64,000 bases of DNA. Source: a bacterium (lineage in GTDB: Bacteria > UBA10199 > 2-02-FULL-44-16 > JAAZCA01). A program made the translations under genes and the position numbers. Of this stretch, positions 1 through 64,000 are shown piece by piece (within the stretch, counting starts at the first letter, position 1; every line of letters starts with the position of its first letter). The notes under the pieces are model-generated. The model did no database searches and was not told the DNA's origin. It was given only the letters and a program-made list of their open reading frames with translations. Location of the stretch: positions 160,001 through 224,000 of the forward strand of contig CAXXGI010000001.1 of assembly GCA_963674695.2 (NCBI GenBank), given 5' to 3'.

Positions 1-873
1 AGTCCCATCCCATGTCGAACGCGCCTGCGCCTCCGCCAAATCCGCCTGCACCCTCGCCGCTGACTCGCCATCGATATTCGCCTGAAGAGTCCCATCCCAT
101 GTCACCCGCGCCTGGGTTTCGATGTCGATGTTGGCTTGCAGCGTCGTCGTCGCTTCTTCCCGCGCATCCTCCTCCGCGCTCACGCGTTCATCGCGGCGCT
201 TCATGGCGCGATCGATGTCGGCGAGCACGCCCTGCAGATCGTTGGCACCGGAGAAGCTAAACCCGCCCTCCACGCCGATGTGCGCCGCACTCGCCGGATC
301 GCGGTAATAGTCGTCGAGCTCCTCGCGCATGACGAGCGTGCGAGAGCCCTCACCGGCGGCGAGCTCGCTCGCGAGTCGATCGACGAGTGCTGCACTCAGG
401 TCATCGAACGCGATCGCGCCATCAGCGATCGCCGACGAATCGATGGCCCCTTCCTGCACCGCCAGCGCGCGCTCGGCCCATGCCGCATACGGAACCGACG
501 CGATCTCCATGGCGGGCAGGGGCGGCAACCCCTCGACGGCCACCTCCAAGAGGAGCGCCTCGCGCGGATCGAGGAGCGCCGCGCCCAACCCCCCGGTCGG
601 TGCACCGGAGGCGTCAAGCCCCGCGCCGACGAGGGCCGCCACGTGCCCATCGACCGCCTCGAGCGTCTGCACCTCCTCATAGATCGCCAGGCCGGCCAGA
701 TCGGTGATGCGAAAGGTGACCTCCACCTCGCCATCGGCGATCGGGTTTCCGCCGTCGTCGGTGAGCACCGACTGAAAAGCGAGCACCGTCGGCACGGCTC
801 TTGCCTCGGCGTGCACACCGCTCGCCCACAGCATCATCGCCACCATCACCGCCACTCCCATCAACCGCTTCAT
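1..873 (-). CDS. Secreted fibre/adhesin-like protein (tail-fibre/MAT-like N-terminus plus coiled-coil repeats), C-terminus truncated by the window edge
   Basis: Not in the ORF track because no stop lies in the window. ATG at 873 with AGGAGG upstream. Manual translation: MKRLMGVAVMVAMMLWASGVHA (signal peptide)...LAFQSVLTDDGGNPIADGEVEVTFRI...IASVPYAAWA...TLQANIDIETQARVTWDGTLQANIDGESAARV. Confidence 0.65.
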   Translation of the reverse strand, partial: MKRLMGVAVMVAMMLWASGVHAEARAVPTVLAFQSVLTDDGGNPIADGEVEVTFRITDLAGLAIYEEVQTLEAVDGHVAALVGAGLDASGAPTGGLGAALLDPREALLLEVAVEGLPPLPAMEIASVPYAAWAERALAVQEGAIDSSAIADGAIAFDDLSAALVDRLASELAAGEGSRTLVMREELDDYYRDPASAAHIGVEGGFSFSGANDLQGVLADIDRAMKRRDERVSAEEDAREEATTTLQANIDIETQARVTWDGTLQANIDGESAARVQADLAEAQARSTWDGT

Positions 874-884
874 GATAACCTCCT

Positions 885-1319
885 CTATCGTATCTGCATC
901 TCTACGCGGCGATTCAGACGCATCGCCCCCTTCGTCGCTTTCGTTGTGATCGGCCGCTGCTCACCATACGAGATGATGATCAGACGCTCGGCCTCGATGC
1001 CCTGTTGCATAAACACGGCTTTCACCGCACGCGCGCGGCGATCGCCGAGCGCCAGGTTGTATTCGTCGCTCCCGAAGGAATCGCAGTGACCCGAGAGGAT
1101 GAGGACCGTATCCGGGTGCGCCTTCATCCACGCGGCGTTTTCACCAACCGCCGCCGCTGCGCGCGATGAGAGTTCGGCGCGGTCGAAGGCGAAGGACACC
1201 CGCGCAATCGGCGGCAACGCGGGTTCAACCGAAACACGCAAAGGGAGCACCGCGGTCTTTGCCGCACATCCCATCATGCAGACGCATGCCCATATGATGA
1301 TGATCCGCATGCGATTCAC
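885..1319 (-). CDS. OmpA/Pal-family peptidoglycan-associated lipoprotein
   Basis: Lipobox-like MMGC; OmpA-C motifs FAFDRAEL, GHCDSFGSDEYNLALGDRRA, NRRVE. GTG start overlaps the upstream TGA (alternative ATG at 1310). Confidence 0.85.
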   Translation of the reverse strand: MNRMRIIIIWACVCMMGCAAKTAVLPLRVSVEPALPPIARVSFAFDRAELSSRAAAAVGENAAWMKAHPDTVLILSGHCDSFGSDEYNLALGDRRARAVKAVFMQQGIEAERLIIISYGEQRPITTKATKGAMRLNRRVEMQIR

Positions 1320-1711
1320 GATGCCGCCTCCTGCGCCTTGACGAGATGCCGCCCCGTCTCCTCCTCGATGCCGCGATAGGTCTCGATGAGCTGAGCGACG
1401 AAACCGCCGTTGATGAACTGGCCCGAGAGGTCGCGACAGTAGGCGAGCATCACGCAGAGCTCGCGACAGCAGCGCATCGCCTCGGAGAGCGAGCACTCGC
1501 CCTGCGATGCCGTCGCATGCGGCGCGAGCCCCGCCGCCAGATTTCGCGGAACGGATTTGACGAGCCGTGCGAGCGTCGCCGCCGTGTCGTCCTCGGTCTC
1601 CGCGAAGGGGACGACGTTCTTGAGCACCCGAAGCGATGCCTGATAGCTCATCGCCACCAGCTCCTCGCCCCCGTTCATATCCGCACCCGCTGTGATCGAT
1701 TGAACCGGCAT
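1316..1711 (-). CDS. Four-helix-bundle protein (23S rRNA IVP/S23-like), divergent
   Basis: KSVPRNLAAG...LSEAMRCCRELCVMLAYCRDL resembles the family pattern SxPxNIAEG...A.GS..E...L..A.DL; 131 aa. Confidence 0.55.
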   Translation of the reverse strand: MPVQSITAGADMNGGEELVAMSYQASLRVLKNVVPFAETEDDTAATLARLVKSVPRNLAAGLAPHATASQGECSLSEAMRCCRELCVMLAYCRDLSGQFINGGFVAQLIETYRGIEEETGRHLVKAQEAAS

Positions 1712-1720
1712 ATCCTCCCC

Positions 1721-4099
1721 CTAGTTTTCGAATGCGCCGATATCGTAGCCGGCGCCGTTTGGTCTGATTTCACCTTCGTGATCATCGACCACGCGCCCGA
1801 AGGCAGCGCTGCTCGCATCCGTTCCGTCATCGAGCCCCATCGCACCGACGAGACGATGGTCCGCACCGATGAGCGAGGCGGCGCCTCCCGCGTATACGAG
1901 GTTGTCCGCAACCACCGACGTGCCAAAATCGAACACGGAACTCCGATGCGGCGTACCGTCGCAGTCGCGCACAAAGACCGCGTCCCCATCATCGAATGTC
2001 GCGAGGAGATTGGAGCGCACCGCCGTGCCTAAATCGAGCGCGCCGGTGCAGACGAGCGGATAGCGATCCGGCGCAACACCCGTGAGGATCAGATTGTTGA
2101 CGAGGTGCACGGCCGCGGAACCCGCCAGCACCCCCTCGGAGCTGCCGATGCCGGCGTCGCTCGAACGTGCATCGATCGTGTCGTTGGCCAGGAGGGCTGC
2201 GCCGCCCACGATCTCGACGCCGGTGATGAAGCGCCCCGCACCACCGACGATGATCGTATTCGTCGCGATGAGATCGCCCCCCTCGACGATGAGCCCCGTG
2301 CGCGTTGCCACCACCGTCGCACCCGCACCGCCATCGATGCGCGCGCGCTCGATCCGGTGTGTCCCCCCCTGCACGCGCAAGCCCACCGATCGAAAAGCAT
2401 CCCCGTTGCCGACGATGCGCGCGCGCTCGATCGTCGCCGAGCCGGAGATGAGCTTCAGCGTCGCCGCCGCTTCGATTGCATCGAAGACACTCGCGGCGTT
2501 CTCGACCGCGACCCCGTTGAGGACGATATTGTCGGCGGTCAGTGCCAACGTCGTAGGAACATCGCTGCGCGTCAGTACGGTTTGAAAGACTGCGTTAAAG
2601 GACTGTGCCTCGCGCGAGGAAAACGGCGCATTGCCATCGCCGCCGTTGGAGAATCCGCCGAAGAGACGCGCGCCGTCGGGAAGCGTAACGGTCGAAACAT
2701 CATAGATGCCGCCGGCGACATAGACCGCCCGGCCGCTTGCCCGCGCGATCTCCACACCGCGCGCGATCGAGGCCACGGGGGCGTCCCGCGTGCCGGACGC
2801 CGCATCGCTGCCGGCTGAGAGCAACACGAATACCCCATCGGCCGCGCGCCCCACGCCCGCATCGTGATCGTCCAGATCGCATTCGACGGGCACATCGTCC
2901 GCGTCCGCATCGGTGGCCCCTTGAACGGGATTGTTCACCAACGGACAGTTGTCGTTCTCATTCGGGATGGCATCGCCGTCGGCGTCGCCGTCGCACAGAT
3001 CACCCACGCCATCGCCGTCGACATCAGATTGTCCGGCATTGGCGACATCCGCACAGTTGTCGGAGGCGTTGGCGACGCCATCGCCATCACGATCGGCGTC
3101 ACAGACATCGCCCGCTCCATCGTGATCGAGGTCGGGCTGCGCGGCATCGGCGTCCACAGGACAGATATCCTGCGCATCGCCGATGCCGTCGCCATCCGTG
3201 TCCGTCAGGAGAGGATTACTGCCAATCGCCACCTCAGTCCCATCGCCGAGGCCATCACCATCGGTGTCGGGATCCAGGCGCGCGGTCCCAAAACGCGTCT
3301 CATCGGCATCGGTCAGCCCATCGCCGTCGGCGTCGTCCTCGCAGGCATCCCCCACCCCGTCGCCATCGGTATCGGCCTGGTCGGCGTTGCTCGTCGTGGG
3401 ACAGCAATCGTCGCCGTCGAAGATGCCATCGTCATCGGTATCGGGATCGTCGACAGAGGTTCCCACGATCAATTCATCGTCGTTGGCCAGCCCATCGCCG
3501 TCGATGTCGTCGTCGCTGTTATCGCCCGTGCCATCGCCGTCGGTGTCGCGCCATTCAGTGCTCGAGGCCGGGAAGACGTCGTCGCCGTCATACACCCCGT
3601 CGCCGTCGCTGTCGGCGATGAAGGGATTCACACCATTGATCAGCTCATCGATGTTGGCCAGGCCGTCACCATCGTCGTCGGGGGAGAAGTCCCACCCATC
3701 ATCGGTTGGAGAGAAGATCGCAGCGCCATCGAGGGAGGGCACGTCGACCGAGAGTTCGGCGAGCTTGAGCGCCGCACTCAATGCCGTCTCTCTGCTGGAA
3801 GCCTCTGAAGCCTCGCCGTTCCAAAATGCGATGCGATAGATGCCGACCCTTGGACGCTCACCCAAGAGCTCCAGATCGAAGCGCCAAACATCGTCGACGA
3901 GTTCGCCATCGGCCATGGCACTCATGACCGCCCCCGTTTCGGCATCGACGAGCACGCCCTGGGTGGAGAGCGTCTCGGCGTAGGCCGCGAGTTTATCCGG
4001 ATAGGACTCGGCCACCTGCACCTGGCTCGCGCCCCCGCCGCCGCCACAGCCGGCGACCAGGATCATCATCATGCTCATGAGTATCGCTCGTCCGTTCAT
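1721..4099 (-). CDS. Lipoprotein with thrombospondin type-3 Ca-binding repeats and a C-terminal beta-helix (DUF1565/pectin-lyase-like) domain
   Basis: LVAGC lipobox; many DxDxDGxGD and DNCP...N..Q.D.D.DGVGD.C repeats; [19 protein letters not shown] motif; C-terminal YDIGAFE; GGAGGAGG RBS before ATG 4099. Confidence 0.8.
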
Positions 4100-4130
4100 A
4101 CATCCTCCTCCTGTATGTTCTTCGTTTTCC

Positions 4131-4901
4131 TCAATGCACGACGGGCAGATCGTCGAAAGAGGAGACCGCCATGGTCCCCGCCATGCCCGCCTGTGCCGCC
4201 GAAAAGAGCGGCGCCGGGCGACGCGTGCCCGCATCGATCAGACGCACCTCCACCTCGGAGGCGCGATCGGTGACGAGATCGCGCACGCGAAAGCGGTACA
4301 TCCCCGCCTCGATGACGGCCGGCGCCATGCGCCCCAGACCGGTGTTGAAATCGAGCTGAATCTCCGCAACGCTCGTTGCAGGATCGACGAGCGCGTCTGC
4401 CCCATCATCCGCGATGCGCTCGATCAGCAGCGGATGCTCCGGATCGGCAAAGAGACGAAAGATGAGCCGCGTGTTCTCCACGACCGCGCCGGCCGTGAGA
4501 TTGGTGAAGATCGGAACCGACTCGAGCGCCACATCGACCTCGTTCATGCCACCGCCTATGCGCACCCCGGGCGCCTCGCCCGCGCGGATCGTCTGTGCGT
4601 TCGCATTGCGCGCGATGACCTCGACGACGCGGTCGGAGCCTGTCGGCACCCCTTCGATCACGCCCTCGGCGGCATCGCCGGAGAATTCAGCGACAATCGG
4701 TTCTGGAATGTCCGGCGCGCTCACGCGCACCTCGAAGACTTCGATCTGACCCGGCGCCACGCTTGGATTAAAGGAACGCGCTCCCTGCACCTTCACGGCG
4801 AGTATGGCCGCCCCTTCGTCGAGCGTCTGCGAACCACCGCAGCCAGCCAGACACGCGACCACGAACACGATCAACCATTGATGCCCCATCCTCGTTCGCA
4901 T
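4131..4901 (-). CDS. Hypothetical lipoprotein
   Basis: CLAGC lipobox; GAGGAGG RBS; operonic with both neighbours. Confidence 0.65.
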
Positions 4902-4912
4902 CGAAAACCTCC

Positions 4913-6184
4913 TCACCGAAACTGCACGCGCACCGCGCCTTCGTGTGCGCCGCCGCCACCGGACATGGCGGCAACGATCCCGCCCGCGATGGCGCCGGCC
5001 ACGACGGCCCCAACCGCGCCCCAGAAGAGCGGCTGCCGATGGAGCGGCTTTTTCTGCCGCGCGATCACCATCGGATCGGCCATTCCCACGGGGTCGAGCT
5101 GCCGCGCGGGATCGCGAGCCAGATCCGCATCGGTCTGTCGGGCCAGAGCGCGCACGAGTTCGGCCATGAGCGTCACGCGATCGTCACCGCTCAGATCGTC
5201 GATGGCGATGGGCTTGAGCCCTGCCGCGAGTTGCGCATCGACCATGCGCACGACGAGTGCGCCCCCATCGGCGGCATCGACGAGCACCGCGCGGTCCGCA
5301 CGGAGAAGCTGTGCGATGCGCACCCCCTCGCGGACCTGCGCCGCCGCCATGGCCTTCTTCGCGGGCGCGCCGTCGGACGTGGCCCAGCGCAGTCGCGCGC
5401 GCACCTTGGCCTGCCCTCCCGGCGCAATCGTCACGTCCTCGCTCACCGCATCGTAGCGATCGGCCGCGATCGTCACCGCATAGTCTCCGACGGGGAGGTT
5501 CTCGATCAGCAGCGGCGTAACGCCAGCCGACAGGCCGTTGATACGCACCTCGGCCGCGGGCGGCTTCGACGTGACGCGCAGGCCACCGGTGGGAGCGGCC
5601 AGGGATGCCTGGCGCGCCTCCTCGAAGAGGGCGATCACACTGGGGGCGTATCCCTCGGCATCGAGGGTGAGCATTGGGCAGACGGCAAGCGCCTGCGCAA
5701 ACGCTGCGCGCGCGCCATCGATCTCATTGCGCGATTTCAGGATGATCCCGCGCGTGATCTGCGCATCGACGCTGAGTGGACCGGAGAGCGCTGCATCGGC
5801 TCCCCCCTGCCTCAGCAGGCCGAGCGCCCGATCGAGGGAGGACAGAGCATCGCGCTGACGAAAGTAAAAGGAGTGCTCCTTGGCCTCGGCGATGGCCTCC
5901 TGCGCCTGCGCCAGACGCGTCGACAACACGGCCGCTTCCATTCCGTGATAGGCGGCGATATCGGCTGAGGTCTTCGCATCGACGATGCGATGCCCGGTTG
6001 CGATGCGCAGCGCACCCGCGACGGTCTCGGCCATCTCGCGCGAGCGCTCATCGCCGTCGCCGTCTGTCACCGGCACAACGGCGATGGTCTGCCGTGCCGG
6101 CTCGGCCAGGGCAAACGTCGGCATGGTCATCAGGGCGATGAGGGCACATGAGACGACGCGCAGTGATGTGATCGGCAGGGCCAT
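4913..6184 (-). CDS. PEGA-domain/TPR-like secreted protein with C-terminal membrane anchor
   Basis: Signal peptide MALPITSLRVV...ALA; PEGA motif LRVTSKPPAAEVRING...GVTPL...L.VG.Y.V; C-terminal PLFWGAVGAVVAG. Confidence 0.8.
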   Translation of the reverse strand: MALPITSLRVVSCALIALMTMPTFALAEPARQTIAVVPVTDGDGDERSREMAETVAGALRIATGHRIVDAKTSADIAAYHGMEAAVLSTRLAQAQEAIAEAKEHSFYFRQRDALSSLDRALGLLRQGGADAALSGPLSVDAQITRGIILKSRNEIDGARAAFAQALAVCPMLTLDAEGYAPSVIALFEEARQASLAAPTGGLRVTSKPPAAEVRINGLSAGVTPLLIENLPVGDYAVTIAADRYDAVSEDVTIAPGGQAKVRARLRWATSDGAPAKKAMAAAQVREGVRIAQLLRADRAVLVDAADGGALVVRMVDAQLAAGLKPIAIDDLSGDDRVTLMAELVRALARQTDADLARDPARQLDPVGMADPMVIARQKKPLHRQPLFWGAVGAVVAGAIAGGIVAAMSGGGGAHEGAVRVQFR

Positions 6185-6199
6185 ATGCCCGCGGGAGAA

Positions 6200-6216
6200 A
6201 GCAAGAGGCATGCCAA
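6200..6216 (-). promoter_or_regulatory. Putative sigma54 (-24/-12) promoter
   Basis: Minus strand TTGGCATGCCTCTTGCT = GG-N10-GC, 16 nt before the PEGA gene ATG. Confidence 0.6.
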
Positions 6217-6262
6217 CGGAAGCGAGCAAGAAAGGAGATCCTGTCAGGAAACAGCGTTTTGC

Positions 6263-6333
6263 TGTCATTCCCGCGAAGGCGGGAATCTCGAAGTACTTGA
6301 AAAATCGAGATTCCCGCCTTCGCGGGAATGACA
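6263..6333. repeat. CGTC-type REP dimer
   Basis: TGTCATTCCCGCGAAGGCGGGAATCTCG...CGAGATTCCCGCCTTCGCGGGAATGACA perfect inverted pair. Confidence 0.85.
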
Positions 6334-6520
6334 AAAATCGGCAAAATCGCCTCTTCCGACAGACACTCCCAGGTGATTCTTCAACGAATACAGATCGAAT
6401 CTGACCGACAGATATCGCTCCTGTCCAATCACCGGAACAGCGAAAACCGAACAGATGTGCGACGAATGAAACACGCGCGATTGACGTGAGGCGATGCGAA
6501 ACGTAGAGTGCCATCATCAT

Positions 6521-8830
6521 ATGAAGCGAACACCATCGACAAACCGGAAAAAAGCAGGCGGGCCATCGCGCATCGATGCCGTCGAGAAGGTGACGGGTCG
6601 CGCGATCTATGCCGACGACATCCGGCTCGACCGGATGCTCCACGCCGCGCCACTGCACGCCCCGCACCCGAGCGCGCGCATCAAACGGGTGAACACTGAG
6701 CGCGCGCGGACGCTCCCGGGCGTGATCGATGTGATCACCGCCAAGGACGTGCCGGGCATCCTGCAGGTCTGCGGCGTCATCCCCGACCAATACGTGCTGG
6801 CCTCCGATCGCACGCGCTATTCGGGCGACGTGGTCGCGGTGGTCGCAGCCGAATCGCCCGCCATCGCGCGGCGCGCGACCGAGCTCATCATCGTCGACGA
6901 CGAACCGATGGAGCCGATCACCACGCCGCGCGAGGCGCTCGAACCCGGCGCCCTGCTCATGCACGAGGGGCGACGCGACAACGTCGTCACGAGCTTTCGC
7001 GTGCGGCACGGCGACATGAAGAAGGGTTACCGCCAAAGCGAAAAGACCGTCGAGGCCACATTCAACACGCAGTTCATCGAACACGCCTACATGGAGCCGG
7101 AGTCCTGCGTGGCTTTTCCCGAGCCGGATGGCTCGATCACCGTCCATGGCGGCATGCAGCACCCCTTCTCCACGCGGCGGGTCGTGGCCAAGACGCTCGG
7201 CGTTCCCCTCGCGCGCGTGCGCATCGTGCAGACGACCTTGGGCGGCGGTTTCGGCGGGCGCGACGATACCATCGCCGTCATCTGCGCGCGGGCGGCACTC
7301 CTGGCGCTGCGCACAAAGCGCCCGGTAAAGATGACCTATACGCGCGAGGAATCGATTCGCGAGAGCTACAAGCGCCACCCGTTTGAAATCCACTACAAGG
7401 CCGGCTTGGGTGCCGATGGACAATTCAGCGCGATGGAGGTCGATATCACCGCGGATGCCGGACCGTACTGCTCGGTCTCCCCCTTCGTCATCTGGCGCCC
7501 GACCGTGCAGTGCACGGGGCCCTACATCGTTCCGAACGTGCGCTGCGACACGAAGGCGGTCTACACCAATAACACCTACACGGGCGCGATGCGCGGCTTC
7601 GGCACGCCGCAGCAGGTCTTCGCCTGCGAATCCTTCATCGATATGTGCGCCGAAGCGGCGGGGATGGATCCGCTCGCCTTCCGCCAGAAGAACTTCTTTC
7701 GTCAGGGGACGACCACGCACACGGGACAGAAGCTTTCCGGGCATACGGTGTCGCTCGAAGAGGTGACGGGCAAGGCGCTGCGCGCCATCGGATGGAAGAA
7801 AAAGTTTCGGCAGTGTTCGCGCGGCAAACCGAACGCGGACGGCATGCTCTCCGGCATTGGGTTTGCCGTGAGCTATCGCGGCGTCTCGCTCGGCGCGGAG
7901 GGCGTGGATTTCTCTTCGGCGATCGTGAACGTTCAGCAGGACGGTTCGGTCCTCATGCAATCGGGCGTGTCGGAAAACGGCCAGGGACTCAAGAGCGCGA
8001 TGGTGCGCATCCTCTGCGGCGAATTGGGGCTCGATGCGAAGCGCGTGCACTTCCTCGACACCGACACCTCGACCGTTCCGGATGGCGGCCCCACCGTCGC
8101 CTCGCGCGGAACGATCATGGGCGGCAACGCCGTCATCGATGCGTGCCGACAGATCAAAGAACGAATGCGCCCGGCGCTCAAAGCACTCATCGGCGCATCG
8201 CGCAAACCCTACCTCTATACGAATGGTCGCATCCGCAATTCGCAAAACGGCAAGAGCGTCGCCTTTGAAAAAGCGGCGGCCGCCTGTTTCGAAAAGCAGA
8301 CCTACCTGCATGCATTGGGCGTCTTTCAGGCCCCCACCGTCTCCTGGGAGGAGGCGCGTGGAAGGGGGAATGCCTACTTCACCTATGTCTATGGATGTCA
8401 GGCCTGCGAGGTCGAAGTGGAAGCGAAAACCGGAAAGGTGCGCGTCACGAACGTCGTCGCCGCACACGAGGTGGGGCGTGCGATCAACCCGCAGATGGCC
8501 GCGGGCCAGATCTTCGGTGGCATCCTGATGGGCCTGGGATTTGCGCTGAAGGAAGAGATCCGCCACCAGAGCGCGGTGATCCAGAACACGAACCTGGGCA
8601 CCTACACGATTCCGCGCGCAACCGACGCGCCGGAGATGACCGCCATCCTCGTGGAGAACCCGGATCCGGTCGGCCCCTGGGGCGCGAAGTCCTTGGGCGA
8701 GCCGACCAACGAACTCATGGGCGCAGCGGTCGCCAACGCCATCTATTCCGCCACCGGCGTGCGCCTCTTCGAAACCCCGATGACGCCCGAGCGCGTGAAG
8801 ATGGCGTCGGTCTCCTCGTCATCGTTCTAG
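6521..8830 (+). CDS. Xanthine dehydrogenase family molybdopterin-binding subunit (copy 1)
   Basis: KVTGRAIYADD, EHAYMEPE, GGGFGG, AMRGFG, ASRGT, GAKSLGEP motifs. Confidence 0.92.
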   Translation: MKRTPSTNRKKAGGPSRIDAVEKVTGRAIYADDIRLDRMLHAAPLHAPHPSARIKRVNTERARTLPGVIDVITAKDVPGILQVCGVIPDQYVLASDRTRYSGDVVAVVAAESPAIARRATELIIVDDEPMEPITTPREALEPGALLMHEGRRDNVVTSFRVRHGDMKKGYRQSEKTVEATFNTQFIEHAYMEPESCVAFPEPDGSITVHGGMQHPFSTRRVVAKTLGVPLARVRIVQTTLGGGFGGRDDTIAVICARAALLALRTKRPVKMTYTREESIRESYKRHPFEIHYKAGLGADGQFSAMEVDITADAGPYCSVSPFVIWRPTVQCTGPYIVPNVRCDTKAVYTNNTYTGAMRGFGTPQQVFACESFIDMCAEAAGMDPLAFRQKNFFRQGTTTHTGQKLSGHTVSLEEVTGKALRAIGWKKKFRQCSRGKPNADGMLSGIGFAVSYRGVSLGAEGVDFSSAIVNVQQDGSVLMQSGVSENGQGLKSAMVRILCGELGLDAKRVHFLDTDTSTVPDGGPTVASRGTIMGGNAVIDACRQIKERMRPALKALIGASRKPYLYTNGRIRNSQNGKSVAFEKAAAACFEKQTYLHALGVFQAPTVSWEEARGRGNAYFTYVYGCQACEVEVEAKTGKVRVTNVVAAHEVGRAINPQMAAGQIFGGILMGLGFALKEEIRHQSAVIQNTNLGTYTIPRATDAPEMTAILVENPDPVGPWGAKSLGEPTNELMGAAVANAIYSATGVRLFETPMTPERVKMASVSSSSF

Positions 8831-10122
8831 TCATCCTTCTGCGTCAGCTTCACACTCATCTTCGGCGACTCCCTTTGGAGCCACCGTTCCGTATTGATCT
8901 TCCGTGTGAGGACGCGATCGAAGTCAAGCACCCGTTGCGTGTCGCCCGCATCGAAATCGGCATCCATGCGCTGACGCGCCTTCTCGGCCACCCGCCCTTC
9001 GTAGTAGCGCACCGCCGACTCCTGCATTTTTTCATATTCGGCCAGCGCCGCATCCTGAGCGAGCGCCAGCTCAGCCGACGGGGCATCCGCTGCAAGCAGC
9101 GCATCCGCACGAGCCAGCGTACGATAATGCGCCTTGAGTTCCTCTCCGGAGACTTCGAACGCACCCGGAATATCCTTCGGCGGAACAGATTCATGCATAT
9201 AGAGCTCTGCCATGCAGGCCGACTGCGCCTGCTCGTGACGATAGACCTCGCGCCCATACCCTTCGACGACCAGCTGCCACTCCTGTCGCAACGCCGCTTC
9301 CAGCCGTCGACTCCGCTTGCCCATCTGCACCGACCACTGCGCATAGGACGTGATGCGCTGCTGCACCTGTGCATAGGCCGGGGGCGCCTCGAAGAAACCC
9401 GTCATGCCGGACCAGTCATCGATGACAACGAACTCGCGATTCAATCCATAATCCGAGCTGATCCGCTCGACGACCTGATCCTTGTTGAACGGGATGAAGT
9501 CGACCGGTCGCACCTTCGCGTCATCGGGGAGCGCTTCGATCTCGGCGCCGGAGGGGAATCCCGCGGCCACCGAAGCGCCTGCCGGATCCTCCAACTCCTC
9601 GACGGCTTCGGCCGACGCCGCTTGAATCGCATCGATGGTCGCCTGATCGAGCCTCCCGGATCGATAGGTTCCGGGCTCCATATATTCCTTCTGAAAATCG
9701 GCAACCGCCCGCGCGGTGATCTTGCCCTTGACCCCGTCGATTCCATCGCGGGTTCGCCCGCTCTTACCGAGATCGTATCCCAGGGCAGCGAGCCCCGCTT
9801 GCGCCTGGCGTACGATGACCGGCTCGAAGCCATCGTTTCGCCGCATGGTGATATCGATGGTCTGATACGCCTGGAGGGGATCGCCACAGAGCAGACGCAT
9901 CACGCCCACTCCCTGAGGCGTGCCACCACCCGCCTTGCCGGCGCCATGGCTGACCAACGCATAGTCGGGCACACCGCTATAGACCGTCATTCCCGACTCC
10001 GGCACCCGCTCTCCTGCAGGAACCGTTTTCGAGCTTTTGGTATCGTTCTGCGCGCTCTTCGTGGCCGCAGGCTCTTCAGCATATATCGCCGGCGCGTTGT
10101 CGCCGACACCGTTGAGTGCCAT
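8827..10122 (-). CDS. Hypothetical protein with peptidoglycan-binding (PG_binding_1-like) domain
   Basis: VRQAQAGLAALGY...DGVKGKITARAVADFQ...GRLDQAT; no signal peptide. Confidence 0.7.
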   Translation of the reverse strand: MALNGVGDNAPAIYAEEPAATKSAQNDTKSSKTVPAGERVPESGMTVYSGVPDYALVSHGAGKAGGGTPQGVGVMRLLCGDPLQAYQTIDITMRRNDGFEPVIVRQAQAGLAALGYDLGKSGRTRDGIDGVKGKITARAVADFQKEYMEPGTYRSGRLDQATIDAIQAASAEAVEELEDPAGASVAAGFPSGAEIEALPDDAKVRPVDFIPFNKDQVVERISSDYGLNREFVVIDDWSGMTGFFEAPPAYAQVQQRITSYAQWSVQMGKRSRRLEAALRQEWQLVVEGYGREVYRHEQAQSACMAELYMHESVPPKDIPGAFEVSGEELKAHYRTLARADALLAADAPSAELALAQDAALAEYEKMQESAVRYYEGRVAEKARQRMDADFDAGDTQRVLDFDRVLTRKINTERWLQRESPKMSVKLTQKDD

Positions 10123-10182
10123 CGCACACCCCGTTTTCCTCCCAAACCTCTCCGCTCGACTTGCCTTTCCCCCTCCTTTCTA

Positions 10183-10209
10183 TTATCGACATTGAAGAGG
10201 CTGCGGTTG
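10183..10209 (-). promoter_or_regulatory. CAAC-N17-CGATAA motif (sigma28-like)
   Basis: Minus strand ACAACCGCAGCCTCTTCAATGTCGATAA upstream of 10122. Confidence 0.5.
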
Positions 10210-10271
10210 TGGCGCAGCGGCACTTATCGATAACCCGCGTTACCACCGATTTCACCGGCAGGAGATCACCG

Positions 10272-10850
10272 ATGCAACAGACCTTCTCTCTCATCGTCAA
10301 CGAGACGCAGCATGAGATCAGCTGCGAGCCGGATCGACTGCTCATCGATGTCCTGCGCGAGGATTTGCGGCTCACGGGGACGAAGAACGGCTGCGGCGTG
10401 GGTGTGTGCGGTTCCTGCACGGTCCTCATCGATGGGATCCCGAAGCGGGCGTGTCGGATGAAAATCAAAGACGTCGCCAACAAAAAAAATGAAGGACGAC
10501 CGATCCCTTCGGGATCTCGGACGAAGGACGAGGGACGAAAGAGCTCTTGCGTCCATCGTCCTAGCGAGCATTGCTCGGGAACGTCCATCGTCACCATCGA
10601 AGGTCTCGAGAAGGACGGCAACCTCCATCCGATCCAGCAGGCCTTTATCGACTGCGGCGCGATCCAGTGCGGCTTCTGCACGCCGGGGATGGTGCTCACG
10701 ACCAAGGCGCTCATCGACACAAACCCGAACCCGACGCGCGATGAGATCAAGAACGCGCTCAAAGGCAACCTCTGCCGCTGCACGGGCTATCAACAGATCT
10801 TCGAGGCCGTCGAGGAGGCGGCGAAGGTCATGCGCGGGCCATCGAAATAG
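10272..10850 (+). CDS. 2Fe-2S subunit of XDH-family molybdoenzyme (copy 1), with a repeat-derived insertion
   Basis: GTKNGCGVGVCGSC, QCGFCTPG, GNLCRCTGY; GGAG RBS. Confidence 0.92.
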   Translation: MQQTFSLIVNETQHEISCEPDRLLIDVLREDLRLTGTKNGCGVGVCGSCTVLIDGIPKRACRMKIKDVANKKNEGRPIPSGSRTKDEGRKSSCVHRPSEHCSGTSIVTIEGLEKDGNLHPIQQAFIDCGAIQCGFCTPGMVLTTKALIDTNPNPTRDEIKNALKGNLCRCTGYQQIFEAVEEAAKVMRGPSK

Positions 10851-10853
10851 CCG

Positions 10854-11996
10854 ATGACGAAACGATCCTCTCCCATGCATCCCCTCGACGAAAAACGCAT
10901 CCGCTCCTTTCAGCGCCGGTTGCTGAATTGGTTCGCGCGCGAGGGGCGGGACCTGCCGTGGCGACGCACGCGCAACCCCTATCGCGTCTGGGTCTCGGAA
11001 GTGATGCTGCAGCAGACGCAGGTCGATCGCGTCATCGATTTCTACCATCGGTTTTTGAAGCGATTTCCGACGGTGACGAAGCTTGCCCGCGCCGAATGGG
11101 AGGAGGTCCTCGAATGCTGGCGCGGCCTGGGCTACTACGGCCGCGCGCGCAATATGATGAAGACCGCCCAGGCAGTGGCGATCGATCACCGCGGACGCTT
11201 TCCCCGCACCGCCGAGGCGCTGGAAGAACTCCCCGGCATCGGACCCTACACCGCGCGCTCGATCTCGGTCTTTGCCTTCGAGCAGGACCACCTGGTGCTC
11301 GATACGAACACCAGCCGCGTGATCGGACGCGTCTTCGGGTTTTGCGAGGAGAAGCTCAAGCTTCGCGACGCGCTGATGCAACACGCCGACGCCTTCGTCC
11401 CCAAGGGCAAGGCCTGGCCCTTCCACCAGGGCCTCATGGACCTGGGCGCGACGATCTGCACGGCAAAGCTGCCGCAGTGCGAATGTTGCCCAATGGCGAA
11501 TATCTGCACCTTTCTTGAGATCAGAGATACAAAACCCGAGATCCGAAACCGAAAATTGAAAACAACAGCCAAACGGATCACGTGTCACGTGTCACGTGTC
11601 ACGGAAGTCGCTGCCGCCGTCATCCATCGCGAAGGAAAGATCCTCGTGACAAATCGCCCACGCGGACACCTGAAGGGATACTGGGAATTCCCCGGGGGGA
11701 AACGGGAACGCGGCGAGGATTGGCGCCACTGCCTCAAACGCGAAATCCGCGAGGAGCTGGGCATCGAGGTCGCCGTGCGCCCACACGATTGGAAGGAGAC
11801 CTACGCCTATCCGGATCGCACCGTGCACACCCGCTTCCATCGCTGTTCGATCCTCACAGGCGACCCCACCCCACAGGAGGGGCAGCGAATTCGATGGGTG
11901 ACGCCGGAAACGCTGACCACGCTGCGCTTCCCACCCGCCGACAGAACCATCGTCAAAGCCCTCTCACAGGCCCGTTTCGTCGATCCACACCGATAG
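10854..11996 (+). CDS. mutY: A/G-specific adenine glycosylase with MutT-like NUDIX C-terminal domain
   Basis: RDLPWR, VSEVMLQQTQV, GLGYY, LPGIGPYTA, CTAKLPQCECCP FeS loop, WEFPGGK. Confidence 0.93.
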   Translation: MTKRSSPMHPLDEKRIRSFQRRLLNWFAREGRDLPWRRTRNPYRVWVSEVMLQQTQVDRVIDFYHRFLKRFPTVTKLARAEWEEVLECWRGLGYYGRARNMMKTAQAVAIDHRGRFPRTAEALEELPGIGPYTARSISVFAFEQDHLVLDTNTSRVIGRVFGFCEEKLKLRDALMQHADAFVPKGKAWPFHQGLMDLGATICTAKLPQCECCPMANICTFLEIRDTKPEIRNRKLKTTAKRITCHVSRVTEVAAAVIHREGKILVTNRPRGHLKGYWEFPGGKRERGEDWRHCLKREIREELGIEVAVRPHDWKETYAYPDRTVHTRFHRCSILTGDPTPQEGQRIRWVTPETLTTLRFPPADRTIVKALSQARFVDPHR

Positions 11997-12040
11997 AGCA
12001 TCAGGCGAGTCAGGCGAGACAAGCATATGAGCCGCCGCGA

Positions 12041-12098
12041 GGGGAAATGGGGTGCGTCTGGAACAAGCTTCATCTGTGAAGATGCACCCCATTTCCCC
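12041..12098. repeat. 19-bp inverted repeat (REP-like hairpin)
   Basis: GGGGAAATGGGGTGCGTCT...AGATGCACCCCATTTCCCC. Confidence 0.7.
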
Positions 12099-12145
12099 GG
12101 GAGGCGGCATCCAAACATACTCTTGGCTATGTTCAAAAAACCACG

Positions 12146-12172
12146 CAACTTTTTGGGGGAAATATGCGATAA
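12146..12172 (+). promoter_or_regulatory. CAAC-N17-CGATAA motif (sigma28-like)
   Basis: CGCAACTTTTTGGGGGAAATATGCGATAA upstream of 12206. Confidence 0.55.
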
Positions 12173-12205
12173 GGGAGTAATTGCTATCACTTCAAGGAGG
12201 TCTTC

Positions 12206-12532
12206 ATGCGTACGCTTCTCGTCGCCGTCCTGCTCGTCTTCATCACCTCCCCCGCGTGGGCGAGCTGCCCCACCGGAGACACCATCGACATCCGCTGCAC
12301 CGACACGAGTGCGCGCTCCTATGTCGTGATCGGCCAGGTAGAGGGAAGCGATGCCGACCTCATGAAGGTAAAATGCCGCATGCGCGAAAACGCCTCGAAC
12401 ATGGGCGCGGACGCCGTGCTCAACTACGATGTGACGATGGGTTCGAGCACCACGCCCAGCACCGCAAAGGGCATCGCCGTGCGCTACGCCAAGCCCGGCG
12501 AGACGGGAACGTACTATCTTTCGGGGAAGTAG
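12206..12532 (+). CDS. Small secreted hypothetical protein (YbjQ-like fold possible)
   Basis: AAGGAGG RBS; signal peptide ending AWA; MGADAVLN...AKGIAVR motif. Confidence 0.7.
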   Translation: MRTLLVAVLLVFITSPAWASCPTGDTIDIRCTDTSARSYVVIGQVEGSDADLMKVKCRMRENASNMGADAVLNYDVTMGSSTTPSTAKGIAVRYAKPGETGTYYLSGK

Positions 12533-12550
12533 CAGTTCAGTTGTTACGTC

Positions 12551-12594
12551 TGTCATTCAGACTGGATCCCCGACTCAAGCTCTCGGGGATGACA
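12551..12594. repeat. CGTC-type REP (partial)
   Basis: GGATCCCCGACTCAAGCTCTCGGGGATGACA between convergent genes. Confidence 0.65.
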
Positions 12595-12601
12595 AGCGAC
12601 C

Positions 12602-13867
12602 TCAGAATCCATCGACGTCCAGTCTCTCACCCGCCACATAGGTCGCCTCGATCGCCTGGCCGTCGCCGCGGTACATGAGGAGCGAGAGGATCTCGTCGGT
12701 CGCCAGATCCGCCAAGCGGAAAGAGGGATCGATTCGCTCGACGGCGCAGATATTGAAATCCGCAAACATTCCCGCTTCGAGCGAGCCAACATCCCCCTCC
12801 ATCGACATGACGCGCGCGCCACCCTGGGTCGCCAACCAGAAAGTCTTGATCGGCGTCATCGTCGCATGCATCTGCGCATAGTCGGCGTGCCGCATCTCGG
12901 TGAAGATCGACATCGACGTCCCCGCACCGACATCCGTGCCCAGGGCATAGTCGACTCCCGCTGCCTCCACCTTGGCCGCCGGCATCGCTCCGCTCTTCAA
13001 GAAGAAGTTCGACGTCGGGCAGTGGGCGATCTTCGTCCCCGTCGCGGCAAGCCGAACGAACGCATCGTCGTTCAGGTGGATCGCATGCGCCAAAACCGTG
13101 CGCGCACCGAGGCAGTCCATATCCTCGAAGAGGGCGACGGAGTCGGCATATTGCGGATAGAGCTCGCGCACGCGCGCGTTCTCGCCCTCGGTCTCGGCGA
13201 TATGACTCTGCAGATACGCACCGGATTCGCGCGCAAGCCTTCCCACCTCGCGCAGGAGTTCGAGCGAACAGGTGGGGACGAACCGCGGCGTGAAGGCATA
13301 GCGCAGCCGTCCGCCCTCGGCGCCGTTCCACTTGGCGCACATACGTTCGCTCTCATTCAATGAATCGCTCGTCTTTTCGAGAAGTCCTGCAGGTGAATAC
13401 TGATCCATCATCACCTTCCCGATAAACCCGCGCACGCCGGCCGCACGCATGATCTCGAAACAGCGATCGGTCGCATCGGCATGGATCGAGGCATAGAGGC
13501 CCGCGGTCGTCGTCCCGTTGAGGATGAGTTTTTTGAAGAAACGGCGCGCGACATCCTCGACGACTTTCGGATCGGCGAAGGCCTTCTCCGCAGGAAAGAT
13601 GTAGCGGTCGAGCCAATCGAGCAGCGTGGCCCCGTGTTTGCCGCGACAGTCGAGCTGCGGAATATGGCTGTGCACGTCGACGAGCCCGGGAATGAGGAGA
13701 TGGCCGGAGAAATCCTCGACCGGGCCGGAGAACGCGCCGTCCCACGGCCCACAGGAGAGGATGCGCCCATCGCTGCCCACGACGAGAAGGCCGTCGGGGA
13801 TATCGACGACCGCATCGGGCGCGGTGGCGAAGAGGATCCGTGCGCGAAAGGCGCGCGTGGCAGCCAT
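12602..13867 (-). CDS. guaD: Guanine deaminase
   Basis: PGLVDVHSHIPQ, LLDWL..YIFPAE, TPRF, QSHIAE, AHAIHL, HCPTSNFFL, GTDVGAG. Start may be GTG at 13873. Confidence 0.92.
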   Translation of the reverse strand: MAATRAFRARILFATAPDAVVDIPDGLLVVGSDGRILSCGPWDGAFSGPVEDFSGHLLIPGLVDVHSHIPQLDCRGKHGATLLDWLDRYIFPAEKAFADPKVVEDVARRFFKKLILNGTTTAGLYASIHADATDRCFEIMRAAGVRGFIGKVMMDQYSPAGLLEKTSDSLNESERMCAKWNGAEGGRLRYAFTPRFVPTCSLELLREVGRLARESGAYLQSHIAETEGENARVRELYPQYADSVALFEDMDCLGARTVLAHAIHLNDDAFVRLAATGTKIAHCPTSNFFLKSGAMPAAKVEAAGVDYALGTDVGAGTSMSIFTEMRHADYAQMHATMTPIKTFWLATQGGARVMSMEGDVGSLEAGMFADFNICAVERIDPSFRLADLATDEILSLLMYRGDGQAIEATYVAGERLDVDGF

Positions 13868-13869
13868 AT

Positions 13870-14076
13870 TCACTCGGGCTCCTTGTGCATCGCGGCCACG
13901 GCCTCGAGCAGCTCCTCCTCCTCGGCCGGCCGATCGGCGATGCGATAGCGCTCGGCCGCCCAATCGCCCAGGTCGATGAGTCGGCAGCGCCTCGAACAGA
14001 AGGGGCGATGCGGATTGTTCTCCCAAGCGGCGGGTTTGCGACAGTGTGGACAGCGATATTCGATGGAATCGTTCAT
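13870..14076 (-). CDS. yacG: DNA gyrase inhibitor YacG
   Basis: CPHCRK...[23 protein letters not shown]. Confidence 0.92.
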
Positions 14077-14179
14077 GGCCAAACGGCTTACCCCGTTCCC
14101 GAAGAAATGACAAGCCTCGGGGCCTGCCGGCGCGTTTCTTCTTGCCGCATGTGGCACACGCTGCTATCGCAGCGCCCAT

Positions 14180-14929
14180 ATGGAGAAGGGAATCCCCGCC
14201 GTTTCACTCATCATCCCGGCCCATAACGACCGCTTGCGCATGGCGGCTCGCGACGTCCTCGCACGCTATCATCGCGCGCTCGCCGATCGTTTCGGCGATG
14301 CCTTCGAAATGATCGTCGTTGCCAACGCTTGCCACGACGACACGGCACAATGGATCGATGAGCAGCGCCGAAATCTTTCGCACCTCCGCCAGATTGCGCT
14401 GCCGATACGCGGAAAGGGATCCGCCCTTATCGCCGGTTTTCGATCGGCCCGTGGCAACGCCATCGCCTTCGCTGATGCGGATGGAGCGGCATCTCCCCAC
14501 TCCCTCGTCGCCGTGATCAACGCCCTCGCTGACGCCGATGCCGTCATCGGCTCCCGCTACTCGGCCCACTCAACCCTCTCGCGTCGGCAACCTCCGGCGC
14601 GGCGCGCGATCGGCCGCGCTGCGCGACTCCTGATCCGCACGCTGTTCCCGTTCCGTTTCGACGATATGCTCTGCGGCTGCAAGGCCTTCCGCCGCGAAGC
14701 GATCGACGCCATCCTTCCGACGCTTTCCGAACCGTCGGCGGCCATCGACATCGACATCTTAGACGCGCTCACCCGCATGGGGTTCTCCATCCGCGAGGTG
14801 CCGATCCAGTGGGAGCACGTCGACTCATCGAAGATGGCGCTCCGAAAAATGCTGGGCTGGCCGTTCGCCCTCCTGCGCATTCGCTTCTCACAGAAACGCG
14901 CGCACAACCGCTGTCGAGACAACCGATGA
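14180..14929 (+). CDS. GT2 glycosyltransferase (polyprenol-phosphate sugar synthase/DPG-synthase-like)
   Basis: SLIIPAHN, GKGSAL..G, FADADG, VIGSR, D..CGCKAFRR, IREVPIQW. Confidence 0.85.
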   Translation: MEKGIPAVSLIIPAHNDRLRMAARDVLARYHRALADRFGDAFEMIVVANACHDDTAQWIDEQRRNLSHLRQIALPIRGKGSALIAGFRSARGNAIAFADADGAASPHSLVAVINALADADAVIGSRYSAHSTLSRRQPPARRAIGRAARLLIRTLFPFRFDDMLCGCKAFRREAIDAILPTLSEPSAAIDIDILDALTRMGFSIREVPIQWEHVDSSKMALRKMLGWPFALLRIRFSQKRAHNRCRDNR

Positions 14930-16464
14930 CGCCACCCTGCGACATTCCCGTGAATGCCGAGCGTTCGGAACACATCCGAAAGGGAGTCCTGTTCTTCATC
15001 CTCCTCGTCCTTCTCATCAACCTCGGTTTCTTCGCTCAGATGAGTGCCACCATCCTGCAATACCCTTATTCCATCGACGAGGTGGAGGGATCGACCTGGG
15101 CCTCGGTCGATTGGATGGATGAAATCGGGGCCTATCCGGATTATCTGCAGCATCCGTATATCCCCACCTCGTATCCGCCGCTCTTCTATGTCGCCACGCG
15201 CGCGATGGGGGTCGTCGCCGGAAACACGATGCTGGCGGGGAGGTTGGTGAGTCTGCTGGCCACGCTCGCGACGGCACTCGTCGTCGGCCTCTTCGTCCGC
15301 CGCTGGACACAAGACCGAATGCTCGCCCTCATCGGAGGGCTCCTGTTCCTGGCGGGCAATACCCCCTTCGCCTGGGGCATGCTCTATCGCGTCGATGCCC
15401 TGGCCACGCTCCTGACCGCGCTGGGGCTCTTCTTCGCATTGAGCCCCGGCCTCACCCGCCGACGAATTATCGTCGCCGCCCTCTTTTTCCTCGCCGCCTG
15501 GTTCACGAAACAGACCGCGCTCTTCGGCGCATGCACCGCCGCCGTTTATCTCCTCTGGGCAAGCTTCACCCACCGCGACGATCGGCAGCATCCCTCGCCC
15601 GCGTTTGTGATCGTCGTGATCGCCGCCACCATGCTCGCCGCCGGCGCCCTCATCGGCATCCTGCAGGCGACAACCCACGGCCGCTACTGGATGAACGCCT
15701 TCGGCCTGATGAGCAACCTCACCCATTTTTCATGGCAGCCGGGCGCCATGCTGACACAAGACTTCTTTCTCCTCTACACGCCGCTGATCTTTGCCGTCGC
15801 TTTCTTTCTCATCATCGAACAACGACGCATCCGACACGAAGCGCCCGCACTCCTCTTTCTGGGGGGCGGCCTCCTCTTCGTCATCGCCTGCCTCCCCATG
15901 ATGCTCTTTCGCGTCGGATCGAACACCAACTACTTCGTGCGCCCGCACCTCCTGCTCGTCCTCCTCGCGCCGATCGGAATCGCATGGTGTCGGCGAAAAT
16001 GGGCGCGCATGAGCATGGTCACCGCACCGTTCCTCTTCGTCCTGATCACACTTCCCTTCCCCGGGAATCCCATCAACGGATGGTCCTACGTCCCCTGGCA
16101 GATGAGCGCCGTCCTCGAAGAGGATCGCGCGGTGAAGGACGCGGTGGCCGAACGGATCTGCGCCGAAGAGGGGGAGGTTCTCTCCGACGACCTGTCCATT
16201 CCGCTCTCCTGCGGAAAGCGCGCGATCTTCGAACCCTTCCTCATGGACGAGCTGCGCCGCCGCGGCTTTTGGGATCCCAAACCGTTTGTCGCGGATGTCA
16301 CCGATGGGCGCTATCGCCTGGCGGCGTATTCCGGCCGCTTTCACTACGTCCCCTTCGTGCGGGATGCATTGACAACCCGCTACAAACCGATATTCATGGC
16401 CCAGACGCCGAAGCCCGTCTGGGATATCACCCAATGGAAGGTTCTCGAATGGAAACAGCCGTAA
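14926..16464 (+). CDS. Multi-pass membrane glycosyltransferase (GT-C/ArnT-PMT-like)
   Basis: YPYSIDEVEG, YPPLFY, RVD, FTKQT motifs; many TM segments; ATGA overlap with the GT2 gene. Confidence 0.75.
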   Translation: MTPPCDIPVNAERSEHIRKGVLFFILLVLLINLGFFAQMSATILQYPYSIDEVEGSTWASVDWMDEIGAYPDYLQHPYIPTSYPPLFYVATRAMGVVAGNTMLAGRLVSLLATLATALVVGLFVRRWTQDRMLALIGGLLFLAGNTPFAWGMLYRVDALATLLTALGLFFALSPGLTRRRIIVAALFFLAAWFTKQTALFGACTAAVYLLWASFTHRDDRQHPSPAFVIVVIAATMLAAGALIGILQATTHGRYWMNAFGLMSNLTHFSWQPGAMLTQDFFLLYTPLIFAVAFFLIIEQRRIRHEAPALLFLGGGLLFVIACLPMMLFRVGSNTNYFVRPHLLLVLLAPIGIAWCRRKWARMSMVTAPFLFVLITLPFPGNPINGWSYVPWQMSAVLEEDRAVKDAVAERICAEEGEVLSDDLSIPLSCGKRAIFEPFLMDELRRRGFWDPKPFVADVTDGRYRLAAYSGRFHYVPFVRDALTTRYKPIFMAQTPKPVWDITQWKVLEWKQP

Positions 16465-17828
16465 TCCCCTCGCCCTATGTCTGCGAACCGAAGGTCCCCC
16501 CCCTGGAGAACTACCTCAACCGGGTGGCGCGCAACCATGCCCGCATTCTCAATCACCTCCCGCTGCTGCGGCGAAAGATCGACATCGGCAAACGCCTGGG
16601 ACTCGTCGAACACGAGGGTCTCGCCCCGGCCACATTCGAAGCCAACATGGCCGCGCTCACACAACTCCAACACGACGAATGCACCGTATCGGAGATCCTG
16701 CCCGAACTTGCCGCTCGTGCGGGGTTCGGCGACGATCGCTCGGCCACACAGGAATACGCCTCGCTCGTCGATGAACTCACGCACGCCGGACACATCGAGC
16801 TGCACCCGACCGACATCTGCGATCACAAGTGCGTCGCCTGCTACTATGCCGACAAGGGGACGGCGACGATGCCGATCGAGAAGTTCGAGGAGATCCCCGC
16901 ACTCGTGCGCCCGCGCTCTATCGTCCTCGTCGGCGGCGGCGAACCCGGGCTCTACAAAAACGGCCCCCACCGTCTTGGCGACGCGATCGATCGCATTGTC
17001 TCGACCGACCGCAACATCCAGCTGGGCATGGTGACGAAGGGCACGAACATCCCACGTGGCGACTGGCAGCAATACCTCCAATGGATCCGCATCTCCTTCG
17101 ACGCCGCCACGCCCGACATGTTTGAAACGATGAAGAAGCGCGACGCCTTCGACCTGGTGCTGAAGAATTTCTTCTCCTATCTTTCGGGGCCCATCCCGCA
17201 CGTCGGCACGGGCTTCCTCTATTGCAGCGTGAACATTCATGAAACCGCAGCGTTTGCCGAGATGATCTATCGACAGGTGATGGAGCACGCGCCCGAACTC
17301 ATCTCCAAAGCAAACATCCAATACCGACCGCTGCGCCCCGCACCCGACTTTCCCGAGAAGCGCCGCAAGGGACACGTCGATCTGACCTGGCTCTGCCCCG
17401 ACGATCAGGTGCGCCGCGCCATCGCCGCATTCGAATCGCTCTACGAGCGCGACGAAGACATGCGCCTATTCCTGCAGACGGCAACCAACTGGCAGAAGGT
17501 CGGCGAGGGCAACGACATGCGCGCCAGCCGCCCCTTCGACCGTTGTTACTATTCGCTCCTCTTCCGACTCTATCGCCCCGACGGCGATGTCTTTCCCTGC
17601 TTCGTTCGCGTGAACGATCCCGCCTATCGACTGGGACAGGCATTCGGCCTGCCCGAGGAGGAGCGACTTCGGATCAATCTCGTCACCTTTCTCGCCTACA
17701 ACCGACAGCTGCCCTATTGCTGCCCGGAGCGCTGCCGAATGTGCTGGGTCAACCACCCCGCTGCCGAAGGTTTTCACGGACGGCTGTCGCCGCCCGAAGG
17801 CGATGCAGCCGAGAGTTCCTTTTTCTGA
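16449..17828 (+). CDS. Radical SAM protein with C-terminal SPASM/twitch-like Cys motif
   Basis: CDHKCVAC, GGGEP, IRISFDA, CYY...DGDVFPC...CPERCRMC; start uncertain. Confidence 0.85.
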   Translation: METAVIPSPYVCEPKVPPLENYLNRVARNHARILNHLPLLRRKIDIGKRLGLVEHEGLAPATFEANMAALTQLQHDECTVSEILPELAARAGFGDDRSATQEYASLVDELTHAGHIELHPTDICDHKCVACYYADKGTATMPIEKFEEIPALVRPRSIVLVGGGEPGLYKNGPHRLGDAIDRIVSTDRNIQLGMVTKGTNIPRGDWQQYLQWIRISFDAATPDMFETMKKRDAFDLVLKNFFSYLSGPIPHVGTGFLYCSVNIHETAAFAEMIYRQVMEHAPELISKANIQYRPLRPAPDFPEKRRKGHVDLTWLCPDDQVRRAIAAFESLYERDEDMRLFLQTATNWQKVGEGNDMRASRPFDRCYYSLLFRLYRPDGDVFPCFVRVNDPAYRLGQAFGLPEEERLRINLVTFLAYNRQLPYCCPERCRMCWVNHPAAEGFHGRLSPPEGDAAESSFF

Positions 17829-17870
17829 TCACGCTTCACGTGTCACGAGTTACGTGTCACGAGTCACGGG
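17829..17870 (+). repeat. Heptamer tandem repeat (TCACGNG-like x6)
   Basis: tcacgct tcacgtg tcacgag ttacgtg tcacgag tcacggg. Confidence 0.8.
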
Positions 17871-17876
17871 CTTTCT

Positions 17877-19751
17877 ATGTGCGGCATCTGCGGATTCATC
17901 GACATCGATCTCCCTCAGCCTGAGCGACGCGTGCGACTGCAGGCCATGCTCGCGGCGATGGATCGCCGCGGTCGCGAATCGGGCACCCACCTGGATGAGA
18001 CCGTCGCCCTCGGCTGCCGACGGCTTCCGCTCGTGGACATCGCCCGTGGCCATCAGCCGATCCGAGATGAGCGCGAACGCATTCGCGCCGTGGTCAACGG
18101 TGAGATCACCAACAGCATCGAACTGAGGCGTGAACTCGAAGGACGCGGCCACCGCTTCCGTTCGGAGAGCGACGCCGAGGTCGTCGTTCACCTCTACGAG
18201 GAGGACGGCATCGACTTCCTCGCTCGCCTCGAAGGGATGTTCGCCGTCGCCCTCTGGGATGGTGAGCGCCGACGCCTCGTGCTCGGACGCGATCCGGTCG
18301 GCATCAAGCCGCTGTTCATCGCCGAGGAGGGAGGCGGCCTCTGGTTCGCCTCCAGCATCCCCGCCCTCTTGGCCGGGAGCCACCTCCCGCGCGACCTGGA
18401 TGAGACCGCACTGATCGCCTATTGCCACCTCCAGTATGTGCCACGCCCGCACACGATCTATCGTCACATCCGCGCCCTCCTGCCGGGCCAGCGCCTCGTG
18501 CGACAGGGCGAAACCCATCGCATCGATGCTTTCCGGCGATGGGAGATCAACACGTGCCAAGAGAGCACGCCGCACCTCGCCGATGCCGTACGCAATGCGC
18601 TCACCGATTCGGTCCAGCGCTGCCTGATGGGAGAGACGCGCAAGGGCGTCCTGCTCTCGGGCGGCGTTGATTCATCGGCGATCGCCGTACTCGCTGCGCG
18701 GCATATCCCGCAACTGCCCACCTATGCCGCCGTCTTCGACGAGACGAGCTTCGACGAACGCAACGAAGCCGCGCGCGTCGCGCGTTTCATCGGCAGCGAC
18801 CATCACGAAGTGGAGATCACCGCCGACGGCATCCTCGACGCCCTGCCGACATTCCTCGCGCAGATGGGCGAACCGTTCGCGGAGGGCTCTGCGCTGCCGC
18901 TCTTTCTCGTCTGCGCACGCGCCTCCGAGGATGTGCCGGTGCTCCTGTCGGGCGAGGGCAGCGACGAACTCTTCGGCGGCTATGAGACCTATCGGGCACA
19001 CCTCATCGCCAAGCGCTGGTCGCGGCTGCCCGCATGGATGAGGACATCCGTCACAACTGCGGCCGCGCGGCTGCCCGTCTCGCACCGGAAGCTGAGTTGG
19101 GAATTCAGACTGAAGCGGTTTCTGGCAGGCGCGCACCTCCCACCCTGGCAAGCACGTCTGCTCTGGAAGGGAACGGCCGCTCCCGAAACGATTCGAAGCG
19201 CGTTGGCGCTGCCTCCTGATCGCATCGCCGCCGCTTGGGGCGAACTCGACCGGTTCGCCCGCGATCGGTATGAACATCTGGCGCACGGCGATGAGCTGGC
19301 GCGGCTGGGATTTCTCGACTTCTCCCTCTCGCTTCCCGACGACCTGCTCATGCGCGCCGATCTCGTCGGCATGGCGCACACGGTCGAGATCCGCGTCCCG
19401 GTCCTCTCCTCGGAACTCGTCCGCCTGGGGCTCGGTCTCCCGGAACAGAAGCGTGCGACGACCCGACGTGACAAGATCCTCTGGCGACAGGCCCTCGAAC
19501 CGATCCTCCCCCCCGGGCTCGCCCATCGGAGAAAACGGGGGCTCAACCTCCCCTACGCCCAGTGGCTGTGTTCACCCCGATGGCAACAGTGGCTGATGGA
19601 CGCCATCGACACAAATACCCTTGAGATTTCCGCGCTTTTCCATAAGAATGCGCTGCGACGGCTGGCGGATGAACACTTCACCCGACGCCGCGATCATGGC
19701 CACCTGCTCTGGACCATAGGGGTTCTCCACTCATGGAAACATACCCGCTGA
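17877..19751 (+). CDS. asnB: Asparagine synthase (glutamine-hydrolysing)-family amidotransferase
   Basis: MCGICG N-terminus, NGEI, RDPVGIKPL, LLSGGVDSS, LSGEGSDELFGGY. Confidence 0.9.
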   Translation: MCGICGFIDIDLPQPERRVRLQAMLAAMDRRGRESGTHLDETVALGCRRLPLVDIARGHQPIRDERERIRAVVNGEITNSIELRRELEGRGHRFRSESDAEVVVHLYEEDGIDFLARLEGMFAVALWDGERRRLVLGRDPVGIKPLFIAEEGGGLWFASSIPALLAGSHLPRDLDETALIAYCHLQYVPRPHTIYRHIRALLPGQRLVRQGETHRIDAFRRWEINTCQESTPHLADAVRNALTDSVQRCLMGETRKGVLLSGGVDSSAIAVLAARHIPQLPTYAAVFDETSFDERNEAARVARFIGSDHHEVEITADGILDALPTFLAQMGEPFAEGSALPLFLVCARASEDVPVLLSGEGSDELFGGYETYRAHLIAKRWSRLPAWMRTSVTTAAARLPVSHRKLSWEFRLKRFLAGAHLPPWQARLLWKGTAAPETIRSALALPPDRIAAAWGELDRFARDRYEHLAHGDELARLGFLDFSLSLPDDLLMRADLVGMAHTVEIRVPVLSSELVRLGLGLPEQKRATTRRDKILWRQALEPILPPGLAHRRKRGLNLPYAQWLCSPRWQQWLMDAIDTNTLEISALFHKNALRRLADEHFTRRRDHGHLLWTIGVLHSWKHTR

Positions 19752-20167
19752 CGCAACCCGTTCCCCAAACCAAACGGAACCGACGCCAGTCGGGCTTCAC
19801 GCTCATCGAGCTGGTTCTCGTCATCCTCCTGCTCGGCATCATGTCGCTCACAGCCTTCAGCATCTTCTACGATATCTCCGATGAGGCCTATGAGAGTACC
19901 GAGATGACGATCGTCAGCAGCGTGCGTTCCGGCATCGACTTGAGTTCTATGGAGAACATGATCAACCTCGGCACCTTCTCCTTTCCCACAACGCTCGACA
20001 GCGCCACCAACGGCACCGCCTCCCCCAGCAACCCCTTCTTCACCGAAGTCTTGAACAGCGGCATCACGGAGAACTGGAACAAATCCGGGCCCAACCTCTA
20101 TCTCTTCGCACCGACCGGCACGCAGTATCTCTACGATAGCAACACGGGAAAGTTCGAAGAACAATGA
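19733..20167 (+). CDS. Type IV pilin/pseudopilin (prepilin N-methylation motif)
   Basis: Basic leader KRNRRQSG then FTLIELVLVILLLGIMS. Confidence 0.88.
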   Translation: METYPLTQPVPQTKRNRRQSGFTLIELVLVILLLGIMSLTAFSIFYDISDEAYESTEMTIVSSVRSGIDLSSMENMINLGTFSFPTTLDSATNGTASPSNPFFTEVLNSGITENWNKSGPNLYLFAPTGTQYLYDSNTGKFEEQ

Positions 20168-22314
20168 CACATGTGGAACCATCCGCAGGTCCTCGATCGG
20201 GGTGGGTCGACGGGGCGACGTGCATTATCTTGAGCATCGCCATCGTCGCCCTCTGCTGGCATCGGGTCGGCACGTTCGACGCCTGGACGGACCTCGCGCT
20301 GGGAAACTGGATCATCGACCACCGCTCGATCCCCGCGCAGGATCCCTTCCTCTTCTGGGAGGGGGCGCGCACGCCCGCCAACATGTGGATGTCGCGAGTG
20401 CTCTTCGCCCTCACCGAACGCCTCGCCTCCTTCCCCCTGCTCACGCTTCTCAAGACGACCGTCGTCTGGAGCGCATTTGCCCTCGTCTTCCTCCGCACGC
20501 GCAGGCTCATCGGACGGGCGACGGTTCTGATCGCCCCGATCATGCTCTGGGGGATCATCCTCGCCTCAGTTCGATTTCAGATGCGCGGCGAGATCTTCGG
20601 CCTACTCTGCCTGTCGCTCGCCCTCTTTTTCATCACGCGGGCGCAGGTCTCCAGACGCGTGCCGTGGGAACTCATCCCGGTTCAAATCATATGGGCAAAT
20701 CTGCACGCCTCGTTTCCATTGGGGCCAGCCATCGTCCTCTGTTGGATCTTCGCCCGCATCGGGGAACGACACCTGCTCGAACGACGATTCGAAGGGAATG
20801 CCCCCCGCACCGGGGGGCTCCTCCTGTTGACCGCCCTGCTCGTCGGCGCCTCGGCCCTGCACCCGGATGGACTCGCCAACCTTCTGCATCCGATCGGCCA
20901 GCAGGCTGGTGCCCTCTTCCACCATCACATCTCCGAGTGGCTACCGCCCTTTGCCTCCGCATTCGGAACGCCGACGATGCGCGTCGCCGTCGCCGTGTTT
21001 CTGATCCTCGTCGCCGTCGCAACAGCCGCCACGGTCAGGCGCGGCGGTCTTTTTCCGCTCGCGATCGCCGCGCTCTTCTCCTTTCTGCTGCTGAGCGCAA
21101 GCCGCCACATCGCCCTCTTCGCGGTCGCCACCCTGCCGATCGCCGCCCAGGGCCTGGATGAACTGATTCGCCCCCTCGCGCAACACAACCGCTTCATCCG
21201 CATGGGCCGCATCGCTGCCGCCACGGCATGTGGCATCGGACTCCTCCTCATCCTGAACGGGTCGGTCGCATCCGCATGGGGCTCCCATTGCGCACCGGGA
21301 GCCGGGCCGGAGGAATCGCACCTGCCTCAATCAGCGGCAACATTCATCGCCGAGCATCCGATCGACGGGCATCTCTTCAATAGCTACGATATCGGGGGAT
21401 ATCTCTCCTGGCGTCTGGGGCCAAACCGCCAGCTGCTCATCGACGGACGCAACATGGCCTACGGCTCCGCCTTCTATCGCCGCTACCTCCAGGCCTGCTT
21501 CTCCCCCCAGCACAATTGGGATTTTCTGTCCGACGACCTCGATCTGCGCGCCGCCTTCCTCTCGGTTCAAGCAAAAGACGCGGCGCCCCTGATCGGCTTC
21601 CTCTCCGCACATGAGGAATGGGTCCCGATATGGGTCGATGGACGAGCGGTCATCTTCATCAAGCAAGGCATGGGCAACGATGCGCTCATCAACGCATTCC
21701 GCGTCGACGTCGATGACCCCGCATTTCTCGAAGCAAACGAGGGGCTCGATGCCCAGGCCGTCTGCGAGCGTGGTGATGCCCTCTTCTTCATGCACGCCTT
21801 CGCCTCGGCGGAGACGCTCTTCAATCGGGCGCGATGGATGGACGCGTCGGCCTGCCCGCGCGCTTTTGAATTGGCGCACATGGCACGAACGCGCGGTGAT
21901 ACAGCGGAATATACATCGTGGCTTGCCCGGGCAGAGCAGGAACACCCGGATGCGCCGCCCGTTCAATTCGAACGAGGTCTTCTCCTCGACGAGGCGGGGG
22001 ATGATCTCGACGCGATCCGGCACTACAAACGCGCCGTCCACCTCGGCTCCCGCAACCCCGCCCTCTTCAACAATCTGGGCCGCCTCTATCTCGAACGACG
22101 CCAGTGGAAAAAGGCGCGCCCCCATCTGGAGCGAGCCCTGACACTCGACCCGAACTTCGCCCCCGCACTGCGCAACCTGGGGATCGTGCATCGCCACGCA
22201 GGCGACATACGCAGCGCCGCCCGCGCCTGGCGGCGCTATTTAGAAATTCGCCCCGACGCCCCCGAAGCGGAGACGATTCGGGAAGAGGTGACACGCATGA
22301 TGAAGAGGAAGTAG
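20164..22314 (+). CDS. Multi-pass membrane protein (GT-C-like) with C-terminal TPR repeats
   Basis: D.W..LALG.WI, WANLHASF, ISEWLPP, FNSYDIGGYL.W, IDGR; TPR motifs NNLGRLY, RNLGIVH. Confidence 0.75.
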   Translation: MTHVEPSAGPRSGWVDGATCIILSIAIVALCWHRVGTFDAWTDLALGNWIIDHRSIPAQDPFLFWEGARTPANMWMSRVLFALTERLASFPLLTLLKTTVVWSAFALVFLRTRRLIGRATVLIAPIMLWGIILASVRFQMRGEIFGLLCLSLALFFITRAQVSRRVPWELIPVQIIWANLHASFPLGPAIVLCWIFARIGERHLLERRFEGNAPRTGGLLLLTALLVGASALHPDGLANLLHPIGQQAGALFHHHISEWLPPFASAFGTPTMRVAVAVFLILVAVATAATVRRGGLFPLAIAALFSFLLLSASRHIALFAVATLPIAAQGLDELIRPLAQHNRFIRMGRIAAATACGIGLLLILNGSVASAWGSHCAPGAGPEESHLPQSAATFIAEHPIDGHLFNSYDIGGYLSWRLGPNRQLLIDGRNMAYGSAFYRRYLQACFSPQHNWDFLSDDLDLRAAFLSVQAKDAAPLIGFLSAHEEWVPIWVDGRAVIFIKQGMGNDALINAFRVDVDDPAFLEANEGLDAQAVCERGDALFFMHAFASAETLFNRARWMDASACPRAFELAHMARTRGDTAEYTSWLARAEQEHPDAPPVQFERGLLLDEAGDDLDAIRHYKRAVHLGSRNPALFNNLGRLYLERRQWKKARPHLERALTLDPNFAPALRNLGIVHRHAGDIRSAARAWRRYLEIRPDAPEAETIREEVTRMMKRK

Positions 22315-22373
22315 GGCACTTCATATTCCGGGAGGCGCCATAGCTTTCGCGCCGCGAGGAGGAAAGAGAGAGC

Positions 22374-23816
22374 ATGCACACACAACGACTGAGCTTCATC
22401 CTGCAGATCGCCTTCGTTTGCTTTGCGATCATCCTCGTGAGCATCGACGCCTTCACCCAGTATCACCTGCTGACGCTTCCCTTTGAAATCAACGACAGCG
22501 AAGGCGTCGTCCTCAACCAGGCCTGGCGCCTGGCCCACGGGCTTGCGCTCTACCCGCCGGTCGATCACTCTCCCTACATCCTCTCGGTCTACACCCCACT
22601 CTATCCCCTCGTTGTCTCCTGGTTCCTGGATGTCGAGTCGATCGGTTTCTTTGCCGCCCGCCTGCTGTCGCTGATGAGCTTCGCCGGCATCGGCATCGCC
22701 GTTTTTTTCATCCTGCGCACCCTCACGCAAAGCCGGTGGTGGTCCTTTGCTGGCACGGTGCTCATCCTCTGTTCGGGGCATCTCCAGTCATGGGCAACAC
22801 TGTGTCGTGTCGACATGCTCGGAATTTTTCTCTCGCTCGCAGGACTCTGGTGTTATGTGGCCCGGCGGCGTGGCATCGGCCTGATCGCCGCCTATCTCTT
22901 CTGTCTGGCCGCACTCATGACCAAGCAAACGCTTCTGGCCGCACCACTGGCAATCCTCATCGATCGCATCCTTTGCAACCGCAGGCGGGGGATCATCGAA
23001 GCGGGCGCCTTCTTCGCCACCTTGGCGATAGCGTTTATCACACTCCAGATCGCCAGCGACGGACACTTCTTCGGACATGCCTTCTACTATGTAGCAACGC
23101 CCCTCTCGGCCGCGCAGTTGATGCTCTATCTCCGCCAGATCGCCTTCGGCTATCCGGTGCTCCTCATCGGCATCACGATTCTGCTGGCCACGCCGCTGAG
23201 GCGCGAGAGGGACCTCCGATGGCTCCTCGCCTATGTGGCCCTCGGTCTCGGAGCGGGGCTGACCACGCTCAAGACCGGCGCTGCGGAGAATCACTGGCTC
23301 GAGTTCATCATCGCCGCAACGCTCTGTTTTGCCGTCCTGGGGGCACGTGCCCCCCGCATCCTGGCCTCGCCGCCCTCCTGGAAGCCGCTCCTCATCGCGC
23401 TGGCCCTGTTGCAACTGGGCCTCATCCTCTTGAATCAAAACCTCTCCCTCTTGGCCGTGAGGAGGGCAGATGCCTACCGTTCAGAGGAGGGGCAACGCAT
23501 CGATGACGTCGTGCGCAGCACCCCCGGACCGATCCTCACCGAACAAGCGGGCTGGGCCGTCCGCAACGGCAAGGCGTTTCTCTTCGACGCATTCTCCTTC
23601 ACCCAGATGCACTATCAGGAACGATGGGACGAGCAGCCCCTGATCGACCGCCTCGACGACGGCGAATTTTCGCTCATCCTGACGCAATTTGACATCCGCA
23701 ATCCGCCGGCCCAAAAAATGCAGCGCTTCACGCCAAACATACTCGCGACGATACAGAAACGCTATCGCCTTCAAAAACGCATCGGCACCTGGCATGTGTA
23801 CGCACCCGGGGAGTGA
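22374..23816 (+). CDS. Multi-pass membrane glycosyltransferase (GT-C-like), paralogue of 14926-16464
   Basis: PFEINDSEG, YTPLYP, RVDM, TKQT motifs shared with 14926-16464. Confidence 0.75.
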   Translation: MHTQRLSFILQIAFVCFAIILVSIDAFTQYHLLTLPFEINDSEGVVLNQAWRLAHGLALYPPVDHSPYILSVYTPLYPLVVSWFLDVESIGFFAARLLSLMSFAGIGIAVFFILRTLTQSRWWSFAGTVLILCSGHLQSWATLCRVDMLGIFLSLAGLWCYVARRRGIGLIAAYLFCLAALMTKQTLLAAPLAILIDRILCNRRRGIIEAGAFFATLAIAFITLQIASDGHFFGHAFYYVATPLSAAQLMLYLRQIAFGYPVLLIGITILLATPLRRERDLRWLLAYVALGLGAGLTTLKTGAAENHWLEFIIAATLCFAVLGARAPRILASPPSWKPLLIALALLQLGLILLNQNLSLLAVRRADAYRSEEGQRIDDVVRSTPGPILTEQAGWAVRNGKAFLFDAFSFTQMHYQERWDEQPLIDRLDDGEFSLILTQFDIRNPPAQKMQRFTPNILATIQKRYRLQKRIGTWHVYAPGE

Positions 23817-23963
23817 CGTGACCCCTCGAAAAACTGCGTTTCGCGGATTTGTCCAGGAGACGGGTTCCGATAACACCGTTTTTTGAGATGCCCGGTTCAT
23901 CTACCCAACATCGGGCCTCTTTCTCCTTGCCCCTTTCCCCACGCGCTGCTATCCACACGCCCT

Positions 23964-24995
23964 ATGGAAATGGCCATCTTGGGGCTTGCGCAGAGCGGCA
24001 AGAGCACCCTCTTCGACATCATGACGGGCGTTAAAAGCGCCGATCATCACGGCGAGCGCTGCGTGCGCGGGCAGGCCCGTGTGCCGGATGCGCGGTTCGA
24101 CCGCCTCGTCGAAATCTTCAAACCAAAAAAGGTCTCGCCCGCGAGCGTCCCCTTTACCGACGTCGGTGTCGCCGGCGAAGATGCCTGGCGCGAGATGCGC
24201 AGCGCGCTGGCCGGCGCGGATGGCTTTTTGCACATCGTCGACGGGTTCATGACTTCAGACGTGCCGGAGATGATCAAAAGCTATCGAAAACTCGCCGACG
24301 AACTCATCATCTCGGACCTCATCGCCGTCGAGAATCGCCTGGAGAAACTCGCCAAGCTCCCGAAGGCCGCCTACAAACAGGAGGAGATCATCCACGCCGC
24401 CTGTCTTCCGCGCTGCAAGGAGGCGCTCGATGCGGGACGGCCGCTGCGCGAACTCACCTTTTCGGAGAACGAGCTCACGGGGCTGCGCAGTTTCTCCTTC
24501 TGGTCGATCCGTCCGGAGCTCGTCGTTTTAAATCTCGCCGAGGAGAGCCTCGCGCTCGCCGAAACATTCAGCGCAGAAGCGGACATCAGCTCACCCGTCA
24601 TCGGCATCTGCGGACAGGTGGAACAAGAGATCGCACAGCTCGACGCGAACGAACGCGCGCCCTTTCTCGAATCGCTGGGGATCGAAGAGCCCGCCTTCGA
24701 GCGGGTCATCCGCCGCGCCTTTACACTCCTCGGCCGCATCAGCTATTTCACCGTCGGCGAAGATGAGGTGAAGGCGTGGGTCATTCCCACCGACTCCACC
24801 GCGCCGCGGGCCGCTGCCGCCATCCACAAGGACTTCGAACGCGGTTTCATCAAGGCCGAGGTCGTCTCCTATGACGACTTCATCGCTCATGGTGAGACGC
24901 TCGCCGGCGCCAAATCTGCCGGACGCCTACGCCTGGAAGGCAAGGACTACATCGTACAGGACGGCGACATCATCTCATTTCGTTTCAACGTCTGA
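23964..24995 (+). CDS. ychF: YchF/Ola1-family ATPase (DUF933 C-terminus), divergent
   Basis: GLAQSGKSTLF P-loop; SYFTVGEDEVKAW, AAAIHKDFERGFIKAEV, EGKDYIVQDGDII. Confidence 0.85.
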   Translation: MEMAILGLAQSGKSTLFDIMTGVKSADHHGERCVRGQARVPDARFDRLVEIFKPKKVSPASVPFTDVGVAGEDAWREMRSALAGADGFLHIVDGFMTSDVPEMIKSYRKLADELIISDLIAVENRLEKLAKLPKAAYKQEEIIHAACLPRCKEALDAGRPLRELTFSENELTGLRSFSFWSIRPELVVLNLAEESLALAETFSAEADISSPVIGICGQVEQEIAQLDANERAPFLESLGIEEPAFERVIRRAFTLLGRISYFTVGEDEVKAWVIPTDSTAPRAAAAIHKDFERGFIKAEVVSYDDFIAHGETLAGAKSAGRLRLEGKDYIVQDGDIISFRFNV

Positions 24996-25004
24996 GGAAC
25001 ACCC

Positions 25005-25775
25005 ATGGACCTCGACCGCATCGCATTGGAACTCAAGGACGCGCGCACGCCGTATTGCCTCGCCACGATTACGAAGGTGGAGGGAAGTGCGCCGCGGCAC
25101 GTCGGCACGAAGATGATCGTCCTGCGCGATGGCTCCATCCACGGCACGATCGGCGGCGGCTCGCTCGAAGAACACGTCAAACGCGATGCACGCGAGGCCC
25201 TTCGCCTGCGCACGCCGAAGAGCACCTCGTATGATCTCGAGGAGGGCGCGGTGCAACCCTGCGGGGGAACAGTCGAGGTCTTCCTCGAACCGACCCTGCC
25301 CGCCCGGCGCACCATCGTCTTCGGCGCGGGGCACATCGCCGAAAAACTCGTGCCGATGCTCATCGCCATGGACGATAACGTCACCGTAGTCGATGAGCGC
25401 ACCGAGCAGATCGCGTTGCCGGCGTTTCAGGGGGCCGAGCGTTGCAATCGCCTGCCGCAGGACTTCCTTCCCACCTGCCCCTTCGATGACGATCTCAATC
25501 TCATCGTACTCACCCATCAGCATGTGCACGACGAGGCGATCGTCGAGTACTGCTTGACCAAGCCATTGTGTTACCTCGGGCTTATCAGCTCGCGCTCCAA
25601 ATGGGCGCTCTTCTGCGACCGCTATCGGGAAAAGGGATTCACCGATGCGCAACTCGCGCGCGTGTCCACGCCGATCGGCCTGGACATCGGCGCGGAGAGC
25701 CCGGTGGAGATCGCCATCGCCATCGCCGCCGAGCTCATCCAACTGCGCGCAAAAGAAGCTCGTCATTCTGAGTGA
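25005..25775 (+). CDS. xdhC: XdhC/CoxI-family molybdenum cofactor chaperone
   Basis: GSAPRHVGTKM, GTIGGG, CGG, FGAGH, PIGLDIGAESPVEIAIAIAAE. Confidence 0.9.
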   Translation: MDLDRIALELKDARTPYCLATITKVEGSAPRHVGTKMIVLRDGSIHGTIGGGSLEEHVKRDAREALRLRTPKSTSYDLEEGAVQPCGGTVEVFLEPTLPARRTIVFGAGHIAEKLVPMLIAMDDNVTVVDERTEQIALPAFQGAERCNRLPQDFLPTCPFDDDLNLIVLTHQHVHDEAIVEYCLTKPLCYLGLISSRSKWALFCDRYREKGFTDAQLARVSTPIGLDIGAESPVEIAIAIAAELIQLRAKEARHSE

Positions 25776-25837
25776 TCGCGAAGAATCCCGATTGTACACG
25801 GTCAATCGAGATCCTTCGCCTCCAGCTCAGGATGACA
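25761..25837. repeat. CGTC-type REP dimer (GTCAT.CTGAG subfamily) supplying the xdhC stop codon
   Basis: CGTCATTCTGAG...GAAGAATC / GATCCTTCG...CTCAGGATGACA. Confidence 0.7.
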
Positions 25838-25860
25838 CATCCCGAAAAGGAAATGCCTTC

Positions 25861-26457
25861 ATGCAAAACGTCACCGACATCGCGGGACTCATCCTCGCCG
25901 CGGGCGAATCGAAGCGCATGGGGGAGCACAAAGCGCTCAAGAAGAACGCTGACGGCATGACGTTTTTGGCGCGACAGGCCTATCTGCTCCACGATGCCGG
26001 GTGCGAACGCATCACCGCCGTCGTGGGCGCCGACGCCGATCGGATCATGGCAGCCCACCGGAATATCCCGATCACCTGGATCATCAACGAACGGTGGGAG
26101 CGCGGGCAATTCTCTTCCATTCAGACGGGACTTACGGGACTGCTCGAGATCACCACCACCGGCGTCATCCTTCAGCCAGTGGATGTAGTCGGCGTCCGCT
26201 TAAAAACAGTGAGCGCTCTCCTGCAGACGGCCCTGGCGAATCCACATCTGGCCGCCGTCGTTCCGGAATACGAGGACAGGGGCGGGCACCCGATCTACCT
26301 CGCCCGCAGCATCTTTGAAGATCTCATCAACCTCAACCCCACCGATCCCAACTCACGGCTCGACGTCCAGCTCGCAAACCTCTCCGACGTCATGCGTCTG
26401 CCGGTTTCCGACCCCGCCATCCGCAGCAATGTGAACCGACCTGATGATTGGGATTAG
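25861..26457 (+). CDS. mocA: MocA/MobA-like nucleotidyltransferase (molybdenum cofactor cytidylyltransferase)
   Basis: ILAAGESKRMG..KAL, GQFSSIQTG, PVD, GHP, NVNRPDD; adjacent to xdhC. Confidence 0.75.
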   Translation: MQNVTDIAGLILAAGESKRMGEHKALKKNADGMTFLARQAYLLHDAGCERITAVVGADADRIMAAHRNIPITWIINERWERGQFSSIQTGLTGLLEITTTGVILQPVDVVGVRLKTVSALLQTALANPHLAAVVPEYEDRGGHPIYLARSIFEDLINLNPTDPNSRLDVQLANLSDVMRLPVSDPAIRSNVNRPDDWD

Positions 26458-26473
26458 CGGGCTCAGCTTCTCA

Positions 26474-27709
26474 TCAACTCATATTCCACGGCATGGCGAT
26501 GGTGTGTTCGTCGACTCGAAAGATTTCGCGACCGACATAGATGATGATACCGTTCGCGACGCGATCAGGGCCGTAGGTCTCACGAAATGCACGCAATCCG
26601 CTGGCATCACGCTTGGTCACATTGGTCTTGCACTTCATCTCTATGGGATAGAGTCGTCCGTCACGCTCGAGCACCAGATCCACCTCGGCGCCACCGCCAG
26701 TCCGCCAGTGATATACCTGCGGTGGAACGGCGATCGAAGAAAACTGTCGTAGAATGAAGCCACACGCCCAGGTCTCGAAGATCGCGCCGAACTGGGGATT
26801 CACCACGAGCGCCTGTGGGGAAGAGATGCGTTGAAGAAAACAAGCAAGCCCCGTGTCGCTCAAGCACCCCTTCTTCTTTCCAGAAAGACGTTTGATCGTG
26901 TTCCCGTGATACGGCGGCAGCTCGATCCATTGGTAGGTGTTGGCGAGCAAATCCAGCCAATCGCGCGCGGTCGATGGGTTCACTCCAACATCGCGGCCAA
27001 TCTGTGACGTGTTGATCTCATTCGACGTCAGTGCTCCGGTCAACCCCAAGAAACGATCAAATTCGGCCAGTGCGCGAATGTTCTCCATCGTGCGCACATC
27101 GCGTTCGATATAGGTCTGAATGTAGGAGCGAAAATAGTCCGGAATCATCTCATCGGGCATGTCGAGCAGTCCTGGCAAAGATCCTCGCCAGAGAAAACGG
27201 CCGATTTCGCCGACGTCAAATCGTTTTCCCGCAACCGTGGAGGGAAATGAATCGGGATCATCGAGATAGGAAGCAAGCCACCCTTCCCTCGAGCCCTGCC
27301 CAGCCACCTCCGCAGGCGTCATTCCGTCGAGGTGGATGATGCCAACGCGTCCGGCCATGCTCTCCGCTACCGAACGCAGGACGCTCAAGTTCTGCGAACC
27401 GGTGAGAAAGTACTGCCCCGTTGCATCGCCCTCGTCGACACGGCGTTTGATCGCCGGCAGGAGTTCCGGAGCGAATTGCACCTCGTCGAGGATGATAGGT
27501 GCTGGGAAGTGATCGAGGAAGAGATCGGGATCGCTGCGCGCGCCATAGAGATCCTGGACCGGATCGAAGACGATGGATTTGAGATCGCCAAAGGTGTGGC
27601 TCAGAAGCGTGCTCTTTCCCACCTGCCGAGCTCCGGTGACGAGGACAATTTTGAAGTGTTCCGCGAGCGCACGGAGTCGTCCTTCAATATGGCGCGGGCG
27701 ATATCTCAT
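26474..27709 (-). CDS. AAA_14 ATPase with DUF4143 domain
   Basis: GARQVGKST, LDEVQ, LTGSQ, ESMAGR, FETW, EVDLV...PIEMK. Confidence 0.88.
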   Translation of the reverse strand: MRYRPRHIEGRLRALAEHFKIVLVTGARQVGKSTLLSHTFGDLKSIVFDPVQDLYGARSDPDLFLDHFPAPIILDEVQFAPELLPAIKRRVDEGDATGQYFLTGSQNLSVLRSVAESMAGRVGIIHLDGMTPAEVAGQGSREGWLASYLDDPDSFPSTVAGKRFDVGEIGRFLWRGSLPGLLDMPDEMIPDYFRSYIQTYIERDVRTMENIRALAEFDRFLGLTGALTSNEINTSQIGRDVGVNPSTARDWLDLLANTYQWIELPPYHGNTIKRLSGKKKGCLSDTGLACFLQRISSPQALVVNPQFGAIFETWACGFILRQFSSIAVPPQVYHWRTGGGAEVDLVLERDGRLYPIEMKCKTNVTKRDASGLRAFRETYGPDRVANGIIIYVGREIFRVDEHTIAMPWNMS

Positions 27710-27842
27710 TTACCTCGCATTTTACGGTTACTATCCGGAGTTTGCAAGGTATTTTAGTGCATTTCGGGGTGGGACCTTGTCGTTATGCCCGCGGATGCGG
27801 GGATTTGCGAAATGAAGGTTGGGCGGGAGAAGATGACAACCT

Positions 27843-28712
27843 TCAGGCTCTCTTGGATGATGCGGCCGTGATCTCTTTCAGAAACCGAGCGATGAGGGTG
27901 CCGCAGATATGACGGCGATAGTCGGCGGTGGAACGCACGTCGTCGATGGGGGTGACTTCATCGGCGAGGCTGCGCCTGGCCTTTCCGATGAGCGCGGTGG
28001 TGATCGCCTTTCCGCGAAGGAGCGCCTCGGTGCCCGGCGCACGAACGGTGATCGGCGCCACGCTCCCCACCGCAATCGCGATCCGCTCGACGCCGCCGTG
28101 AGAGATGCGCGCGTTCACGGCCAAGACCACCTTGGAGATCGCCTGCGCGCGCCGCGTACCGACCTTGAAGAAACGCTGCAACTCCTCTTTCCGGCGTTTG
28201 CGAATGCGCACCGCGGTCAGGAGCTCGCCGGGCCTCAGCGCCGTCCGTCGATATCCGGTGAAGAAGTTTTCCGCCAAAATCCAGCGCTCACCCTTGATGT
28301 CCTGCACCTTGAAATCTGCTTCGAGCGCCATGAACACCGGCGGTGCATCCCCCGCGGGAGAAGCGTTCATGACGTTGCCCCCGATCGTGCCGCGATTCTG
28401 AATTTGAACCGCACCGATGGAGCGGCAGGCTTCGGCCAAAATCGGCGCATGCGTGCGAATGATATCGCTCGTCGCAATCTGCGCATGCGTCGCCCCCGCG
28501 CCGATCTCGATCATATCGTCGTCGGCTTCCACAATCACCTTGAGTTCGGCGACATTCGAGATATCGATGAAGCCCGAAGGCGTGATGGCACCCGTGCGCC
28601 ACTGCACGATCAGATCGGTGCCGCCGGCCAGAACAGCCATCGTGCGCCCATGCATCCCGCAGAGAGCAATCGCCTCCGGGAGTGTCGTCGCTTTGTGATA
28701 CGCCACACTCAT
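27843..28712 (-). CDS. FAD-binding subunit of XDH-family molybdoenzyme
   Basis: LAGGTDL, QIQNRGTIGGN..NASPAGD, PIDDVRSTADYR. Confidence 0.92.
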   Translation of the reverse strand: MSVAYHKATTLPEAIALCGMHGRTMAVLAGGTDLIVQWRTGAITPSGFIDISNVAELKVIVEADDDMIEIGAGATHAQIATSDIIRTHAPILAEACRSIGAVQIQNRGTIGGNVMNASPAGDAPPVFMALEADFKVQDIKGERWILAENFFTGYRRTALRPGELLTAVRIRKRRKEELQRFFKVGTRRAQAISKVVLAVNARISHGGVERIAIAVGSVAPITVRAPGTEALLRGKAITTALIGKARRSLADEVTPIDDVRSTADYRRHICGTLIARFLKEITAASSKRA

Positions 28713-29221
28713 CGCGCCCCCTCGCGCATGCGCTTCGCTGCTCCCTCGACCGCGTCGATGATCTTCACATACCCCGTGCAGCGACAGAGGTTGCCCGCGA
28801 GTGCCACCGCAATCTCCTCGCGCGTCGGATTTGGGTTGCGACAGAGCAGCGCGTACGCCGCCATGAGCATGCCCGGCGTGCACATGCCGCACTGGGTCCC
28901 GCCCAGGTCGATGAAGGCGCGTTGCAACGGATGCAAATCATCGTTTGAGCCTGAGAACCCGGGAACCTGGGAACCCGACAGGCCTTCCACGGTGAGCAGT
29001 CGGTCGCCGTCGGCGAGCTGACCGAAGAGGAGGAGACAGGAATCGACGACCTCGTCGTTGAGGATGATGGAACACGCGCCGCACTCCCCCTCGCCGCACC
29101 CCTCCTTCGTCCCGGTGAGCTTAAGATCCGAGCGCAGCAGATCGAGCAGCCGCCGCGTCGGTTCCGCAACGACCTCTTGCTCGCTTCCGTTGATGATAAG
29201 TTTTCGCGTCACCACCGCCAT
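28709..29221 (-). CDS. 2Fe-2S subunit of XDH-family molybdoenzyme (copy 2)
   Basis: GTKEGCGEGECGAC, QCGMCTPG, GNLCRCTGY. Confidence 0.92.
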   Translation of the reverse strand: MAVVTRKLIINGSEQEVVAEPTRRLLDLLRSDLKLTGTKEGCGEGECGACSIILNDEVVDSCLLLFGQLADGDRLLTVEGLSGSQVPGFSGSNDDLHPLQRAFIDLGGTQCGMCTPGMLMAAYALLCRNPNPTREEIAVALAGNLCRCTGYVKIIDAVEGAAKRMREGAR

Positions 29222-29252
29222 CACCACTCCTCCGTCTTTCACGATTTGAATC

Positions 29253-29378
29253 CCCCTCCTTTGTAAGGAGGGGCTAGGGGAGGTAGACCCGGCTTTCCAG
29301 ATCTACCTCCCCCGCGCGTTTGCGTGCGATCCTTCGGATCACCCGCAATTCGCGCCTCCCCTCCTTACAAAGGAGGGG
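29253..29378. repeat. REP-like palindromic element (CCCCTCCTT.GTAAGGAGGGG arms) with a nested hairpin insert
   Basis: CCCCTCCTTTGTAAGGAGGGG...GGAGGTAGA/TCTACCTCC...GATCCTTCGGATC...CCCCTCCTTACAAAGGAGGGG. Confidence 0.7.
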
Positions 29379-29384
29379 CGCCAT

Positions 29385-31688
29385 TCATCCTTCATGACGT
29401 TCATACCCCTTCGCCCCGTGCTGCCGCTTCCAACATTCATAGAGGTGTTCCGGCGTTGCGGGGATGTCACGAATGTCCAACCCCGTCGCCTGGCGGATGG
29501 CGTTGACGATCGCCGGCGCACCGCCGTCCATGGGCAGCTCGCCCAGCCCCTTGGCGCCCGTCGGCCCGTGGGTGAAGGGTTTCTCGACGATCACCGTCTC
29601 CATCGCGGGCGCGTCCATCGTCGTCGGGATGATGTAGGTCTGCAGCCGATCGGTTTGGAAACGGCCCCCATCGAGTTTGTGCTCTTCGCAGAGGGCATAG
29701 CCCATCGCCTGCAGCGAGCCCCCCTCGATCTGCCCCTCGGCCATGATCGGATTGACCGCACGCCCGATGTCGGCCACGAGCCACATCTTTTTGACGCGCA
29801 CCTCGAAGGTCTCGGGGTCCACCTCGACCTCAGCGACGTCACAGGCCCAGGCGTAGGTCGGATAGGCATCCCCCGTATAGGTCTCTTCATTCCATTCGAT
29901 GTGCTCCGGCAGTTCGAAGTGATCGGTGACGGTGAGTTCTCCGCGTTCTTTGCGATAGGCGCGCACCAGATCCGCGATCGGCATGACCGGCTCTGTGCCA
30001 TCCATGAGCTGATTTCCCTGAAAGTGGAGAGCAGCCCCATCGCGCTCGGCCGTCTCGGCGACGAAGGCGAAGAGTTGTGCCTGGAGCGCCTCCGCGCACT
30101 TCTTGAGGATCTGATCCATGACCATCGTCGTGCGCGAGGCGACCGTGGGACCGGTGTCGGGCACGAGCGAGGTGTCGGGCGTCTCGATCGACACGCAGGA
30201 GAGATCGCAGCCAAGGTGATCGGCCGCCATCTGCGGGATCACCGTGTGCGAGCCCTGCCCCATCTCGGTACAGGCGGTGAGCACCGCGATGCGCCCATCG
30301 GCATCCAGGCGCAGACCCGCCTCCCCCTTCATGCGCGCCTCACCGGAACCGGTGAATCCCGCACCGTGGAAGAAGAACGCGAGCCCGATGCCGCGACGCA
30401 CGCCGCCGTCAGCCTCGGCCCCTGCAGCGAACTCGTTCCACTTTTTCTCAAAGTGCGCATGTGCTTCGGCCGCGGCCAGGACCTCGAGGCCCGCCGTGCT
30501 CTCGTCGAGCACCTGGCCGGTCGCGGTCGTGTCGTTCGGCTGAAGACAGTTCCGCTTCCGAAACGCGAGCGGATCGAGGCAACAGGCCGCGGCCACGCGA
30601 TCGATGTGGACCTCGAGCGGAAAGAAGGCCTGCGGCGCGCCGAAACCGCGGAACGCCCCGTTGGGCGGGGTGTTGGTCGCATAGGCGATGCCGTGCGCGT
30701 GCACGTTCGCGCACCGATACGGACCCGGCGCGTGGATGAGACCGCGCGAGAGGACCACGGGGGTGAGCGTCACATAGGCGCCGGCATCGAGCTCGAACCG
30801 AATCTCCATGGCGGTGATCGTGCCATCGCGCTTAACCCCCGTGCGCAGATGCACGCGCCCCGGATGACGCTTGGTGGTGACCGCCGTATCCTCGTCGCGA
30901 TCGTAGACGATCTTGACCGGGCGACCGGCCTTGCGCGCGAGCACCACGCAATAGCCGGCCACGACCGAGGCATAGTCCTCTTTGCCGCCGAAGGCACCGC
31001 CGACAACCGCCTGACGGATGGCAAAGGCCTCTTCGGGTTGGCCCATGAGGACATGCATCGCCTTGGAGATATAATAGGGGCACTGCATCGAACCGATGAT
31101 ATCGAAGGTGCCACCATCGCGCGGCGCGGCGATCATGCCCTGCGGCTCGATGTACATGTGTTCCTGATGGCCGACGCTATAGGTCCCTTCGACCACCTCA
31201 TCGGCCTCTTCGAACCCGGCCGCGAGATCCCCCTTCGCGATCGTATACTCGGCGATGACGTTGTCTGTTCCATGCAGGAGGACGCGCGCGGCCTTCGCGT
31301 CATCGAGGGTGAAAACCGGTTCGAGTTCCTCGACATCCACCATGACGTGCCGGCGCGCTTCGAGCGCCAACTCGCGCGTCGGCGCGGCAATCAGCAGGAC
31401 CGCCTCGCCGATGTGCCGAAACCGATCGGTGACGATGAGCGGCACGTCCTCTTCGATCATCGCCACACAGTTTTTCCCGGGGATGTCGGAGGCATCCGCC
31501 GTGATCACCTCGCTCCAGTCGAAGGCGGGGTCGCGCTTCACGCTCACGAGCCGCCCGTGCGCGACGGGCGTGCGCACGACCACCCCGTGCCACATGCTGG
31601 GGAGATCGATATCATCGACATACTGCGCCGCACCGGTGACCTTGAGGTCGCCATCGAGGCGGGAGACATTTGTTCCGACGGTGGGCAT
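29385..31688 (-). CDS. Xanthine dehydrogenase family molybdopterin-binding subunit (copy 2)
   Basis: KVTGAAQYVDD, QEHMYIEPQG, GGAFGGKED, AFRGFG, ASRTT, GAKGLGELP. Confidence 0.92.
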   Translation of the reverse strand: MPTVGTNVSRLDGDLKVTGAAQYVDDIDLPSMWHGVVVRTPVAHGRLVSVKRDPAFDWSEVITADASDIPGKNCVAMIEEDVPLIVTDRFRHIGEAVLLIAAPTRELALEARRHVMVDVEELEPVFTLDDAKAARVLLHGTDNVIAEYTIAKGDLAAGFEEADEVVEGTYSVGHQEHMYIEPQGMIAAPRDGGTFDIIGSMQCPYYISKAMHVLMGQPEEAFAIRQAVVGGAFGGKEDYASVVAGYCVVLARKAGRPVKIVYDRDEDTAVTTKRHPGRVHLRTGVKRDGTITAMEIRFELDAGAYVTLTPVVLSRGLIHAPGPYRCANVHAHGIAYATNTPPNGAFRGFGAPQAFFPLEVHIDRVAAACCLDPLAFRKRNCLQPNDTTATGQVLDESTAGLEVLAAAEAHAHFEKKWNEFAAGAEADGGVRRGIGLAFFFHGAGFTGSGEARMKGEAGLRLDADGRIAVLTACTEMGQGSHTVIPQMAADHLGCDLSCVSIETPDTSLVPDTGPTVASRTTMVMDQILKKCAEALQAQLFAFVAETAERDGAALHFQGNQLMDGTEPVMPIADLVRAYRKERGELTVTDHFELPEHIEWNEETYTGDAYPTYAWACDVAEVEVDPETFEVRVKKMWLVADIGRAVNPIMAEGQIEGGSLQAMGYALCEEHKLDGGRFQTDRLQTYIIPTTMDAPAMETVIVEKPFTHGPTGAKGLGELPMDGGAPAIVNAIRQATGLDIRDIPATPEHLYECWKRQHGAKGYERHEG

Positions 31689-31765
31689 GAAGGATATGTA
31701 GCGGGCTGATCGTGTGAACGCAAGGGGGTTTGCATTTCGTGGCACTCCCCCCTAGCATGCGCCGC

Positions 31766-32938
31766 ATGCAAACAGAGGTCACGATCATCGGAGGAGGTGC
31801 GGCAGGGCTCATGTGCGCGCTGACCGCCGCGCGGCGCGGGCGGCGGGTGGTGATCTGCGAACACAATGCGCGGGCGGGGAAAAAACTCCTCGTCTCCGGC
31901 GGCGGGCGATGCAACTTCTCCAACCGCCAGGTCGATGCCTCGCATTACTTCAGCTCGAACCCCCACTTTGTGAAATCGGCGCTCGCGCGCTTTACCCCAA
32001 ACGACATGACCGCCTTTCTGGATGCGGGCGGCATTCCCCACGAGGAACGCGGCGGCGGCGAACTCTTCTGCACCTGTGCGGCCGCACGATTGGTCGATTG
32101 GCTCGTCGAAGCGTGTCGAACGGCGGGCGTGCAGATCCGCACCGAATGCGACATCCGCAGCGTCCAAAGGGATGCGCATTTTTCCATCAGCACCAATGAC
32201 GGTACGATCGCATCGGAAGCACTGGTCATCGCGACAGGGGGGTTGAGCTATCCGGAACTCGGCGCGGGCGATTTCGGCCATCGCCTGGCCAAACAGTTCG
32301 GCCTGCGCGTCACTCCCTGCCGCCCGGCGCTCGTCCCGCTGCGCTTGGGTGCATCGGACGCCCGTCGGTTCGGCGATTTGAGCGGCGTCTCGCTCGAGGC
32401 GCGCGTGACCTGCGGGAAACGAACCCTCTCCGGCGGCCTGCTCTTCACCCACCATGGGCTCTCCGGCCCGGCGATCCTCAAGGCATCGCTGATCTGGGAG
32501 AACGGGAAACCCATTCACATCGACCTGCTACCAAAGACCGATATCCTCGCGTCCCTGAAAGCAGCCCACGCCGACGGTCGCCGCGTGGAACTCAAGAACT
32601 TCCTCGCGGGAATGCTGCCCCGACGACTGGCAGAGGCGTGGTGCACAGCATATGCCCCATCCAAGCCCCTCATCGACTATTCCCTCCCCCAGATCAAAGC
32701 CATCGCCGACCAGCTGCACTGCTGGGAAGTCACCCCCGCACGCACCGAGGGATGGCAGCGAGCCGAAGTGACGCTGGGCGGTGTGGACACAAAGGCGATC
32801 TCGTCGAAGACGATGGAGGCACGCGACGTCCCCAACCTCTTCTTCATCGGCGAAGTCCTCGACGTGACGGGGATGCTTGGCGGATACAACCTGCACTGGG
32901 CCTGGGCCTCAGGCACCGCCGCGGGCACAGCGGTGTAA
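31766..32938 (+). CDS. HI0933/BaiN-family NAD(P)/FAD-dependent oxidoreductase
   Basis: IIGGGAAG, GKKLLVSGGGRCNFSN, ATGGLSYP, LFTHHGLSGP, GGYNL. Confidence 0.92.
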   Translation: MQTEVTIIGGGAAGLMCALTAARRGRRVVICEHNARAGKKLLVSGGGRCNFSNRQVDASHYFSSNPHFVKSALARFTPNDMTAFLDAGGIPHEERGGGELFCTCAAARLVDWLVEACRTAGVQIRTECDIRSVQRDAHFSISTNDGTIASEALVIATGGLSYPELGAGDFGHRLAKQFGLRVTPCRPALVPLRLGASDARRFGDLSGVSLEARVTCGKRTLSGGLLFTHHGLSGPAILKASLIWENGKPIHIDLLPKTDILASLKAAHADGRRVELKNFLAGMLPRRLAEAWCTAYAPSKPLIDYSLPQIKAIADQLHCWEVTPARTEGWQRAEVTLGGVDTKAISSKTMEARDVPNLFFIGEVLDVTGMLGGYNLHWAWASGTAAGTAV

Positions 32939-32951
32939 ACAGCTCTCTTGT

Positions 32952-33100
32952 GAGCATTTTCCCGGAAGGACCTGTTCGGGGATCTCTTCTTTCATCGCTA
33001 TCCAAGCCTCTGATCATTGCGATGAAAGAAGAAAAAGCCGTCGAAGTGGCGTCTGAACGGAGACGGCGGTCCCCGAACAGGTCCTTCCGGGAAAATGCTC
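32952..33100. repeat. 31-bp perfect inverted repeat enclosing two internal hairpins (MITE-like/structured element)
   Basis: GAGCATTTTCCCGGAAGGACCTGTTCGGGGA ... TCCCCGAACAGGTCCTTCCGGGAAAATGCTC. Confidence 0.75.
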
Positions 33101-33234
33101 GCGCCGTAGCTTGCGCTCTTTGCTTGACCCTGTGCACGCGAAGGCGTACAAAGGCGTTCGTCGTTCGTTTCCGGAAAGGATAGCGGCCTCCCGGAAAACG
33201 CCGCCCGATCCGCTTTTCACGAAGGAGACCCACC

Positions 33235-33693
33235 ATGGCCGTCAAGAAGACCACCACGAAAAAGGTTTCGCCGAAGAAGGCCACATCCAGCAAGACGACA
33301 ATCGCCAGCGAACTGATCATCGTCACGACCAACAAACTCGGTGCCTTCGCCCGTCTCTCCGAACCGCTCACGAAGAAGAAGATCAACATCGAGTGCTACA
33401 CCGGCTATGAGTGGGGAGGCGAATCGGCCTTCCGCCTGATCACCGACAACAACGTGAAGGCCGCAAAGGTCCTGCGCGCTGAGGGGTATTTCGTCGAAGA
33501 GAACCCCGTCTGTCTCTGGCAGACAGCCAACACACCGGGAAAGGTGGCGAAGGCAACGGTGGCGCTCGAGAACGCCAACATCAACACCTACTGCACCTAC
33601 ACGGCGGCCTATCCGACCGTGAAAAACGGCACGATCGCGTTCAACACGAGCGACGTCATGCGTACGGCGGAAATCCTCAACAACGTGAAGTAA
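33235..33693 (+). CDS. Tandem ACT-domain protein
   Basis: NKLGAFARLSEPL...INI; NTPGKVAKATVALENANINT..TY; AAGGAG RBS. Confidence 0.8.
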   Translation: MAVKKTTTKKVSPKKATSSKTTIASELIIVTTNKLGAFARLSEPLTKKKINIECYTGYEWGGESAFRLITDNNVKAAKVLRAEGYFVEENPVCLWQTANTPGKVAKATVALENANINTYCTYTAAYPTVKNGTIAFNTSDVMRTAEILNNVK

Positions 33694-33714
33694 ACGAAGG
33701 AAACATTCGAATGC

Positions 33715-33745
33715 AAAAAAGGCCGCCTCGCGCGGCCTTTTTTTT
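33715..33745. terminator. Bidirectional intrinsic terminator
   Basis: AAAAAAGGCCGC-CTCGC-GCGGCCTTTTTTTT between convergent genes. Confidence 0.85.
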
Positions 33746-33816
33746 GAGCAACTTCGCACCGTTCATACACTCTTCCATCCCAACACATCATCCGACTGTA
33801 CGCAGTTTGGATACAG

Positions 33817-34359
33817 TTAACACTCGCTTTGTTGTACTAAAGTGCCTTCTCCTGGAATTGAAATAAACTTCATTGCGTCGGCATTGACATCAAGCCTCTC
33901 ATTGTGGATGGAAATCACCTGAGCTCGCTGAATCATGTTTTCTAGTGATGAGATAATAGAATGCAACCGTTCGCACATCATCACCTTGAACGCCATCCGG
34001 ATAAGCCTATCGTTCGACTCGTCTTTATTTGCGTCCCCTTCATCATTTTCCCACCGCGACATCGTTACAGGAGAGACGCCAATCATCTCCGCAAATGCCT
34101 TACTGGTCATTCCAACTTCTTGTCGCATGAATCGAATTTCCGGACCAGTGAGCCGTTTTTTCAGACATGACAGAACGATCGCGAGGACTATATGGAGCTG
34201 CACCGGTTCGGGGATATCAACAAAACTGGCACCACACTTGGAACAGGTAAACTCAAAAACGCCATCAAGATAGACATTTCTCAACCCACTTTCAGTGTAG
34301 TGATAACTGATTTCCTTTTTCTTCATGACCTTCCCACACTCATAACATTTGGTATTCAT
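33817..34359 (-). CDS. MqsA/YgiT-type zinc-finger + HTH antitoxin
   Basis: CYECG...CSKCG zinc finger; EIRFMRQEVGMTSKAFAEMIGVSPVTMSRWE HTH; AT-rich. Confidence 0.8.
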   Translation of the reverse strand: MNTKCYECGKVMKKKEISYHYTESGLRNVYLDGVFEFTCSKCGASFVDIPEPVQLHIVLAIVLSCLKKRLTGPEIRFMRQEVGMTSKAFAEMIGVSPVTMSRWENDEGDANKDESNDRLIRMAFKVMMCERLHSIISSLENMIQRAQVISIHNERLDVNADAMKFISIPGEGTLVQQSEC

Positions 34360-34395
34360 AAAACACCTCCCATTCCCCACCCGACAAAAAAATCT

Positions 34396-34689
34396 TTATT
34401 TGCGCACGGCTGACTTTACGATAATTCTGCGTGCATCCTCATCTACGACAATAGGAACTTCAAGGGTTCTGCCATCATCGAGTTTCGTGCGCATGACACA
34501 TTCAAAACCCTTGACGTTTGCTGCCTGCATTGGCTCTCCTGTCATCAGCCCCCCACTCAGCGCTCGCATAATGTGTGGAGCCGTGAATTTACGTTCAGCC
34601 ATGCGTTCACGTGCATGCTTTGTATACGCCAAAGAACCTCTTCGCAGGAGTAACATTCGCAGTATGTGCTGGGCTTGAATCCGATCCAT
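34396..34689 (-). CDS. DUF4258-like putative RNase toxin
   Basis: YTKHARERMAERKF...ALSGG; small basic ORF directly upstream of the MqsA-like gene. Confidence 0.65.
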   Translation of the reverse strand: MDRIQAQHILRMLLLRRGSLAYTKHARERMAERKFTAPHIMRALSGGLMTGEPMQAANVKGFECVMRTKLDDGRTLEVPIVVDEDARRIIVKSAVRK

Positions 34690-34784
34690 TTGCTTGATCT
34701 CCTCTTTTCGCCGACACCACCCTGTTAACGTGGCGTTAATGCGGAGTCAAGCAGAATCTGGACGGCCCTCTCTCCTATTGTATG

Positions 34785-34811
34785 TTATCGGCCGAGTAAA
34801 GGGAAGAGTTG
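34785..34811 (-). promoter_or_regulatory. CAAC-N17-CGATAA motif (sigma28-like)
   Basis: Minus strand GCAACTCTTCCCTTTACTCGGCCGATAA. Confidence 0.55.
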
Positions 34812-35016
34812 CTTATTATTTACCTCAAGCTAATATTAACTTGAGGATAATTCTAAGGCGAGACGCTACAACCAACTGAACTCATTGAGTTTTTTGGTTC
34901 TAATGAACAACCTTCGCCTCGACCGCCACTTGGCTGCTTATGGGGATTTTGACATACAAAAAAATGGCTCGCGCCTCTTTTCTAAGCCCCACAACTATCT
35001 GATTATTATAGTATTT

Positions 35017-35037
35017 TTGAGCGGGTGATGGGAATCG
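35017..35037 (-). repeat. Duplicate of the tRNA-Gly 3' end (att-like)
   Basis: TTGAGCGGGTGATGGGAATCG matches 35585-35605 at 20/21 nt. Confidence 0.8.
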
Positions 35038-35136
35038 CCGGCTCGCGCTCACACTCCGCCGACTCGCGGTACCCACTCATCGACACTTCAGCAGTATAAA
35101 GTTCGCCTATTCGGCGAACGACTTATTCGAAGGTCG

Positions 35137-35500
35137 CGGCACTTCATCTATCGGATGCCCACCTTCGGTGGACCCAAACCGCTGAAGGTCGGCCGGCTCG
35201 CGCACACACTCCCCGGCACTTCATCTATCGGATGCCCACCTTCGGTGGACCCAAACCGCTGAAGGTCGGCCGGCTCGCGCTCACACTCGCCGGCACTTCA
35301 TCTATCAGATGCCCACCTTCGGTGTGCCCAAACCGCTGAAGGTCGGCCGGCTCGCGCACACACTCCCCGGCACTTCATCTATCGGATGCCCACCTTTGGT
35401 GGGCCCAAACCGCTGAAGGTCGGCCGGCTCGCGCACACACTCCCCGGCACTTCATCTATCGGATGCCCACCTTTGGTGGGCCCAAACCGCTGAAGGTCGG
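35137..35500. repeat. Non-coding tandem array, about 4.7 x 77 bp hairpin units
   Basis: Units start at 35137, 35214, 35291, 35368 and 35445: CGGCACTTCATCTATCGGATGCCCACCTTCGGTGGACCCAAACCGCTGAAGGTCGGCCGGCTCGCGCACACACTCCC. Confidence 0.92.
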
Positions 35501-35543
35501 AACAAGCGGCCCTTTGGGCCGCGGTTCTATTCCATCCAAACCA

Positions 35544-35588
35544 TCAATGAGAAAGGGGTCCCAAAAAACGGGACCCCTTTCTCATTGA
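35544..35588 (-). terminator. 19-bp perfect hairpin abutting the tRNA 3' end
   Basis: TCAATGAGAAAGGGGTCCC-AAAAAAC-GGGACCCCTTTCTCATTGA. Confidence 0.6.
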
Positions 35589-35658
35589 GCGGGTGAAGGG
35601 AATCGAACCCTCATAACGAGCTTGGGAAGCTCGTGTTCTACCACTGAACTACACCCGC
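35588..35658 (-). tRNA. tRNA-Gly (CCC)
   Basis: GCGGGTGTAGTTCAGTGGTAGAACACGAGCTTCCCAAGCTCGTTATGAGGGTTCGATTCCCTTCACCCGCT folds into a cloverleaf; CCA not encoded (followed by CAA). Confidence 0.95.
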
Positions 35659-35698
35659 TGATTAAAACCTATCAGGAAATGACGACTCCACTGGTTTT

Positions 35699-35795
35699 TG
35701 TCATTCCCGCGAAGGCGGGAATCTCGATTTTTAAGTACTTCGAGATTCCCGCTGGAGCCTGCCCTCGAATGATTGAATCGGGGGCGGGAATGACA
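35699..35795. repeat. CGTC-type REP dimer with inserted hairpin
   Basis: TGTCATTCCCGCGAAGGCGGGAATC...GATTCCCGCTGGAG[CCCTCGAATGATTGAATCGGGG]GCGGGAATGACA. Confidence 0.8.
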
Positions 35796-35893
35796 GCAAA
35801 AACCATTTTCCCGTCACCCGCTGATTCCGGCGCAGTACTTGCCAGAAAATCCGCCCCATTGTCAACCTTGTGCTGCACAACCGCCAGGGCTTC

Positions 35894-37660
35894 TCACGGC
35901 TGGGCGAACAGGCGCTTCGGGATGTCGGAATCGACGTAGTAGCGCTTCCAGGCGGCGACCGATAGGGGCTTGCCCGTCGACTGTTTGAGGAACGCATCCC
36001 ACGGATAGCGCTCGCCCTGCGCGAGAAAATCGGTCATGAGCCAATCGCCCAGTGTCTTCTGATCGAAATAGGACAACCCCTGCGGCTTTGATGCCCCGAT
36101 GCGTTTGGCAAAGAGTTCGGCGAACTGCACGTTGGCCACCTGGCCGATCGCATAGTTGGCATAGTAGAGCGGCGGCACGTTGGGGATATGATATTTCGCC
36201 AGGGCATCCGGGTTCTCCCAGCCTTCGGGGCGCGCGAGGAGCTGATGCGTCTCCTTGCACTGCCACCAGAGGTCGCCGATATCCTGGTCGGGGTTCTCAT
36301 AAAAGTTCTTCTCGAAACAGAAGATCGTGGAGGCCCAGCGCAGGAAGATGAGTTGATCGACATATTCGATCATCTCGACCCCTTCGGCCGCCGCGCGCGC
36401 TGTTTCGGCATCGACCCCCAAACGTGCAAACCAATCGGCGGTCTTGGTCTGCCGCTCCATGAGCATGGCAAACGCCTCGGTGAGCATCGTCGGGTCGCGC
36501 AGCAGATACGGCAGCTGGGCATTACCGATGACCGCTTCATAGTTGATGTCGTGGCCGAGCTCGTGGGCAAGCGTGGCGGCGTTGTCGGCCGTGGGGTTCT
36601 GCGGCGAACGCGGCAAATTCATCAAGAGGACCGAAGAATTCGGCTTGTTCGGATCGAGATATTCCGCAAAGGCATGCGGGTTCTTTCCCGGCTTTGGAAA
36701 GAGGCTCGATCGCTCGATGATGGGGCGCACGTCCACCCCCATGCTGCCATAGAGCTTCTCGGTCAGACCGATCACATCGCTTGCATCCTTCGTGTCATAG
36801 AAGGCATCCAGGTCGACCTGGCCGAAGATGGCGTTCGGAGCGACCTGAAAGAAGGCGTTCTGATAGTGCCAGGGTTTGAGCTCCGAAACGCCAATTCCAT
36901 ATCGCTTGGCCAGACGCGGATCGATGTATTCCCCTTTGAGTTTTTTGAACGGCTTTTCGGTTGCACGCTTTACGTCGCGATAGAAGCGCTCGAGCACCTT
37001 CATGTCCATCTGCTGCGTGACCGCAGCAAGCTCCAACGCATTGGCATATCCGAGATCACGCGCGATCTCGTTGCGCAGCGCGACGAGTTCGCGGAAATCT
37101 TTTTCGAGTATACCCCCCGACGCCTTCTGCGCCTTCCAGTTTTTCTCGAGCTCCGCGCTGTCGGTCGATTTTGCCAACACCTGCGACACATCGACGGTGG
37201 AGACCTTCTTGCCATCGATCATCGGCTGATAGTCGTTGGTCGTCTCGCCAAGTCGTTTTTCCAGTTCCACGAGTCGCTTGAGCTTGTCCGGAGCGATCTG
37301 ATTCGGAAGGTGACGCAGATAGAGCAGCTCGACCTGTCGGCGCAGGATGTCGTTCTGAAACTTCTTGCGATGCCGATAGAGCTCTTTGAGCTTCGCAAAG
37401 CGGTCGGCATCGCTATCGAGCGTGCGCATCTTGAGATCGAGCTCAGCCGCACGATCGGAATATTTCTTATCCCCCGTCGTATTGTAGACCCACCACGCCT
37501 TGCGCGCCCCGACATCGAGCGGCTCGAATTCCGCCACATATTCCTGAATGATCTGTTGGGCTTGATTCTCCATCTGCGCCACATCCTTTCCCTTCGCGTT
37601 TACGCTGCCCCCCCCCGCACCTATTCCTACCATCACCAACAGCATGATCCATTTTCGCAT
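35894..37660 (-). CDS. Secreted M2/M3-family zinc metallopeptidase
   Basis: Signal peptide; LRNEIARDLGY, HELGH (HEXXH), TEAFAMLME, YYANY. Confidence 0.85.
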   Translation of the reverse strand: MRKWIMLLVMVGIGAGGGSVNAKGKDVAQMENQAQQIIQEYVAEFEPLDVGARKAWWVYNTTGDKKYSDRAAELDLKMRTLDSDADRFAKLKELYRHRKKFQNDILRRQVELLYLRHLPNQIAPDKLKRLVELEKRLGETTNDYQPMIDGKKVSTVDVSQVLAKSTDSAELEKNWKAQKASGGILEKDFRELVALRNEIARDLGYANALELAAVTQQMDMKVLERFYRDVKRATEKPFKKLKGEYIDPRLAKRYGIGVSELKPWHYQNAFFQVAPNAIFGQVDLDAFYDTKDASDVIGLTEKLYGSMGVDVRPIIERSSLFPKPGKNPHAFAEYLDPNKPNSSVLLMNLPRSPQNPTADNAATLAHELGHDINYEAVIGNAQLPYLLRDPTMLTEAFAMLMERQTKTADWFARLGVDAETARAAAEGVEMIEYVDQLIFLRWASTIFCFEKNFYENPDQDIGDLWWQCKETHQLLARPEGWENPDALAKYHIPNVPPLYYANYAIGQVANVQFAELFAKRIGASKPQGLSYFDQKTLGDWLMTDFLAQGERYPWDAFLKQSTGKPLSVAAWKRYYVDSDIPKRLFAQP

Positions 37661-37673
37661 GACGCCTCCGGTA

Positions 37674-39116
37674 TCAGTCGTTTGAATCCTCATCCTCCAA
37701 ACCCGCTTCGACGACTTCGCTGATGTCGTCTATGGGGGCGCGCTCGATCGGTGTGTCGGCCTCCAGCACATCCGGCGGCTGCGTCGTGTATTGACGCAGG
37801 GCCTTGGCGACCATGCCGGAGAGCAGCCACAGGGCCAACAAGTTCGGGAAGGCCATCAAGAGATTGGCTGCATCCGCATAGGCCCAAACCGTGGAGATCC
37901 AAGCTGCGGTCGACCCCGCCACCGCCCCCACGAAGAGGATGATGCAGTAGACAAGGCGGAAGGGGATGATGACGCGCGGACCGGCCAGATATTCTGCTGC
38001 GCGATCGCCGTAATAGCTCCAGGAGATGGCCGTCGAGTAGGCAAAGAAGACGATGCCGAAGGTGACGATATACTGCCCGCCGGGAAGGCCCGCTTCGAAG
38101 GCCGCAGACGTGAGCGGCGCGTCGCGCAGACCCGTCTCCCAAAGCCCGCTGGTGATGATGACGAGCGCGGTCATCGTACAGATGACGATCGTGTCGGTGA
38201 AGGGTTCGAGGAGGGCCACCAAGCCCTCGCGCACAGGGATCTTGGTCTTGGCCGCGGCGTGAATGATGGGCGCTGAGCCCAACCCCGCTTCATTGGAGAA
38301 GAGACCGCGCTGCACACCGGCGCGCATGGCGATCATGACCGTCGCACCGATGAAGCCGCCGGTGGCTGCGGTGGCGGAGAAGGCGCGCTCAAAGATAAGG
38401 GCAAATCCCGGAAGGATCGCGCCGGCGTTCAGGCCGAGGATGATGAGGGCGCCGCCGACATAGAAGGCAGCCATCACCGGGACGATCACGGCAGCGACTT
38501 TCCCGATGCGCTTCATCCCGCCAATGATAACGAGCCCCGTCATGATGGCGAGTACGATGCCGCTGGCGATCGGCGGGATGGCGAAGTTCACTTTCAGCAC
38601 CTGCGCCACCTGGTTGGCCTGCACCATGTTGCCGATGCCGAAGCAGGCGAAGACCGTGAAGAGCGCAAAGGCCACGGCCAGGGGTTTGAAGCGATGGCCC
38701 AGCCCCTTTTCGATGTAGTACATCGGCCCGCCCGAAACGGTGCCGTCGCGATGCACCGTGCGATAATGTTGTGAGAGCGTGCACTCGGTGAACTTGATCG
38801 CCATGCCGAGGAAAGCGGTCACCCACATCCAGAAGACGGCACCCGGCCCGCCGATGGCGATGGCGCTGGCCACGCCGGCGATATTGCCCACGCCTACGGT
38901 CGCGGAGAGCGCGCCGCACAGGGCCTTGAAGTGCGTGACATCCCCCGGGTGGTTCGGATCATTATACTTGCCCGCCGTGATCCGAATGCCCTCGACGAAT
39001 CCGCGCAGCTGGACGAAGCGCATGCGAACGGTCAGAAAAATGCCCGTACCCAAAAGGACGACGATGAGTACGGGACCGGTGATCAGTTCCAGGACGCGAT
39101 CGATATGTTCGAGCAT
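37674..39116 (-). CDS. Alanine/glycine:cation symporter (AGCS family)
   Basis: ATVGVGNIAGVA, GGPGAVFWMW, GGPMYY, RGLFSNEAGLGS, DTIVICTMT. Confidence 0.93.
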   Translation of the reverse strand: MLEHIDRVLELITGPVLIVVLLGTGIFLTVRMRFVQLRGFVEGIRITAGKYNDPNHPGDVTHFKALCGALSATVGVGNIAGVASAIAIGGPGAVFWMWVTAFLGMAIKFTECTLSQHYRTVHRDGTVSGGPMYYIEKGLGHRFKPLAVAFALFTVFACFGIGNMVQANQVAQVLKVNFAIPPIASGIVLAIMTGLVIIGGMKRIGKVAAVIVPVMAAFYVGGALIILGLNAGAILPGFALIFERAFSATAATGGFIGATVMIAMRAGVQRGLFSNEAGLGSAPIIHAAAKTKIPVREGLVALLEPFTDTIVICTMTALVIITSGLWETGLRDAPLTSAAFEAGLPGGQYIVTFGIVFFAYSTAISWSYYGDRAAEYLAGPRVIIPFRLVYCIILFVGAVAGSTAAWISTVWAYADAANLLMAFPNLLALWLLSGMVAKALRQYTTQPPDVLEADTPIERAPIDDISEVVEAGLEDEDSND

Positions 39117-39198
39117 GCAGCCCCCTCTCCTGCGAGATATCATCAACTCCTATCGCAATGAAATGAGCGATGCAAATGGAGATCTCCCCTGTCAAAGG

Positions 39199-39340
39199 TG
39201 TCATTCCCGCCCCCGATTCAATCATTCGGGGGTAAACTCCAGCGGGAATCTCGATGGTCACGAAACATCGAGATCCCCGCCTCCGCGGGGATGACAAAAG
39301 ACACTTGGGGATGACAAAAGACACTTGGGGACGACAAAAG
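39199..39340. repeat. CGTC-type REP dimer followed by a 20-bp tandem duplication of its end
   Basis: TGTCATTCCCGC...GCGGGGATGACA then (GGGGATGACAAAAGACACTT) x2.7. Confidence 0.75.
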
Positions 39341-39352
39341 CAGGGAATGATT

Positions 39353-39386
39353 AAAGGAAAGACGGCCATCCGAGAGAATGGCCGTC
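39353..39386 (-). terminator. Putative intrinsic terminator
   Basis: GACGGCCAT...ATGGCCGTC stem with a U-rich tail on the minus strand. Confidence 0.55.
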
Positions 39387-39410
39387 AAAAAATCCACGCT
39401 TGCGTATCCG

Positions 39411-42400
39411 CTACATCGCCGCGACATGGTTTGCAGCGTCGGCATCCGCAGGCAGACACTGCGCCACGGCGATCGATTCGAACATCGCGCTCTCGCGCTT
39501 CATGAGCTGGGCATACTCCACCTCAACCGCGGCCATCTTTGCTTCGCGCTCGACCTCGATCTGGGCGAGCATCTCGTCGCGCTTGGCGAGGATCTTCGCC
39601 TTCTTATCCTCTTTTCGTGCCGTATAGGTCGAACAGGTCTGCATGGTCGGCATGTCCATCCCATGCATCTTCGCCATGTAGAGACCACGACTTGATGCGG
39701 AGGCACTGCACCCGAGTTCATCCTCGACCATATCCTCATCGAGTTTCTCGAGCTTCATCTTGGCCAGCGCCTCGGCTCCTTCGCGCTTGGCCGCATAGAA
39801 GACGTCGAAGGTCTTGAGCGCTCGGATGGTATTGATGCCGGCCTGCTGAAATTCCTCTTTCGTCACGCTCTCGTCGCCCGCCTCCATGCGTTCGAGAATC
39901 GAGTGATAACCGGTGCGGGCGTCACTCCAAAAACCGTCCACCGCGCTCTCGTTGCGCCAACCGTCATAGGCCACGAGCCCATCGGCGAGATACCCGATCA
40001 CGACGAACTCGGCGGTCATCACGGCGATGGAACCGGCGAGCGTGAGCCCTCCCGTCTCACCGGCAGCGGCGAGTCCGCCGACCTTGACGAGCTTCCCCGC
40101 CTTGAGGCCGCGCTGGACCCACTTGAGCTTGTTCGCCATGTTGAGCGCCCCGTGCACGATGCCCACGCCCGCGGCCACGGTCGTGACGTTCGTCGCGATC
40201 GCCTTGGCATTGAACTCGCCCCTGTGCACCATGTCGGCAGCGGTGAGCGCCAGGACCAGCGGCACGGATCGTTTGATGAGCCGTCCAAATCCCGGCGTCG
40301 GTGCAAGAGCGGGGAAACGCGCCATGAATGGTTCGATCATGCGCTGTCCAACGCTTCCGCCGACGGCCAGCGGGCCGTATTCCTTCACAAACCCAAGCGC
40401 GCTGCGCTCGCTGAGCTTCTCCCAGTCGCCGCGAATGATATCCGCACCGATGCCGGCAGCGGCAAAGGGCAACGCCCCCATGCCGATGGCCTTGCCCTCG
40501 CTCACGAAGGCACGCTTCATCCCCGTCATACTCATCGCGCTCAGGTCGAACGGCGCGACATCGAGCACCATCGTCCCATCGGCCTGCACACGCGGAATAT
40601 AGCGGCGTCCATCGCGCGGGTCCTCGATCACATCGCCCGGCTCGAGCATGCGGCATTCCATGCCTTCGCCAGGCTTTCCGCCGGGAGCTTCCCGAGCTGT
40701 GCCTTTTTTCTCAGTTCGCTCCGGCACAGCATCCTCCGGCATCGACTGCTTGGCATCGCCATTGCGAAAGACGACATCCGGATCGACGGAAATGCCGAAC
40801 TCTTTTGCGGTCGCCTCAGCGACATCCACCTTGGTCACCACGATTTCTTTTGCTCCCTCAGGCGATCGATCGATGGCATACTCGATTGCGCTCAGGAGCG
40901 TCTGCTTGACGGCATCGACGCGTGGCCATCCATCCTGATGATGCCAGTATTCCAAACCGACATGCAGCACCGCCTTGACCGCATCAGGCGCCAACTTTAC
41001 GCCGTAATGAGAAGCATACCAGGGGGCGATACCCTTTCTGAGGATCACATCGATAATGGAGACCTGCATCTGTGACACGTTGATCACCGGAGAACGGCGT
41101 TTGAGATCCTTGATCATCGAGAGCAGGACCTTCATATTTTCCGTCGTCGTCGATGCACTCCATCGGCACCACTTTTCCGTCATGACAGGCTTGAGCATGG
41201 CGCCAAGCGATTCGGCGTCGCCGCCGGAATGGCTCCCCACCTTGATGAAGTCAGCGATCTCAGGAAAATAGATTGCCTCGCCCGCCCTCATCGCATCGAT
41301 GAGGACCTGATAGCGCGCCGTCATCTCACCGACGGTCATCTTTCCGCCCTTGGCCGACTGCAGCTTGTTCGGATCAACCTTTCTGAGAATGAGACCCTTA
41401 AGGCCTTTCGGAACACGTGGGTCATTGAGGGCAATCAGCTGTGCCGCGCGCTCGACAACCTTATCCTTACCCACGCCGGAATCACCGACGAGAACAGGGT
41501 TGGCATATTCCGGTCGGGCCAGGCCCTTGAGATATTCGATCGCCTCGGCATCACGCCCATGGATCTCGTTGAGCGCTCGATCTTCCTTGAGCAAACGGCG
41601 TTGTTCCTCGATCATGTCGACCGTGAAGTCCTTGAGACTGGCTTGTTCACCGATCCCCATCAACTTTTCCTGGTGCTTCATCTGACGATCGCCGAGCATC
41701 TTGAAGATAATTCCCATACCAAGCATACTGCCAGCCGACAGAACCGCCTGGAAGATTCTATTCCAAAACATCTGGTCATCTTGTCTCTCTTCCCTCCTGT
41801 CCGACAACGTCTTGCCATACATCACATCTTCGAAATTATCCTGGAGGTATGCACGGAGCTCTTTTCGGCGCGTGCCACCATCCTTATCCCATATGCCGAA
41901 ACCATTGGACGTATCATCCAATGCGGCGATCATGCGGGTGAGGTGATCCTCGTTTCGACTCAACCAGTAGATGCCACGAGGCTTCTCATCGTTGGGGCAC
42001 ATATTTTCTGCAATACAACAGAACGTCTTGTCCGAGAGCCGCATCTCCTCATTCTTGCCCAGCGCAATCGCCTCCGCCTCACTCATGGCGAAGCCCTCGT
42101 CCATCTCCACCACGCCTTTATGGTTGATGGCATTGAAGACGTTTCGGGCCAGCGCACCCGCACTGCCCAACTCGGACTCGCAGGCGAACCAGAGATAGCC
42201 GCCGCTGACACGGTTCGAACGCGTGAGGATGTGGAGACCGTGCTCCGCAAGGATATTCTCCTTGAGCAGAAACGTCGTCTCGGGATATTCGGCCCCCGGT
42301 GTGGCGGGATTGTTCTGATAGATCAGGTCATGCCATCCCGCAGGGACCTCCGCCTTGGGATCGATGAACTGAAATTGCGGCTCCGGCCCCATCGGGTTGG

Positions 42401-42554
42401 GATTGCCGGGGCTCAGCACCATCCCGCCACCCTTGGCGATGATGCGCTTACACCCATGAAAACCCTCTTTGTTATTTTGAGGGTTATAGACGGAATAATC
42501 CTGGGGTTCACAGACCTTCTGTCCCCGGCCGCACTTGTTGGTGTCGCCTGCCAT
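39411..42554 (-). CDS. Large hypothetical protein with a single degenerate ClpA/B-type AAA+ domain and hydrophobic segments
   Basis: IHGRDAE...NPVLVGDSGVGKD..VE..AQ.I...VP..LKG; Walker B region YFPEI; ASTT; KDLKRR; TM-like segments on both sides. Confidence 0.7.
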   Translation of the reverse strand: MAGDTNKCGRGQKVCEPQDYSVYNPQNNKEGFHGCKRIIAKGGGMVLSPGNPNPMGPEPQFQFIDPKAEVPAGWHDLIYQNNPATPGAEYPETTFLLKENILAEHGLHILTRSNRVSGGYLWFACESELGSAGALARNVFNAINHKGVVEMDEGFAMSEAEAIALGKNEEMRLSDKTFCCIAENMCPNDEKPRGIYWLSRNEDHLTRMIAALDDTSNGFGIWDKDGGTRRKELRAYLQDNFEDVMYGKTLSDRREERQDDQMFWNRIFQAVLSAGSMLGMGIIFKMLGDRQMKHQEKLMGIGEQASLKDFTVDMIEEQRRLLKEDRALNEIHGRDAEAIEYLKGLARPEYANPVLVGDSGVGKDKVVERAAQLIALNDPRVPKGLKGLILRKVDPNKLQSAKGGKMTVGEMTARYQVLIDAMRAGEAIYFPEIADFIKVGSHSGGDAESLGAMLKPVMTEKWCRWSASTTTENMKVLLSMIKDLKRRSPVINVSQMQVSIIDVILRKGIAPWYASHYGVKLAPDAVKAVLHVGLEYWHHQDGWPRVDAVKQTLLSAIEYAIDRSPEGAKEIVVTKVDVAEATAKEFGISVDPDVVFRNGDAKQSMPEDAVPERTEKKGTAREAPGGKPGEGMECRMLEPGDVIEDPRDGRRYIPRVQADGTMVLDVAPFDLSAMSMTGMKRAFVSEGKAIGMGALPFAAAGIGADIIRGDWEKLSERSALGFVKEYGPLAVGGSVGQRMIEPFMARFPALAPTPGFGRLIKRSVPLVLALTAADMVHRGEFNAKAIATNVTTVAAGVGIVHGALNMANKLKWVQRGLKAGKLVKVGGLAAAGETGGLTLAGSIAVMTAEFVVIGYLADGLVAYDGWRNESAVDGFWSDARTGYHSILERMEAGDESVTKEEFQQAGINTIRALKTFDVFYAAKREGAEALAKMKLEKLDEDMVEDELGCSASASSRGLYMAKMHGMDMPTMQTCSTYTARKEDKKAKILAKRDEMLAQIEVEREAKMAAVEVEYAQLMKRESAMFESIAVAQCLPADADAANHVAAM

Positions 42555-42596
42555 AGGCACATCTCCTCGAAATGGACGTATCTCCCCCTCACCCCA

Positions 42597-42622
42597 TTAT
42601 CGGCGGATTTTCGGAGAAGTTG
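42597..42622 (-). promoter_or_regulatory. CAAC-N16-CGATAA motif (sigma28-like)
   Basis: Minus strand GCAACTTCTCCGAAAATCCGCCGATAA. Confidence 0.55.
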
Positions 42623-42729
42623 CGCGTTCTTTTAGATTGTCGAAGTGGTGGGAATTAGTTGATTTATTCAACATTCCAGTGCCGCACGTGTCATTTTTGC
42701 GTGTTAGGGCATGTCCTCATTTCACAAGG

Positions 42730-42801
42730 TGTCATTCCCGCGAAAGCGGGAATCTCGCTTATGAACAGTCAATCGAGATCCCCGCTTTCGCGGGGATGAC
42801 A
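42730..42801. repeat. CGTC-type REP dimer
   Basis: TGTCATTCCCGCGAAAGCGGGAATC...GATCCCCGCTTTCGCGGGGATGACA. Confidence 0.85.
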
Positions 42802-42979
42802 AAAACCAAGATCCATTTTGTTTCAGGGGGTTATGGTCAAATGAGGACACGCCCTAGAGGCGAGGCGGGCGAGAATGCGAGGATGACAACTTCCAGGAGA
42901 TCCCTCCACTTCGCCCGATACCGGACTCCGGTCGGGATAACAAGCCCTCCAAGCAGGTGCGCCCTGCCGAGCGCACGAC

Positions 42980-43011
42980 AAAAAAGCGCCCCTGCCAAAA
43001 CAGGGGCGCTT
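42980..43011 (-). terminator. Intrinsic terminator of ndk
   Basis: AAAAAAGCGCCCCTG-CCAAAA-CAGGGGCGCTT. Confidence 0.75.
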
Positions 43012-43018
43012 GCTCTTT

Positions 43019-43053
43019 TTACCGTTCACCGCTTACGGTTCACCGTTCACGGT
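43019..43053. repeat. Heptamer tandem repeat x5
   Basis: ttaccgt tcaccgc ttacggt tcaccgt tcacggt. Confidence 0.7.
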
Positions 43054-43056
43054 CGC

Positions 43057-43491
43057 TCACATCCACTCATAGCTCACGATCTCGTTCGGCTCGAAGAAGT
43101 AGGAGATCTCGAAAGCGGCCGTATCCTTGGCATCTGAGCCATGCACGGCGTTGCGCTCGATGTTGGTGCCGAAATCGCAGCGAATCGTGCCCTCGGCGGC
43201 CTCTTCCGGATTGGTGACCCCGGTCGTCTCGCGCCACTTAGCAATGGCATTCTCGCCCTGCAACACCATGACCACGCACGGCCCTGAGGTCATGAATTTC
43301 ACGAGGCTGCCGAAGAAGGGCTTGTCCTCGTGCACATTATAGAAGCCCTTGGCGCGTGTTTCGTCCAGGTGCAGCATCTTCATGCCGACGATTTGAAGGT
43401 TGGCATCCTCGATGCGCTTGTTGATCTCGCCGATGATACCCTTCTCGAGCGAGTCGGGTTTGATGATCGCCAATGTCCGTTCCACTGCCAT
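43057..43491 (-). CDS. ndk: Nucleoside diphosphate kinase
   Basis: [27 protein letters not shown]. Confidence 0.97.
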
Positions 43492-43603
43492 GATAGTCTC
43501 CTTTTTTTCGCCCTACCCATTTTGAGCGGCCGAAGCTAGCCCACAACCCTCGATCTTGTAAACGGAATAATGCCTGAAAAACACCTCCAGGAGGAACAAT
43601 CCC

Positions 43604-44482
43604 TCAGGGCGTCCCATCCTTGGACGATTCAGCCTCCTTGGGCTCGAGCGGCGAATCCCCCCCCACACGGGGCAACTCTGCCAGGGGCTTTGTACCGCGC
43701 GCATCGATGCTCTTGAGCCTGGTCTCGATCACCTTCGGATTCGGATAATCGGGCCGGGCTCGCTGGGTCAACGCCTGCGCCGCGCCGAGCATGCCCATCT
43801 CCTCCAGGCAGGTGGCCAGGTGCAGGCGCGCCTCCCCGGCCAGATCCGAAGAGGGGAACTCGCGCAGCAGCGTCTGATAGACCGGCATCGCCTCCTGCGC
43901 GCGCCCCTCCAGGAAGAGGCTCTCGGCATAGACGAACAGGGCCTGCTCGCGCACCCCCTTGGGCGTATCGGAACCCTCCAAAAGGGAGCGCACCTCGGTG
44001 CGCGCCTGGCGCGTCTGCTGCTGCGATACATAGGCGCCCGCGAGCAGTACGCGATAGCGATAGCGGTCGGCGTGATCGGGAAAATAGCGTAACAGCGCAG
44101 AATAATCGGCGATAGCCGCATCGAAATCGCCAAAACGCTCCAGGGTCTGTGCACGGCGTTCGCGGGCGAGCATCGACGCCTCGGAGAGCGGATACTGATC
44201 GATGACCGCGCCATAGGCCTCAGCCGCCGTTCGGGGATCGGCCTTCATCACCCCATGGAGATCGCCGATACGGAGCAACACCCCCGGACGGCGTTCATCC
44301 TTCGGAAAGAGGCGCTCCACCTGGCGATAGACGCGCACCGACCCTTCGACATCGCCCAGACCCAACTTCGCCTCGGCGCGACGCACGCCTTCATCGAAGG
44401 TCTTGGGGCGAAAGCAAGCGGAGGTGGAGAGGATGATGAGGAGGAGAAGAATAGATACGAGACGTGAAAGAGAAGATGGCAT
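43604..44482 (-). CDS. TPR lipoprotein (BamD/CpoB-like repeats)
   Basis: LSTSAC lipobox; repeated Y..(V/L)...(F/Y)P.S..A TPR units. Confidence 0.75.
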   Translation of the reverse strand: MPSSLSRLVSILLLLIILSTSACFRPKTFDEGVRRAEAKLGLGDVEGSVRVYRQVERLFPKDERRPGVLLRIGDLHGVMKADPRTAAEAYGAVIDQYPLSEASMLARERRAQTLERFGDFDAAIADYSALLRYFPDHADRYRYRVLLAGAYVSQQQTRQARTEVRSLLEGSDTPKGVREQALFVYAESLFLEGRAQEAMPVYQTLLREFPSSDLAGEARLHLATCLEEMGMLGAAQALTQRARPDYPNPKVIETRLKSIDARGTKPLAELPRVGGDSPLEPKEAESSKDGTP

Positions 44483-44494
44483 ATTCTTAAGCTG

Positions 44495-44579
44495 GTCACC
44501 CCCGAGTGGTGTTGTCGGGGGTCCAGTCCATGTTGAACAAACAAGACTGGATCCCCGATTCAGACTCTCGGGGATGACA
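44495..44579. repeat. CGTC-type REP dimer
   Basis: GTCACCCCCGAG...CGGGGGTCCAGT / ACTGGATCCCCGA...CTCGGGGATGACA. Confidence 0.75.
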
Positions 44580-44633
44580 GTCCAAAAACCAGGTTATCCG
44601 ATGTGCTCACTATGATAGTATAACGGATTCAAT

Positions 44634-44703
44634 CGCCCTTCGCCCTTCGCCCTTCGCCCTTCGCCCTTCGCCCTTCGCCCTTCGCCCTTCGCCCTTCGCC
44701 CTT
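44634..44703. repeat. Perfect heptamer microsatellite (CGCCCTT)x10
   Basis: Read directly; abuts the gyrA stop codon. Confidence 0.95.
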
Positions 44704-47138
44704 CACTCCTCACCATCGTCTTCGACCACCTTTGCCACGGTGACGAGTTTTTCGTCTTTGCCCAGCGTGATCAGGCGCACGCCCTGCGTGTTGCGACCGA
44801 TCTTGGAGATCTCTTTCGCGCTCGAACGAATGATCTTGCCGCCATCGGTGACGATCATGATGTCGTCGGCGTCGGTCACCTGCAGCACGGCACAGACCGG
44901 CCCGTTGCGTTCAGCGACCTTGAGCGTGATGATGCCGGAGCCACCGCGCGACTGCACCCGATATTCGTCGAGTTCGCTGCGCTTGCCGTATCCGCGCTCG
45001 GTCACGGTGAGAATCGAGGCATCGGTCTCGAGCACCTCCATGCCGACGACCTCGTCCCCCTTGCGCAACGAAATACCGCGCACGCCACGCGCGGTGCGGC
45101 CCATGGCGCGAACATTCTTCTCATCGAAACGAATGGCCTGACCTTTCTTGGTGGTCAGAAAAATATGATGACCGCCGCTGGTCAGGCTCACGGAGATGAG
45201 GGCGTCGTCATCGTCGATGGTCGTGGCGATGATGCCGCCTGAACGCGGGTTGGCATAGGACATCAGATCGGTCTTTTTCACCACACCGTTGCGCGTGGCC
45301 ATGATGATGAACTGCCCCTCCTCGAACGCCTTCACCGACAGGATCGCTGCGATGCGATCGGTGCTGGGCATGTGGATGAGGTTGGTGATGGCCTGTCCGC
45401 GCGCAGCACGCCCCACCTGCGGAATCTCGTGAACCTTCAGCCAATAGACCCGGCCCGATGCCGTGAAGACCATCACATAGCTATGCGTCGAAGCGATAAA
45501 GAGATCGGAGACAAAGTCCTCCGAGCGCGTCGACATGCCGGTCTTGCCGCGGCCGCCGCGGCGCTGCGCGCGATAGACGCTGATCGGATTGCGCTTGATA
45601 TAGCCGCTGTGGGAGACGGTGACGACCATCTCCTCCTCCTGGATGAGATCTTCGACCGAGAGATCGTCGACCTTGCCCTGAATCTCGGTGCGCCGCGCAT
45701 CGGCGAACTTTGTGCGCACCTCGGAGAGCTCTTCGCGGATGAGTTTATAGACGAGTTTTTCATCGGCCAAAATCGCTTTCAGTTCGGCGATGAGTCCCTG
45801 AATGGCCTTGTATTCGGCGATGATCTTTTCGCGCTCAAGGCCGGTGAGGCGCTGCAAGCGCATTTCGAGAACGGCCTGCGCCTGAATCTCGGTGAACGTG
45901 AAGCGCTTGATGAGGGCGACCCGTGCAATCGATGGTTCCTTCGATTTCTTGATGAGCGCGATGACCTCGTCGATATTTTCGACGGCAATTTTGAGGCCCT
46001 CCAAGATGTGCGCACGCGCCTCCGCCTTTTTCAGCTCGAACGTGGTGCGCCGCACGACCACATCTTTGCGATGATCGAGGAAGAGCCGTAGCATCTCGAT
46101 GAGTCCCATGACCTTCGGCTGGCCGCCCACGATTGCCAAAAAGATAATACCAAACCCTGTCTTCATGGCCGTATGGGCATAGAGCTGGTTGAGCACCACG
46201 CCCGCCACGACGCCGCGTTTGAGTTCTATGACGATGCGCATGCCATCGCGATCGGATTCGTCGCGCAGATCGGAGATGCCCTCGAGTTTACCCTGTTTGA
46301 TGAGATCGGCGATGCGCTCGATGAGGCGCGACTTGTTGACCTGATAGGGAATCTCGGTGACCACGATACACTCGCGATCACCACGCGCCATGGGCTCGAT
46401 GGCCGCACGCGCTCGAATGGAAAGCTGGCCGCGCCCGGTCTCGTACGCCTTGGCGATCCCCTCGCGCCCACAGATGAACGCGCTGGTCGGAAAGTCCGGG
46501 CCGGGGATGATCCGCATGAGCTCCTTGAGCGTAATTTCAGGCTTGTCGATCATGGCGATACAACCGTCGACCACCTCACCCAGATTGTGCGGCGGAATTT
46601 TGGTGGCCATGCCCACGGCGATGCCATCGGAGCCGTTCACCAGCAAGCCCGGAACGCGGGTGGGCAGCACGGTGGGCTCCACCGTGGTGTCGTCGAAGTT
46701 CGGGATGAAGGCGACCGTCTCTTTATCGATGTCGGCCAAATATTCTTCGGCGATGGCCTTCAAACGCGCTTCGGTATAGCGGTAAGCGGCTGCTGGGTCG
46801 CCATCGATCGAACCGAAGTTTCCTTGCCCATCGATGAGCGGATAGCGAAGAGACCAACTCTGCGCCATGCGCACGAGGGTATCGTAGACCGAGGCATCGC
46901 CATGCGGATGGTATTTCTTGAGCACTTCACCCACGACACCGGCGCACTTGGAGAAGCGCTTGTTCGAAAGCAATCCTTCGCGATACATCGCATAGAGAAC
47001 GCGACGATGCGCAGGCTTGAGGCCATCGCGCACGTCAGGGATCGCGCGCCCGATGATCACGCTCATGGCGTAATCGAGATACGATCCCTTCATCTCGTCT
47101 TCGATATTGATCGGCAGAACTTCAGCGGCGTTTTTCAT
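44703..47138 (-). CDS. gyrA: DNA gyrase subunit A
   Basis: SYLDYAMSVI, YHPHGD, AAYRYTEARL catalytic Tyr, GyrA-box QRRGGRG; alternative start 47144. Confidence 0.97.
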   Translation of the reverse strand: MKNAAEVLPINIEDEMKGSYLDYAMSVIIGRAIPDVRDGLKPAHRRVLYAMYREGLLSNKRFSKCAGVVGEVLKKYHPHGDASVYDTLVRMAQSWSLRYPLIDGQGNFGSIDGDPAAAYRYTEARLKAIAEEYLADIDKETVAFIPNFDDTTVEPTVLPTRVPGLLVNGSDGIAVGMATKIPPHNLGEVVDGCIAMIDKPEITLKELMRIIPGPDFPTSAFICGREGIAKAYETGRGQLSIRARAAIEPMARGDRECIVVTEIPYQVNKSRLIERIADLIKQGKLEGISDLRDESDRDGMRIVIELKRGVVAGVVLNQLYAHTAMKTGFGIIFLAIVGGQPKVMGLIEMLRLFLDHRKDVVVRRTTFELKKAEARAHILEGLKIAVENIDEVIALIKKSKEPSIARVALIKRFTFTEIQAQAVLEMRLQRLTGLEREKIIAEYKAIQGLIAELKAILADEKLVYKLIREELSEVRTKFADARRTEIQGKVDDLSVEDLIQEEEMVVTVSHSGYIKRNPISVYRAQRRGGRGKTGMSTRSEDFVSDLFIASTHSYVMVFTASGRVYWLKVHEIPQVGRAARGQAITNLIHMPSTDRIAAILSVKAFEEGQFIIMATRNGVVKKTDLMSYANPRSGGIIATTIDDDDALISVSLTSGGHHIFLTTKKGQAIRFDEKNVRAMGRTARGVRGISLRKGDEVVGMEVLETDASILTVTERGYGKRSELDEYRVQSRGGSGIITLKVAERNGPVCAVLQVTDADDIMIVTDGGKIIRSSAKEISKIGRNTQGVRLITLGKDEKLVTVAKVVEDDGEE

Positions 47139-47367
47139 CGACATCCTCTCTTACGTATTCGGGAAATGGCGGGCGATTGTGCCATTTGCCCGTAAAAAGT
47201 CAACGGGAAGTTCACTCAAAAACAAGAGGGGAATGCCCGGGAAACGCCTGATAATAGGAGATCTGCGGCGACGCCCCCATTCGCCCTGCCCGCGCTGTAT
47301 TCATGAAGATATCCACAGGGGACTCCCCGCAAGCCCTGTACAGATCGCCCTTTCTCGCTTTTTTTAT

Positions 47368-47396
47368 TTGACAGGTCGAGGTCGGATGCGTACTCT
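47368..47396 (+). promoter_or_regulatory. sigma70-type promoter for hup
   Basis: TTGACA-N17-TACTCT. Confidence 0.65.
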
Positions 47397-47485
47397 TGCG
47401 TTCAACGGACGGCTGCAAATGCACGTCCATCCAGGGCTGGCAGCGCACCACCGTCTGAATCCATGACCAGAAAGGGGGTGACATC

Positions 47486-47758
47486 ATGACCAAGGCCGAA
47501 CTCATCAATTACATCGCGAAGGACTGCAAGATCTCGAAGGCGCTGGCAGAGAACGTGCTGAACTCGGTGACGCACAATGTCTCGAAGTGCTTGCGCAAGA
47601 AAGACAAGATCACGCTGACCGGTTTCGGGACGTTCTACGTCACGAAGCGTCGCGCGCGTACGGGCCGTAACCCGCAGACGGGTGCGGAGATCAACATCAA
47701 GGCTCGCAGCGTTCCGCGTTTTAAGCCGGGCAAGCAGTTGAAGGACTGGGTTTCGTAA
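47486..47758 (+). CDS. hup: DNA-binding protein HU
   Basis: MTKAELI, GFGTF, RTGRNPQTG, VPRFKPGKQLKD. Confidence 0.95.
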   Translation: MTKAELINYIAKDCKISKALAENVLNSVTHNVSKCLRKKDKITLTGFGTFYVTKRRARTGRNPQTGAEINIKARSVPRFKPGKQLKDWVS

Positions 47759-47780
47759 AGACATCGTTCTCGAAGAGTTT

Positions 47781-47815
47781 AAAAAAGGCACTCCCTACTC
47801 GGAGTGCCTTTTTTT
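47781..47815. terminator. Bidirectional intrinsic terminator
   Basis: AAAAAAGGCACTCC-CTACTC-GGAGTGCCTTTTTTT. Confidence 0.85.
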
Positions 47816-47827
47816 ATATGTGTGAGC

Positions 47828-47917
47828 TGTCATCCTGAGCGAGGCCGGAACGGACGAGTCGAAGGATCCCATGAGATCCCTCCACGCACTCGCATTGCTC
47901 GCTTGGTCGGGATGACA
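47828..47917. repeat. CGTC-type REP dimer (GTCATCCTGAGC subfamily)
   Basis: TGTCATCCTGAGCGAG...GAAGGATCCC / GATCCCTCCAC...CGGGATGACA. Confidence 0.7.
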
Positions 47918-47920
47918 GAA

Positions 47921-48586
47921 TCACCTCGTCACGTGAATATTCTCGATCATCCAATCGACATCGCGCTGGTCGCGTGACTGCACATCGGCGACGATGCGTA
48001 TGACCACGCCGAGTTCCTCGTCGGTGAAGTAGTAGAGTTTCTTCGTGCCATCCGAGCCGGCATACCCCTTGAGCGCCAGCGTCTCGAATGACTCGAACCC
48101 GCCGCGCGGATACTCCTCGCGCGCCAGGGCCCAGAGATCGATCATGTTCAACCGCTGATGCTGAAGGTCGATCTCGACAGTGGACTGATTCGATCCGGAA
48201 CTCGTGAACGTGAACGCGCTGCGCTCATCCGAGCGCGCATCCGTGGCCATCGTCCAGTCCTTCGGATAACCGACGGTATACCCAAACCCTTCGATCTCAT
48301 ACCAGTTGTGCTCGGCATCCCCGGTCGTGGTGCCCGAGTCATCGTCGTCATCGGGAGGCGCGCCGGCCATATCGCTCCCATCCTCATCCCCCGCCTGCGG
48401 TGATTGGGGATCGCCCGCGGGAATGTCGCCCACTCCGCCCTGGTCGTCCGGTTCATCCTGGACCACGCCCGGCTTCTCGCACTCGCCGCCCGGACACCCG
48501 GTCTCGGTCACCCCGCTCTTACAGGGGCCGAAGGCGAGCAGACCGATAAGGAGAAAGGGAAGCAACAGAAGTGTCAGTCGATTCAT
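47921..48586 (-). CDS. Secreted hypothetical protein with acidic linker and PsbP-like C-terminus
   Basis: Hydrophobic N-terminus with Cys; GYTVGYPKDW motif. Confidence 0.6.
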   Translation of the reverse strand: MNRLTLLLLPFLLIGLLAFGPCKSGVTETGCPGGECEKPGVVQDEPDDQGGVGDIPAGDPQSPQAGDEDGSDMAGAPPDDDDDSGTTTGDAEHNWYEIEGFGYTVGYPKDWTMATDARSDERSAFTFTSSGSNQSTVEIDLQHQRLNMIDLWALAREEYPRGGFESFETLALKGYAGSDGTKKLYYFTDEELGVVIRIVADVQSRDQRDVDWMIENIHVTR

Positions 48587-48683
48587 AGATACCCTCCACA
48601 TTGATGAGTATAGCAGAAAAAAGCCCGTTCATCCTTATGTTGTTCCCGCGTGCCACGCCTGTCAATCCCGTTCACCCTCGCAT

Positions 48684-48754
48684 TGTCATTCCCGCGAAGG
48701 CGGGAATCTCGATTATCAGCGCACATCGAGATCCCCGCTTCCGCGGGGATGACA
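48684..48754. repeat. CGTC-type REP dimer
   Basis: TGTCATTCCCGCGAAGGCGGGAATC...GATCCCCGCTTCCGCGGGGATGACA. Confidence 0.85.
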
Positions 48755-48777
48755 AACAACGAATTAATTCCATGCAC

Positions 48778-49614
48778 TCACTCCCCACCCTGAACCGAAA
48801 CACGACTCAAGTTAAAGAGCTGCATGTTGAACTGATAGACCGCGTCGGCCGCATTCTCCTCGGCCAGAAAGCCGGAGAGCGTCGAGCGAAATTCGCGGAT
48901 CATCGTGCGCGCGGCATCGAGTTTCTCGCGCGAGACGGCGAAGGTGACCGAACCGACCTCACGCTGCGCATAGGGCAGATCTTCGATCGTCGCGGCGGCG
49001 CGCTCGATCATCTCGCGCTGATAGTTGCTCATGGCCAGCGACATCACCGCATCGCCGCTGGAGATATGCCGTGTGCGCTGCACGAGTTTGCCCTTCGCAT
49101 CGCGATCGATGAGCCCCAGCTCCAGCAATAGGTCGATCGCCTCACGCGCCTCGCGCGGCGTGATGTTCGGAACGATGTGCCGTGCGATCCATTCCGGATC
49201 CTCCTGAAAATCGGCGAGCAAAATCATCTCGCGGATAACCGGCACATACCAGCGCGAGTAGTATTCGAACTGCCCGTGTTCCAGGCGATGGACCTCGGCG
49301 TATTTTCGATTCGCCGCGATGCGCTCGTAGTAGATGTTGCGTTCGGCGTCGGTCTTGGCCTGATCGAAGAGGACGAGGTTTTCGAAGAAGAGCGACTCGT
49401 CCCGCTTGAGCTTGAGCGCGCGCGCCACCTTCTGCACGCCCGCGATCGAGAGGTTGCGTTTGCCCTGCATGACCAGGTGCACGAAGTTCGACGAGGCAAA
49501 CCCGGCCTGCCGCGCGAACGCGCGATGCGAAAACCCACGCCGTTCACGCTTGAGCTCCACAAACGCGTCGCGCAAAAACTGCCGATAATCCCGATAGGCA
49601 AAGACGTTCACCAT
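48778..49614 (-). CDS. TIGR02147-family protein (N-terminal HTH-like region, DUF4423)
   Basis: VFAYRDYRQFL...FSHRAFARQAGFASS..V..V.QGKRNLS; YYSRWY.PVIRE; VYQFNMQLF. Confidence 0.85.
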   Translation of the reverse strand: MVNVFAYRDYRQFLRDAFVELKRERRGFSHRAFARQAGFASSNFVHLVMQGKRNLSIAGVQKVARALKLKRDESLFFENLVLFDQAKTDAERNIYYERIAANRKYAEVHRLEHGQFEYYSRWYVPVIREMILLADFQEDPEWIARHIVPNITPREAREAIDLLLELGLIDRDAKGKLVQRTRHISSGDAVMSLAMSNYQREMIERAAATIEDLPYAQREVGSVTFAVSREKLDAARTMIREFRSTLSGFLAEENAADAVYQFNMQLFNLSRVSVQGGE

Positions 49615-49631
49615 TGCCGCCTCCACTTCTA

Positions 49632-49658
49632 TTATCGTCTGGTCGCACCCAGAAGTTG
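49632..49658 (-). promoter_or_regulatory. CAAC-N17-CGATAA motif (sigma28-like)
   Basis: Minus strand TCAACTTCTGGGTGCGACCAGACGATAA. Confidence 0.5.
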
Positions 49659-49859
49659 ACCAATACTTTCTTTTTCTGTGTTCTGTTCGTATTCGCGTCA
49701 ATCATCACGAGTATAGCACCTCATTGCCATCATTGGCACCACAATATTGCTCGTATCGTTATTTCTACTTTATTATCGAATAGTTATACGGAATCCCCCG
49801 CAAGACGGAGCACATCCATTCCGTGTTCTTCAAAGAACACACTTCTTCCATTTACTACG

Positions 49860-49886
49860 CAACATGGAACACCCATCTGCCGATAA
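49860..49886 (+). promoter_or_regulatory. CAAC-N17-CGATAA motif (sigma28-like)
   Basis: CGCAACATGGAACACCCATCTGCCGATAA. Confidence 0.55.
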
Positions 49887-49923
49887 CACTAGAGAGAACA
49901 CGGAACACAACTGGAGGCCGGAT

Positions 49924-51108
49924 ATGAAGAAAATCAGCGCACTCATCATTATGATCATCGCCATCGCCCTCGTTGGATGCAGTGGATCGAGCAATCCGGA
50001 CGTTATCGTCGATCCCACCTTCGATACCGATGCGGATGAAATCGTCGACATCGAAGACAACTGCCCCGATATCGCCAATGCCGATCAGGAGGATACAGAC
50101 AACGACGGCGTCGGCGATGCGTGTGATGAATGCCCCGGCATCAATGAAATATATATCTCTGATAACACCGGTGAAATCATCACATACGCTGAATGTTTCA
50201 TTTATGCTGACGATGCTCCGATCCACGCCTTCATCTGTTCCCCAAGGGATGGTGTGAAGGATGGATGTTCCGGCGATCCAGACCAATGCACGATCGGCCA
50301 GTGGGAGGGAGACCTCTGTCAGTGCGTAAACAATGGTCGCGGACACGGCTCCTGGCTCTGCGCTGACCCCATTCCCCCTGATGCCGACGGCGACAGCATT
50401 ACCGACAGCATGGACAACTGCCCCGCGTTTGCCAACCCGGATCAGGAAGACACCGACTTAGACGGCGTGGGCGACGCCTGCGACGCCTGCCCCGTGGGGG
50501 TCATCGATGGCACCATCCCGGAACCGACGAGAGACGGATATCGAAATTTAAGTCGGGTTCAGGCCAAATTCGTCAGCGGTACGCTGGAGTTTACGACGAA
50601 CGTGGTAGCGTATGTAAGCCCCCGCGCGGTTGACTCCTCTCTGAACTCATATCTTGAACTCACATCGTCATTAAGACGCAACAATGATCGCTTCTCCTGG
50701 GGCGGACATAATTCAGAACTGTTCTTCGATGAACCAATAGAAGATGCATTCCGCAACCTTCTCCTTAATGCGGCCATGCCCCCAATGCACACAATGGCAA
50801 CGGCCAAGACAACACCGGTCTCCCCTCCCGCCCCCACAATGGCAAGACCCGTCCTCCTGCTCATCAATGATGTGGACATCGAACCGGATCTGATCTGTGG
50901 AAATGGTTGGTGTGATCCTCCCTATTTCCCGAGCATGACCGCCCCCAGCACCGACTCCGTCACGATCCTCACCGACGGCTGTGCGGAGCTCGAAAACCGC
51001 TGCGCACCCGGTTCGGCATCCTTTACCGACAGCTCACTGGGGCACTGCACCTGCCGCGTACGTGAAGGCGGCACTGACAGCAGCTGGTCCTGCTGGGTCC
51101 CGGATTGA
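49924..51108 (+). CDS. Cys-rich lipoprotein with thrombospondin type-3 repeats
   Basis: ALVGC lipobox; two DNCP..AN.DQEDTD.DGVGDACD.CP units; two C.C...G....W.C modules. Confidence 0.75.
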   Translation: MKKISALIIMIIAIALVGCSGSSNPDVIVDPTFDTDADEIVDIEDNCPDIANADQEDTDNDGVGDACDECPGINEIYISDNTGEIITYAECFIYADDAPIHAFICSPRDGVKDGCSGDPDQCTIGQWEGDLCQCVNNGRGHGSWLCADPIPPDADGDSITDSMDNCPAFANPDQEDTDLDGVGDACDACPVGVIDGTIPEPTRDGYRNLSRVQAKFVSGTLEFTTNVVAYVSPRAVDSSLNSYLELTSSLRRNNDRFSWGGHNSELFFDEPIEDAFRNLLLNAAMPPMHTMATAKTTPVSPPAPTMARPVLLLINDVDIEPDLICGNGWCDPPYFPSMTAPSTDSVTILTDGCAELENRCAPGSASFTDSSLGHCTCRVREGGTDSSWSCWVPD

Positions 51109-51152
51109 GCCGCATGCTCAATATTGAACGCACACTAAAAGGAGACACGACT

Positions 51153-53489
51153 ATGAAAACGACCCGCACGAAGATAACGATTTTGGCAACGATCCTGGCC
51201 CTGGCGCTCGCAGCGTGTTCGAGCGGCGTGGGAAACGGCGGCAACGACCCTGATCCGCGGCCGCACCCCACTCCGAACGATGATACCGGACGGCTTCTGA
51301 CCGAGGCGATCGACCTCTCGGCCATGTCCGCGGCCGATGCCTTCTCGCGCTTCTATACGCTCGACGCGCTCGATGTGGAGCTGAAAGTCCCCGGGTTTGC
51401 GCTGCCGCTACGCACAACCGAGATCGCCAACTTCGATGACGTCGCCGCAAAGATCGATCTCGGCGTGGGGCAGGAGCTGCTCCTGCACAACGGCTTCGCC
51501 GTGCGTCCCAATCCCTTCGATGAAAAGGAGGAGGATATCGTCGCGATGTACAAGACGCTGCGCACGAAAGAGATCCCGCTCTTCGTGACGGTCGATTCGC
51601 TCCTGCACCTCTATCACATCCAGTTCGACGAGACGCTGCGCCAGATCGAGGAGCGCATCTTCTATGCCGACCTCTTCGAGATCAGCAAAGTGATGATGGA
51701 GAATCACCTCTCGATGATGGCTGGCACCACCGGAGACGAGGCGACCCAACACCGCATGGCCGCGACGTTTTTCGCCGTAGCCCTGAGCATGCTTGAACCG
51801 CAGGCGAATCAGGTCTGCCGGGGTGAACCCTGGGAGTGCGATGACGGCCTCTTCGAGGCGGAAGAGGAAGTGACCTTCGCGGTCGACATCCCCACATCGC
51901 TCGCCCAAGGGGTCGCCGCCGAACGCGAGCTGATCGACGCGCACCGCGGTTTCGTCCCCTCGCCATTGATGACGTACAAGGAGGACTATTCGCAGTACGT
52001 CCCGCGCGGACACTACACCCGTTCGGAGAAGCTCAAGAACTACTTCCGCGCGATGATGTGGATGGGGCGGATCACCTTCCGCCTCCATCCCGATTCCGAG
52101 ACGGCGACCGAGGGCGTCACCGAAGCGATCGCCCAGCAGCAGACGCGCACGGCGGTCGCGATCACCCGCGCGCTACAGGGAAACCTCGACCTCCTGCACA
52201 AATGGAAACGAATCGAGCGAATCACCGGTTTTTATGTGGGACACGCTGACGATCTGGACATCAACGACTATGATGCGGCGATCACATCGGCAACGAACAG
52301 CGGCACGCTCGACATCGAAGCACTGCGCGCGGATCTCGATGTGCGCAACGATTCGCGCATCGGCAGCGGACAGGGGGAGTGCACGGTGAATCCGGGCGGC
52401 GATGCAAACGCGCAGTATGAAGCATGCCTCAATCGTCTGGCGGGCCTGCGCCTCTTCGGCCAGAAGTTCGTGCCGGATTCCTATTACTTCCAGAATCTCG
52501 TCTCACACGACGCGCGCCCCGAGGCCGTCGACGCATTCACGTATGTGCCGACGCAAGTGGGACCGATCCGCGGCTTCCCGCGCGGTCTGGACGTGATGTC
52601 GCTGCTCGGTTCGGACGTCGCGCGCACGATCCTCAGTGAGACGAACGACGATGCCTACGACGGATACGATGAGGCGCATGGCGATCTCACCGACGAGATC
52701 GACGCCTACTCTGCCTTGGAATGGAACCAGAATCTCTACTGGAGCTGGCTCTTCGGCCTCAAACCCCTGCTCAAGGAGTTCGGCGCGGGCTATCCGACCG
52801 CGATGCAGACGGACGCCTGGGCGCGCAAGAGCATGACCGGGGCGCTCGCCTCCTGGGCCGCGCTGCGCCACGACACGATCCTCTATGCCAAACAGAGCTA
52901 TACGGGTGGCGCAACCAGTTGTGGCCCCGGTTGCGAAGGGGAAACCCCTCCCCCCGTGCGCGGCTATGTGGAGCCGGTGCCAGAAGCCTACAACCGCCTG
53001 CTGGCCATCGCCCGGATGACGCGCCTGGGACTCGAATCGATGGAGGTCCTCGACGAATTCGGCACCGCCAGGCTCGAAAAACTCGAGGAGATCCTCGCAC
53101 GACTCGTCTCGATCTCTGTGCGCGAATTGGAAAACGAGGAGCTCACCGAAGAGGACTACGACTTCATCAAGTCCTTCGGCACGAAGGTCGAGGGCGTCAT
53201 TGCTGGTGTCACCGAAAAGGCGAAGAAGACGACGATCGTCGCGGACGTCCACACCGACGGAAACACAGCGAAGGTCCTCGAAGAAGGCCTGGGCTATGTC
53301 GACATGATCACGGTCGCCTATCGCCTCCCCGACGGCCGCGTCCTCGTGGGCGCGGGCCCGGTGACGAGCTACTACGAGTTCAAGCACCCGATGAGCGACC
53401 GCCTCACCGACGAAGCCTGGCGCACAATGCTCGAACGCAACGCTCCCGATCGCCCCGAGTGGTTTTCCGATTTCGGTGTGACGCGGTAA
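51153..53489 (+). CDS. DUF3160-domain lipoprotein
   Basis: LAAC lipobox; EDYSQYVPRGHYTRSEKLKNYFRAMMW, LASWAALRHDTILYAKQ, GYVEPVPE, RLTDEAW. Confidence 0.88.
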   Translation: MKTTRTKITILATILALALAACSSGVGNGGNDPDPRPHPTPNDDTGRLLTEAIDLSAMSAADAFSRFYTLDALDVELKVPGFALPLRTTEIANFDDVAAKIDLGVGQELLLHNGFAVRPNPFDEKEEDIVAMYKTLRTKEIPLFVTVDSLLHLYHIQFDETLRQIEERIFYADLFEISKVMMENHLSMMAGTTGDEATQHRMAATFFAVALSMLEPQANQVCRGEPWECDDGLFEAEEEVTFAVDIPTSLAQGVAAERELIDAHRGFVPSPLMTYKEDYSQYVPRGHYTRSEKLKNYFRAMMWMGRITFRLHPDSETATEGVTEAIAQQQTRTAVAITRALQGNLDLLHKWKRIERITGFYVGHADDLDINDYDAAITSATNSGTLDIEALRADLDVRNDSRIGSGQGECTVNPGGDANAQYEACLNRLAGLRLFGQKFVPDSYYFQNLVSHDARPEAVDAFTYVPTQVGPIRGFPRGLDVMSLLGSDVARTILSETNDDAYDGYDEAHGDLTDEIDAYSALEWNQNLYWSWLFGLKPLLKEFGAGYPTAMQTDAWARKSMTGALASWAALRHDTILYAKQSYTGGATSCGPGCEGETPPPVRGYVEPVPEAYNRLLAIARMTRLGLESMEVLDEFGTARLEKLEEILARLVSISVRELENEELTEEDYDFIKSFGTKVEGVIAGVTEKAKKTTIVADVHTDGNTAKVLEEGLGYVDMITVAYRLPDGRVLVGAGPVTSYYEFKHPMSDRLTDEAWRTMLERNAPDRPEWFSDFGVTR

Positions 53490-53491
53490 AG

Positions 53492-53519
53492 CCGTGACAC
53501 GTAACACGTGAACCGTGAC
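53492..53519. repeat. Heptamer tandem repeat x4
   Basis: ccgtgac acgtaac acgtgaa ccgtgac. Confidence 0.65.
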
Positions 53520-53558
53520 CATAAAAACACGACTGATCACTTCATTATGACAACACAC

Positions 53559-53767
53559 GGGATCCTTCGCTTCGCCCCGAACCACATGGTTCGGGGCGAA
53601 ACTTGAGGATGACAGGAGTGGAGAGATGGCTTGAGTCGGTGCTTTCGGGGAGGGGGGTAAGTGCCTGGCGACGCTTTGGCCGGAGTCGTATGACGATCGA
53701 AAAAACCGATGCCGCGCATGGCAGGGCTCTCAATCGAGATCCCCGATTCAAGCACTCGGGGATGACA
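53559..53767. repeat. Two half CGTC-type REP elements
   Basis: GGATCCTTCG[GCCCCGAACCACATGGTTCGGGGC]...GGATGACA and GAGATCCCCGATTCAAGCACTCGGGGATGACA. Confidence 0.65.
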
Positions 53768-54163
53768 AAGATGGAGGAAAGACGGGGATAGTCTGCAAAC
53801 GATAGGTCTACGGCATCATCTGCTGCCAGGTGGTGAGGGATTTGAGTTCGACCTTGGTGGGGTCGATCGATGACACCGCACCTCAGCCATACTACCCAAC
53901 AGCAAAATCCCGGACGGGTTGGCTTTCAGTCCAACCCACGCATTCATTTCAAACGTCAATTTATCCATCGACGCGTCACTTTCAACCCATCAACCACCTT
54001 TTCATACAACAATTTGAAATAATTAACATTTTCCCATAAACCACACAAAAGACACTGCAATGCAGCGTTTATATCGTATTTTTCCACCCCCCTTCCTTGA
54101 ATATTCGGAGACCAAAATCAACTATTTCACAATTATATTAAGGACTTATAAAAGCTGATCTTC

Positions 54164-54179
54164 AGGCACAGCCCTTGCA
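54164..54179 (+). promoter_or_regulatory. Putative sigma54 promoter with upstream IHF-like site
   Basis: AGGCACAGCCCTTGCA = GG-N10-GC; AATCAACTATTTC at 54116-54128 in an AT-rich upstream region. Confidence 0.55.
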
Positions 54180-54203
54180 TAACAATAGAGTAGAGGTATT
54201 TTT

Positions 54204-57200
54204 ATGCGTTACCAGTCGACCCATCGTTGGATTGGGAAGGTTGACGTCTGCGCCCTCCTTCTGCTCGCATTGGCGAGCCTGCTCGTCGGTCTCTCTCCCG
54301 CATGGGCCGCCGATGTCACGATCGACGCCGACACGACTATAAGCGACGGCAGTTGCGACAACTCGGGCGACGACGTGACGATCGATGGCGGCGTCACGGT
54401 GACGTTGAGCTGCCCTGCACCAAACGGCTGGCAGGTTGGATCCCTCACGATCAACGGAACCGTCACGCACGCCGCAGAGGACGCCGACGGCGCCTTCATA
54501 AACGCAACAGGAACGGTGATCGTAAACGATGACGGTATCGACGTCACCGGCAAGGGGTGTCGGGGCGGGCAGGATCGCGTACACGGATGGACGTTCAGCG
54601 GCGGTTCCTGTGGAGCGGATGCCGACTGTGACGCCGGCCGCTGTTTGGCCGGTCAATCCTGCGGCGCGACGGACAAGTACCTCAAGCCCGCCGGCGGCGG
54701 CGGACACGGCGGCTGGGGCGGCGATTCCATCGGAACCTACAATTACGGAGAGGCAGACAACGGTCATGGCGGCATTGCGTTCGGCGATTCGCTCGAACCG
54801 GAATCGCTGGGCGCCGGCGGCGGCGGATGCAGCACGACCATTCTCGGCGGAAACGGCGGCGGTATGGTCCGCATCGCGGCGGCCACCGTCACCTTGAGCG
54901 ATCACGCCATCGCGGCCGACGGCGATGACGGCAACATCTCCGACCATGTCGGCAATGCCGGCTCAGGTGCGGGCGCCGGCGGCAGCGTCTGGATTGATGT
55001 CGGCACCCTCTCGGGCAGCGGATACATCACCGCTAACGGCGGTATCGGTGGGGACGGATACGACAGCGGTCCGAGCCGATGGAACCGCGGCGGTGGCGGC
55101 GGTGGCGGCGGACGAATCGCCATCCATTACGACAACAAGTCAGCCTTCAGCGGTTTCGACAACACCGAGGCGGCGGGTGGGCGAGCGGCCATCGGCCTAT
55201 GCGTCAACGGCGCCACCTGGACATGCGACACCGACACCTACAGCTATGCCGGCGCCGAAGAGGGACAGGCGGGAACCGTCGTCTATCTCAAGAACGACAA
55301 CTCGCTCGCAGAGGTGAAGAATGGATTCGACATCTCATCTCCGCCCTTTGCCGTCACGACGCTCAACATCCACGGCAACGCCCGCATCGTTGCAACCGCC
55401 GCAACGCCCGACGGCCAAAAGACGCTCGACGTAGACACCCTCACCCTCATAGGCAATACGGACAAGATCGTGGTCAGCTGCAACGACGCCGGCTACGATA
55501 TGGTCATCGATGTGGAAAACGGCATCGACCTCAACGATTTTCAGCTGGAGAACGAGTACCACCTGTATCGATATTATTACTATTCAGGCACTCTCTACAA
55601 TCATCTCCATTACTTCGACGACTACTACTGCAACGACATCGACGTTACGACGACCGTCTCCGACACAGTTCTCGACGGCTTCAGCGTTCGTGCCTACGGA
55701 AATATCACGTTCGATATTGGAGAGACCCTCATCTTCAGGGGAAGCACCATCAGAACTTACGGCAATGCGAAATCCATCGACATCGAAAACGCCGCCTCCA
55801 TCACGCTCACGGGCGACGAGGGAGACCCAACGACCGACCCGTCCACCATCCTTGGAGGTGCTGACTGGACGGCCGACAACCTCACGATCGACTCCGGCAG
55901 TTCCATCAATGCCACCGGAAAGGGGTACGCGGGCGGCGTGAACCCGGGCGGCGGTGCCGACGGATACGGCGCCGACATCGACGACGACTCTGTCTCAGAC
56001 GCAGGATCCGCGGCCGGCGGCGGGCAGCAGGGATATGCGCTCACACGAATGGGCGGCGGCGGAGCCGGATGCGGGGCCGGCGGAAACGGGTACAACAGAA
56101 GCGACCCCTACGGAACCGGCGGAACGGATATGAACACCGTCCTGGAACTGGTCGCACTGGACCATGAATCGCCCACCTATCCGGGCGGCGGCGGCGGTTC
56201 GGGCGGCGGCGGTTCGGGCGGAAACGCCGGAAACGGCGGCGGCGTGGTCACGCTGGAAATCACCGGCACCTTTGAACTCGACGGACAGGTCATCGCAGAC
56301 GGGGCGGACGGCAGCAGCTCCGGAAACGGCGGCGGCGGTGGAGGCGGCGGCGGAAGCGTCTGGATCACCGCAGGCGAATTCAACGGCAGCGGTTCGGTCC
56401 AGGCAAACGGCGGCGACGGCGCAGCCGGAACCGACAACCATGGCGGCGCGGGAGGCGGTGCTGGCTTCATGCGCGTTCACTACGGCAGCGGCGCATTCGA
56501 CGTGGACAACGACGTCACGAACGACCCCGGCGCTTGCGGCGGCAACGATGACTGCAACTCCGCAGCGGATGCGTGCAGCGCTCCCGCCGACGTTCGCATC
56601 GATGAGGACCCGACGCTTCTCAACCAAGCACCGGTTGCAAGCGCAGGTGACGACGAAACGGTCGACCCCGCCGCGCTCTCGCTCGACGGAACGGGAAGTT
56701 CGGATGCGGACGTGGGCGACGTACTCACCTACGCCTGGACCTGCACCGCATGCCCGCAGGTGGACGACTGCGCCACGGCGATCGATCTCACGGATGCCGA
56801 CACATCCACGCCCGATTTCGACGGCTATCGCGCGGGCGTCTACACCTTCTCACTCGTCGTGAACGATGGATTGGAGGACAGCACGGCGGATACGGTTACG
56901 ATCACGGTGAACGACTCGGCTCCTGTCGTTGCAACGCCATCGGCAGCGATAGCAGATGACAGCGCCACCATGTCGGTCGATACCGATCCAGCAAACACCT
57001 ATGATCCAAATGATCCCGACGGCGACCTCGGCGCGATGACATATGCCTGGCAGTTCCTGAGCGGTCCCGGAGGTCCCTTCGATGAAGACGGACAGCGTCA
57101 GGGCAGCGACGCCGATACGGAAAACGTCGATCTCGACGGCACGGATACGTCCTCGGCAACCTTCCCTCTGCCGCACTGGTATGCTGCGGGCGATGTCTTC

Positions 57201-58712
57201 CATTTCCGTCTGACGGTCACCGACACCACCGGACAGACGACGACCAAAGACGTCGACGTCTCGATGACAAATTTCGATCCGATCATCGACGTCCTCACCA
57301 GCACACGTCAAAGCGAACTCGCACATCAATTGAGCTATGAGATCATCGACTACAACCGCGACGACGTCACCAATTCCTGGAGCGTAACCAGCGCCCCATC
57401 CGGCGCACAGTACACCATCACGAACGGACAATTCTCCGGCGATCGCGTCGGCAACTATATCATTCGACTCTCGTCGGACGACGGAGAAGGAGGGACGATA
57501 ACAAGGGATGTCACCGTTACCGTCGAAAACGTGGCCCCTGAAATCAGCGCAACGCTCGATACGGGAGAAAGTCGGATCACCCTTGCCTATACCGACGCCA
57601 ACCGCGACGCCGTCACGCTCGCGGCATCGCCCGTCGATCGTTCCGACGGCGAGGTGTTGAGCCTCACCGAGCTCAGCGATACCCAGTGGGAAATCGACGA
57701 CAGCCGGAGATATCGCCGCGGGTATTACGATGTCAATTTCGTGGGAACGGATGAAAACGGCGGAGCCGATACCATCACCGAACAATTCCTAATGCCGAAC
57801 AACGCGCCGGAGCTAACCGACATCGCGGCGACAGCAGGAGGGGAAACCCTCGATATCAGCGAGGAGGACGGTGCAACGCTCATCGCCAGCCCCGTCTACG
57901 GCAACATCGTCACCATCATGGTGGACGGCGACGACTACGACGCCGATGCACTCTCATTCGGTTGGAGCGCTTTGACCGACAGCATAACGTCACAGCTTTC
58001 CGCCATCGAGTTTTCCAAGGCAAAGTCGACTGAGGCAGACGACGTCGTCGCCGGATTCACATCGGTCCAGACCGATCCGGACGATCCGAGCAGATCGATC
58101 GTGGAATTCTTCTCAAAAGTCGCCGGAACGGTCGATATCCGCATGGACATGACGGACAATTTTGAAACGATCGTCGTCGCGGGCATTGCCGCAGATATCG
58201 CACCCGACACGACCACGCAGACGATCAAAGTTTCACAACCGATACCGAATGAGGAGGACATCGAGGACGATGTGCAGTTCGAAGTCACCTCGGTCGACGA
58301 AGGTACGGTTAAAGGAACGGTCACAACGCCAGTCGTCCCGTGCGTAGTGGTCAACGATGTGGACGCCGACATCAGCCACCAGAGTTCCAGCGTCTACACG
58401 AGCACGAACGGACTCAATTATGACCGCTACGGTTTTCAGGCCAACAACGTGCAGTATAATTCAGCGGGAGCACTCGACGTCGTCATCTGCACGTATGTCA
58501 ACGGCGAGAAGGTAACGCTCGTCGGCACACCGGGGGCGGAGGGCGATGGCCGCACCTACTACACCAACGAGTTCGCCGGCCAAATGATGTGCGCCTTCGT
58601 TCCCAATCGAGCGACAGCGCCCGCACCGCAAGCCATTGCACTGCTGGCACTCATGATCGCCGCAACCATCATCCCGATAGCGCGACTGCGCCGTTCCAAA
58701 CGAACTCGCTAG
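54204..58712 (+). CDS. Large secreted glycine-rich adhesin-like protein with PKD/Ig-like repeats and a C-terminal membrane sorting signal
   Basis: Signal peptide ending AWA; two GGxGGGG-rich blocks; NQAPVASAG..LDGTGSSD...LTYAW PKD-like domain; C-terminal Cys-linker-TM-RLRR. Confidence 0.8.
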   Translation: MRYQSTHRWIGKVDVCALLLLALASLLVGLSPAWAADVTIDADTTISDGSCDNSGDDVTIDGGVTVTLSCPAPNGWQVGSLTINGTVTHAAEDADGAFINATGTVIVNDDGIDVTGKGCRGGQDRVHGWTFSGGSCGADADCDAGRCLAGQSCGATDKYLKPAGGGGHGGWGGDSIGTYNYGEADNGHGGIAFGDSLEPESLGAGGGGCSTTILGGNGGGMVRIAAATVTLSDHAIAADGDDGNISDHVGNAGSGAGAGGSVWIDVGTLSGSGYITANGGIGGDGYDSGPSRWNRGGGGGGGGRIAIHYDNKSAFSGFDNTEAAGGRAAIGLCVNGATWTCDTDTYSYAGAEEGQAGTVVYLKNDNSLAEVKNGFDISSPPFAVTTLNIHGNARIVATAATPDGQKTLDVDTLTLIGNTDKIVVSCNDAGYDMVIDVENGIDLNDFQLENEYHLYRYYYYSGTLYNHLHYFDDYYCNDIDVTTTVSDTVLDGFSVRAYGNITFDIGETLIFRGSTIRTYGNAKSIDIENAASITLTGDEGDPTTDPSTILGGADWTADNLTIDSGSSINATGKGYAGGVNPGGGADGYGADIDDDSVSDAGSAAGGGQQGYALTRMGGGGAGCGAGGNGYNRSDPYGTGGTDMNTVLELVALDHESPTYPGGGGGSGGGGSGGNAGNGGGVVTLEITGTFELDGQVIADGADGSSSGNGGGGGGGGGSVWITAGEFNGSGSVQANGGDGAAGTDNHGGAGGGAGFMRVHYGSGAFDVDNDVTNDPGACGGNDDCNSAADACSAPADVRIDEDPTLLNQAPVASAGDDETVDPAALSLDGTGSSDADVGDVLTYAWTCTACPQVDDCATAIDLTDADTSTPDFDGYRAGVYTFSLVVNDGLEDSTADTVTITVNDSAPVVATPSAAIADDSATMSVDTDPANTYDPNDPDGDLGAMTYAWQFLSGPGGPFDEDGQRQGSDADTENVDLDGTDTSSATFPLPHWYAAGDVFHFRLTVTDTTGQTTTKDVDVSMTNFDPIIDVLTSTRQSELAHQLSYEIIDYNRDDVTNSWSVTSAPSGAQYTITNGQFSGDRVGNYIIRLSSDDGEGGTITRDVTVTVENVAPEISATLDTGESRITLAYTDANRDAVTLAASPVDRSDGEVLSLTELSDTQWEIDDSRRYRRGYYDVNFVGTDENGGADTITEQFLMPNNAPELTDIAATAGGETLDISEEDGATLIASPVYGNIVTIMVDGDDYDADALSFGWSALTDSITSQLSAIEFSKAKSTEADDVVAGFTSVQTDPDDPSRSIVEFFSKVAGTVDIRMDMTDNFETIVVAGIAADIAPDTTTQTIKVSQPIPNEEDIEDDVQFEVTSVDEGTVKGTVTTPVVPCVVVNDVDADISHQSSSVYTSTNGLNYDRYGFQANNVQYNSAGALDVVICTYVNGEKVTLVGTPGAEGDGRTYYTNEFAGQMMCAFVPNRATAPAPQAIALLALMIAATIIPIARLRRSKRTR

Positions 58713-58716
58713 GCAA

Positions 58717-58939
58717 ACCAAACCTCACATCGGGGACGGTTCGAGTTGCCTATTTATCCATTTATTTCAGGGAGATGCACGTCTCACTGCAACAGCGGGG
58801 ACGGATCTATTATTGGCATATTGATCCTTATTCAAACTGCCAATAATAGATCCGTCCCCGCTGTAGGGGGTTCGTCGGGAACCTTTTGAAATGATTGAAT
58901 AATAGTGAAACTAGAACCGTCCCCGCTGTGAGGTTTGGT
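58717..58939. repeat. Long nested palindrome filling the intergenic space between convergent genes
   Basis: Outer arms ACCAAACCTCACATCGGGGACGGTTCGAGTT / AACTAGAACCGTCCCCGCTGTGAGGTTTGGT; inner perfect 27-bp stem 58792-58818/58838-58864. Confidence 0.85.
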
Positions 58940-58940
58940 G

Positions 58941-61346
58941 TTACCACGGTTGGAAGGATTCGAGTTGGACCTTGTCGAGGTCGATGGCGATGAGATTGAA
59001 GCCGGCGCCGACGTAGAGGGTGCCGCCTTGGAGGGCCATGGCGGTGGGGGCGGCCGGGAGGGTGGCGTATCCCTGGAACTCCTCGCCGCCGTCGGCGCTC
59101 ATGTCGATGAAGAGGACGTGACCGATCTCGCCGCCGGCGCGCGTCCACATGGGGAGTTCGTCCTCGCCCTCCGGGCGGATGGCGATGTAGGCCTTCGATC
59201 CATCGACCGCGATGTCGACGATGCGCATATCCTGAACCGGAAGCGAAATCGAACGCTCGATGGGGGTGACCTCGTCCTCCAGATCGACCGTGAACAGCGC
59301 AGCGTTCGGCTGTTCGACGCCGAGATAGACGCGCCGTCCGGTCTCATCGAAGACGATCTCCGACATCGGGGCGATACGAACCTCGCCGAGCGGGATGATG
59401 CGCTTGCGCTGGATCTCGAACGGCTCCGGATCGAAAAGCGAGATGCTGGCCTCGTAATCGTCGTCTGGATTCACCTGTCCCGCATTGAGCGCGACGAGGA
59501 TCTCCTGATCGCCCTCGCCCACGTCGAGCATCGTGGTACCGAGCGCGGAGAGATTGATGCCGCCGGTAAAACCAAGATGTTCCAAATCGCCGTAGGGTTC
59601 TCCCTCGTCGCCGAAGCAGAGGATCGTGCCCTGCACGAAACGTCCCGGCGCATCGCCCACATCGCGCGTCCTCATGACAAAACGGCTGCGATCCAGATCG
59701 ATGGTCAGCGAAGGGAAATCACCAAACGCCTGAGCCAACGGATTGATCCCCTGCTCCTTCAGCGAAGGCAGGATGCCCGTGAATCGAAACTCCGCCTCTT
59801 CATCGCCCCCTTCGGCATCATCGATCTCAGGGGAGAGTGCCTCGACAAAACCGACTTCGATATGACGCACACCGGAAGCGTCCACCCCGCCGCGACGTAC
59901 GATGGCAAAGGGCTCTCCCTCTTCCGGCAGCATCATCTCGTCATCCTCGATATCGCCACCCGCATCCGGCATGGGCGCAACAGCGCTGCGCATATATTCC
60001 ACGCCCGCATGATACCAATTGGCACTGGAGATGAAGATACGATCGCGATCGGGCGCGGTGGAATGATGATAGGCGATTCCGCCCGGATAGGTGGGCGTGT
60101 AGAGCGGCCCGATGCCGGGGATGACGATCTCATCGATCTGCGTATGAGAGACGAGAGCCTCCTCGGCTTCAAGGCCCTCTTCCATCACGAGGTAATCGAT
60201 CGGCGTGCCCACATCCATCGGGGCCCCGTCGGCGACGATATAACCATGCGAGAGCGCGGCGCGCGCAACGGGTGAAACCCCCTCGGGGAGCTCGGCGCTC
60301 ACCTGGCAATCGACATCCTCGATGCCATCGACGGCACAGGCATAGGTCGCCATCGGGGCATCGCCATAGAGGGCGAGCCCGCCATCGACGGCATCGATGT
60401 CGACGATCGGCGCATCGAAGACCGCAGCGGTGTAGTTGATCCCCGGCGGCGGCGGATCCTCCTCCTCCAATTCCGCATCCGGCTCGGGGTCGACATCCTC
60501 GTCGATATCGCCATCAACGTCATGCTCGGGTTCGAGTTCCGGCTCGAGTTCGGGTTCGAGTTCGGGTTCGAGTTCGGGCTCGAGCTCCGGCTCGAGTTCG
60601 GGTTCGAGTTCGGGCTCGAGCTCGGGCTCGAGTTCGGGCTCGAGTTCGGGTTCGAGTTCGGGCTCGGCATCGACCTCTTCATCACCGTCGACGGGATGCT
60701 CCTCTTCAATATCAGGATCCTCATCAACATCAGCATCATCATCGATGTCAGGCTCTTCGTCGACCTCCTCGTCGCCGTCGACCGGTTCGTCCTCTTCGAT
60801 CTCCGGTTCTTCGTCGACCTCCTCGTCGCCATCGATCGGCTTCTCCTCGATATCCCGATCCCCATCGATCGGCTCGAGCTCCCCATCGACATCCCCATCC
60901 TCGGAGATATCGACGTCCTCGGGCCGATCCCCATCAACGGAAGGATCGCCGTCCGCTTCATACTCATCGCCATCGAAAGGCGTCGTATGCGGCGAGGAAC
61001 AACCGAAGCCGACACTCGCCCCGTGGCCGATGGAGACATGCAGTCGATCGAGCGCATGTTCGAGCTTTGCAGCGGCACTGGAGAGACCGGCGGCCTCACC
61101 GTAATACAACAGGGGACTTCCGAAGAGGCTGACCGCCCCCCCGCCAACGCCACCACGCAGGAGATACTGCAGCAGATGATACTGGTCCTGGGCAAGCCCC
61201 AACGTGCCGGGCTTGACGAGGGGATCGTTGATGTCGGTGGGATCGAGGCGCCCGTCGCCGGGAGTGGCGTCGAGCCGACGCAGCGTCTCGTTATAGCGCT
61301 GCATCAGAAGTCGTGCCCTGGTTTCGAGGTCGTTCACGGCGCTCAT
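58941..61346 (-). CDS. Acidic repeat protein (DGDEE and EPEL repeats) with a C-terminal beta-propeller-like region
   Basis: (EPEL)x11 at 60525-60665; four (V/I)DGD.(E/D)(V/I).E.P units; propeller-like strands; no N-terminal signal peptide. Confidence 0.7.
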   Translation of the reverse strand: MSAVNDLETRARLLMQRYNETLRRLDATPGDGRLDPTDINDPLVKPGTLGLAQDQYHLLQYLLRGGVGGGAVSLFGSPLLYYGEAAGLSSAAAKLEHALDRLHVSIGHGASVGFGCSSPHTTPFDGDEYEADGDPSVDGDRPEDVDISEDGDVDGELEPIDGDRDIEEKPIDGDEEVDEEPEIEEDEPVDGDEEVDEEPDIDDDADVDEDPDIEEEHPVDGDEEVDAEPELEPELEPELEPELEPELEPELEPELEPELEPELEPELEPELEPEHDVDGDIDEDVDPEPDAELEEEDPPPPGINYTAAVFDAPIVDIDAVDGGLALYGDAPMATYACAVDGIEDVDCQVSAELPEGVSPVARAALSHGYIVADGAPMDVGTPIDYLVMEEGLEAEEALVSHTQIDEIVIPGIGPLYTPTYPGGIAYHHSTAPDRDRIFISSANWYHAGVEYMRSAVAPMPDAGGDIEDDEMMLPEEGEPFAIVRRGGVDASGVRHIEVGFVEALSPEIDDAEGGDEEAEFRFTGILPSLKEQGINPLAQAFGDFPSLTIDLDRSRFVMRTRDVGDAPGRFVQGTILCFGDEGEPYGDLEHLGFTGGINLSALGTTMLDVGEGDQEILVALNAGQVNPDDDYEASISLFDPEPFEIQRKRIIPLGEVRIAPMSEIVFDETGRRVYLGVEQPNAALFTVDLEDEVTPIERSISLPVQDMRIVDIAVDGSKAYIAIRPEGEDELPMWTRAGGEIGHVLFIDMSADGGEEFQGYATLPAAPTAMALQGGTLYVGAGFNLIAIDLDKVQLESFQPW

Positions 61347-61371
61347 CACAACTCCCGTAAAGAGCAACAGA

Positions 61372-61404
61372 CTGGATTCCCGCTTTCCCCTTGCGGGAAT
61401 GACA
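61372..61404. repeat. Half CGTC-type REP in a 5' UTR
   Basis: CTGGATTCCCGCTTTCCCCTTGCGGGAATGACA. Confidence 0.6.
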
Positions 61405-61413
61405 TGCTCCCCC

Positions 61414-61439
61414 TTATCGCATAACTCCCGAAAAAGTTG
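61414..61439 (-). promoter_or_regulatory. CAAC-N16-CGATAA motif (sigma28-like)
   Basis: Minus strand GCAACTTTTTCGGGAGTTATGCGATAA. Confidence 0.55.
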
Positions 61440-61491
61440 CGTCTTTTTTGGCCAGACCGCAAACCCGCATTCAGAAGAGCATTGCGGCCCG

Positions 61492-62922
61492 TCACCCCAC
61501 GTTCATATATTCCCGGACCCGCAGTTCAACGCCGAGCTGGGCCGCTTTTTTGCGGCAGGCCTCGACATCGACTCCCGGCATCGCCACGATCGAGGCGACC
61601 ACCTCCGGGATAAAGCGCTTTGCATCCGTGATAAAGGCGCAGACCGCCTTATAAGCCGCTTCCCCATGTTTGGAGGGGCAGATCCCGACATAAGCCTTCG
61701 CCTCCGGCGCATTGAGCGAAACGCTCACCGCGTCGATGAGGCCCGCCAGCTCTGACGGAATGTCACGGCCATGCACGAGACTGGCCAACCCGTCGGTGTT
61801 GAGCCGGATGCGACGCACCCCGCGTTTCTTCAACGCACGCGCCACCTCTTCGACCACATCGATGCGCAGCGTCGGCTCCCCATAACCGCAGAAGACGATC
61901 TCCTCATACGCATTCGGATCGCCGATCGCGTCGAGCACTTCCTGCACACTCGGTTCGCGCTCGAGTTTCAAGTAGTGCCCCTTCACCTCGAAGTCGATCG
62001 CCTTCGTACAGAAGCGACAGGCGAGCGAACAGCGATTGGTGATGTTGAGGTAGAGCGCGTTGCGAATGGGATAGGCGATCTGCGCGGCGAGCACCACACC
62101 CGGAAGACCGAAGAGACGCCGCGCATTGAGCGTGGTGATGCGCGCGACATCCTCGAACGCCAGCCCTTTGAGCGCAGCGATCTTCTCGGCAACACCGCGC
62201 ACAAAGGCCGGTTCGTTGCGCTTCCCCCGATGCGGCACCGGCGCGAGAAAGGGACAATCGGTCTCGATGAGCATGCGTTCGATGGGAATGGCACGCACCA
62301 CATCGTGCAGGACGCTGGCCTTCGGGAAGGTGACGATGCCGGGGATGGAGATCAAAAAACCCGCATCGATCGCACGCTCGGCAAAAGCGACGTCGCCTGA
62401 GAAACAGTGAAAGACGCCGCCGCAGTGCCCGACGCCCGATTCCTCGATGAGCGCCCAGGTCTCCTCATGCGCTTCGCGATCGTGGATGACGACCGGTTTA
62501 TCGATGCGACGTGCCAACGCCAACATTTCGGCAAAGATGCGACGCTGCACATCGTGTGGCGAGTGATCGTAGTGAAAATCGAGGCCGATCTCACCGATGG
62601 CGACCACCTTCTCGTTCGCCGCCAACTGCTCCATCCGCTCCATCCAGGCGGCATCAACTTCGCTCGCCTCGTGCGGATGTCCACCGACGGTGGCAAAGAG
62701 GCGCGCGTCAGTCTCGGCCAGCGCAATCGCCTCCTCGTTTCCCTTCAACCCCGCACCGGAACCGACGAGGACAATCGCCCCCAGGCCCGCCTCCCATGCG
62801 CGCGCGAGCGCCGCGTCGCGGTCGTCGTCGAACGCCGGAAAGGAGAGGTGCGCGTGCGTGTCGATGAGCTCGACCTCGCACGCGTGCACGCCATCACCGT
62901 TGTTATTCGTGGTTGTGGTCAT
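61492..62922 (-). CDS. tatD: TatD DNase fused to TatD-associated radical SAM domain
   Basis: DTHAH, GEIGLD, HCFSG, ETDCPFLAP.PHRGKRNEP; LYLNITNRCSLACRFC, FCGYGEP; true start may be slightly downstream. Confidence 0.9.
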   Translation of the reverse strand: MTTTTNNNGDGVHACEVELIDTHAHLSFPAFDDDRDAALARAWEAGLGAIVLVGSGAGLKGNEEAIALAETDARLFATVGGHPHEASEVDAAWMERMEQLAANEKVVAIGEIGLDFHYDHSPHDVQRRIFAEMLALARRIDKPVVIHDREAHEETWALIEESGVGHCGGVFHCFSGDVAFAERAIDAGFLISIPGIVTFPKASVLHDVVRAIPIERMLIETDCPFLAPVPHRGKRNEPAFVRGVAEKIAALKGLAFEDVARITTLNARRLFGLPGVVLAAQIAYPIRNALYLNITNRCSLACRFCTKAIDFEVKGHYLKLEREPSVQEVLDAIGDPNAYEEIVFCGYGEPTLRIDVVEEVARALKKRGVRRIRLNTDGLASLVHGRDIPSELAGLIDAVSVSLNAPEAKAYVGICPSKHGEAAYKAVCAFITDAKRFIPEVVASIVAMPGVDVEACRKKAAQLGVELRVREYMNVG

Positions 62923-63625
62923 TCGGGTTGTCGATCACTTTTCCGGACAACGTTATTTCCGTCTCGTCCCTGCGGGGAAAGTCGTCATCGAAAGCAGCGA
63001 GCATCCGGTCAAAGAGTTGGACGAAGGGAGCCTCGGCGGTTGCCTGTGCAAAACGACGTGCGCGGGTCAAATAATTGCGACTCTCATCCACACCCCAACC
63101 CCGTTTGAGCAAAGCCTCGACCAGCTCAAAATCGATATTCTTGGCCGAAACGAAGCCATGAAAATCATCGCCAAAGGATTTATTCAGCATCTCGACCGCT
63201 TTGCGCTTTTCGCCCTTGCGCACGTGGGCCAGACCCATGGTGCTGTAGGCCTGATGTGCAAAGACCGGATTGTCGGGGATGATCTCGAGCACCTTCTTCG
63301 CCTTTCGAATGGCCTGGCCATATTCAGCGAACTGATCGATGAGCAGGCGCGCCGAGATAATCTTGAGCGCCGGATCCTGGGGGAGGAGTTTTTCCGCGCG
63401 CTGGTAGTGTTTCCAGGCGGTCTTGTATTCCCCCTGCACCTTGGACAGAACGCCCATCACCGAATGATAGAGGGCGATGGCCGCATCGTCATCGGTGCGC
63501 GCCATGTTCGAGGCGATGAGCTTTTCGGCGTCATCGTACTGCTTCGCGCCGATGAGCTCGAATGCGCGCATACAGACATCCGAAGGGTTCACCGATGAGT
63601 TCTCTTTTTTGTTTGGATCAATCAT
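62903..63625 (-). CDS. TPR-repeat protein
   Basis: Helical repeats ALYHSVMG..A.KHY.RA..L.P, AYSTMG. Confidence 0.7.
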   Translation of the reverse strand: MIDPNKKENSSVNPSDVCMRAFELIGAKQYDDAEKLIASNMARTDDDAAIALYHSVMGVLSKVQGEYKTAWKHYQRAEKLLPQDPALKIISARLLIDQFAEYGQAIRKAKKVLEIIPDNPVFAHQAYSTMGLAHVRKGEKRKAVEMLNKSFGDDFHGFVSAKNIDFELVEALLKRGWGVDESRNYLTRARRFAQATAEAPFVQLFDRMLAAFDDDFPRRDETEITLSGKVIDNPNDHNHE

Positions 63626-63630
63626 AACAC

Positions 63631-63661
63631 CCGTGATTCGTGAACCGTGACCCGTGACCCG
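63631..63661. repeat. Heptamer tandem repeat x4
   Basis: ccgtgat tcgtgaa ccgtgac ccgtgac. Confidence 0.65.
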
Positions 63662-63672
63662 AAAAAAACCGT

Positions 63673-64000
63673 TTACGGCATGGCCAGTACAGTCATCATC
63701 TCTTCGTGAATATGCCCATTCGATGCCAGGATCTCGCGACCATAGAGATCGTAGGGCGAGGCGTCAAATGCCGTCACACGACCGCCGGCCTCGCGGATGA
63801 GCAGCACGCCCGCGGCCATATCCCAGGGTTTCAAAAAGAACTCCCAGAACCCATCGACGCGCCCACAGGCAACCCATGCCAGATCGATGGCCGCTGAACC
63901 GGGACGGCGCACCGCGCGCGCCGTCTTCACAAAATGCCCGAAATGATCGAGATTGTCGAGGGCCTCTCCCTCCTGCACGTTATAGGCGAACCCCGTGGCG
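63673..64000 (-). CDS. suhB: Inositol monophosphatase family protein (5' truncated)
   Basis: RRPGSAAIDLAWVACGRVDGFWE..LKPWDMAAG.L...EAGG, ASNG. Confidence 0.9.
   Translation of the reverse strand, partial: ATGFAYNVQEGEALDNLDHFGHFVKTARAVRRPGSAAIDLAWVACGRVDGFWEFFLKPWDMAAGVLLIREAGGRVTAFDASPYDLYGREILASNGHIHEEMMTVLAMP

Follow-up and report, generated by a model that had tools for sequence, protein, structure and literature searches.

A covarying two-hairpin motif, amplified as a 77-nt tandem array in a proposed RtT-like module downstream of tRNA-Gly(CCC) in an uncultured bacterium

ARAGORN found a sole tRNA gene, tRNA-Gly(CCC), in the window, that is, in the whole stretch of 64,000 nucleotides that was analyzed. 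On the minus strand, which is the sense strand of this gene, the tRNA is followed by a palindrome, an inverted mimic of its 3' end, a hairpin (H0), the 5' half of a T-loop, an array of repeated units, and finally the 3' half of the T-loop with the 3' strands of the T-stem and acceptor. The individual features, in which H1 and H2 are the two hairpins of a unit and R1 is the covariance model of the motif, are as follows.

35587..35658, minus strand: intact tRNA-Gly(CCC), CCA not encoded (ARAGORN; Rfam tRNA, 72.3 bits)
35545..35587, minus strand: terminator-like perfect palindrome directly 3' of the tRNA, 18-bp stem CAAUGAGAAAGGGGUCCC / GGGACCCCUUUCUCAUUG, 7-nt loop (sequence)
35523..35544, minus strand: mimic, a degenerate inverted copy of the tRNA T-arm and acceptor 3' strand (repeat search)
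35506..35522, minus strand: H0 hairpin GCGGCCC-AAA-GGGCCGC, between GAAC and GUUC (sequence and locus comparison)
35500..35505, minus strand: left junction UUGUUC, remnant of the 5' half of the T-loop (GGUUC in orthologues)
35192..35499, minus strand: four complete 77-nt units at 35423-35499, 35346-35422, 35269-35345, and 35192-35268 (TRF, regex)
35137..35191, minus strand: fifth unit, H1 only, broken off after GAAGUGCCG (R1, 38 bits)
35058..35136, minus strand: nested B-type element with apical hairpin UUCGCC-GAAUA-GGCGAA (R1, 88.6 bits)
35038..35057, minus strand: isolated H2 tail belonging to the broken fifth unit, GGAGUGUGAGCGCGAGCCGGC (repeat family D2 and reading)
35017..35037, minus strand: copy of the tRNA-Gly 3' end, GAUUCCCAUCACCCGCUCAA (20/21 identical)

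In each unit, H1 precedes H2 (GCCGG...CCGGC), and H1 itself comprises an apical stem and an outer one (CUUC/GAAG). The complete units scored 78.9-79.9 bits with R1, and the two nearest the tRNA were identical to each other. The array ends in a truncated fifth unit, which holds the variant element nested at 35058-35136; this B-type variant is the kind found behind His, Gln, Ser, Glu, Arg, and Met tRNA genes. The junction in the window reads UUGUUC, then the units, then GAUUCCCAUCACCCGCUCAA, and the latter copy (35017..35037) starts inside the T-loop and continues through the 3' strands of the T-stem and acceptor to three trailing bases. It carries the ancestral CCCAU version and is identical to both the corresponding copy and the tRNA of genome G012. 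The mimic retains the ancestral GAUGG version, as judged against the orthologous tRNA-Gly of G012 and G007.

The palindrome at 35545..35587 is part of an inverted repeat (I1) and formed in the fold of the whole region; it was absent from the terminator list of the consensus scan. The arms of the inverted repeat (35523-35562 and 35570-35609) were 83% complementary over 40 nt in the repeat search, so the inverted T-arm mimic reported in the initial annotation is real. A GC-rich hairpin equivalent to H0 was present at 14 loci, with compensatory changes in four of its six stem pairs, and an H0-like hairpin occurs by chance in 2.7% of random 44-nt windows.

The tandem array that had been read from the sequence was recovered by TRF at 35137-35500, with a period of 77, 4.7 copies, 96% matches, no indels, and a score of 672. 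The copy of the tRNA 3' end was likewise confirmed by the repeat search (35017-35037 against 35585-35605), and these were the only two copies of that sequence in the window at up to three mismatches (0.32 expected by chance). The interval is also free of genes, as had been stated: the ORFs overlapping it encode only 41-58 aa, and none has a Pfam match. Two details of the earlier description had to be corrected, namely the supposed linker of about 20 nt, which is the second conserved hairpin H2, and the middle CGG stem, which is missing from the consensus structure.

An assembly artefact had been named as a possible explanation of the array and was excluded. Independent short-read unitigs from three DNA runs of one study agreed with the assembly without differences, at the two unique junctions (34800-35166 and 35471-35616) as well as in the unit variants. 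The depth of the unit unitigs was 24-38, compared with 12.9 for the flank (run X1). The exact copy number rests on the assembly, since no single unitig spans the array. The orthologous tRNA-Gly loci of G012 and G007 hold a single copy, indicating that the array is a local, recent, and lineage-specific expansion, in line with the amplification originally proposed.

The secondary structure was assessed on 63 covariance-model hits, representing 54 distinct sequences from this genome and its relatives, an alignment that was fitted to the model and therefore favors it. Base pairing was found in 96.9% of the cells of the 63 hits, compared with 34-54% when the partners were slid, and both-sided (compensatory) changes were found in 15 of 20 base pairs among the 54 distinct copies; none of 500 shuffles reached the observed values. 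The folding check suggested in the initial annotation was thus borne out for covariation, whereas the folding energy of single units did not differ from that of shuffled sequences (z +0.2 to -1.5). Because single units fold no better than shuffles, the support for the structure is covariation and not folding energy. One conserved pair was U·G in 46 of the 54 sequences and another was G·U in 8. As these pairs become mismatches on the other strand, only the tRNA-sense (minus) strand can adopt the fold. The earlier reading was also right about the apical GGTGGAC of the first two plus-strand units, where the variant position is mismatched (C·A) on the plus strand but pairs as U·G on the minus strand. 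The units are therefore a real structured element whose fold is co-oriented with the tRNA, as covariation and the conserved U·G pair both indicate.

The loops of H0 and H1 are GNRA-like tetraloops or pentaloops (GUAA, GAAA, GACA, GAAUA, and GAAGA), and the conserved unpaired bases are CGACCUUC and AAUGNUGAAGUG. No Rfam 15 family matched the array, either in the window or at ten related loci, and the weak Rfam matches to miRNAs and sRNAs reflect long hairpins only. H1+H2 is a conserved structure specific to this lineage. A reading of the conserved UAUAAUG in H1 as a -10 promoter was rejected, since the hexamer varies at its second position, and a K-turn or box C/D reading of AUGAUGA was rejected because the partner bases are not conserved. 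The element is undescribed in the parts of the published literature covered, including those of PMC2700814, PMC3543383, and PMC5217627; the supplements on multicopy sequences of Geobacter/Pelobacter, which are possibly relevant, lie outside this search.

The suspected tie to tRNA genes held at 10 of 10 loci in the same genome and at 16 of 38 loci in relatives, where the other 22 lack an intact upstream tRNA. The genome contains 22 R1 copies at these 10 loci, all of which follow tRNA genes or tRNA fragments: nine lie behind a Gly, two Met, a His, a Gln, a Ser, a Glu, an Arg, and an Asn tRNA gene or fragment, and the remaining one is a relic flanked by tRNA-His-like sequence. The copies sit in a split T-loop remnant, in which GGTTC or GGTTCGA is followed by the motif and then by the rest of the T-arm and the acceptor 3' strand. 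The left-end flank is GTTC or TTCGA at tRNA loci, with CCCTT, CTCG, CCGA, and others elsewhere, and the right flank consists of 15-28 nt of the same tRNA's own 3' end. In 20 of 23 tRNA-linked loci, the first element begins 65-101 nt past the tRNA. Its direction is always that of the tRNA. When replication strands were assigned by the sign of the local GC skew, the ten tRNA loci examined (nine motif loci and the C-type tRNA-Ser(GGA) locus, with the tRNA-His-like relic left out) would fall five on each strand.

Among related genomes, the motif was present in 11 of 12 members of the same family, which belongs to a small uncultured phylum, and in 15 of 93 genomes of that phylum; three further genomes bear it at the tRNA-Gly(CCC) locus. 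Repeats of the whole unit were found elsewhere, with three copies of 171 nt at a tRNA-Met and three copies of 193 nt at a tRNA-Ser. A pattern scan of genome contigs returned 25 stretches, among which six loci scored at least 50 bits with R1 and the others were chance matches. In metagenome contigs, at least eight loci were real among the 80 with DNA, some of them on the same contigs as G010, and six of the eight confirmed loci were tRNA-linked, among the matches listed. The scan of viral contigs returned seven stretches (best 22.7 bits), which were judged to be chance matches, and thus no convincing copy.

These observations can be read as follows: the array is the amplified T-loop cargo of an RtT-like tRNA-trailer module that is putatively transcribed, an explanation that we consider to have an even chance of being correct. 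The self-contained repeat-RNA system envisaged at the outset does not fit, as the array has arisen by expansion within a larger, conserved tRNA-trailer module, of which it represents a single part. The module would be transcribed with the tRNA or just after it and would fold as RNA. If E. coli rtT RNA is a guide, the enzymes of tRNA maturation would set the 3' end of the module at the tRNA-end copy, and the outcome of this 3' maturation would be a stable non-coding RNA. The five-fold repeat probably arose by recent slippage or by unequal crossing-over between unit ends. It is presumably not itself required, because the orthologous tRNA-Gly loci have one unit. Several findings count against the trailer reading, however. 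A strong terminator-like hairpin separates the tRNA from the module. A single-stranded DNA intermediate would be expected to show covariation and G·U pairs as well, and relatives also have the motif at sites away from tRNAs. In addition, the RtT model is unmatched, and the closing helix is poorest at this locus. The promoter scan detected no good promoter for the module and none within the units.

The closing helix would be formed by the mimic and the 3' copy, and its equivalent belongs to the Rfam structure of E. coli RtT. Across loci, pairing with the own partner gave a mean of -20.0 kcal/mol compared with -16.3 kcal/mol (sd 4.1), which makes the helix only modestly locus specific, and it was strong at 4-5 of the 16 loci tested. 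The pairing between the T-arm mimic and the distal tRNA copy, which had been proposed to enclose the array, fared badly in the window: it was the weakest of the 16 loci (-11.9 kcal/mol), and all 15 mismatched partners were at least as good.

The array could also belong to a selfish, non-autonomous miniature DNA element that inserts in the loops of hairpin-forming DNA, above all in the tRNA T-loop, an explanation that we regard as the main alternative, possible but less likely. According to this explanation, the only surviving insertions are those with a rebuilt or duplicated tRNA 3' end, repeated insertion beside the same target gives head-to-tail arrays, and the hairpins are recognized by a recombinase or transposase supplied in trans. 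A mobile element would be consistent with the varying position of the junction, which falls after C56 (GGTTC/GATTCCC in Gly and GGTTC/AAATCC in a Met) or after A58 (GGTTCGA), with the nesting of one element within another in the window, and with the occupation of the same T-loop position by at least three unrelated cargo types. The genome has a full second tRNA-Gln copy split in its own T-loop, and in relatives the motif is also found in the loops of non-tRNA hairpins. In G007 the motif is central in a dispersed repeat of about 250 nt that ends at least five contigs, and in G008 the core lies between two identical 118-nt units, so that circularization would re-form the T-loop. Moreover, the units of the window abut head to tail without a spacer, with the two nearest the T-loop side identical, and the genome encodes four Y1 (HUH) transposase-like genes. 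No motif copy flanks a Y1 gene, however (0 matches better than E 0.1 at the four loci of this genome), and the two are not distributed alike, as Y1 genes occur in 53 of 61 relatives and the motif in 17 of 61. Terminal inverted repeats and target duplication are both absent, there is no TnpB in the genome, and no integrase stands at the motif loci, the five tyrosine recombinases being elsewhere. Orientation follows the tRNA and not the replication strand, as far as GC skew indicates, and the viral contigs hold no convincing copy (best 22.7 bits). No joint or excision form was seen among the contigs of the three DNA runs, a search of contigs only, by which an absence of excision is not demonstrable. 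Retention of the element at the orthologous tRNA-Gly locus in different genera is easier to reconcile with inheritance than with new insertion. Related ideas on mobility were also rejected: a TnpB-type guide RNA, with the left flank as target and the right flank as guide, since the genome has no TnpB domain; a RAYT/REP origin, since Y1 genes are near-universal among the sampled genomes of the phylum and those of this genome lack flanking copies of the motif; and formation of the junction by a reverse-transcriptase stop at m1A58, since the inverted copy extends beyond that position.

Decayed attachment-site scars of integrase-borne islands (a cis-mobilizable remnant) would explain the tRNA copy as an old attR and the hairpins as leftover arm sequence. 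The direct repeat of the tRNA 3' end does start in the T-loop, which is reportedly a known crossover sublocation. The genome has a genuine island as well (15.5 kb, 47.2% GC, with an integrase), bounded by a tRNA-Met and an exact 32-nt duplicate of the 3' part of that tRNA, and low-GC DNA (45.6%) with a toxin-antitoxin-like pair follows the tRNA copy in the window. That DNA lies outside the repeat pair and not between the two copies, though, and the interval is gene-less, only 0.15-0.6 kb long, and placed at a constant 65-101 nt from the tRNA. The same covarying motif stands behind at least nine different tRNA genes and recurs across genera, which is not expected of unrelated integrase scars, and the 93 phylum genomes, by R1 search and by eye at the fetched loci, held no interval of integrase and cargo with the same hairpins. 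We therefore consider scars of this kind improbable. An RNA antitoxin-like or CRISPR-like array serving the neighboring genes seems scarcely credible. Its tandem structured repeats do lie upstream of a same-strand DUF4258 gene, but at this locus that gene, which lies about 330 nt past the tRNA-end copy, precedes an HTH/MqsA-like partner of its own, and the units are near-identical with no spacers. The antitoxin role that had been floated thus has nothing pointing to it, the DUF4258 gene of the window having its own MqsA-like partner.

The RtT-like plan is known from E. coli; what is new is a different covarying cargo, its association with many tRNAs, and its occurrence in an unrelated uncultured phylum. 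The family suggests that tRNA genes gain trailing structured RNAs or small parasites by a general route. More speculatively, and with considerable doubt, E. coli RtT and the present family may form one unrecognized cross-phylum class of gene-less "permuted pseudo-tRNA" units, each made of a tRNA 3' part, a trailer hairpin, an inverted mimic, and a T-loop 5' half. Such a class would recombine at the tRNA T-loop and carry interchangeable structured-RNA cargo in the split T-loop, the cell's tRNA-maturation enzymes would yield stable RNAs from it, and the elements would ride on tRNA genes both as DNA and as RNA. The analysis also yields a new covariance model for an RNA motif outside Rfam and a search image for more modules, namely a tRNA-end copy preceded by GGTTCGA less than 1 kb from a tRNA. 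Natural variants for functional questions are available in the single, triple, and five-fold cargo and in the three cargo types.

Several known systems resemble parts of this module. Type III antitoxin arrays such as ToxI are tandem repeats of a short structured RNA unit. Tandem short structured repeats are also found here, but the window locus has no adjacent endoribonuclease toxin gene, and the present repeats occur at many loci, tied to tRNAs in their own genome. A CRISPR array would have unique spacers, whereas the whole 77-nt period is 96% identical and has none. The attL and attR sites of islands are direct repeats of a tRNA fragment. A direct repeat starting in the T-loop is common to such sites and the present loci, but the latter have no integrase or genes, measure a few hundred bases, and have a structured core common to many tRNA loci. 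PATEs, which are derivatives of IS200/IS605, and REP/REPIN elements are small and gene-less, with end hairpins, and are mobilized by Y1 enzymes. The present motif is likewise gene-less, with hairpins at both ends, no inverted terminal repeats or target duplication, and a strand-specific structure; it differs in having no autonomous partner with the same ends and no replication-strand bias.

The tyrT repeats of E. coli and their rtT RNA have been known for decades and still lack a settled function. To our knowledge, they have been treated as an enterobacterial oddity. The 178-bp tyrT repeat reads GGGGAAGGA-UGAGAAGC...AAGGUUCGA, a 66-nt insert, and AUCCUUCCCCCACCACCA, and the annotated rttR ends at the CCA of AUCCUUCCCCCACCACCA. 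The Rfam RtT model (RF00391) gave 133-138 bits on E. coli as a positive control, and it had no match at E<=10 in 34000-36500 or at E<=1 in 10 loci; its best match in the genome (25.7 bits, against a cut-off of 45 bits) was at an unrelated place. The inserts of the two systems are unrelated (R1 gave at most 12 bits on the E. coli locus), and one cargo family here serves many different tRNAs. The present locus, unlike that of E. coli, has a terminator-like hairpin after the tRNA and no encoded CCA, and the window repeats the insert alone (77 nt) and not the whole unit. According to PMC3318445, citing Bosl and Kersten 1991, rttR is reported to be the RNA product of one tyrT repeat unit. The E. 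coli unit gives a stable RNA, annotated as ending at the pseudo-CCA (PMC3318445). The two systems share the same layout. In both, the module lies downstream of a tRNA gene and is co-oriented with it, an upstream inverted mimic of the tRNA 3' end is followed by UGAGAA(G/C)C, the units are tandemly repeated, and every unit terminates in a tRNA 3'-end copy beginning inside the T-loop. The motifs UGAGAA(G/C)C and UUCGAC are common to the tyrT repeats and the present family. Finally, GGUUCGA and the insert precede the copy in both, so that the pseudo T-loop is split at the same place.

The only tRNA gene of the window, tRNA-Gly(CCC), lies at 35587-35658 on the minus strand, and its 3' end is repeated at 35017-35037 (21 nt, 20 of 21 positions the same). 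Tandem Repeats Finder reported 4.7 copies of a 77-bp period at 35137-35500, with 96% matches and no indels. No third copy of the tRNA-Gly 3' end was found within the window, the interval between the tRNA and the copy contained only ORFs of 41-58 aa without Pfam matches, and a search with Rfam 15 recognised the tRNA alone at the locus. These analyses agree with the initial annotation, which had described a gene-free tandem array of about 4.7 77-bp units between tRNA-Gly(CCC) and a 3'-end copy. With regard to a possible assembly artefact, three DNA runs from a single study gave short-read unitigs identical to the window sequence at the two unique junctions and in the unit variants, and the depth of the unit unitigs was approximately 2-3x that of the flank. 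Therefore, the repeat is real, though no unitig covers the whole array. The initial observation was sound, and its interpretation as a processed structured-RNA array or an amplified tRNA-targeted element was partly right. On the tRNA-sense strand, the locus is composed as follows.

Right after tRNA-Gly, minus strand: palindrome, stem 18 bp, loop 7 nt
After the palindrome, minus strand: mimic, a decayed inverted copy of the tRNA T-arm and acceptor 3' strand
After the mimic, minus strand: H0, a GC-rich hairpin
Between H0 and the first unit, minus strand: UUGUUC
Each from CGACCUUC to GAGCCGGC, minus strand: four complete 77-nt units, directly abutting
Fifth unit, minus strand: only its first hairpin, cut off by a nested element
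35058-35136, minus strand: nested variant element of 79 nt, interrupting the fifth unit
After the nested element, minus strand: orphaned tail of the fifth unit
Last part of the locus, minus strand: GAUUCCCAUCACCCGCUCAA, corresponding to tRNA-Gly from mid-T-loop onward

The limits and direct abutment of the units indicate that each is one discrete two-hairpin element, consisting of H1 (outer stem CUUC/GAAG plus an apical stem) and H2 (stem GCCGG/CCGGC with inner GUG/CGC). The segment previously read as a linker of ~20 nt is actually H2. The two units closest to tRNA-Gly were identical to each other.

The window has several further features. Immediately beyond the tRNA-end copy, a stretch of 45.6% GC encodes an apparent toxin-antitoxin pair at 33817-34689 (minus), made up of a 97-aa DUF4258 protein and an HTH_3/MqsA-like protein of 187 aa. 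The tRNA-end copy is overlapped by a promoter-like site at 35034-35005 (minus; TTCCCA-18-TATAAT). Upstream of tRNA-Gly is one copy of a small repeat with hairpins AT(T/C)CCCGC-N-GCGGG(G/A)AT (window 35672-35800; also C3:435780-435900 and C2:838740-838860, on contigs of the same genome), resembling the neisserial dRS3 repeats. The genome has 337 such hairpins, other copies of the repeat are inserted within the tRNA-Arg and tRNA-Met modules, and its depth in community contigs was 1500-4800 versus ~13 for the flank. Heptamer tandem repeats, such as TCGCCCT (10.3 copies), occur at 44633-44704, 11578-11603, 17836-17868, and elsewhere in the window.

The folding energy of single units, proposed earlier as a check, was no better than that of shuffled sequence and is thus uninformative on structure. 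The expected covariation among homologues, in contrast, was present. An initial consensus of 11 copies, all from this genome, had 20 pairs, with compensatory changes in 8. Searches of this genome and relatives with R1, a covariance model built for the H1-H2 motif, then yielded 63 copies, of which 54 are distinct. In this alignment, which was fitted to the model and hence biased towards structure, the margin was nonetheless large: 96.9% of cells pair, versus 34-54% with slid partners; 15 of the 20 pairs have changed on both sides; and none of 500 shuffles reached the observed covariation values. One pair was U·G in 46 of the 54 sequences and another was G·U in 8; therefore, the fold is complete on the tRNA-sense strand only, which backs the earlier proposal of a fold co-oriented with the tRNA. 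H1 can lack its apical part, as in short forms of 61-64 nt, and the unpaired bases CGACCUUC and AAUGNUGAAGUG are conserved. H0 is likewise conserved as a structure: equivalents at 14 loci have a GC-rich stem of 6-7 bp and varying sequence, set between GAAC and GUUC, with compensatory changes in four of six pairs, and such hairpins appear by chance in 2.7% of random 44-nt genome windows.

R1 detected 22 copies at 10 loci in the genome. Nine loci were directly downstream of a tRNA gene or fragment, always in the orientation of the tRNA: Gly(CCC), Met (contig 3), His, Gln(CUG), Ser(GCU), Glu(UUC), Arg(UCU), a Met fragment that a 15.5-kb island has displaced, and an intron-containing tRNA-Asn. At the tenth locus, the copy is decayed and its right flank is tRNA-His-like. 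A second array, with four identical 79-nt units, was found at the tRNA-Met locus; the sequence of its apical hairpin is wholly different and the pairing is kept. In relatives, tRNA adjacency held only in part: 16 of the 38 fetched loci had an intact co-oriented upstream tRNA and a few more had tRNA fragments, whereas copies without a tRNA were placed in the loops of other hairpins. The motif was present in 15 of 93 genomes of the phylum (a sample of one class), with a distribution by family of 11/12 in the window's own family, 1/1 and 1/4 in two others from its order, and 1/3 in one further family. Among at least eight confirmed metagenome loci, an intact co-oriented upstream tRNA was present at 6/8. 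In the relative G007 (L070-L073, L076), a short H1-H2 form is central in a dispersed palindromic repeat of ~250 nt at no fewer than five contig ends, whose terminal arms (~28 nt) vary between copies and are complementary within each.

In the genome's only tRNA-Asn(GUU) (C1:924071-924432, minus, outside the window; L090:572-933), which also has an H1-H2 module behind it, a group I intron (71.4 bits for Rfam RF00028, cut-off 50) splits the anticodon loop, and ARAGORN therefore missed this tRNA. The 15.5-kb island at C1:336679-352360 is a classical one (GC 47.2% vs 58.8% for the contig; tyrosine integrase at C1:336942-337397), flanked by tRNA-Met and an exact 32-nt copy of the tRNA 3' part; the displaced Met fragment has retained its own module.

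The distance from the tRNA to the start of the first element is 65-101 nt at 20 of 23 tRNA-linked loci. The left flank of the elements is GGTTCGA (GGTTC at Gly and some Met loci), and the right flank (15-28 nt) comprises the same tRNA's T-stem 3' strand, acceptor 3' strand, discriminator, and some trailer, at times including a second terminator. The T-loop is split without base loss at tRNA-Gly (TTC/GATT) and one tRNA-Met (TTC/AAAT), and at one locus the element splits the T-loop of a complete second tRNA-Gln. C- and D-type inserts, unrelated to H1-H2, occupy the same position at tRNA-Ser(GGA), Gln, His, and Glu. One insert family (~105 nt) ends in AGGUCAGAACGAAGUGACAA and is tandem at tRNA-Gln, with three 193-nt units at tRNA-Ser(GGA); a second (~68 nt) begins with CGACCGAGGCCGGGUACCC. 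These other T-loop insert families are located at:

C1:17620-17830
C2:658770-659230
C2:841416-841510
Relatives: L017, L019

The orthologous tRNA-Gly(CCC) loci of G012 and G007 have one element each, and their 3' copies match the acceptor sequences of their own tRNAs. The window's 3' copy and mimic retain the ancestral CCCAU/GAUGG, while its tRNA now has CCCUU. Thus, the five-fold repeat arose by recent, local expansion within a module that is itself old.

We favour, at about an even chance, a reading in which the module acts as a transcribed, folded RNA with tRNA-type 3' trimming. It would be transcribed together with the tRNA or after it and fold into H0, H1, and H2; trimming at the tRNA-end copy would define its 3' end, as for rtT, and slippage between unit ends would have produced the five-fold repeat as a side effect. 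This is suggested by the strand-specific wobble pairs, the GNRA-like loops and conserved unpaired bases, the conservation at orthologous loci, and an element orientation that tracks the tRNA at every locus, yet is split 5:5 between replication strands (inferred from the sign of local GC skew at ten tRNA loci: the C-type tRNA-Ser(GGA) locus and nine that have the motif). Against it count the strong hairpin separating tRNA-Gly from the module, a promoter scan that found none for the module, and the weak closing helix at this locus.

The main rival, a selfish DNA element targeting T-loops and other hairpin loops, seems possible but less likely. It would explain the junction positions that differ between loci, the nested element, the several cargo types at a single site, the copies in non-tRNA hairpins and in the dispersed repeat, and the head-to-tail arrays. 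A locus of G008 (L023:1380-1700, minus), which has only a tRNA fragment upstream, also fits: here a pair of identical 118-nt units brackets the core, each comprising the 3' part of tRNA-Gly, a terminator, the mimic, H0, and GGTTC, and the end-to-end joining of a unit on circularisation would re-form a T-loop. However, terminal repeats and target duplications are absent, no excised form was seen among the contigs of three DNA runs, TnpB was not found in the genome, and the integrases lie elsewhere. No partner enzyme was apparent either; Y1 transposase-like genes are present but not motif-flanked, and they are near-universal in the phylum sample (53/61). The four Y1 (HUH) genes here (C1:749741-749992, C3:157637, C3:279738, C3:474227) encode ~240-250 aa, a RAYT-like length, and one adjoins a tRNA-Val/Arg/Ala cluster and an integrase. 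Integrase scars fit poorly and are improbable, and an antitoxin-like array, also a poor fit, is more improbable still. The RNA-level and selfish-element readings could each hold in part, with an origin at the DNA level and persistence at the RNA level.

The closest known counterpart of the module is the set of 178-bp tyrT/tyrV repeats of Escherichia coli (RtT, RF00391), described in 1978-81. Their order is tRNA end, spacer, inverted mimic GGGGAAGGA, UGAGAAGC, AAGGUUCGA, a 66-nt insert, and AUCCUUCCCCCACCACCA. This plan agrees with that of the present loci, with a pseudo T-loop split after GGUUCGA, the tRNA 3' end behind and an inverted mimic ahead, and UGAGAA(G/C)C and UUCGAC are short motifs common to both. 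The Rfam structure of RtT has a helix between the mimic and the 3' copy; this closing helix is weak at the tRNA-Gly locus of the window. The annotated rttR stops exactly at the pseudo-CCA. According to two sources, rttR is an RNA product of one tyrT repeat unit (PMC3318445, citing Bosl and Kersten 1991) with a role in processing the tyrT transcript and, probably, in the stringent response (bioRxiv 10.1101/2024.07.17.603846). The RF00391 model had no matches at the H1-H2 loci and the cargo model had none in E. coli; therefore, the module is classed here as a variant of the RtT kind and not a member of RF00391. The H1-H2 motif constitutes a new RNA/DNA family with covariation support, embedded in RtT-like tRNA trailers of an uncultured phylum.
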